From Anaerolineales bacterium (lineage in GTDB: Bacteria; Chloroflexota; Anaerolineae; Anaerolineales; UBA6663): DNA of 32,077 nt. The stretch is from contig JBQTJD010000625.1 of NCBI GenBank assembly GCA_052387475.1, forward strand, positions 1 to 32,077, given 5' to 3'. A program made the position numbers and the translations under genes. Each line of letters starts with the position of its first letter. The stretch's first letter is position 1. Below the pieces are notes generated by a model. It was not told where the DNA came from, made no database searches, and saw only the letters and a program-made list of their open reading frames with translations. Positions 1 through 32,077 of the stretch are shown here, in pieces.

Positions 1-2
1 GC

Positions 3-335
3 GGCTATCACTTTCGGCGGCAACAAGTGATCGAGGGTTTCATCGCCGATTTTTACTGCTATGCCGCCGGGCTGGTCGTGGAAATAGACGGCAAAATTCA
101 CCAGACCCAAACCCACTATGACGACGCGCGCGACCAAGTGCTTATTGCGTGTGGCCTGCGTGTAATACGCATTCCCAACGCCCTCGTGCGTCAAAACCTG
201 CAGGCCGTATTAACCCTCATCCTCAGCGCTTGCCAAGAGCCTGACTCCCCTTCCCTGTCTGGAATTGGACTGGGCGATATACAAGAAGCCAACTCCCCTT
301 CCCTTTCAGGGAAGGGGCCGGGGGTTAGGTCATGA
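3..335 (+). CDS. DUF559 / Vsr-like endonuclease domain protein (5' partial)
   Basis: The frame is open from the window start: GYHFRRQQVIEGFIADFYC...LVVEIDGKIH...DDARDQVLIACGLRVIRI is the DUF559 signature. The C-terminal tail is derived from repeats (SPSLSGxGxG twice). Confidence 0.85.
   Translation, partial: GYHFRRQQVIEGFIADFYCYAAGLVVEIDGKIHQTQTHYDDARDQVLIACGLRVIRIPNALVRQNLQAVLTLILSACQEPDSPSLSGIGLGDIQEANSPSLSGKGPGVRS
244..329. repeat. Two copies of a short palindromic REP-like element (degenerate copy from 244; intact copy 293-329)
   Basis: actccccttccct occurs at 244 and 292. The second copy forms a perfect hairpin, ccccttccct(295-304)-ttc-agggaagggg(308-317), followed by ccgggggttagg. Confidence 0.65.
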
Positions 336-814
336 AGCCCGGCAGTAAATACGAGCCGCTTTACCAGCATTTGCGGCGCAGCGGCAAAGACCAACTCACC
401 CTCACCTTTGCCGAGATTGAGCGACTCGTTAGCGGCAGTCTGCCAGACTCGGCCTCTGAGCGCGGCTGGTGGAGCAATCGCGCCAACGCCCTCCAAGCCA
501 GCGCCTGGATGGAGGCAGGCTATCACGTTGAAGAACTGGATATGACCAAGAAGCGCGTCACGTTTCGGAAACCCAAAACGACTTACTCCGTTCAACGCGA
601 CGACAGTGGCCTCGTACTCTGGGACACTGAACTCATCAAAGGTTTGCGCCAGCACATGGGCCTGACCCAAGCGCAATTTGCCGAAGTGCTCGGCGTGCGT
701 CAGCAGACCGTGAGCGAGTGGGAAGTGGGGCTGTATGCGCCCACCCGCGCCACTGCCAAACATCTTGCGTTGGTGGCCGAACGAGCCCAGTTCCCGTATC
801 ATGCAGAGACCTGA
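332..814 (+). CDS. DUF7662-like domain fused to an XRE-family helix-turn-helix; putative transcriptional regulator
   Basis: N-terminus SKYEPL..HL...LTFAEIE..V...LP.SA...WWSN...QASAW.EAG. C-terminus IKGLRQHMGLTQAQFAEVLGVRQQTVSEWEVG (HTH_3). ATGA overlap with the DUF559 stop codon. Confidence 0.85.
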   Translation: MKPGSKYEPLYQHLRRSGKDQLTLTFAEIERLVSGSLPDSASERGWWSNRANALQASAWMEAGYHVEELDMTKKRVTFRKPKTTYSVQRDDSGLVLWDTELIKGLRQHMGLTQAQFAEVLGVRQQTVSEWEVGLYAPTRATAKHLALVAERAQFPYHAET

Positions 815-836
815 TCGAACCGCACAAAACTGACTG

Positions 837-864
837 TTGACAAGAAGCCGCTACCGTGTATACT
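837..864 (+). promoter_or_regulatory. sigma70-type promoter
   Basis: TTGACA (837-842), 16-nt spacer, TATACT (859-864), upstream of ATG 898. Confidence 0.7.
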
Positions 865-894
865 GGAAATGACAAATTACACGGTAGCGGCTTC
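844..894. promoter_or_regulatory. Perfect 17-bp inverted repeat with 17-nt spacer (candidate operator or RNA hairpin)
   Basis: gaagccgctaccgtgta (844-860) and tacacggtagcggcttc (878-894) are exact reverse complements. Confidence 0.8.
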
Positions 895-897
895 ACG

Positions 898-1272
898 ATG
901 GATACTCCAAAAGCACTCTTCATTTCTCCCGACGGCAACCTCTATCCTGATTATTTGGTTTGCTCCGGCAAACTGCTCATTGATACGGGCGGCCAGCCTT
1001 GCCCTTTTGCACAGGAGGGGCGTTTGCCTGAGCCGCAACCGCTGGACCCAAATGCTCCAACCTATAGCCTCGACAAAGGCAGACCTGGCGACTTATGCCC
1101 GCCTTGCGCCAAGCAGCAACTCACAAGCCTTGGTCACTGGGATGGGCACCGAGGCCAACACTTCCCCGATGACTTGAAACCGCTCAGGCTGTTCAAATGC
1201 AAACAATGGCTATGGCTCGTAGTCATGGGTTTGTATCAAGACCATCCCTCGCTCATCCAAGAAAATCAGTAA
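898..1272 (+). CDS. Hypothetical Cys/His-rich protein (124 aa), possibly metal-binding
   Basis: ATG 898 is preferred over GTG 856, which lies inside the promoter. Five Cys (LVCSG, PCPF, CPPC, FKCK) and a GHWDGHRGQH stretch. Confidence 0.7.
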   Translation: MDTPKALFISPDGNLYPDYLVCSGKLLIDTGGQPCPFAQEGRLPEPQPLDPNAPTYSLDKGRPGDLCPPCAKQQLTSLGHWDGHRGQHFPDDLKPLRLFKCKQWLWLVVMGLYQDHPSLIQENQ

Positions 1273-1318
1273 TCTTCCTTTTAGGCTGACCAGCGCCCTT
1301 TCGTTGTATCATCAGCGT

Positions 1319-1388
1319 GTGACTCCTCACGCCGCGCTGCGCGAATACTTCGGCTACCCTGCCTTTCGACCCGGGCAGGAGGCTGCGC
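1319..1388 (+). repeat. Duplicated 5' end of recQ (first 23 codons; second copy 2240-2309), opening a 46-codon ORF 1319-1459
   Basis: 64 of 70 nt are identical and both copies encode [23 protein letters not shown]. The ORF ends at TGA 1457-1459, overlapping the antitoxin ATG. TATCAT at 1307-1312 is a possible -10 for a leaderless transcript. Confidence 0.9.
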
Positions 1389-1419
1389 CGAAGGACACCC
1401 TCGCCTTGATCCTCTCGCG

Positions 1420-1425
1420 TATAAT
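1420..1425 (+). promoter_or_regulatory. Candidate -10 box of the TA operon
   Basis: Perfect TATAAT about 30 nt upstream of ATG 1456, with GAGGA at 1442-1446. No clear -35. Confidence 0.45.
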
Positions 1426-1455
1426 CTCAACGCCATCATTTGAGGACGGTGTGCT

Positions 1456-1722
1456 ATGACAGATCTGACCCTTCAACTCCCCGATTGGCTGGCAAAAGAG
1501 CTTTCACAGGCCAACCAGGAATACCTGGCAAAAGTCGTGGAGCGCGGTTTGCGGGCCGTGAAAATCGAAGAAGCCCTGGCCGCTTACGCGCGCGGCGGCA
1601 TAACCTTGGGCGCGGCCGCTCGTTTGGCGGAAGTCGCGGAAAGTGAGCTGGCTCGACACGCCTACGCGAGCGGGCTGGAGCCACGCTTCAGCACTAACAC
1701 GTTGAATGAAGAGCTGGCCTGA
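1456..1722 (+). CDS. UPF0175 family antitoxin
   Basis: 88 aa; EEALAAYARGGITLGAAARLAEV HTH-like motif; stop overlaps the toxin start by 1 nt (TGATG). Confidence 0.85.
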   Translation: MTDLTLQLPDWLAKELSQANQEYLAKVVERGLRAVKIEEALAAYARGGITLGAAARLAEVAESELARHAYASGLEPRFSTNTLNEELA

Positions 1723-2234
1723 TGCCGCAGGTCCTCATCGATTCTGGCCCTCTGATCGCACTCGCTAAACTTAATCGCCTTGAGGTTTTGCACAAACTGT
1801 GGGGGACGGTTCAGATGACGAGCGAGGTGTGGCAAGAAGCTGTCGAGGTCGGTCAGGCCCGTGGGGCGCCGGATGCCCTGACAATTTTCCTCTTCTGGCA
1901 ACAGTATCGGTTCCCAGTCGTCTCCGTTTCTGCGGAAGTTCAAGCGCGCTACCGCCCGGCACTTCAAATAGATCCAGGGGAACATAGCACGCTGGCCATC
2001 GCGCAGACTTTGAGCGATGGGCTCGTGCTGCTCGATGACGAAGACGCCCGCAGCGAAGCACGCCGCCTGGCTATTCCCGTTCGCGGCACCCTGGGCGTGC
2101 TTGTGGAAGGCTATCGCCAGCAGCACCTCACTCTGAACGAGACTGAACTACTCATCAAAGAGATTGCCGCACGACCGGATATTTGGATCAGTTCCGCCCT
2201 TTGCCAGCAAGTATTGAATGTCTTGCGGAAGTAA
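1722..2234 (+). CDS. DUF3368 / PIN-domain (VapC-like) toxin
   Basis: VLIDSGPLIALAK, IDPGE and LLDDEDAR acidic PIN motifs; C-terminal VRGTLGVL...WISSALCQQVL typical of DUF3368. Confidence 0.9.
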   Translation: MPQVLIDSGPLIALAKLNRLEVLHKLWGTVQMTSEVWQEAVEVGQARGAPDALTIFLFWQQYRFPVVSVSAEVQARYRPALQIDPGEHSTLAIAQTLSDGLVLLDDEDARSEARRLAIPVRGTLGVLVEGYRQQHLTLNETELLIKEIAARPDIWISSALCQQVLNVLRK

Positions 2235-2239
2235 ACATC

Positions 2240-4726
2240 GTGACCCCGCACGCCGCGCTGCGCGAATACTTCGGCTACCCCGCCTTCCGACCTGGGCAGG
2301 AGGCCGCGCTGGCGCACGTGCTGGCCGGGCGCGATACGCTCGTCGTCATGCCCACCGGCTCGGGCAAATCCATCATCTACCAACTCGCCGGGCTGCTCAG
2401 CCCCAACGCCACGCTCGTTATCTCGCCGCTTGTGGCGCTGATGAAGGATCAAATCGACTCGCTCGAACGGCGTGGGCTGCCCGCCTCGTACATCAACTCC
2501 ACCTTGCCCGGCCCGGAGCAATCGCGCCGGCTGCGGGCGTTTGCCGAAGGGCACATCAAGATTCTGCTCATCGCGCCGGAGCGGTTGCGCAGCCGCGCGT
2601 TTCGCGGCACGCTGGCTCGCGTGCCGTTGAGCGTGCTGGCGATTGACGAGGCGCACTGCCTCTCGCAGTGGGGCCACGACTTCCGCCCCGACTACTTGCA
2701 AATCGCCGAGGTGCGGCGCGAGTTCAATCCCCAAACAACGCTCGCCCTCACCGCCACGGCCACCCCGCGCGTGCAGGACGACATCGTGCGCATGCTGGGC
2801 CTGGCACGCGCCGAGCGCATCATCACCGGCTTCAATCGCCCCAACCTCACGTTGGAGGTGCTCTCGGCCAGAAACGACAATACCAAACTTCAACTGGTGC
2901 GCGAGTTCTTGAGCGATGCCGAGGGTGCGTCCGCCGAAGGCGGGGGGATCATTTACGTGGGCAGGCGTAAGGATGCAGAAGAAGTCGCAGCGTATGTGGC
3001 GCAGATGGTTGGGCTGGAGGCTCGCGCTTACCACGCCGGGATGGACACCGGTGCGCGCGCGGAGACACAGGATTTGTTTTTGGCCGGCGACCTGCCCATC
3101 ATCGTGGCGACCAATGCCTTCGGCATGGGCATTGACCGGCCCGATGTGCGCTGGGTGCTGCATTACACCATGCCCGGCACGCTCGAAGCGTATTATCAAG
3201 AAGCGGGCCGCGCCGGGCGCGATGGGTTGCCCGCGCGCTGCGTGTTACTTTATTCCCCGCGCGATACATCGCTGCACGAGTTCTTCATCGAAAACGATTC
3301 GCCGAGCGAGGACGAGTTGCGCTCGGTGTACGGCTTTCTGCGGGGCGATGCACCGGCGGCCAACGGGGGCGTCACCGAGACCGGCTTCGCGCTCGAAGAA
3401 CTGCAACGCCTCACACAACTCAACAACACCAAGGTCCGCGTCGCGCTCGAACAACTCGAAGTCGCCAACGCCGTACGCCGCGCGCCCGATCAAGCATACG
3501 GCTATCTTCAATTGCAAGTTGGGCCGTTGGATGAGAAGGCGTTGAAAGCGGTAGCCGCGCAGGTGCAACAACGCCGCCGCCACAAGCGCGCGCAACTGGG
3601 GGTGATGGTCGATTACGCCGAGACCAATATCTGTCGCCGCCGCACCATCCTCGACCACTTCGGCGATACCGGCCCGGCGGATGCGCCGGTGTGCTGTGAC
3701 AACTGTTTGAGCGCGGCTGAGGCCGTGGACGCGGGCCGCGAGTACGCGGGCCGCGACGAAACGCGACCCGCCAAAACTCAACCCGAGCGCGCCGCCCTGA
3801 TCGTGCTCGACACGATTGCACGGCTGAAGTGGGAGATCGGCAAATCCAAACTGGCGCAGGTGCTCAAAGGCTCCACTACCCCGGAGATGGCGAGCTATCG
3901 CGACAACCGCAATTTCGGCAAGTTCGCGGACTTGCCGCTCACTGAGATTGAAACGCTCATCGCGCAACTGCTTGACTCGGGGTACGTGAAGCAAGTGGGC
4001 AGCGACCGCCCCACCCTGCGCCTCAGCCCGCGCGGCGAGAGCGCGTTGAAGACGCGCACCGCGATCAAGGTTGATCTGCGGCCCGTGCGGGCGGGAGCAA
4101 CCCAAAGGGAAAAGGCAAAACGCGACGCCGGTGGGACGGTAGCCCTCACCGGCCAACTGCTGGCGCGCGGTCTCTCGCCCGAACAAATCGCCGCCGAGCG
4201 CGGGGTGACGCTCAGCACCGTGTATTCGCATCTGGCGCAGCTCATCGCCGCTGGGCGCGTGGACATCAACCGCGTCGTGCCAGCCAGTGTGCAGAAACAC
4301 ATCCACGCCGCCATCGAGCGTGTCGGGCCGGTCGGGCAACTCGCGCCGCTCAAAGCGCTAGTCCCGGACAACATTGACTACAACCAGATTCGGTGCGTGG
4401 TGGAGGCGTGGAAGCTAAAACACGGCGCTGCTCGCAGTGCGGCCTTTACACAGGATTATTCAGCGGCGCCGCGCCTCGTCCGCGCGACGGAGGCTGCGAC
4501 GAACACCAATGACTTGTTCGAACGGCTGCGTGTATGGCGAATGGAGAAAGCGCGCTCACTCAATCTGCCGCCGTTCGCCATCTTTTCGGATGAAACGTTG
4601 CGCGGGATCGTGACCCAGCGCCCGCGCGCGCCCGTCGATCTGCTGAACGTGCGCGGCATCGGGCGTGTGAAACTGGAACAGTACGGGGCCGAGGTGCTGG
4701 CGGTTTTGAACGACCGGCGGTCATAG
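2240..4726 (+). CDS. recQ: ATP-dependent DNA helicase RecQ family (helicase, Zn/RQC, HTH_40, HRDC)
   Basis: [68 protein letters not shown]...CCDNC. C-terminal HRDC: LFERLRVWR...[11 protein letters not shown]...[14 protein letters not shown] 2240 taken as start. Confidence 0.95.
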
Positions 4727-4754
4727 CATCGCCAACTTACTCAGATTTGAACGC

Positions 4755-4777
4755 CGAAGCCCCGGATGGGGGCTTCG
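4755..4777. terminator. Hairpin between convergent genes, likely bidirectional terminator
   Basis: cgaagcccc-ggatg-ggggcttcg followed by tcatttt on the plus strand. Confidence 0.65.
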
Positions 4778-6223
4778 TCATTTTCCGGGCGCGTTCGGTG
4801 GCGCCGTTGCCACCCCGTCCGGCGCAAGGGTGCCGGTCGGATTCGCATTCACCGTCGGCGAGGGGGTGTTCGGAGGCTGGAGCGTCTCGGTTGCGGTGGG
4901 AGACGGCGTGCGGCTGGGCGTGGCCGTAGGCCGGGGTGTCCGCGTGTGCGTGACCGTGGGGCGCGGCGTGTCCGTCTCTGTTGGCGACGGCGTGGCGGAA
5001 GGGGTAGCCGTGAGGGACGCGGTTGCTGTAGAGGTTGCCGTTGGACGCGGCGTGCGCGTATGGGTGGTTGTGGGTCGCGGCGTCTCCGTCACCGAGGGCG
5101 TCAGCGTAGGCGACGGAGTAGGCGTGGCCGTCGCGGTGGGGGTTTCGGTCGGCGTGTCGGTCGGCGTCGGTGTGCGTGTCGGAGTGTCAGTCGGCGTATC
5201 GGTCGGCGTTGGCGTGCGCGTTGGTGTGTCTGTCGGCGTCGCGGTTGCGGTCGGTGTCGCGGTGGCCGTGGCCGTCGCGGTCGGTGTGGCAGTATTCGTT
5301 GCCGTGTCGGTCGGCGTTGGTGTACGCGTTGGCGTGTCCGTCGGCGTCGCGGTTGCGGTCGGTGTGAGTGTAGGCAGCCGAGTCGCGGTGGCCGTGGCAG
5401 TTGGCGTCGGGGGGCTGATGATGGGTGTGGGCACGACTTCGAGCATGACGGCGGCCGGCAACTGCGCCAGAACTGTGACGCTTTCTTTGGCGCTGACGGC
5501 GAGAGCGCGCTCGAGGATGGGTTGGGCCGACGCTTCAGCGCCGGCGTCGCGCAACTTTGTCAGAGCCTCAACCCCGGTCGCCATACTTTGCTGAACTTGC
5601 TGCGCCAGTTGGATGCCCAGCCGTAGATCGCGCTGTGTTACAGCGGGAAGTTGCGCAGCGGTGACCTCCGTCTGCGCCTGGAGCGCCTCCAAAGCGTCAG
5701 GGATTTCGGCGTAACGTTCCAGTTCGGCCAGCGCGACGACCTCACGCATGCGGGTTTGAGTGAACTCTGCATGTAACTCAGCGCGGCGTGTCGGGCTGAG
5801 CGTAGTAGCCAATTGCACGCGTTCGGCGGTGGTTTTCACGGTATACATCCCATCGCCGGGCAGCGCGTTGCGGGTGATGCTAACCATCGCATACGTGCTG
5901 CCAGCGCTCACCAGCACGACCAGCATGGCGGCGACCAATGCCAGACGGAAGGGCGTGTGCGCCACGGCGCTACGCCACTGGTCGAGGCGGTTGAGCAGCG
6001 CCGCGCCTCGGGCGCGCGTGAACCTGCCCGTGACGGGGATAGTCTGTGCCCCTCGTACTCGGGCCTGAATGCGGCGCAACAAATTCACCTGTGCCCGGCA
6101 AACTGCGCACGTCTGCACGTGCGTCGCAACGCGTTGCGCGGCCTCAGCCTCGAGTTGGCCCAACGCGTAGGCGATGAGCTGTTCCGGCGCTACCACATGG
6201 TTTAGTTCTGACACGATTGCCAA
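4778..6223 (-). CDS. Anti-sigma-like membrane protein: zf-HC2 (HxxxCxxC), TM helix, DUF5667, Pro/Thr-rich tail
   Basis: LIAYALGQL...[11 protein letters not shown]; hydrophobic [13 protein letters not shown]; [19 protein letters not shown] (DUF5667-like); long TPTATAT tail. Start codon uncertain (TTG 6223 or GTG 6214). Confidence 0.8.
4880..5420 (-). repeat. Coding low-complexity Pro/Thr repeats
   Basis: [11 protein letters not shown] three times and [11 protein letters not shown] twice. Near-identical DNA blocks begin at 5202 and 5310. Confidence 0.85.
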
Positions 6224-6247
6224 TCTTCAATCATCGAACGTCACGCC

Positions 6248-8836
6248 TCACGGCCGCGAAATTATCGGCAGGTAAAGCGAAAAAACGGGCAGATTCAACG
6301 CGCAGTACCCGCGGCCCAGCCGCCCGGCAACATGGTGTTGTTGTACCTCAGTGCTGGCTAACGCTCGATTATAAATCGCCACCTCATCCAGCGCCCCATC
6401 ATATGCGTAACGGATAAAGCGGTTGAACCAGCCGAGGTTGACGGCGGCCACTGCCGAGTCAAAACCGGCGGCGTAAGTGGCGGTCGTGAAAGCTTCCTCC
6501 CGGCCATCCACAAACAACCGGTTGCGACTCTGAGCGGCATCACGCACCGCCACAATGTGATGCCAGCCTCCATCGGTGAGGAGTGTACTCCCGATCATCC
6601 CACCGCCGGCGCCCGTTTTGTCCTTCAACACGAAGGCAGCGGTGCGCGTGGCGCAATCGATGCCGACCCACCATTGCAACAAGGTGCTGCCGTCCGTGCG
6701 ACCCACAATCACTTCGTTATTGTCATTGCAGGCGTTGACGCTATCGGCCCGCATCCAGAACTCCACCGAGAAGCTGCTATTCGCCGACCAGTTGAAATCA
6801 GCGGCAGCGGCAGCGGGGATGTCTATCCCGGTGGTGTCACCATTGAAGTCTTGTGCTGCGCCCACCAATCCGGGGCTGGGCGCAGGACATTGCCCGGAGC
6901 AGACCCCGTCATGCAGGCGGTACTGATCGGCATAGGTCGGGCCGGCCGTCGCCTCATCCAGTTTCAGATACGCCAGTATCCCGGCTGGGCAACTACTCAC
7001 ATTGGCGACTTTCACCTGGGCATTATCAGAATCGTTCAGCGTGCCGCCGGTGTAGGCGCAGGTCACGGAGGCCGTGTTGGTAAAGTCGGCAGTGACCACT
7101 GGCGACGTACACGCGTAGACTTGACTCTGCCCAACCGCCAGAACCGAGAAGGAATTGTTGCAATTGGGTGCTAAAGGATCAGAGATCACGAGGTTGGTGA
7201 GCGCCACATCACCCGTATTCGTGACGGCAATTGTGAACGAAGCCGTTGTGCCGCTGACGACGATCTGCGTATCGGGCGTCTTCTCTAAAGTAATCGCCGG
7301 GCCGATCACGTCCACCGCAGCCGTGTCGGTGGCCGATACGGTGGTGTTGAGCGGCGTGGAGCCAATGACAATGGCTGAATTGACGAAGTCGGCGGTCACA
7401 TTCGTCCGCGAACAAGCATAGCTCTGGCTTTGGCCGGCGTTGAGTGTGGCGAAGTTGCGGTTGCAGTTCGGCGCTAACGCGTCCGTCACGCCGACGTTGG
7501 CCAAGGCCACATCGCCGGTGTTGGTGATGGCGATGGTGAAGTTGGCCGTGCCGTTGGCCAGGATGGCCTGCGCGTCCGGCGATTTGGCAATAGCGACAGC
7601 CGGATTGATCACGTCCACGATTGCCGTATCGGAGTCAGTGACCAGGGTGCTCGTCACCGTATACACACCGCTCGTCTGCGCCGTGTTGGTGAAATCGCCG
7701 GTGACGTTGGGCCGAGTACAGGTATACGTTTGCGATTGTCCGGAGGTCAACGTGCCAATGTTGCGGTTACAGTTGGGAGCAAGCGTGTCGGTGATGAGGA
7801 CGGAGGACAACGTGACGTTGCCGGTATTGGTGAGGGCAACGGTGAACGTGACGGTCGCGCCGCTGAGAATCAGTTGTGTGTCCGGCGTCTTCGCGATGTC
7901 AATGGCTGGGCTGGCCGACCCAGAAGGGGCATAGCCAAAGTTGGTAGTCACAGTGGTAGCGGTGGGCACGTTCACCAGCCGAGGTTCGGGCGGCGTGGTA
8001 AGCGTCCGGCTCGCCGGGGCGGTCACATCCACCCAATAGCTGAAGCCCTCTTGAATGGCGCCACTGGCATACAGGCCGCTGGCGTTGGTAGTCGCGGCGC
8101 CGACTTGCACATCCTGCCCGCCGCCTTCAAACACACTGTCGCCGTCGTCGCGGAAGAACGTCACCGCCACAGTGTTGAGGCCGGCCTCCGCCCCGTTCTG
8201 TACGCCGTTGGCGTCATCGTCGGAAAAGACCGTTCCGGAGAGGCGCGCTGAGTAATACACTCGCACAGCCGCCCAATCGAGAAACCAATCGCGCTGTGTG
8301 ACGGTGGCCCCTTCACCATAGGATGTTACCCGAATGGCGAAACTACCATTGGCGAACTCGGCCGGCGACCACGTGCGCCCCCATAAGTCGGTGGAGCTGC
8401 CCAGAGTATAAGTCGCTTCGCTCGTCGTGAGGAAGGGTGTGGTGCGATAGACGGTCCAGGTCACGCCGTTGTCGAATGACAACTCCGCATCAAACACAGG
8501 ATTATCAGTAACGGAGTCCACCCAACCATCCAGGCGAACCTCGATGCCCGTTACCACCGCGCCGGCAGGGATGTTTAACCCATAGTTGAAGTACTCATGC
8601 CGGTCAAAATAACCGTTGATGTTGGAGGCGAAGCCGCCGCCATCGGCGTGGGCGTTCGCCGGTGAGCCTTCGAAGCCATTGCCGGCCCCGGCTGCGTTGG
8701 CCGTCGGGCTAACGAAGCCGGTATTGGCGGCCAGCGCGACGGGCACCTGCGCCGCGCCGGGGACAAAGGTCAAGATCAGTGACAGAGCGACGAAGATAGA
8801 AATCACACGGCGGATGATACGTTTTAGGACGAGCAT
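6248..8836 (-). CDS. Secreted multidomain surface protein: signal peptide, unknown beta-domain, SdrD B-like, three DUF11-like repeats, LamG-like jelly roll, C-terminal YLPII
   Basis: ATG 8836 with GGAGG RBS. LSGTVFSDDDANGVQNGAEAGL (SdrD_B); three K..FT..TNTG.V.L..D..APNC..FxNxA repeats; FSVEFW...DGGWHHIVAV...LFVDG...GALDEVAIYNRAL (LamG). Confidence 0.85.
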   Translation of the reverse strand: MLVLKRIIRRVISIFVALSLILTFVPGAAQVPVALAANTGFVSPTANAAGAGNGFEGSPANAHADGGGFASNINGYFDRHEYFNYGLNIPAGAVVTGIEVRLDGWVDSVTDNPVFDAELSFDNGVTWTVYRTTPFLTTSEATYTLGSSTDLWGRTWSPAEFANGSFAIRVTSYGEGATVTQRDWFLDWAAVRVYYSARLSGTVFSDDDANGVQNGAEAGLNTVAVTFFRDDGDSVFEGGGQDVQVGAATTNASGLYASGAIQEGFSYWVDVTAPASRTLTTPPEPRLVNVPTATTVTTNFGYAPSGSASPAIDIAKTPDTQLILSGATVTFTVALTNTGNVTLSSVLITDTLAPNCNRNIGTLTSGQSQTYTCTRPNVTGDFTNTAQTSGVYTVTSTLVTDSDTAIVDVINPAVAIAKSPDAQAILANGTANFTIAITNTGDVALANVGVTDALAPNCNRNFATLNAGQSQSYACSRTNVTADFVNSAIVIGSTPLNTTVSATDTAAVDVIGPAITLEKTPDTQIVVSGTTASFTIAVTNTGDVALTNLVISDPLAPNCNNSFSVLAVGQSQVYACTSPVVTADFTNTASVTCAYTGGTLNDSDNAQVKVANVSSCPAGILAYLKLDEATAGPTYADQYRLHDGVCSGQCPAPSPGLVGAAQDFNGDTTGIDIPAAAAADFNWSANSSFSVEFWMRADSVNACNDNNEVIVGRTDGSTLLQWWVGIDCATRTAAFVLKDKTGAGGGMIGSTLLTDGGWHHIVAVRDAAQSRNRLFVDGREEAFTTATYAAGFDSAVAAVNLGWFNRFIRYAYDGALDEVAIYNRALASTEVQQHHVAGRLGRGYCALNLPVFSLYLPIISRP

Positions 8837-8850
8837 GTCGTTTCCTCCCA

Positions 8851-10167
8851 CTACCAACAAATGCCTTCGTACTGCGCCGGGGTGTTTTCGGCTGATTTCA
8901 GGCTTCGCACCAGATCAATCACAATTTGATCCGGACGCGCCCGGCTGACGGCCTCACGAAACTCCGGCGCGCCGTTGCCGATGATGATGACTTCGGAGTC
9001 TTGTAGCACTTCTTCGATAGCGCCGCGCATGAGACTGGCGATGTGCGGGATCTCCCGTTCGATATACGCGCGATTGGCGCCGTGGAGGCGCGCCAATGAG
9101 ACGTTGCGGTCATAGAGCGAGACCTGATAGCCCTTGCCCAGCAACATTTCAATTAATTCAACCAGCGGGCTTTCGCGCAAATCATCGGTGCCGGCCTTGA
9201 AACTAAAGCCCAGCACGCCGATCTTCTTCAATCCAGTCTGTCGCACCAACTCAAAGCCCTGTTTGATCTGCAGATCGTTGCTGGGCAGCACCGCCTCCAG
9301 CACGGGTACATTCAGATCCAAATGTTGCGCGTGATAGAGCAATGCGCGCAAGTCCTTCGGCAAACAAGAGCCGCCAAACGCAAAGCCCGGCCTGAGATAA
9401 TAGGCTGACAGATTGAGCTTCTCATCCATGCAAAATAAGTCCATCACTTGATGACTGTCAATCGCGGAACGTTTGCAGATGTTGCCAATCTCGTTCGCAA
9501 ATGTCACTTTCAGGGCGTGGAAGGCATTGCTCGCATACTTCACCATCTCAGCCACGCGCAAGGGCACAATCCGCACCGGCGCTTCAATTTGCTCGTACAA
9601 GCGGGCGGCCAGTTCACCACCGCGCGCCTCAGCCTGGCCAATGACGCTAAAGGGAGGATGACGAAAATCGTGAACCGCTGTGCCCTCGCGCAAAAACTCC
9701 GGATTGAACGCCACGCCAAAATCCACGCCGGCTTTTCGGCCCGAGGCGGTTTCCAAAATGGGGATGAGTCGATCCTCCGTGGTGCCCGGCAGTACCGTGC
9801 TGCGGATGACGACGACGTGATAGCCGTTTTTGTACACCAGTGCTTTGCCGATGTCGTGACACACACGCTCCACATATTTCAGGTCTAGGTTCCCGTTGCC
9901 ATTGCTCGGCGTCCCCACACACACCAGCGACAGATCGGAACCGGCCACCGCGTCTTTGGCATGGGAGGTGGCCTTGAGCCGGCCCAACCCGGCCATCTCC
10001 TCGATGAGGGCGTCCAGGCCCGGCTCGATGACGGGGCTTTGGCCCGCATTAATCAGGTCAACCTTCATCGAACTTACGTCCACCCCCGTGACGTGGTGGC
10101 CGAGCGCGGCCAAGCACCCAGCGGAGACCGAGCCGACGTAACCCAGACCGAAGATACTGATGTTCAC
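8851..10167 (-). CDS. algD: GDP-mannose 6-dehydrogenase (AlgD-like; UDP-glucose/GDP-mannose dehydrogenase family)
   Basis: ISIFGLGYVG, CVGTPS, IRSTVLPGT, FNPEFLREG, FGGSCLPKD, FKAGTDDLRESP and the AlgD-type terminus EGICW. Confidence 0.88.
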   Translation of the reverse strand: MNISIFGLGYVGSVSAGCLAALGHHVTGVDVSSMKVDLINAGQSPVIEPGLDALIEEMAGLGRLKATSHAKDAVAGSDLSLVCVGTPSNGNGNLDLKYVERVCHDIGKALVYKNGYHVVVIRSTVLPGTTEDRLIPILETASGRKAGVDFGVAFNPEFLREGTAVHDFRHPPFSVIGQAEARGGELAARLYEQIEAPVRIVPLRVAEMVKYASNAFHALKVTFANEIGNICKRSAIDSHQVMDLFCMDEKLNLSAYYLRPGFAFGGSCLPKDLRALLYHAQHLDLNVPVLEAVLPSNDLQIKQGFELVRQTGLKKIGVLGFSFKAGTDDLRESPLVELIEMLLGKGYQVSLYDRNVSLARLHGANRAYIEREIPHIASLMRGAIEEVLQDSEVIIIGNGAPEFREAVSRARPDQIVIDLVRSLKSAENTPAQYEGICW

Positions 10168-10189
10168 AAATCGTCTCCCTACAACTGGC

Positions 10190-11212
10190 TCACAAGAAGC
10201 GACGCAACAGTTGATAGCTCCACTCGCTGGCGCGTAAACGAAATCGCGACGGAATATGAACGTTGCGCCCGAGTTCGACTAACTCGCCGCCAAACTTGGC
10301 CTTGAACTTGCGCGGGCCATACGCCTCCTCCGGTCGCCCGGCGCCCCCAAAATCAAAGATGGCGTAACCGCTCTCACGCGCCCAGCGGATTGCGTGCCAG
10401 AGCAGAGTCTCCATCGGTGCATAGGCTGCAAACTCGCGATTGAGGCCGCCGTACCAGTAGATCACCCGATCACGCCACGCGAGGAACAGCGCCCCGCAGA
10501 TGGCCGCGCCGGCTGCCCGCGCCACAAACACCTTCAACATGCCGCGCGGCACTAACACATCCCAGGCTGACTCGAACAGCGCGGCTGAGGCCAACGGCAC
10601 CTGCGCCCGCGCGTACACCAACTGGAGAAGACGATAAACCTCCGGCAGTTGCACCCGGTCATTCAGCGTTTCCACCGCGACGCCTTTGTTGCGCGCTGTG
10701 CGGATGCTCTGTTGTCCGCTCTTGGTGACGTTACGCCACAGATTTTCTTCCGTCTGGCTCAAATCGAGCAGGAAATTCAGATGATTTTCGTAAACAAAGT
10801 TGCCGCTTTGCAGCGTCGGCTGGGCGTAAGCTAAGTTTGACACATTCCGCAGTTCCGTAAATAGCACTCCTCTACCAGCGCGGTGGGCATAATGCTCGAG
10901 CAGGCTATTCAGCGCGGCTTGTCCATCCGGGCCGGGCTGACTGAGTACGCTGCCATAACTGACCGCGCGGGTAGTCAGTGGACGGAATAAACCATTGATT
11001 AACGTGAGGTTAACAGGCAGCAACAGGGCTAACGGGCGTTCGTGCTCGATGGCCGCCCACACTGTGGGTTTATGACTTTTGACGCCGCTGAAGACCGTGA
11101 ACAGTTCTGGCGTGTGATAGATGTTGCTGTCCGGGTGATTTTCAATGAACGCCCGCCAGTGCGTCTCAGGCAGAGTATTGACGATGGAGACACTCATACT
11201 TGAGCCGCTCAC
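10190..11212 (-). CDS. FemAB-like GNAT family acyl/aminoacyl transferase
   Basis: LDLSQTEENLW...IRTARNKGV; LLWHAIRWARESGYAIFDFGGAG; KFKAKFGG. Confidence 0.85.
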   Translation of the reverse strand: MSGSSMSVSIVNTLPETHWRAFIENHPDSNIYHTPELFTVFSGVKSHKPTVWAAIEHERPLALLLPVNLTLINGLFRPLTTRAVSYGSVLSQPGPDGQAALNSLLEHYAHRAGRGVLFTELRNVSNLAYAQPTLQSGNFVYENHLNFLLDLSQTEENLWRNVTKSGQQSIRTARNKGVAVETLNDRVQLPEVYRLLQLVYARAQVPLASAALFESAWDVLVPRGMLKVFVARAAGAAICGALFLAWRDRVIYWYGGLNREFAAYAPMETLLWHAIRWARESGYAIFDFGGAGRPEEAYGPRKFKAKFGGELVELGRNVHIPSRFRLRASEWSYQLLRRFL

Positions 11213-11772
11213 TCGACGAAACCTTCGTTTTCAGTCAGGAGCCGGTTCATCTCGGCCTGCATGGCGGGGGTGATGTTTTGGGCCACGGTATAGCGCGCGT
11301 CGAAGCGCGGCAACTGCGCGAACTGCTCGCGGCTGCGACGTAGATAAGCCTCCAGCGTGGTGATGACGCGGGCCGGGTTGCCGGCGGCGACGACATTGGC
11401 CGGGACATCATGAGTGACCACGCTGCCCGCGCCGATGATGCTGTTATCGCCGATGGTGACGTTGGGTAACACAATGACGCCGGCGCCCAAAAACACGCGC
11501 TGGCCGATATGGACTTTGCCGATGCGGGTATAGCCCAGATGGCGCTTTGTGCTGGCGTCGTGAGCGAGGATATGCACATTAGGCGCAATCGTGACCTCGT
11601 CGCCGATAACGATATGCCAGCAATGAGCCGGGTCCAGGCTGACTCCTTGCCCGATGTGACAGTCGCGCCCGACGGTCAAACCGCGCTTGACCAGCGCGTC
11701 GAGACTCAATTCGCCGGTCACAGTTAGCTCGCCGCTGAGCCGCATCCACAAACGTTGTAAGCGCTCCCACAT
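11209..11772 (-). CDS. Hexapeptide-repeat (left-handed beta-helix) O-acyltransferase
   Basis: IGDEVTIAPNVHILAHD, IGQRVFLGAGVIVLPNVTIGDNSIIGAGSVVTHDVP..VVAAGNPAR. ATG 11772 directly follows the upstream stop. Confidence 0.9.
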   Translation of the reverse strand: MWERLQRLWMRLSGELTVTGELSLDALVKRGLTVGRDCHIGQGVSLDPAHCWHIVIGDEVTIAPNVHILAHDASTKRHLGYTRIGKVHIGQRVFLGAGVIVLPNVTIGDNSIIGAGSVVTHDVPANVVAAGNPARVITTLEAYLRRSREQFAQLPRFDARYTVAQNITPAMQAEMNRLLTENEGFVE

Positions 11773-11773
11773 A

Positions 11774-13057
11774 TTATTGCTCCACAAAACGCAGGCCATA
11801 ATCCCACAACGTCAGTGCGTCAATGTCGCCCGTAACAGAGAGGGCGCTGCGCGCGCCATTCGGCCAGCGGCCCAACCTGACCAATGCGTCAGTGCTGCTC
11901 TCAATCTGATCCAACAGCTGACGTTGGTCTTCGGCCGCAAACGTGGGTTGATCAACATACACGCTACATTCCCCAGGCACTGCGTTCGTGTCCACGATAT
12001 AACCTTGCTGCCGCAGGAAGGGCGCGACACCTACTGCGCTATGAGGTGAAAGACCGATGATTGGGCGTGCCGGCGTATTGATGACGAAGGAGGCGGCCGT
12101 GACCCGTCGGTAACCATCGGCCCACGGGAGTGTGTCAACGTTCACGGTTCCGCCCCGGACAAGGACGGTGACCGCACGGGAGCCAGTGACTGCGACGTAG
12201 TAGCCTCCCGGCCCAACTTCGGTCAGCTCCACCTTCGTTTGCAATCGCTCGCGCCACCACTCGGCCACTGCATCCAGGCGCGCCATCCACACATCCCTAA
12301 GCGTGTGTGCCTCGGCCAGCACCGCCCGCAATGGTTCATAGCATAGGCTGGTGCGTTCAGGGTGCAGGCCGAGCGTAAACAATTCGCCGTGCCTATGTGA
12401 TTGGCGCAAAATGCTCACCCACAGCGCGCTCATCTCTTCCACTGTGGTCAGTCCCAACCGCTCGATCAACGACTCATCGTCCGGCATACTATACGGGATA
12501 CGAACGACATCCGCCTCCAAACTCGGCACGACGGGGTAGCGGGCAGCGGGTTGAGCGCCAAAGAACTCCAACACGCGCGCATAGACAGGTGTCGCAGGCT
12601 CGGTCAACACCTCCCACGCGTAGGCCGGGCTGGCGTCGTAGCGCAGGCCGAGTTCGCGTAACACCGTCAGGGTTTCCCTATTCCGGCGGAGATATGGAGC
12701 GCGAAAGCCGTGCAGGGTGATGCCGGCTTTGGCGAAGATGCGCTGGGCCGTGGCGAGGTGGCGACGCTGCTCCACCACCGGCAACGCTGAATAATCCACA
12801 TGCCGGTAGCCATGGATGGCAAACTCAATCCCTTGCGCCTGATATCGCTGAATCAGGCGCGGGTTGCGGCGCAATACGACCGATGTGATCGGTAAAGTGG
12901 CCGGGCAATTGTAGTGTTGGATGAGTTGTGTGAGCCGCCTCAGTTCCACATCGAGCCGGGCGGTCGTCAGGCCATAACGACTAGCGATACTGGCGCCACG
13001 CCGCACGACGTTGAAGACACCTTTACCCTTGAGAGCAATCGCTAGTGGATTCGGCAT
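11774..13057 (-). CDS. Polysaccharide deacetylase (CE4/NodB-like) with atypical motif order
   Basis: EFAIHGYRH, GFRAPY, YDAS and LGLHPE motifs. The motif-1-like segment WPNGARSALSVTGDID is at the C-terminus. Confidence 0.8.
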   Translation of the reverse strand: MPNPLAIALKGKGVFNVVRRGASIASRYGLTTARLDVELRRLTQLIQHYNCPATLPITSVVLRRNPRLIQRYQAQGIEFAIHGYRHVDYSALPVVEQRRHLATAQRIFAKAGITLHGFRAPYLRRNRETLTVLRELGLRYDASPAYAWEVLTEPATPVYARVLEFFGAQPAARYPVVPSLEADVVRIPYSMPDDESLIERLGLTTVEEMSALWVSILRQSHRHGELFTLGLHPERTSLCYEPLRAVLAEAHTLRDVWMARLDAVAEWWRERLQTKVELTEVGPGGYYVAVTGSRAVTVLVRGGTVNVDTLPWADGYRRVTAASFVINTPARPIIGLSPHSAVGVAPFLRQQGYIVDTNAVPGECSVYVDQPTFAAEDQRQLLDQIESSTDALVRLGRWPNGARSALSVTGDIDALTLWDYGLRFVEQ

Positions 13058-13075
13058 GCTTCCCACCCTCAACCC

Positions 13076-14245
13076 TCAGCCCTGCCAGCGTCGATACACC
13101 GAAAGATAGATTTCGCGTTGAAGCTCCCCCCGGTATTGGCCATACAGTTTCTGCGAATGTTCGACCCGTGAGCGCCGCCGCTCGGGGCACTGCATCAATT
13201 CTGAGATGGCGCGGGCCAGGTCCTTCGAGTTGTCGGGCTCGAAGTAGCTCAGGCTTGCATCATCAAAATACGTCTGAACCGCATCCAGCCGTGAGGCGAG
13301 CACCGGCTTACCCAGGGCGAGGAAATCGTACATCTTGCCGGTGTGCACCAGATGCGAATACGGCGATGCTTTTTGCGCCACCACTCCGACATCGGCGTGG
13401 CGTAATTGATGTACAAGTTCAGCCCAGGGCAAGTAGCCGAGAGAGTGAACGCGCGCCTCCAACCCCGCTTGCCGCACCAGCGCTTCGAACTCATCACGAT
13501 AACCGCCATCGCCGGTGATGATAAGGCGCAGACCGGGCCACTGATCACGCAGCAACCCCATCGCCTGGACCATCGTGTCATGGCCATAGCGTTCCTCGAT
13601 GGCGCCATGACAGATCAGAGTCAATTCACCGGGGCGTGGCTGTGCACCGTTTGTAGTCAGCTCCGGCCCAAACGAGGCCGGGTCGGGGACGTTGAGCACC
13701 ACGGTGATCTTGCCCGGCGCAGCGCCGTGCGCGACCAGGTTATCTTTCAAGGCCTGCGTCACCGTGATGACAGCATGAGCATACACCACGCTCCATCGGG
13801 CGATGTGGCGCAAAATTGCGCTCGGGAGCGGTGAACGGAATTTGGTCGCCCACAGCTCCGGCATTGGTTCGTACATCATCAACGTAACCTTCGCGCCGAG
13901 CAAACGCGGGATAAGCGTCGCAAACACCAAAAAATCCGGCATGGTGTTGACTTGAATGGCGGTGAAAGGATGGTGGAGATGGTCGCGGGTGAGATGCCAT
14001 GCGGCCAGACAAAAGAAGGCCAGGTACTCCAGCAAATTTCGAAGCGCGCCGCGCTTCTGGCGCTGGAGCGGAAGCCGCCGTACCTCGACCCCCTCAATCA
14101 CTTCCTGCGGGCGCTCACCGGCCCGGCGCAAGCCGAACACGGTTACTGCGAAGCCACCATCGCGCAATGCCTCAGCCTCACGGCGAACGAGCATATCGTC
14201 GGGGTAATACAACAGCCGCACGATCGCGGCGCGGTGTTTCGTCAT
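13076..14245 (-). CDS. Glycosyltransferase family 4
   Basis: YYPDDMLVRREAEAL, NTMPDFLVF, HGAIEERYG, GKMYDFLALGKPVLAS. Confidence 0.9.
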   Translation of the reverse strand: MTKHRAAIVRLLYYPDDMLVRREAEALRDGGFAVTVFGLRRAGERPQEVIEGVEVRRLPLQRQKRGALRNLLEYLAFFCLAAWHLTRDHLHHPFTAIQVNTMPDFLVFATLIPRLLGAKVTLMMYEPMPELWATKFRSPLPSAILRHIARWSVVYAHAVITVTQALKDNLVAHGAAPGKITVVLNVPDPASFGPELTTNGAQPRPGELTLICHGAIEERYGHDTMVQAMGLLRDQWPGLRLIITGDGGYRDEFEALVRQAGLEARVHSLGYLPWAELVHQLRHADVGVVAQKASPYSHLVHTGKMYDFLALGKPVLASRLDAVQTYFDDASLSYFEPDNSKDLARAISELMQCPERRRSRVEHSQKLYGQYRGELQREIYLSVYRRWQG

Positions 14246-14254
14246 CCCTTTCCC

Positions 14255-15286
14255 TCAATCGTTTTGTTTCAACAACGTGTTCAACATCGCAACGGCCGCC
14301 GCCCACTGTTGGCGGCGTTCAGTTTGCAAGCCGGCAATTTCGCGGGCGTATCGTGAATGATCGGCCTGCATCTGCCGCACGCCAGCGACGATACCGGCAA
14401 CGGTGTTATCTACATGCACCGTCCCTTGATGAAACGTCTCGCGTAGAAACGGCCAATCGGAGGTGATTACGGGCCGATCGACCCACACCGCCTCACACGC
14501 GCCGCGTTGATTGGTGTGATCCTCGGTCGTCAACGCCATCACCGCCTGAGCCGAGCGCAACAGGCCGTAGTATTGCGCGTCCGGCAGAAAGCCCGTGAGC
14601 GTGAGATTCGATGGCAGGTCTTTGGGCAGGCGTTTGAAGCCCTGCACCGGGTCGCCGGTCACATAGAAGCCCACCTCCGGCAAACGGCGGGCCGCTTCGA
14701 CCACCGCGTGTAGCGGTTCATCGGGCGAGAACGAACTGACCATGACCACGTTGAAGTCGTGCGCGAATGGATACCGTTCACCGACGGGCAAATCGCTGGG
14801 GACGTCAGTGAGCACGTCACTCCGCGCCCCCCACTGCTGTACGAGTGATCGCAGATGCGTGTTGGTGACTAGAGTAGTCAACGCTCGGCGAGAGAGAAAG
14901 GCGTGCAAGCCCCACGACCATTGCCAGAGCGGCCCCTGCACCGCATCGGTGTGTGAATCAATAATCAGTTGACTGCCCGTGAGCGCACAGTATAGCCACA
15001 CGAACAGTGGCGCAAAGATCGGTGGATTCTGCACCAACACCACTCGCGGGCGCTCTCGGAACAGCGTCCACAAGGTAAGCACGGCCTGCACAGCGTAACG
15101 CACGGGCGCGAGGTAGGGCTTCATCTTGAGCACATGGATCCGGCGCAACGGTAGCCCGAGCTTACGCGCCATCAATTCGCTACGACGCGAATGGCTGGGC
15201 TTGGCCCAGGCCAGGAACATTGCGGAGCCAACGTTCAGGCTCGTCACGGAGTCGTGTGTGTCGGGGGATAAGACGAGGTCGGTCAT
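14255..15286 (-). CDS. Glycosyltransferase family 4-like
   Basis: RPRVVLVQNPP, IIDSH, SFSPDEP, LTGFLPD, GACEAVWVDRPVITSD. Confidence 0.85.
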   Translation of the reverse strand: MTDLVLSPDTHDSVTSLNVGSAMFLAWAKPSHSRRSELMARKLGLPLRRIHVLKMKPYLAPVRYAVQAVLTLWTLFRERPRVVLVQNPPIFAPLFVWLYCALTGSQLIIDSHTDAVQGPLWQWSWGLHAFLSRRALTTLVTNTHLRSLVQQWGARSDVLTDVPSDLPVGERYPFAHDFNVVMVSSFSPDEPLHAVVEAARRLPEVGFYVTGDPVQGFKRLPKDLPSNLTLTGFLPDAQYYGLLRSAQAVMALTTEDHTNQRGACEAVWVDRPVITSDWPFLRETFHQGTVHVDNTVAGIVAGVRQMQADHSRYAREIAGLQTERRQQWAAAVAMLNTLLKQND

Positions 15287-15287
15287 T

Positions 15288-16109
15288 TCAACTCTGGCGG
15301 CAATACAGCATCATGCCGGCCAGCGCCGCCGGGAGGTTGGCGAGTGTCACCGCCTCGCCGCGGGTGATCTCGCTGAATCTGTAGCCGAAACCACCCAGGT
15401 ACTCCACGATCCGCCGGGCATTCTCCAGCAGCGCGGCGTCGGTCGCGCCGTGCAGTTCCACCAGCAACGCCGGCCGTACACGCTCCAGCGTCGCTCGCAT
15501 GCCCAGCAGCACCGGGTACTCGTATTCTTCAACGTCAATCTTCACGAAGGTCGGTTCCGGCAACGACTGCTCGCCGATGACTTCGTCCAGCGGGTAGATG
15601 AGGACCCGCGCCGTTTTGATCGCCATCCCCTTGTGTGATTTGATGAGGTAGGTTTGCCGGGCGCGATCAAGCGTGCCTAACCCACCGTCGTAATCGCCAT
15701 AAAGAAGTTCAAGAGTCTGGCGTTCCGCGCCAAGGCCGGCGTTAATCGGGCGCACATTCGTCAGGCCATTCAGAGCGACGTTCTTGCACAGTGTTTTGAA
15801 ACTTTCGGGGTTAGGCTCGAACGTCACGACGCGGCCCGCCGGCCCGACGGCGCGTGAAAAGTAAAGCATGAAGAGACCAATGTGGGCGCCAACGTCGTAA
15901 ACGGTCTGCCCGGTGAGGTCGAGGTGGGCAACAAACTGGTTTTCGAATTCAAAACTTGGCCGGGTGAGAAAGCCCAAATCACCCGTGACCTTGAAGCCTT
16001 GTGCCAGGCCATGCTTCGCCACATACACATGACTCTTAAGGAGCGATTTGGCCAATCGCTTGATCGGATAGTAGGTTTCACGTTGAATTGTTTTGACGAG
16101 CTTGTTCAT
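15288..16109 (-). CDS. FkbM family methyltransferase
   Basis: VYDVGAHIG, VVTFEPNP, FVKIDVEEYE.PVLLGM, LLVELH. ATG 16109 preferred; alternatives up to 16130. Confidence 0.9.
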   Translation of the reverse strand: MNKLVKTIQRETYYPIKRLAKSLLKSHVYVAKHGLAQGFKVTGDLGFLTRPSFEFENQFVAHLDLTGQTVYDVGAHIGLFMLYFSRAVGPAGRVVTFEPNPESFKTLCKNVALNGLTNVRPINAGLGAERQTLELLYGDYDGGLGTLDRARQTYLIKSHKGMAIKTARVLIYPLDEVIGEQSLPEPTFVKIDVEEYEYPVLLGMRATLERVRPALLVELHGATDAALLENARRIVEYLGGFGYRFSEITRGEAVTLANLPAALAGMMLYCRQS

Positions 16110-16215
16110 TGCATCATCCAACCCCATCACATCGGCCCACGGAAAGCAGATCCATTCTAAAGAATTCGTGGCGAGATTCCGGGATACAGGACTAAATGCC
16201 TACCCTGACACAAAG

Positions 16216-16253
16216 CAAGACCCTCGCCGAGCGAATGCTCAATGAGGGTCTTG
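16216..16253 (-). terminator. Intrinsic terminator downstream of the 330-aa gene
   Basis: Minus strand: caagaccctc-att-gagc-attc-gctc-ggc-gagggtcttg, then ctttgtgt. Two G-U pairs form only in the minus-strand RNA. Confidence 0.65.
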
Positions 16254-16313
16254 TCTAGTCAAGCGACAAACGTCGCAACCGGATGTCCGGCAGTACAGTG
16301 GCTCAACCCAATT

Positions 16314-17306
16314 CTACGTACAGGTCAAAGGCCCCAGGTTCAACACACGGAAGCGGTCGGTCGGTAGATTGACGAGATCGTTTTCCCTGAGTAGCCCAGT
16401 CCAGCGATTAACGGGTTTGCCAGTGAAGGACTCGGCGATAAAGCCGACGCCCGAACTGCCTTCATCGCCAACGTAGGCGCCATATTCTTGTAGCGCGCGC
16501 GCGATGACCCTTGCGCCAGGCGACAGATTGAGGGTGTTCAAATCAAGCGTCGGGTCGAGTTGGATGCGGGCGCCCATTGGCAACGCGCGCGAATCATAAC
16601 TCCAGCCATAAGTTGCCGTCGCCGGCCACACACGACAACCGTGTCGCGTACCGGCAATCACCATCACCAGGGCATGGCGAATACGTCCATCCTGGATCTC
16701 GTCGGCATAAATCATACCGGCCGAGAGCGGAAACCCCGAGGCGCGCGCCGACGACGTCCCCGGCGCCAGAACACCGTTGCCAGTGAGGTCGAAATAAGCG
16801 CCCCAAACGGCGGCCCAGGAACCATCGCTACGCTTGCGGGCGCGGTAAAAATCCCACTCCTTCTGGCGCGCCACGTCCACGATGATCATGTGCCCATCGC
16901 TCTCAGGGTCAGGCACGGCATTATTGGGAATGGGGACACTCTGAAAAAACGCGCAGTTGGGGCTGCCACAGTCCACGTTGTAACGAGGCGCATTAGAATC
17001 GGCCACCCACAGCGGTGCGGAGTAACGATTGATGTTGATCCATGGGCGCGGGTCTTGATAGCTCCGATTATTAAACAGTTGGATCATCGCCGAGTTGTTT
17101 GGGTCAATGGCTGGGTTGGCAGAGATGGGGACGTTCCACGGGCTGCTGCTGCTAAAGGGCCGCCATGCCGTAGCATAGGAGATATAAGGAAGATAGACCA
17201 CATTTCCACCGGTAGCCGGCCCAACACCCTGAGCGCTGGCATTCAGCCCCAGCACGAGCGTGCCGATGAGCACCAGCAGCGAAAAGGTCAATTTCAGAAG
17301 TCGCAT
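16314..17306 (-). CDS. Secreted hypothetical protein with a YLPYI motif after the signal peptide
   Basis: Signal peptide ending ASA-Q; AGGAG RBS; VVYLPYIS; globular domain with SDGHM.IVD, ARASGFPLSAG.I...E....I.HAL, PMGARIQL, ARALQEYGAYVGD. Confidence 0.8.
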   Translation of the reverse strand: MRLLKLTFSLLVLIGTLVLGLNASAQGVGPATGGNVVYLPYISYATAWRPFSSSSPWNVPISANPAIDPNNSAMIQLFNNRSYQDPRPWININRYSAPLWVADSNAPRYNVDCGSPNCAFFQSVPIPNNAVPDPESDGHMIIVDVARQKEWDFYRARKRSDGSWAAVWGAYFDLTGNGVLAPGTSSARASGFPLSAGMIYADEIQDGRIRHALVMVIAGTRHGCRVWPATATYGWSYDSRALPMGARIQLDPTLDLNTLNLSPGARVIARALQEYGAYVGDEGSSGVGFIAESFTGKPVNRWTGLLRENDLVNLPTDRFRVLNLGPLTCT

Positions 17307-17425
17307 TTTGCTCCTTGGTCGGCTCTCAAGTTGGTCATGAGTGCTGAAGCGCGCCGCATCTGTGCGATGTTCCGGCGCACGACTGAGGAAACACTCTGCT
17401 TAGATCGGTTTCCGTTTTGAATGAC

Positions 17426-17486
17426 GCTATCGCAGACCGCGTCGGTGTGCAAAGCGAAGCTTTGCCTGAGACCGACGCGGTATAGC
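17426..17486 (-). other. Long stem-loop in the region upstream of the 330-aa gene
   Basis: Nested arms gctat/atagc, accgcgtcggt/accgacgcggt (11 bp) and gcaaagc/gctttgc (7 bp). Confidence 0.6.
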
Positions 17487-17537
17487 CCAGATCCTTTCGG
17501 AATCCGCTCTAGTAGAATGTGACAGGGTCACTGATTG

Positions 17538-17558
17538 GAGTAAATTCCAAATTTACTC
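17538..17558. promoter_or_regulatory. AT-rich palindrome, candidate transcription-factor site
   Basis: gagtaaatt-cca-aatttactc: perfect 9-bp arms in a GC-rich background. Confidence 0.45.
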
Positions 17559-17659
17559 GCACCAGCCACAAGCCTCCCGAGCGGAACGGCGCGTTTTTTG
17601 GCTGTCCATTCGGAGGAGCTTAAGCCCGCGTCAAACAGGAAGTATTCTGGATTGTTGTA

Positions 17660-19966
17660 CTAAGGAGCCGAATGGGTTTGATAGTAGTACACGTCCAGCG
17701 TACCGGCCACCAGATTTTTACTGAACGGGTCGAGGTCAAAACTACTGACTGAACGCATCTGAAAATCCCGGTCAGCCAACGCCTCCCAGGTCACGCCACC
17801 ATCCATCGAACGCAGAATACCGGTGCCCATCCAAATGTGTGGGGCATGTCCAACATAAAGCACCTTGGGATCGTCCGGATCAAACTTAACTGATCCGATC
17901 GTTGGTTGATAGCTTTCGCGCGCAAGTGGGCTTAGGGCCAGACCCGTCATCAATGGCTGCAAGTCGCCCGCATCAAAGACGTGCTTCCAGGTTCGGCCAC
18001 GATCAGTGCTGAGGTATGCCCCATCAATATTGACGCCGATGAGAATGTAGTCAGGATTTGCCGGCGCCACATCCACGGCATAAATCAATCCTTTCCCGAT
18101 AGTTGAGGAACGCCACTGCGCGCCGGCGTCTTCACTCACATAGATCGTGCCGCGCATCGAAGTGACCGCTACCGTCTCCAGTGCCATGGCAGACACAGCC
18201 AAAGCATACAGTTGTTCAGAACTGGCGAGGATCTCATCCCAACGCTCACCACCATTGGTCGTTTTGTAGAGGCGCCCCTCGCCCGATTTCAACTCCAGTG
18301 CGACATAGGCGATGTCTGAATCCATGGCGTGGACGGCAATCGCGTTGGCTTGCCATTGCGGATCGCTGGCGCTGGTGGGCGGCAAGCCGTTGACGATGGG
18401 TCGCCAGTGCTCCCCGCCATCGGTGGACTTGTTGACAGCGCTCAGATATTGGCCGCTCGGCCCGACACCGGTAGCGTAAATGATTTGAGGCGCGCTGGGT
18501 GAGATCGCAAAATCAGACGCGCCCGCCGTTTGGTCTCCATCGGGCGTCGTAAATCCTTGCGCCAGGCTGTGCCAGGTGAGACCGTAATCCAGACTCTTCC
18601 ACGGCGTAGAGTCCAGAATCCCCAAATAGATCACCGAAGCGTTGTTTGGCTCGAAAGCAATAGCGCGCACGGCTATATTGCCTAAGCCGTTCACAATCAA
18701 TTCCCACTGCTCAGCGCCGGGGCGCAAGCGATAGATGCCGCGCCACGAGGTCGCAATCACGGTTCCGTCGCTGGCTTGCGCGATGTCCCACAAGTTTTGA
18801 AAACCTTCGAACCACGCCGGCGTTGTGGCTGTCTCAAGCGTCATCGCCGACCACCTCTCACCACCCGCTACCGTTCGGAAAAGACCAGGTTGATCGCCGT
18901 AAAAAGAGCCGGTGTAAAGAGTCTGGCCGGTCGGGTCGGTGGCATCGAGCAGTAGCCGTTCGTAGCCGAGGCTGGTCGGGTCGAGGCCGGTGCTGATGGG
19001 TGAGAAAGTACGTCCGCCATCGGTGCTCTTGTAGATGCCACGCAATGACTGATATTCAGCAGCGCCGTAATCTGTGAAGAACGTATTGGTCGCCACATAA
19101 ATCGTATTGCGTGCGGCGTCCACGACTACGTCACTGGTCGTCGGCAACGGGATGCGGTCACGCCAGCTTTCCCATGTACCGCCGCCGTCGCGGCTCGCGA
19201 ACACGCCGTCATCGAACGTCGCTGCGTACAGCCATTCCGGGTTACGCGGGTCGGCCTGCAGCGCCCAGATATTTTTATCGTTGAGCGCGAGTTGTGTGAA
19301 AGTCTGCCCCTCGTTGGTGCTCTTCCAAATGCCAGCCCGCTTGTCGCTCTGCGGGGGATTGCGATCCCATCCGCCGACGTAGATCACGTCACTGAGGCCG
19401 TTGCCATCGGTGTCGTAACGCGCGGGGTCTGCGGGGTCGAACGGGATGAGGAGGCTGCGCGTGCTCGGCCAGTGCGTGACGCTGAACGCCCGGCCCGTCC
19501 CCATGCCCTCGGCATACACAATCTCCCACGTCTTCCCACCGTCGCGGGTGCGATAGAGTTCGCCGTTGGCGGGATCGTCACTCCAGTCCGGTGTGAGGGA
19601 ATAGACTTCGGCCACGACATATAGCACTTGCGGGTTGAGCGGATCAAGCTCGCTATCTCCCGTTTGGGGGTTGCCGAGATTGTGATTGATCGAAAACCAA
19701 TGGTCGCCGCCGTCAGTGGATTTGATCACGCCGCCGTTGTCAGTCGTCACATAAATCGTCTGCGGATTCGTGGGATCAATGGCGATGCCGGCTTGCCCGC
19801 CGCCGCCGCCAATTGTTCGCCGGGTCCAGCCTGCGGGCTGCGGCTGCGGCGCCGCCGTCGCCGTGGGCGCCACGGTCACCGGCTCGGGTGTGGGTACGGT
19901 GCAGCTGATAACGAACATCAGCGGCGCCACCACACTCAGCCGGCGCAGCAGAACGAAGCCGCGCAC
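17660..19966 (-). CDS. Lipoprotein with BNR/Asp-box double beta-propeller (GH74/Vps10-like)
   Basis: Lipobox-like VISC (Cys22); Pro/Thr linker; W....IGGGGG; many S.DGG..W Asp-boxes. Confidence 0.85.
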   Translation of the reverse strand: MRGFVLLRRLSVVAPLMFVISCTVPTPEPVTVAPTATAAPQPQPAGWTRRTIGGGGGQAGIAIDPTNPQTIYVTTDNGGVIKSTDGGDHWFSINHNLGNPQTGDSELDPLNPQVLYVVAEVYSLTPDWSDDPANGELYRTRDGGKTWEIVYAEGMGTGRAFSVTHWPSTRSLLIPFDPADPARYDTDGNGLSDVIYVGGWDRNPPQSDKRAGIWKSTNEGQTFTQLALNDKNIWALQADPRNPEWLYAATFDDGVFASRDGGGTWESWRDRIPLPTTSDVVVDAARNTIYVATNTFFTDYGAAEYQSLRGIYKSTDGGRTFSPISTGLDPTSLGYERLLLDATDPTGQTLYTGSFYGDQPGLFRTVAGGERWSAMTLETATTPAWFEGFQNLWDIAQASDGTVIATSWRGIYRLRPGAEQWELIVNGLGNIAVRAIAFEPNNASVIYLGILDSTPWKSLDYGLTWHSLAQGFTTPDGDQTAGASDFAISPSAPQIIYATGVGPSGQYLSAVNKSTDGGEHWRPIVNGLPPTSASDPQWQANAIAVHAMDSDIAYVALELKSGEGRLYKTTNGGERWDEILASSEQLYALAVSAMALETVAVTSMRGTIYVSEDAGAQWRSSTIGKGLIYAVDVAPANPDYILIGVNIDGAYLSTDRGRTWKHVFDAGDLQPLMTGLALSPLARESYQPTIGSVKFDPDDPKVLYVGHAPHIWMGTGILRSMDGGVTWEALADRDFQMRSVSSFDLDPFSKNLVAGTLDVYYYQTHSAP

Positions 19967-20797
19967 TTAGCTGGCCCCCAGGAGTGCGAGGCTCGTCGCC
20001 GAGGAATTCGAGCGAGTCCACCACGGCAGATTGCCAAACGGCAGAACTTGTACACGCGCACCCTCACGTTGAAAGCGGCGGATAGCCAGATAGGGGCCGG
20101 CGATTGGCTCGGCCCCTTCCCACAGTGGTCGCCTCATCGGATAGTAGTCGTGCAACAGAATATACCCTCCAGGGTTGAGCACCTTGAGTGCTCGTGGCAC
20201 TTCTTGATAGACAACCAGAGCATCGTGCGAACCGTCGAGGAAGATCAGATCAAACTTCGCGGTCACGCTGGAAAAATACTCGAGCGAATTTTGCGTCACA
20301 AACTTCACCTGTGAGCCGCATCCCAATTGCTCCAGACTCGCACGCGGCGAATGGCGATTCATCCCCGACCAACTCGCACCGGCGTTGACGTCCTCAATAT
20401 CCACGGTCGTGACGGTTGCCACGCCATCGGTACCTGAGTTTCGCAGAGCGAGCGCGATGCGGGCGGTCGTAGCCCCGAGCCGGGTGCCGATCTCCAAAAC
20501 AGAACGCGGCTGAAGATGCCGGATGAGATAGTAGACTGCCCGGCTGTCACCCGAGTTCGAGCCGCCGTTGTTGCTGATGCCGACCACCAGCAACTGGCGT
20601 TCGATTTCGGGCCATTCTTGATGCGAGCGAGCCGAATTGAATACATCCGCCAGATTAACCTCACTGATGCTCGCCAAAGCCTGCATCTCACACGCAGTCG
20701 TAGGCCATTGCTCAAACTGCCAGCGGTCACGTACATCACGATAAAGCTGTCGCCACTGGCTCGGCCCGCGCAACACGGAGTGAATGAGGGAGGGCAT
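19967..20797 (-). CDS. Class I SAM-dependent methyltransferase (Methyltransf_24-like)
   Basis: VLEIGTRLGATT, FDLIFLDGSH, LNPGGYILLHDY. ATG 20797 just after the upstream stop. Confidence 0.88.
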   Translation of the reverse strand: MPSLIHSVLRGPSQWRQLYRDVRDRWQFEQWPTTACEMQALASISEVNLADVFNSARSHQEWPEIERQLLVVGISNNGGSNSGDSRAVYYLIRHLQPRSVLEIGTRLGATTARIALALRNSGTDGVATVTTVDIEDVNAGASWSGMNRHSPRASLEQLGCGSQVKFVTQNSLEYFSSVTAKFDLIFLDGSHDALVVYQEVPRALKVLNPGGYILLHDYYPMRRPLWEGAEPIAGPYLAIRRFQREGARVQVLPFGNLPWWTRSNSSATSLALLGAS

Positions 20798-20799
20798 GG

Positions 20800-22065
20800 T
20801 TAATCTCCGTTTTGTGAGGCGCGAGCAGGCAAGCGCCAATCACTGCCAGCGAACAACCCGGCCATTTGTTTAGCGCTCACGTCCACATTGAACGCGCGCG
20901 CCACCGTCGTCCGGCCCGCCCGACCCAATGACTCGCGCAGGGCCTTATCGGCCAACAGCCGCGCCAACCCCTGCGCCAGCGCGGCGCTATCACCCGCCGG
21001 CACCAGCAGGCCGTTCGCGCCATCGTGAACGAGTTCGGGGATGCCTGAGAGAGGCGTGGAAATAACCGGGCGCTGCAAGGCCATCGCTTCCATCAGCACG
21101 ACCGGGATGCCGTCCTGATCGCGGTCACGCGCCTGCACACAGGGCAGCGCGAAGACTTCCGCGCGCCGCATCAACTCACGCACTTGCTCTTGTGGCAACG
21201 GGCCAGTCAAGTGTACCCGATCCGTCAGCCCGGCTTGATCAATCTGTGTCTGCAACGATGCCGCTTCCGGCCCGCCGCCCGCGATGCGACACTCAAAGTC
21301 AATGCCGTGCTCCACCAGTTGCCGGCACGCTTCAATCAAAAAGCGAAAGCCCTTCTTCTCGATCAACCGCCCCACCCCCACGATGAGTGGCCGGGCGTTG
21401 GACGGACGCCCCGACTCGGGCACAAACTGCTCAAGCGCCAGCCCGCAGTGGACGACGTGGATCTTGTCCGCGACGTCGGCGCGGGCCATAGTCTGTAGCA
21501 GCAAGCGCCGATTGAAATCGGAGATGGGCGTGATGAAGGCGGCAGCGACGATCTTCTCACGCAGCATCACAGGATTGATGAACAGGTCGGCAGCGTGGGC
21601 GGCGAAGCTGAACGGGCGACCGGTGAGCCGCGCGGCGACAAGCGCCACCGTGGCCGCGTTCAGCGCGTAGTCGGCATGCAGGTGCTGAACGCCGCAACGC
21701 TCCACTTCGGCGGCAGCCCGGACGGCGTATGCGAAATGGCCGAGCGAGCGCAGCCGATTGCGAAGCGGCTCGCCATTCCACACCACGACTAATAAGAATG
21801 CGCCGAGGTATTGCGCGGGCCGGGCAAAGAGATAGTGGAAATGCAACCGCAGCAGTTCCCAACCGCTCACCGGAAAAATGTAAAACGTCTCACCTACCAA
21901 CGCCTGCGCTTCAGCCGAAAGCGCCGCGCGGTCGGGCTTCCACGTCGAGATTGAGCGGACGGTTACCCCGAAGCGGCGCAACGCCAGCACTTCCCGATAC
22001 ACGAAGGTCGTGGTCAGGCTGGGGAACTGCTGCGAGATGTAAGCGACGGTGGGCATCGCCGTCAT
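20800..22065 (-). CDS. Glycosyltransferase family 4 (WcaL-like)
   Basis: FPSLTTTFVYREV, VGRLIEKKG, DQDGIPVVLMEAMA..PVIST..GIPELV. Confidence 0.92.
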   Translation of the reverse strand: MTAMPTVAYISQQFPSLTTTFVYREVLALRRFGVTVRSISTWKPDRAALSAEAQALVGETFYIFPVSGWELLRLHFHYLFARPAQYLGAFLLVVVWNGEPLRNRLRSLGHFAYAVRAAAEVERCGVQHLHADYALNAATVALVAARLTGRPFSFAAHAADLFINPVMLREKIVAAAFITPISDFNRRLLLQTMARADVADKIHVVHCGLALEQFVPESGRPSNARPLIVGVGRLIEKKGFRFLIEACRQLVEHGIDFECRIAGGGPEAASLQTQIDQAGLTDRVHLTGPLPQEQVRELMRRAEVFALPCVQARDRDQDGIPVVLMEAMALQRPVISTPLSGIPELVHDGANGLLVPAGDSAALAQGLARLLADKALRESLGRAGRTTVARAFNVDVSAKQMAGLFAGSDWRLPARASQNGD

Positions 22066-24260
22066 GCTGTAATTAATCCCTCCGCCGCGACGGGCTGGCC
22101 ATCCCGCCGTAGCGTTTGGCCTCCGTGGATGATCGCGCTCACGAGGCGACCGGCGGCGTCTAGCCGGAGGTGCGTCAACATGGCATCGCTGCTGAAACCG
22201 TCAAACGATTTTTCCTCCGGCTGAGGGCGTTGATCGAGGATGAAATAGTCGGTGGCCGAGCTAAACTCGAGCCGCAGCGCGCGCACACTCGCGCCCAGGT
22301 TGAGCGGCGTCACGCGCAGGCGCTCTATTTGCGGCGCGGCGCATGGATAGAGAACCGTGCCGAACTCGACCGGCGCCTGAGCCGTTTGCGTGTAACGCAC
22401 GACCGGCGCGGGCTGCTTCTCGCTCGAGTGACGCGAGACCCAGCCTTGAATGGGCGCTTCATTGCCAAAGAGGATTTCGGCCGGGATGCGCTGCGCGGAG
22501 CAGAGCACCACCCCCCGCCCCTCCGCCCCGATGGCGCGCACGAGTGCTCCTTCGGCCTCCGCCTGCAAATCGGCTGCCAGATGGAAGTGCAAATCGAAGC
22601 GGTGGTTGCCCCGACCGGTCAATTGATCGAGCACGATGAAGTAGTCGGGCTTGAGGAAGAAAATCTGTCGCCGATGGACGACGGGGTCAAGCAGGCGTGT
22701 GTAGCCATCGTGCTCGCCATCCACGAAATCAAACTGAGGCCCGCTCAGCCAGTGATGGAGCGTCGAGCGCGCGGGCCGCAAGACTCGCCAATCATCCAAC
22801 AGTATCGTTTGATCCTGTTCGTCAACCGTGATGGTGTTGTGTGCGGCGGTGCTACGGAAGAAACCTCGCCATTCTGCACCGAGGTGATAGCTGTACACGC
22901 CGGGGTCAACCAGTAGTGTCTGGCTGTGCGCATACAACTCGAAGCTCAGCGCATCGGCGTGTCCGTGGCCCGGCGCAGGCGGGTAACCGAACGGGCCGCA
23001 GTCGAAGATCAAATAAGCAGCCTCCGCTCGCATCACGTAGTAGCCCGCGTGCGAAAAAGCCAGCGAGCGCGGCTCGACAGCCGGCGCATTGAAAAGCTGT
23101 GGGCCGGTCAGCCACAGCGTCGCTTCGTCCATCTCAGTTCGGGCGAAATCGGGCCGGTTGAGCAAGGCTGCGCCACTATTCAACGCATCGAAGCGTACGT
23201 AGCTATCGCCCAACGCCGAATCCCCGAGCAGCGGCGGCTCGCCGTTTGGCTTGAGCAGCGCACGCTCAAACTCCAGCATTCGGCTGAAGCGCTCCAACAC
23301 AGCGGTCGGCAATTCAAGCGCATTGCGCCGGCACAACACGAACATTTCGAGCAATTCACTGGTGATAATTTGATGGTACAGCGCGGATTGTTCGGCGTGC
23401 ACCCCATCGGTATGCACCTGTTTGCGCACCTCGGCCCACAATATGCGCAGACCCGCCGACAGCCACGCGCGCGCGACGCGGAATTCCGGGAACAGCAGGC
23501 CGGCCTGCGCCAGCGCCTTGGCCTGCAACAGCAGGTGATTGTTGGGCGAAGTGTATTCGACGTTCGCCGCCAGAAAACGCCCATGCAGCCACAGGCCGCG
23601 CAGCAGCGCCAGTAGCGCCCCATCCTCCAGCGCGGCGCGAAAGTGATAGTAGGCCCATGTCCACACGTTGAGGCGATAGGCCACCTCCAACGGGCTGGCC
23701 CAGTTGGGCGCGTTCACACCGGGTGGATTGTGCGCCAGCCAATCCAGCAACATCTCGCGGAACGCGCTCAGGTAACGGTCATCGTTTGTATACGCATACG
23801 CGCGGCCCAGCGTCACAAAGTAGGCGTGCCGATTGAGTTCCCACCTCCAATCCACGTTGCCGTGTGGCTGGCACCGCCAATCAACGGATTCGGAAAACGT
23901 GATGGGCCGCTCGCCGCGGAAGTGGAATGTGCGACGACAGAGGGCGTCGGCAGCGGAGATCGTTTGCGCGCGGACGGCGGCTTCCACGAGTGTGGCTCGT
24001 TCGGTTGCCTCCCCCGTTGTGAACGCAAAGGTCGGCTGGGTGCGGGTGCGGAAGTGGGCGGCTGCTTTCCGAGGATCGGGAGAGATTGTGAGTTGTGCGA
24101 GGAACGCGGATAAACTGACCTCCTCAGGCCGCCACGCGCCGAGCGCGCGCTGGGCGGACTGCGCGCCGAAACTGCGCGCGAGGTTCAGCCAGTGCGCCGG
24201 GCCTTTGTCGAGGAGAGCCTGTACCCGCCACAGCCAGTATCGCAACGTGTCACGCTTCAT
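22062..24260 (-). CDS. Heparinase II/III family polysaccharide lyase
   Basis: WELNRH, NNHLL, DGVHAEQSALYH, GHGHADALSFEL, LLVDPGVYSY, FRSTAAHNTITVD. ATG 24260 overlaps the upstream TGA. Confidence 0.9.
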   Translation of the reverse strand: MKRDTLRYWLWRVQALLDKGPAHWLNLARSFGAQSAQRALGAWRPEEVSLSAFLAQLTISPDPRKAAAHFRTRTQPTFAFTTGEATERATLVEAAVRAQTISAADALCRRTFHFRGERPITFSESVDWRCQPHGNVDWRWELNRHAYFVTLGRAYAYTNDDRYLSAFREMLLDWLAHNPPGVNAPNWASPLEVAYRLNVWTWAYYHFRAALEDGALLALLRGLWLHGRFLAANVEYTSPNNHLLLQAKALAQAGLLFPEFRVARAWLSAGLRILWAEVRKQVHTDGVHAEQSALYHQIITSELLEMFVLCRRNALELPTAVLERFSRMLEFERALLKPNGEPPLLGDSALGDSYVRFDALNSGAALLNRPDFARTEMDEATLWLTGPQLFNAPAVEPRSLAFSHAGYYVMRAEAAYLIFDCGPFGYPPAPGHGHADALSFELYAHSQTLLVDPGVYSYHLGAEWRGFFRSTAAHNTITVDEQDQTILLDDWRVLRPARSTLHHWLSGPQFDFVDGEHDGYTRLLDPVVHRRQIFFLKPDYFIVLDQLTGRGNHRFDLHFHLAADLQAEAEGALVRAIGAEGRGVVLCSAQRIPAEILFGNEAPIQGWVSRHSSEKQPAPVVRYTQTAQAPVEFGTVLYPCAAPQIERLRVTPLNLGASVRALRLEFSSATDYFILDQRPQPEEKSFDGFSSDAMLTHLRLDAAGRLVSAIIHGGQTLRRDGQPVAAEGLITA

Positions 24261-26137
24261 GCCTCGATCGGCTCGCCATCCAGCACAAGGCGGCTCCACA
24301 ATTCGAACGTCAACAGCAAGCCGAACTCCACCGCGTAGTTTGTACGCCCTGCCATGTGCTCAGCCAGCATGTGCCGCAGGCCAGCCGGATTGTAATAGCC
24401 GCGTTCGAGCGTTCGCTTATCAAGCAAAATGCCTTCGATCCACGGGCGCAGCGAGGTGCGGAACCACAGCGGCCAGTTGGCGCGCTCGCGTTCCGTGCCA
24501 AGCGGGACGAGGCCGCCGGTGACCTGGCTGAGGCGACGCTGTACGTAGAAAATCCCGCGTGAGAGAAAGGTGACGACTGGCCCACTCAACCCAGCGGCCA
24601 CGCCGGTGTAATCGTAAGGGATGCGGGCAAGGTCGGGCCGGGTGCGCTTGATGAGTTCGATCTGCAACCGGCGGTGGATGCGCCAGCGCGCCGGCACGCG
24701 GCAGGCAAGGTCGGAAAACTCGTTATCGCTGTACGGGAAGCGTGTCTCGATCTGCGTGCGGGTCAACACCGGGCCGTTGCCGGAGGAACGGGGCCAGCGA
24801 CTCTTGAGGCAAAAAGCCTCCGCTTGTGCGGCGAATGAGTCACCCCGACATTGTTTCAGCTCCTGGAGCAGGGCCTCAAAAGGCGCGCCGGCTGTGGCGC
24901 GGTGTAGCGCCGGGCTTAGGACTTTGGCCCGGAGCGCATCGTTGATGTACACCCCTTGATGATCGTAGAAATGATGCGCGGCCTCCGAAAAAGTTTTGGC
25001 TCGCATCAGCTCGTCGTTTAGCTGAATGCCACCCACGATCCCATCTACCCGGCCCATGCCGTAAAAGACCACATCGGCAAAAGGCTTGACGCGGCGGATG
25101 CCGTTGAGCATGTAGATGTCGATGACTGTCATCAGTCCGTCGGTGTACCACACGCCCTGCTGCGCGGTCTGCGGCAGAAACTCGGGCCGCAGGTCCAGCG
25201 GGTGATGCTGGCCGCCGAGGCGGGCGGCCACTGCGTTGCCGTACTTCACATCCCACGATCCAGCCGGCCCAAAGGTGAACGAGTGGAAACGCGGCTTGAG
25301 GCGATCTGGGATGACGCCGGCGGCGAGCCGCGAGTCCAGTCCGCCGCTGACGTACGCGCCGAAGGTGTGATCGCCCTGTGTCTGCCGCTCCACCGCCACG
25401 CGCATCATCTCCGCCAGTTCGCTCACATAAGCTTCGCGGGGGCGCTCGGGTTGATCCTGTGCCACCACCGGCTCCCAATACGCACGCACGTGGCACTCGC
25501 CGTTGGCAAACGTGGCCAGGCAGCCTGCCGGCAGGTAGCGCACATCGCACAACAGTGTCCGATCCGCCATGACGTGCCGGAAAGTAAACAGCTCGATTAA
25601 TCCTTGCTCATCCACTTTGCGCGGCACGCGCTGATCCTGAATAATGGCTTTGACTTCAGAGGCAAAGAGAAAGCGCCCGCTGTTCGTGTAAAAGTAGAGC
25701 GGGCGATTGGCGTCGCGATCCACCGCGATCAACAGCTTGTCTTGGCGCCGATCGAAGATCGCGACGGCGAAATTGCCGTCCAGATCGCGCACGCACTCGT
25801 CGCCGAAGTCTTCGTAAAGATGTGCAAGGATATCGGCGTCACTCTCGCCGTCGAGGCGATGCCCGGCCTGGCGGAGTTGCGCCAGCCATGCGCGGCGTTG
25901 AAAGTCGTAGATCTCCCCATCCACGAAGACCAGGACGGATTGATCTTCATTGCCTGCGGGCTGTGGCCCCAGGTTGGTGATGCCCAGGCTCACACGCCCA
26001 CCGGCGAAAGGCGGCGCGACCGAGGTGTGCGGTTGGTACCACGGCTCGTGTGTGAGGGCAGCTTGCATACGCGCCGACAATGCGCTCAACGGCCCAGCCT
26101 CAAGTTCGCGATCATAAATCCCAAAAAGCCCCGGCAT
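24257..26137 (-). CDS. Asparagine synthase-like ATP-dependent amide ligase lacking the N-terminal Cys
   Basis: Begins MPGLFG; DGEIYD; LDGNFA; FASEVKAI; VSGGLDSR PP-loop; ETRFPY.D. Confidence 0.88.
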   Translation of the reverse strand: MPGLFGIYDRELEAGPLSALSARMQAALTHEPWYQPHTSVAPPFAGGRVSLGITNLGPQPAGNEDQSVLVFVDGEIYDFQRRAWLAQLRQAGHRLDGESDADILAHLYEDFGDECVRDLDGNFAVAIFDRRQDKLLIAVDRDANRPLYFYTNSGRFLFASEVKAIIQDQRVPRKVDEQGLIELFTFRHVMADRTLLCDVRYLPAGCLATFANGECHVRAYWEPVVAQDQPERPREAYVSELAEMMRVAVERQTQGDHTFGAYVSGGLDSRLAAGVIPDRLKPRFHSFTFGPAGSWDVKYGNAVAARLGGQHHPLDLRPEFLPQTAQQGVWYTDGLMTVIDIYMLNGIRRVKPFADVVFYGMGRVDGIVGGIQLNDELMRAKTFSEAAHHFYDHQGVYINDALRAKVLSPALHRATAGAPFEALLQELKQCRGDSFAAQAEAFCLKSRWPRSSGNGPVLTRTQIETRFPYSDNEFSDLACRVPARWRIHRRLQIELIKRTRPDLARIPYDYTGVAAGLSGPVVTFLSRGIFYVQRRLSQVTGGLVPLGTERERANWPLWFRTSLRPWIEGILLDKRTLERGYYNPAGLRHMLAEHMAGRTNYAVEFGLLLTFELWSRLVLDGEPIEA

Positions 26138-26140
26138 GCG

Positions 26141-27349
26141 TTACCTCCCGGCACGTTCACGGTACAGTGTCTGATAGACCTCGAATGTTTTTTGCGCGAC
26201 CAAGGCGGCGCGAAAGCGTTGGCCGGCCTGCTGCCGCGCACGCGCGCCCAGCGCTCGGCGCAGTTCGTCGTCGGTCAACAGACGAGTGAGCGCGTTGGCC
26301 AGCCCCGGCACGTCACCGTAGTCCACGATCAGCCCGGTCGCCTCGTGAGCGACAAGGTGCGGTATGCCGCCGACGCGCGTACCGATGACGGGTTTGCCAG
26401 CGGCCAGCGCCTGTTGGACCACCATCGGCGACATCTCCAAGCGCGAGGGTAACACAAACACGGCGCAACGTTCATACTCCTCCAGCAGGCGCTGCTCGGA
26501 AAGTTGACCGAGGAAGTGCACATGCGGCTCGAGGTCGAGGGCCCTCACCCAATGCTGGACTTCGGCCCAATACTCACCTTCATCCGGAGCACCGGCCACG
26601 TGTAGATGTGCCGCCGGCACGCGCTCACGAACCTGAGCCAGGGCCTGAATCAGATGGTGGACGGATTTATTTCTATCCACTCGGCCGGCGAACAGTAGAC
26701 GACCGGGCACTTCGCCGGCGCGCAGCATGAACCATTTATCGGCTATCGGATTCTCGATTGGATAAACCGTAGCGCGGAGAAGATGCCCGTAAGTCTGTGA
26801 CAGATACGGGCTGATGGCGATCAGGTGACGGGCCTGCCGCAGGCTATTGAATTCCTCGCGCGCGGTCAACGGTCTGCGCACCCAACGATTGAACCAGCCG
26901 TGCTCCAGCCATTCTGCGCGATGTCGCATGCCATGCTGCGTGAGGACGGTGGGCCGGTCGGTCGCAAAGGCTACTTCGGCATACGGGCCGGCGATGTGGG
27001 CATGGAGGATATCCGGCTGAATGACCGACAGTTCGCGCCTCAGGCGGATACGGTTGACGGCGAAGAAGGTGATGTTGCCGAAGCGGTACGACGCCGGCAG
27101 ATAGTGAACGGCCAATCGCCCATCGGCGATGACACGACGCGTCGCGACATCTTCGCGCAACGTGACGAGATGAAGCTCGAGGTCGTCCCGGCGGCTGAGT
27201 TCAGCAGCGAGATAGCTGACAACGGCTTCGACACCTCCCACGATCCGGGTCGGATCAAGCGGATAGTCACCCAGCATCGCCACGCGGATGGATTGGCCAA
27301 CGGACACCACATCAACATTGGGCGTTCGAGTCGCAGGTGTCACAGTCAT
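26141..27349 (-). CDS. Glycosyltransferase family 4
   Basis: GGVEAVV, FAGRVDRNK, LPSRLEMSPMVVQQALAAGKPVIGTRVGGIP. Confidence 0.92.
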   Translation of the reverse strand: MTVTPATRTPNVDVVSVGQSIRVAMLGDYPLDPTRIVGGVEAVVSYLAAELSRRDDLELHLVTLREDVATRRVIADGRLAVHYLPASYRFGNITFFAVNRIRLRRELSVIQPDILHAHIAGPYAEVAFATDRPTVLTQHGMRHRAEWLEHGWFNRWVRRPLTAREEFNSLRQARHLIAISPYLSQTYGHLLRATVYPIENPIADKWFMLRAGEVPGRLLFAGRVDRNKSVHHLIQALAQVRERVPAAHLHVAGAPDEGEYWAEVQHWVRALDLEPHVHFLGQLSEQRLLEEYERCAVFVLPSRLEMSPMVVQQALAAGKPVIGTRVGGIPHLVAHEATGLIVDYGDVPGLANALTRLLTDDELRRALGARARQQAGQRFRAALVAQKTFEVYQTLYRERAGR

Positions 27350-27426
27350 TCAAGGATGGCTCGTTCACTACGCGATCACAACCGGGTGCAACCTGCAGTG
27401 ACAGCCTGCATGCGATTGTTGCGCAT

Positions 27427-27502
27427 GAGCGTGACGCAAATGGCGGAGTGTGTGCCGCACTCCGCCAAGACCGACCATCCGATCCATTTTCCAGTCACGC
27501 TC
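27427..27502 (-). other. Structured intergenic element (nested inverted repeats)
   Basis: Inner hairpin tggcggagtg(27441-27450)/cactccgcca(27458-27467); outer pair gagcgtgac(27427-27435)/gtcacgctc(27494-27502). Confidence 0.55.
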
Positions 27503-27513
27503 TCGCCAAAGAG

Positions 27514-28980
27514 TCAGGCCCGGCCCACTTGTCGTCGCACCGCAGCGGGCCGCGCGCGGGTCTCCAACTGGCGTAGGATAGTTTCCTGTGAACCGATGAT
27601 AGCGCCCGCCACAAAGAAAAACAATTGATGCGGGAACTCGTGGTTCATCACGACGGTGGATAGGCTGATGACGTAGGCCAACCACATTGCCCAGAAGATG
27701 GCAACCAGGTCTGGCTCCACAAACACAGCTGGGTCTCTGGCGCGGAAAATGTGCAAGCCTTCCCGTGTCAGCATGAGCAAAGCCAGGACAAACGGGATAA
27801 GACCGAGCAAACCAGCGTCAAGCGCAATTTGCAGGTAGTGGCTTTCAATCGCCTGTAACTCCGAACGCGCCAGGAAGTTCTCGCTGCCGTAACCCAGGAT
27901 GGGCGCGCGGGCGACATAGGTTAGCGCTGTTTGCCAAATCCCAATCCGGCCATTGAGCGTATCCGCCCCTTCGCCCACGCGCTCGGTCGCCACCGCACTG
28001 TCTTCAATTTGGGCGGAAAAGAACCAGCCCGCAAAGGCCGCGCTGACCAGCAGAACAATGAAGAGTGTGCGGAAACGTGGGAAGAAGAAGGGGATGACGG
28101 CCAGGCTGGCGATGGTCGCAATCCAGGCCGTGCGCTTGTAAGTGAAGAAGAGCCCACCGAGAGTCAACAGCAGGAACACCACCAGCAGGAAGCGCGCCGC
28201 CGGGCGGCGGGTCTTGAGCAAGAGATAAAAGTCAATCGGGATCGCCAGTGAAAACACCAATCCAAACCCATGCGGTGAATCCAGCAGGCCGCGCATGATT
28301 CGCAGGCTGCCGCTATCGGTGTAGTACAACAGCCCGGAAATTTGACCGTCGGCAAAAAGGATCTGGCCGGTGGTCTGAGTGAAGATGCCGTATAGCCCGT
28401 TGTACGCGCCAATGATGGCAACCGCCCACAGCACGCGCCGGACCGCTTGCTCGTCGGTCACCAGATACTTGGCGATGTAATACAACAGGAACGGGGCCAG
28501 GTAAACGTCAAAGACCCATTGCATGTTGTAAGTGATGTCCCCGCTGCGCAAGGCCGCAATCGTCAGCGCCAGGCCGGTTAAGGCCAAACCGAGGTCAACC
28601 CGCGTGACGCGCCTGAAAGGATGACGTTCGAGAATGCCGCGCGCCAACACCACAATGAACAGCAGCCCGATGACGGCCCGCCCCAACGTGATGTCCGGGA
28701 TGCCGGCCCCCATACGGAAGTTGAGGAAGATGAAGTTGATGAAGGGATGAAAGATGATGGTCAGTAACAGACCTTCCAATGGAAAGCGCAGAGTCCCCAC
28801 AATGAAGAGGCCCATCAGTAGAGCGGTGACCACGACCTCGGCCGCGTTCTGATTAAAGGCCAGCCCGACTCCAAGGCCGAGGGCAACGGCCAGCGCCAGA
28901 TAGATCAATTCCCTGCGAGCCGGCCCGATCGGAATTCCGAACGAGCCGGTCACAGAGGTTGTACGTTTTGCCTGCGTCAT
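27514..28980 (-). CDS. O-antigen ligase / Wzy-type polysaccharide polymerase
   Basis: Many hydrophobic helices; R.RG...SPH.FG; TYKRTAWIA; GRIGIWQTA....PILGYG; ESHYLQIALDAGLLG. Confidence 0.85.
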   Translation of the reverse strand: MTQAKRTTSVTGSFGIPIGPARRELIYLALAVALGLGVGLAFNQNAAEVVVTALLMGLFIVGTLRFPLEGLLLTIIFHPFINFIFLNFRMGAGIPDITLGRAVIGLLFIVVLARGILERHPFRRVTRVDLGLALTGLALTIAALRSGDITYNMQWVFDVYLAPFLLYYIAKYLVTDEQAVRRVLWAVAIIGAYNGLYGIFTQTTGQILFADGQISGLLYYTDSGSLRIMRGLLDSPHGFGLVFSLAIPIDFYLLLKTRRPAARFLLVVFLLLTLGGLFFTYKRTAWIATIASLAVIPFFFPRFRTLFIVLLVSAAFAGWFFSAQIEDSAVATERVGEGADTLNGRIGIWQTALTYVARAPILGYGSENFLARSELQAIESHYLQIALDAGLLGLIPFVLALLMLTREGLHIFRARDPAVFVEPDLVAIFWAMWLAYVISLSTVVMNHEFPHQLFFFVAGAIIGSQETILRQLETRARPAAVRRQVGRA

Positions 28981-28983
28981 GAA

Positions 28984-30018
28984 TTAGTCAGTTGCCTGCG
29001 AAGCGGCCGTCAACGGCCTGGCTTTGGGACGATGGCGTTCCAGATACTCAAGACCAAAGACAAGTACAAAACTGACTACGAGGCTGACCAGCAAACCAAG
29101 CGCAAGGATGCGAATGTCGTAGGGCGACATCGGCTCCAAAGCGGGATTACCCGGCTCGACGATCTGAATAAACCGGGCCTGAAGAATCTCGTTTTCTTTG
29201 AGCTTGGCTTCTGTTTCCTTGTTCACCAAAAAGGTATAGTAGTCCTCAGACTGTCTGGCCGCATCACGCAACACATCATAGTCTTCGTTCAGCGCGGCCA
29301 ACCGCACGATATTTTCCTGGTGTTGTTGAATGAGCCGGTCGTAACTGGCGGCTCTACCCAGATCACCATTGACGGCCGCATCGCTACTGTAGAGCGTCAG
29401 GTTCCAGATGATGGTGCGCTCGGCTTCAATCTCCGCCTGCAAATCGCTAATGGAGTTTTCGGCTTTGAACGCGACCAGCGCTTGCTTGGCCGCTTGCATA
29501 CGGACTGCTGCCTCGTTCACCTGAGCCGAGATGAATTCGCGCGCCGAGGCGGACGGCTCGGCCTGCAACTCGCCGAAATACTTGCGGGCTTCATCCACAA
29601 GGGTGTTGGCGATGTCAGCCGCCTGCTGAGGATCATTCGCCGTGACCGCCACCCACACGAAAGTCGACTCGGTCGGCTTGTCGGTGGTGATCCACTGGCT
29701 GAGTTCCGAGAGGCTCACCGACAGACCCAGGCGATCTTTGGTGCGGCGGAGCACCGTTGGGCTCTGGATGACCTCCAGAAAGGCCGACTGAGTGGCTCGG
29801 ATTTGCTGATTCTGCGTGGGGCGGTCATAACCCGGATAAAGCGAGACATCCGCGGAGGGCGGCACATTGACCAGAAAGCGCACCGAAGACTCGTACCGCG
29901 CCGGGTTCGACCAGGCGCTGACGAGCATCACGCCCAACGCTGCGCCGCACAGAACGATGAACAACCACCAGCGTTTGCGCAGCACGTGCACGTACTCGAG
30001 AAACTCTTGCATGCTCAT
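28984..30018 (-). CDS. Wzz/GumC-like polysaccharide co-polymerase (chain-length determinant)
   Basis: EYVHVLRKRWW plus TM; P.YES; DPQQAADIANTL; coiled coil; IVEPG.P..P.SP plus C-terminal TM ending LEYLE. Confidence 0.85.
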   Translation of the reverse strand: MSMQEFLEYVHVLRKRWWLFIVLCGAALGVMLVSAWSNPARYESSVRFLVNVPPSADVSLYPGYDRPTQNQQIRATQSAFLEVIQSPTVLRRTKDRLGLSVSLSELSQWITTDKPTESTFVWVAVTANDPQQAADIANTLVDEARKYFGELQAEPSASAREFISAQVNEAAVRMQAAKQALVAFKAENSISDLQAEIEAERTIIWNLTLYSSDAAVNGDLGRAASYDRLIQQHQENIVRLAALNEDYDVLRDAARQSEDYYTFLVNKETEAKLKENEILQARFIQIVEPGNPALEPMSPYDIRILALGLLVSLVVSFVLVFGLEYLERHRPKARPLTAASQATD

Positions 30019-30083
30019 ATCAGTTCTCCTTCCAGTTCACATCCGGCTCGCGCCGGATACTCATATCGTTCGATCTTGTCGTG

Positions 30084-31376
30084 TCACCGCAATGCCTCCG
30101 GCGAGGACAGCGTGGGTGGGTGCGCTGCATCGGTCTCTGCCGATGGTCGCAGTCTCTGGTAAACACTTTCAATCGCCCGCGCAAATTGACTCGCCGTGAA
30201 ATGCGTCTCGACACGTTGGCGGGCCTGCCGGCCCAATTGATCGGTCCATTGCGGGTTGAGAGCCAGCCTGATCATCGCTTCAGCCATCGCCCGCTCATCG
30301 CCGACCGGCACCAGCACACCCTGCCGGCCATCTTCGACAATATCCAGGACTCCGCCGGCGCGCGTCGCGATCACAGGTTTGCCACACGCCATCCCTTCAA
30401 TAATCACCAGCCCAAACGGCTCCGGCGCGGTGGAACTGTGTACCACTACATCCATGGCGGAAATCAACTTCGGGACATCGGCCCGAAAGCCGGTGAAAGT
30501 GACAATGTCTTTCAACCCCAGTTCGTGTGTCAGAGCCAAGAGCTGGTCTTGATAAGCCGTGTCCGTCGGCGGGTCCGGTTCCCCGACGATGAGGGCTTTT
30601 AGTCGCGGCGCCTGCGTTCGCGCATAGGCCAAAGCACGCAGGAAGACGTCCTGTCCCTTCCACGGCGTCAACCGCCCGATATTTCCGATGACGAAATCTT
30701 CCGCACTGAGACCTAGTAGTTTCCGCGTCATCTGAGCCGTAGCCGGTGTCTCGCTGGCCTCTAAGTCCAACCCGTCGTACACCACTTCTCCACGCTGACC
30801 CGGCACTGCTTGCTGCACCCGCCTCTCCATCTCCCGTGAGATGAAGACCAAATAATCAATCCGGCGTGTCAGCCAACGGTCGAGCATAGTCGGTGGGTTA
30901 TAGTCGCGCACGTGGCAAACACACGCAAGGCGATTGAGCCACGCAGCGACAAGGCCACTGTGATTGCTGTTCGGCTGATTGTTCAGGTGCACCAAATCTA
31001 TCCGCCGGTTGCGAACGATACGGCTGATGCGCAACGCTGCGGGCAACTCATTTCCAAGAAAATACGTGATGGCCCTCAGTTCTGAATACACGTGCGCGGC
31101 GCTTGAGCTGAAACGCATCAACCAGGCCGCAATATCCCGCCGGTACGGCGCGGACGTGTTCGTCGCTCTGGTGTCAGCAGCAGCCTCATCTAAAACCAAG
31201 ACCTCTACACCCAGGGCCCGAAAGCGAGCAGCCAGCTCACTCGGACGCTGGAGCAACACAATCGGCTCATATCGTTCACGGTTCAGGGCGCGTACCAACC
31301 TGTACAAGCTGATGACTGAGCCGCCCACACCACTGGCTTGCTCAATGTACAGGACACGCTGCCGATGATCGTTCAC
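30084..31376 (-). CDS. Glycosyltransferase family 4
   Basis: GGSVISL, IGRLTPWKGQ, FTGFRAD, PEPFGLVIIEGMACGKPVIAT. Confidence 0.92.
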   Translation of the reverse strand: MNDHRQRVLYIEQASGVGGSVISLYRLVRALNRERYEPIVLLQRPSELAARFRALGVEVLVLDEAAADTRATNTSAPYRRDIAAWLMRFSSSAAHVYSELRAITYFLGNELPAALRISRIVRNRRIDLVHLNNQPNSNHSGLVAAWLNRLACVCHVRDYNPPTMLDRWLTRRIDYLVFISREMERRVQQAVPGQRGEVVYDGLDLEASETPATAQMTRKLLGLSAEDFVIGNIGRLTPWKGQDVFLRALAYARTQAPRLKALIVGEPDPPTDTAYQDQLLALTHELGLKDIVTFTGFRADVPKLISAMDVVVHSSTAPEPFGLVIIEGMACGKPVIATRAGGVLDIVEDGRQGVLVPVGDERAMAEAMIRLALNPQWTDQLGRQARQRVETHFTASQFARAIESVYQRLRPSAETDAAHPPTLSSPEALR

Positions 31377-32077
31377 GGTGTTTTCTCGGTAGCGGCGTGA
31401 TTCAAACGACGTTGCATCAACTCAGAAAGCTCGGTCACGCGCGCCTCCCAAGTGTGTTGAGCGGCGATGGTTTTACGTTGCGCCTCTAGAGCGGGGTCGC
31501 GTTCAAGGATGGCAATTTGCAATGCCGTCTCCGCTTCTGCCAACGTTGTTGCCGACTGGGCCACGGCTCCTAGTGCGGCTAACGCCGGGATAGGCGCAGC
31601 CACGACGGGTTTGCCCGCAGCCAGGGCTTCGTAAAGTTTCAACGGATCCATATGTTGGGTTTCGGGTATGAGACGATACGGCAGCCAACACACTTGCGAT
31701 CCCAGCACATACTCCGGCACAACGGAAGCCGGCTTCAACCCCAGAAAATGCACGTTGGCGAGTTGCCGCAACCGATCCAGCTCAGTGTTCACATTGCGCG
31801 GATTAACTTCACCCATCAACACAAACGACCACTCCGGACGGCGGCGCGCCAGTTGCTCGATCAACCCGAGATCAAGCCGGGCGCTGATCAGCCCGGCGTA
31901 CAAGATGCGTGGCTCCGGAATAGATTGCAGATCATCGGGCGGTGATGTTGACCGCGCATAAGCCTCCGCGTCAACTCCGTTGGGCACCAGATATGTGTGG
32001 GCGTTATAAGGGCGCTTGGCTTCCAACAACTTCGGCGAGACCACGATCACCATATCCGCCCGCGCCAGGAGCTTCCG
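31373..32077 (-). CDS. Glycosyltransferase (GT4/TuaH-like), 5' partial
   Basis: Frame open to the window end (RKLLARADMVIVVS); VPNGVD, NVHFLG.K, PLKLYEALAAGKPVV. Confidence 0.88.
   Translation of the reverse strand, partial: RKLLARADMVIVVSPKLLEAKRPYNAHTYLVPNGVDAEAYARSTSPPDDLQSIPEPRILYAGLISARLDLGLIEQLARRRPEWSFVLMGEVNPRNVNTELDRLRQLANVHFLGLKPASVVPEYVLGSQVCWLPYRLIPETQHMDPLKLYEALAAGKPVVAAPIPALAALGAVAQSATTLAEAETALQIAILERDPALEAQRKTIAAQHTWEARVTELSELMQRRLNHAATEKTP

Follow-up and report, generated by a model that had tools for sequence, protein, structure and literature searches.

A DUF7662–XRE regulator gene paired with a gene for a small cysteine-rich protein: a candidate mobile cassette at the end of methylase operons

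Sequence comparisons indicate that ORF1 and ORF2, two genes at the start of a 32,077-nt stretch of DNA from an Anaerolineales bacterium (the whole stretch analyzed, here called the window), are a conserved, mobile pair. Our preferred reading, which we hold tentatively, is that they form an autonomous, horizontally spread cassette in which ORF1, an antitoxin-like or C-protein-like repressor, gates ORF2, a toxin-like or abortive-defense protein that would presumably be harmful to the cell when overproduced. The relevant features of the window are:

3..335, + strand: 3' part of a DUF559 gene, truncated by the contig start (context only)
332..814, + strand: ORF1, regulator of 160 aa with DUF7662 and an XRE-type HTH
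350..571, + strand: DUF7662 domain of ORF1 (aa 7–80; Pfam PF24698)
635..769, + strand: HTH_3 domain of ORF1 (aa 102–146; Pfam PF01381, XRE family)
837..864, + strand: sigma-70-type promoter of ORF2, with TTGACA (837–842), a 16-nt spacer, and TATACT (859–864); 11 of 12 matches
844..860, + strand: inverted repeat, 5' arm; located in the promoter between −35 and −10 and before the predicted start site
878..894, + strand: 3' arm of the inverted repeat, over the ribosome-binding region and ending 3 nt before the ATG of ORF2
898..1272, + strand: ORF2, soluble, Cys-rich protein of 124 aa from a family without annotation
1319..1405, + strand: remnant copy of the 5' end of recQ (87 nt, 84% identical to 2240–2326)
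1456..2234, + strand: toxin–antitoxin cassette of a UPF0175-like gene and a DUF3368/PIN gene (neighbor, outside the pair)

The regulator and its small partner

The fusion of an XRE-type HTH with a DUF7662-like domain that the initial annotation ascribed to ORF1 is borne out by Pfam, where ORF1 belongs to both DUF7662 (PF24698; 56.3 bits, E = 2.8e-15, gathering cut-off of 26 bits) and HTH_3 (42.8 bits, E = 5.6e-11, cut-off of 23 bits); a search of the window's genome for the DUF7662 family also recovers ORF1. The N-terminal part (aa 1–95) is basic (pI 9.3). The HTH fold is confirmed in the predicted model of aa 92–160, which matches XRE-type structures at Z scores of 6–9.8, with the controller protein C.Kpn2I (4yba_B; Z 9.8, rmsd 2.0, 69 residues aligned) at the top, followed by HigA2 (Z 9.5), Aca10 (Z 8.5), and MqsA (Z 7.8). 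All matches in the fold searches were drawn by the HTH part only, and the best NCBIfam row for ORF1 is the MqsA family, with a score under its cut-off. On these grounds, ORF1 is read here as a putative antitoxin-like or C-protein-like repressor.

A literature search for “DUF7662” or “PF24698” found no papers. The initial annotation mentioned similar HTH fusions in cyanobacteria, and fusions of the ORF1 kind are indeed present there. The partner domains of DUF7662 in other proteins are a FitA-like RHH or DUF4268, the latter in 4 of the 12 other DUF7662 proteins sampled. DUF4268 is nuclease-like, in agreement with the earlier statement that DUF7662-like domains occur fused to nucleases.

ORF2 is mildly acidic (pI 5.7) and contains five Cys. 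Its true start is the ATG at 898, because the N-termini of the homologs align there, which rules out the GTG at 856. Conserved positions in the family include C22, C35, C67-P-P-C70, H80, and C101, a pattern suggesting that ORF2 is probably a metal-binding Cys4 protein. No family was found for ORF2, which the initial annotation described as an unknown protein: the Pfam scan returned no family at E ≤ 0.1 and a single row at E ≤ 1 (zf_Tbcl_Rhp7, E = 0.2), and searches of PADLOC, NCBIfam, and PHROGs gave nothing usable. The predicted model is confident (pLDDT 94.6), but no solved fold was matched: Foldseek found no usable match in the PDB (best E = 2.1), in a wide VIA-align search, only 5 of 48,161 chains reached Z ≥ 2 (highest Z 2.2), and the ORF2 profile retrieved no PDB sequence at E ≤ 10. 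Nothing usable was found in BFVD (best E = 1.3), and the best value in the ESM Atlas (0.79, fungal DUF7729 clusters) was under the lead level of 0.9. A search for longer proteins of the ORF2 type gave one of 265 aa and no others; the longer representatives P0123, P0125, P0136, P0159, and P0208 contain no Pfam domain. In another representative (P0138, 173 aa), DUF7662 is joined to the C-terminal part of ORF2, and this protein may be a deletion fusion. ORF2 thus represents a well-conserved family that is annotated in none of the libraries searched and whose confident model matches no solved structure; if it is a toxin or an effector, it would add a new fold to the toxin–antitoxin and defense repertoire.

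A promoter inside an inverted repeat

The near-consensus promoter of ORF2, which the initial annotation had placed in a long perfect inverted repeat, is the single site with 11 of 12 matches in positions 1–2600 (0.7 expected), and its position predicts a start site near 871. The arms of the repeat comprise 17 nt each, are 100% complementary, and are separated by 17 nt, a configuration equalled by none of 60 shuffles. An intrinsic terminator at this site was rejected, as no run of T follows the repeat and the terminator scan found none there. An equivalent promoter is present in 42 of 44 related intergenic regions. A crude test for the inverted repeat recovered a perfect or one-mismatch form in only 17 of 43 regions.

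The 5' arm contains the box TACCGTGTA (852–860) and the 3' arm the inverted box TACACGGTA (878–886); 14 of the 44 intergenic regions contain TACNNNGTA (1.1 expected). Among the 29 matches of TAC[CT]GTGTA in 727 kb, 17 sit 34 nt before the ATG of a methylase gene and 9 at ORF2 promoters, and in one genome the two kinds of site have 15 of 18 bases in common. The presence of a TAC-N3-GTA box at both promoters suggests that ORF1 represses both the methylase gene and ORF2, and the overlap of the candidate boxes with −10 and +1 would allow ORF1 to act as a repressor only, with no evident site for activation. The earlier idea that the fusion protein represses ORF2 via the repeat is therefore compatible with the box shared by two promoters, but the repeat is not simply an operator, since its 3' arm covers the translation start of ORF2.

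Although the arm sequences vary between clades, the 3' arm always lies over the ORF2 start region. This suggests that read-through transcripts are locked at the RNA level. In the window, RNA 815–920 is predicted to fold at −37.4 kcal/mol (z −6.3; none of 200 shuffles as good), compared with −4.5 kcal/mol for the RNA that begins at ORF2's own start site, and the pairing of the promoter segment with the ORF2 start region amounts to −35.8 kcal/mol (z −8.3). Because the positions of the arms differ by clade, a single MAFFT alignment of all intergenic regions gave no usable consensus structure, and each locus was therefore tested against shuffles. In 26 of 42 loci, no more than 10 of 200 shuffles do as well as the pairing between promoter segment and ORF2 start, whereas the signal is weak or absent in the other 16; the region from −15 to +3 is predicted to be less open in the read-through RNA than in the own-start RNA in 37 of the 42.

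It is quite unlikely that the repeat has only one of these roles, be it that of a DNA operator consisting of two inverted ORF1 boxes or, conversely, that of an RNA element with ORF1 acting elsewhere. The first is favored by the box TACCGTGTA, which is conserved as a sequence and not just as a complement and also stands singly at methylase promoters, and the second by arms that differ by clade but always place the 3' arm over the ORF2 start region; the evidence for each opposes the exclusive form of the other. Both roles can coexist in the window, since the arms contain the boxes.

In the cassette that we prefer, ORF1 would bind the boxes and repress ORF2; in full systems, the operon of ORF1 would be repressed as well. 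Read-through RNA from ORF1 would form the 17-bp hairpin and leave ORF2 untranslatable, and the only translatable RNAs would be those from ORF2's own promoter, which begin within the loop of the hairpin, so that ORF2 would be made only when ORF1 is low. Since ORF1 is translationally coupled to the upstream methylase operon or to an inserted toxin–antitoxin pair in most relatives, the cassette may report whether that operon is still expressed. The predicted design, a promoter whose own sequence masks the ribosome site of the next gene on read-through RNA, would make a simple insulator.

Genomic context, spread, and decay of the pair

The conserved pairing expected from the initial annotation was recovered in the neighborhood survey: among 73 genome loci with an ORF2 relative, ORF1 directly precedes it in 55. 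Both genes are intact in 43 of these, ORF2 is broken in 10, and 2 have junction deletions; many loci are kin (syntenic Nostocales), so that the counts overstate independence. In the phylum sample of 401 genomes, ORF2 is present in two and a full-length ORF1 in three; both genes are adjacent in the window's genome (G000) and in G108.

Beyond the initial annotation, the usual place of the pair proved to be the 3' terminus of an operon encoding a MAD2/MAD5-like methyltransferase and specificity subunit. Methylase and/or specificity genes precede the pair in 37 of the 43 intact-pair loci. The methylase resembles MAD2 along the entire protein (NF047738, E = 4e-83; 280 bits against a cut-off of 720), and its single chain joins an N-terminal, nuclease-type HSDR_N_2 domain to the methyltransferase domain; the specificity subunit resembles MAD5, also over the full length (NF047740, E = 6e-39; 134 bits against a cut-off of 400). 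In 28 of 42 loci, the upstream gene ends within the first codons of ORF1, start and stop overlapping, in most relatives as an ATGA shared with this operon or with an inserted toxin–antitoxin pair. The Nostocales island, located between an ndhD-like gene and ndhF, consists only of methylase, specificity subunit, ORF1, and ORF2, with or without small toxin–antitoxin-type genes. ORF2 is the sole unexplained gene of this compact, recurrent set.

In the window, the pair has no methylase or specificity genes beside it; the contig starts 331 nt upstream of ORF1. No close methylase relative was found in G000 (best identity 33%), and none was detected at E ≤ 1e-60 among the 401 phylum genomes, including G108, whereas the same query found the methylase in five of five other genomes. 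The lack of a close methylase relative in G000 and G108 argues for an autonomy of the pair.

The neighbors named in the initial annotation (DUF559, a PIN toxin–antitoxin pair, and recQ) are present as stated. The DUF559 match (Pfam E = 1.8e-21) aligns profile positions 32–108 of 109 with aa 1–77, and the contig begins at base 1 of the window; the open frame crosses two repeat copies and stops at the TGA inside ORF1's ATGA. The DUF3368/PIN gene matches PADLOC PDC-S70 (E = 9e-27), and the recQ remnant at 1319..1405 marks the insertion of the adjoining toxin–antitoxin cassette; other genomes, too, have this kind of UPF0175/PIN cassette next to the pair. The proposal of a DNA-stress or defense setting was not supported for recQ and the other downstream neighbors, which are incidental because the downstream genes vary by locus.

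ORF2 is broken next to an intact ORF1 in 10 loci, with eight lesion patterns, whereas an intact ORF2 with promoter but without ORF1 was found at a single locus (L018). This asymmetry counts in favor of a toxin, but it is equally expected if ORF2 is dispensable and ORF1 is kept as a regulator of the methylase operon. Six loci (L018, L020, L024, L025, L038, and L044) have an intact ORF2 without an adjacent ORF1, which counts against the preferred reading. So does the promoter that ORF2 has to itself, as ORF2 would be made before ORF1 accumulates in a newly entered cell. Solitary copies occur in phage-like early-gene arrays, with Gam-like and PAPS-reductase genes (L044), with Ant (L020 and L025), and on IMG/VR contigs (L096 and L097); a tblastn search of 50,697 records of isolated phages found no copy of ORF2.

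The main rival of the preferred cassette, which we consider unlikely, is that ORF2 is a restriction-alleviation or establishment factor like phage Ral or Lar. When the operon enters a cell, the strong, unrepressed promoter would allow a burst of ORF2 that blocks cleavage or favors de novo methylation by the methylase–specificity enzyme, until ORF1, produced along with methylase and specificity subunit, shuts it off; a solitary ORF2 would help phages to evade enzymes of this kind. The operon genes ahead of most intact pairs fit this course of events, as does the HSDR_N_2 domain fused to the methyltransferase, because cutting and methylating cannot be timed by separate transcription if they reside on one chain; ORF2 would then be a self-encoded timing device for such an enzyme. 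The same holds for the default-on promoter with its candidate repressor box, for the solitary ORF2 in phage-like early-gene arrays, and for the decay of ORF2 with retention of ORF1. Restriction is also alleviated by RalR/Lar. One report describes RalR of the rac prophage as a DNase toxin (PMC4041452); on that reading, both roles could be combined in one small protein. This explanation is weakened by the intact pairs in G000 and G108, by the absence of similarity between ORF2 and the Lar family or any Pfam family (E ≤ 0.1), and by the tblastn result for isolated phages. Moreover, ORF2 is only mildly acidic and thus does not qualify as a DNA mimic like Ocr or ArdA, and a double lock against leakiness exceeds the need of a harmless factor.

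It is very unlikely that ORF2 is the missing effector, e.g., a small metal-dependent nuclease subunit, of a defense system formed by methylase, specificity subunit, ORF1, and ORF2, with ORF1 as controller. The four-gene composition of the Nostocales island, the full-length resemblance to MAD2 and MAD5, and the similarity of the ORF1 HTH fold to a restriction–modification controller protein would agree with such a system, and the nucleases of MADS are described as separate proteins (PMC13662399). On the other side are the intact pairs in genomes where no close methylase relative was found, the solitary ORF2 in phage-like arrays, and the default-on promoter, which would supply the nuclease ahead of genome methylation. 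No solved nuclease fold was matched by the model or the sequence of ORF2, although a missing match does not exclude one.

A broader version, which we regard as possible but doubtful, is a minimal four-gene, methylation-based immunity of MAD2-like methylase, MAD5-like specificity subunit, ORF1, and ORF2, with the pair as its control and effector half. ORF2 would be a Cys4 metalloprotein of unseen fold that executes the defense or times its establishment, would be held by a double lock (the repressor box in the promoter and, also embedded there, the arm that is directed against the ribosome site and silences read-through RNA), and would have been taken up by phages.

We give the lowest probability to ORF2 being a common accessory protein for redox or metal handling that is controlled by a local XRE regulator and plays no part in genome conflict. 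Four to five conserved Cys and a conserved His in a soluble, mildly acidic protein would suit such a function, but ORF2 occurs only sporadically (in 2 of the 401 phylum genomes), its identity between Chloroflexota and Cyanobacteria, two different phyla, is ~60%, it resides in islands with methylase, specificity, and toxin–antitoxin genes and in phage-like arrays, and it is often a pseudogene.

Comparison with known systems

The C proteins of restriction–modification systems (C.Kpn2I, 4yba; C.Esp1396I; C.PvuII) share with ORF1 the XRE-type HTH, for which C.Kpn2I is the best fold match. In the relatives, ORF1 also resides among the genes of a methylase operon, and two promoters have a short palindrome as a candidate operator; C.Esp1396I is reported to regulate both the R and the M gene (PMC3488213). 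However, C proteins are small and have a single domain, whereas ORF1 has an added DUF7662 part of 95 aa at its N-terminus and is located behind the methylase and specificity genes, not ahead of an R gene. Putatively under its control is a gene for a 124-aa protein of unknown fold, which is no known endonuclease; the boxes overlap −10 and +1 and imply repression only, and the copy in the window has no restriction–modification genes beside it.

Like ORF1, the antitoxins HigA2 (5j9i/5jaa; Z 9.5) and MqsA (3gn5; Z 7.8) have their XRE HTH at the C-terminus, preceded by an N-terminal part, which in these two proteins binds the toxin. ORF1 likewise directly precedes a small gene, which is the one that decays first, and, as in type II toxin–antitoxin systems, the two genes are co-oriented and adjacent and one product has a DNA-binding domain, the HTH. 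Classical pairs of this type have one shared promoter. By contrast, ORF2 has its own promoter (42 of 44 regions) rather than one shared, autoregulated promoter, is not co-translated with ORF1, and belongs to no known toxin family.

MADS of Pseudomonas aeruginosa (mad1–mad8) corresponds to the full systems in the MAD2-like methylase and MAD5-like specificity subunit upstream of the pair and also begins with a small regulator, mad1, to which the HTH of ORF1 has a faint PADLOC match (E = 0.013). The scores of methylase and specificity subunit are nevertheless far under the NCBIfam cut-offs, MADS contains no relative of ORF2, and no counterparts of mad3, mad4, or mad6–8 were found in the ndh-bounded islands examined (G401 and G404). 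In the detection model described by the authors of MADS, MAD6–8 are mandatory (bioRxiv 10.1101/2023.03.30.534895), and with MAD6, MAD7, and MAD8 absent, the islands of G401 and G404 fall outside MADS.

Lar/RalR of the rac prophage and Ral of lambda are small and phage-borne; ORF2 is found next to methylase and specificity genes and, as a solitary gene, also in phage-like arrays. Both Lar/RalR and Ral act on type I enzymes and alleviate restriction, and Lar contains Cys. They differ from ORF2 in size and predicted fold and lack sequence similarity to it; no sequence match places ORF2 in the Lar family.

A further parallel in gene arrangement differs in the parts employed. A PIN gene directly follows the gene of a DUF7662 protein with a FitA-like RHH in one locus (L088) and that of a 123-aa protein with DUF7662 only in another (L087), whereas ORF1 has an XRE HTH and its downstream gene encodes no PIN nuclease; moreover, the PIN gene of L088 overlaps its upstream gene by ATGA and lacks its own promoter. 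As in ORF1, DUF7662 of L088 is placed before the DNA-binding part, and in both loci the same N-terminal domain is encoded directly upstream of a toxin-type gene, which argues for ORF2 occupying a toxin slot. DUF7662 thereby obtains a first context, namely, as an N-terminal add-on on repressors and antitoxins.

The pair and its locus

ORF1, the gene of the DUF7662-XRE regulator, and ORF2, the small Cys-rich gene, are separated by a sigma-70-like promoter site (TTGACA, 16 nt, TATACT; 11/12 matches), which is the sole such site within the first 2.6 kb of the window and lies within an inverted repeat unequalled in any of 60 shuffles.

Features of the window locus
From the contig start (truncated), upstream of ORF1: DUF559 gene
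332..814, +: ORF1, 160 aa, with DUF7662 (aa 7-80) and HTH_3 (aa 102-146) both scoring above their Pfam thresholds
844-860 / 878-894: perfect inverted repeat, 17-nt arms, 17-nt loop
898..1272, +: ORF2, 124 aa, 5 Cys, pI 5.7, no hydrophobic segment
1456-2234: UPF0175-like + DUF3368/PIN cassette (PADLOC PDC-S70), neighbour of the pair
Also neighbouring the pair: RecQ gene

Pfam, promoter and repeat scans confirm the initial annotation, which had described a DUF7662-XRE fusion, a 124-aa gene with five Cys and a promoter in a perfect repeat; the neighbours it named (DUF559, a PIN TA pair and recQ) were recovered as DUF559, UPF0175-like + DUF3368/PIN and RecQ genes. Its overall interpretation, a repressor restraining a possibly toxic or stress-response effector, is borne out in part.

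The 5' end of recQ (~87 nt) occurs in two copies (1319-1405 and 2240-2326; 84% identical, ~91% over a core of ~69 nt) that border the UPF0175-like + PIN/DUF3368 cassette on both sides; the cassette seems, from this sequence, to have inserted at the 5' end of recQ with duplication of the target. Between the DUF559 domain and ORF1 lie two tandem copies (234-327; 72% identical) of a G+C-rich 46-nt element with an internal palindrome, across which the DUF559 frame is open; only one other near-match to its 3' part occurs in the genome (C407). An ORF of 481 aa (4778-6223, - strand) encodes a protein with an extended Pro/Thr repeat region and, at its N-terminus, a Cys motif resembling an anti-sigma zinc finger.

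Scanning a single genome for each species yielded 73 loci, all in Chloroflexota and Cyanobacteria except two MAGs labelled Pyrinomonadaceae and Acetobacteraceae. The pairing suggested by the initial annotation is conserved, with both genes intact in 43 of them.

State of the pair in the 73 loci
Both genes intact, adjacent, co-oriented, 69-170 nt between: 43
ORF2 with frameshift or truncation (8 lesion patterns) beside an intact ORF1: 10
Deletion spanning the ORF1-ORF2 junction: 2
ORF2 called intact, without ORF1: 8 (6 after inspection; no start codon in L052 and L053)
ORF2 partial, without ORF1: 8
Locus at contig edge: 2

Among 401 genomes sampled from the phylum of the window, ORF2 is present in two and full-length ORF1 in three; the genes are adjacent in G000 (the genome of the window) and G108, and in G247 ORF1 is solitary and followed by a convergent ATPase gene. 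This sporadic distribution is the pattern of an accessory element, and the pair is, as judged from these sequences, both conserved and mobile. One Anaerolineae locus (L007) carries tandem ORF1 paralogues (2816-3328 and 3382-3864; 56% and 65% identity to ORF1 of the window) between the specificity-subunit gene and ORF2.

ORF2 matches no family in Pfam, NCBIfam or PADLOC, in line with its initial description as an unknown protein. A word-indexed search found 189 relatives at E ≤ 0.01; the 120 listed of these show 58-83% identity, are all unnamed or 'hypothetical' and contain no Pfam domain. Only 93 relatives, many of them fragments, were found at E ≤ 0.001 in an exhaustive search of 1.84 billion representatives. 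F8, C22, G24, C35 and C101 are invariant in 53 diverse members, C70 is present in at least 90% of them, and the close clade also conserves C67-P-P-C70, H80 and H84. The family is real, conserved and unannotated. The proposed AlphaFold and Foldseek comparison gave a confident model (pLDDT 94.6, pTM 0.87), predicted to consist mostly of loops with few strands at the centre, and no match in the PDB (best E 2.1). VIA-align wide (best Z 2.2) and BFVD gave no match to the model either, and no PDB sequence reached E ≤ 10 against the ORF2 profile; the modelled fold has no known counterpart at present, an absent match not being proof of a new fold. In the 276-aa protein P0208, a distant ORF2-like domain is joined to a C-terminal region of ~170 aa with a DFG-like motif by eye and no Pfam match.

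Linkage to MAD2/MAD5-like genes

In 28 of 42 loci the ORF1 start codon and the stop codon of a co-oriented upstream ORF share an ATGA, and a Methylase_S protein (specificity subunit) is among the two nearest upstream ORFs in 26 of 42. Wherever the sequence extends far enough, the Methylase_S protein is preceded by an N6_Mtase protein (methylase) of ~646 aa, with an N-terminal HSDR_N_2 domain in all three copies checked. According to tblastn, the methylase and/or specificity subunit, whole or as remnants, lies ≤4 kb upstream in 37 of the 43 intact-pair loci; methylase identity is 64-88% across both phyla, a conservation equal to that of ORF1 and ORF2. The island is located between an ndhD-like gene and ndhF in two Nostocales genomes. 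Because no relationship links the downstream genes of different loci, recQ, which the initial annotation had counted among the neighbours fitting a DNA-stress or defence setting, is incidental.

Both proteins align over their full length with NCBIfam models of the defence system MADS (mad1-mad8), the methylase with MAD2 (280 bits; cut-off 720) and the specificity subunit with MAD5 (134 bits; cut-off 400). The remaining MADS genes are absent from the islands examined; the model of the MADS authors (bioRxiv 10.1101/2023.03.30.534895) demands MAD6-8.

A TA pair (UPF0175 + PIN/DUF3368, MNT + HepT, or MazF) directly precedes ORF1 in nine loci. Specificity-subunit or methylase sequence lies beyond it in L013-L017, L019 and L021; none was found within 4 kb upstream in L004 and L023. 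UPF0175 + PIN/DUF3368 cassettes occur upstream of ORF1 in L004 and L013, where the last gene ends 10-21 nt before ORF1, and in L015, L016, L019 and L021, where it ends at the ORF1 ATGA; they lie downstream of ORF2 in the window, L034, L040 and L043.

In G000 no close methylase relative was found (best 33% identity; 960 contigs, 95% complete), which in a fragmented assembly whose contig starts 331 nt before ORF1 does not prove absence from the organism. At E ≤ 1e-60, the 401 phylum genomes, among them G108, yielded no methylase relative; the same query was positive in 5/5 other genomes. The pair can, on these genomic data, stand without the methylase operon. That ORF2 serves the methylase system as an effector subunit is improbable.

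All 13 internally deleted methylase remnants (L022, L024, L026, L032, L034, L037, L040, L043, L049, L056, L068, L069, L070), which belong to syntenic kin where deletion of the methylase 5' end would also harm the neighbouring gene, retain codon 1, the first codons and the promoter with the TACTGTGTA box. Retention of this promoter would maintain ORF1 transcription.

Candidate controls of ORF2

Structurally, the HTH part of ORF1 (aa 92-160) most resembles the controller protein C.Kpn2I (Z 9.8, rmsd 2.0, 69 residues), followed by HigA2 (Z 9.5), Aca10 (8.5) and MqsA (7.8); the values lie within about one unit of each other, which places ORF1 among XRE repressors and antitoxins but in no single family. 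DUF7662 elsewhere heads a FitA-like RHH protein and a 123-aa protein, each directly followed by a PIN gene, which points to a domain of antitoxin-like proteins; a literature search for DUF7662 (PF24698) found no paper.

The 9-mer TAC[CT]GTGTA has 29 matches in the 727 kb of sequence analysed. Seventeen, from Nostocales and an Anaerolineae genome, lie exactly 34 nt before the methylase ATG, directly past its -10; nine are at ORF2 promoters, including the two arms of the window, and three at other places. Within one genome, methylase-promoter and ORF2-promoter sites have 15/18 bases in common. Of 44 intergenic regions between ORF1 and ORF2, 14 contain the general form of the box, TAC-N3-GTA (1.1 expected), and other clades show degenerate variants accompanied by changes in the recognition helix, a correlation confounded by ancestry because the groups are clades. 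We infer from these placements that ORF1 probably binds the boxes, as a candidate repressor.

A -35/-10 promoter is present in 42 of the 44 intergenic regions. The arm sequences of the intergenic repeat, whose conservation the initial annotation proposed to survey, vary between clades, yet their arrangement recurs: one arm overlaps the promoter or immediately precedes it, ahead of the predicted start site, and the second covers the ORF2 ribosome-binding region or ATG. In a Chloroflexota example the -35 region pairs with the Shine-Dalgarno region; in a Nostoc example an arm ends in the ORF2 ATG itself. The repeat lacks a downstream T run and is therefore not an intrinsic terminator.

In 26 of 42 loci, no more than 10 of 200 shuffles equal the pairing of the promoter segment with ORF2 -22..+3 (median z -2.9; in the window, -35.8 kcal/mol and z -8.3). 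Read-through RNA is predicted to be less open at -15..+3 than RNA beginning at the predicted own start in 37 of 42 loci (median openness 0.30 against 0.48; shuffling the upstream part gives 0.43). In the window, the folding energy is -37.4 kcal/mol (z -6.3) for read-through RNA and -4.5 kcal/mol (z 0.4) for RNA from the predicted own start. The promoter-borne arm would mask the ORF2 ribosome-binding region on read-through RNA, the start sites being predicted.

Possible roles of ORF2

Decay of the pair is asymmetric: ORF2 has decayed beside a retained ORF1 in the 10 loci with 8 lesion patterns, and the opposite case, ORF2 and its promoter without ORF1, is represented by a single locus (L018). 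Together with the predicted double lock of repressor box and masking arm and the presence of DUF7662 on antitoxin-like proteins, this points to an ORF2 product that is harmful when unchecked.

Solitary ORF2 genes lie within one-directional arrays of small genes carrying phage markers: in L044 Gam-like, phrog_586 and PAPS reductase, in L020 and L025 Ant, and in the IMG/VR contigs L097 and L096 PAPS reductase and a dNMP kinase, respectively. Another has DUF2786 and DUF4262 genes around it on a plasmid of Nostoc. A search of 50,697 isolated phage records gave no copy. In L044 (3938-5348) and L097 (4995-6988), ORF2 lies directly, or one gene, before a phage-type PAPS-reductase gene (phrog_424).

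The lock, the decay, DUF7662 and the phage arrays fit a toxin-like or host-directed protein, and ORF2 is perhaps, if not quite probably, a toxin-like effector. They are about equally compatible with a restriction-alleviation factor, a rather unlikely alternative that is favoured by the default-on ORF2 promoter and by the fusion of nuclease-type and methylase domains in the methyltransferase.

A harmful gene gated by a repressor in a defence island is a known kind of system. The new parts are the regulator that joins DUF7662 to an XRE HTH, a Cys4 protein with neither annotation nor known fold, the promoter-embedded arm directed against the ribosome-binding site, and the linkage with MAD2/MAD5-like genes.
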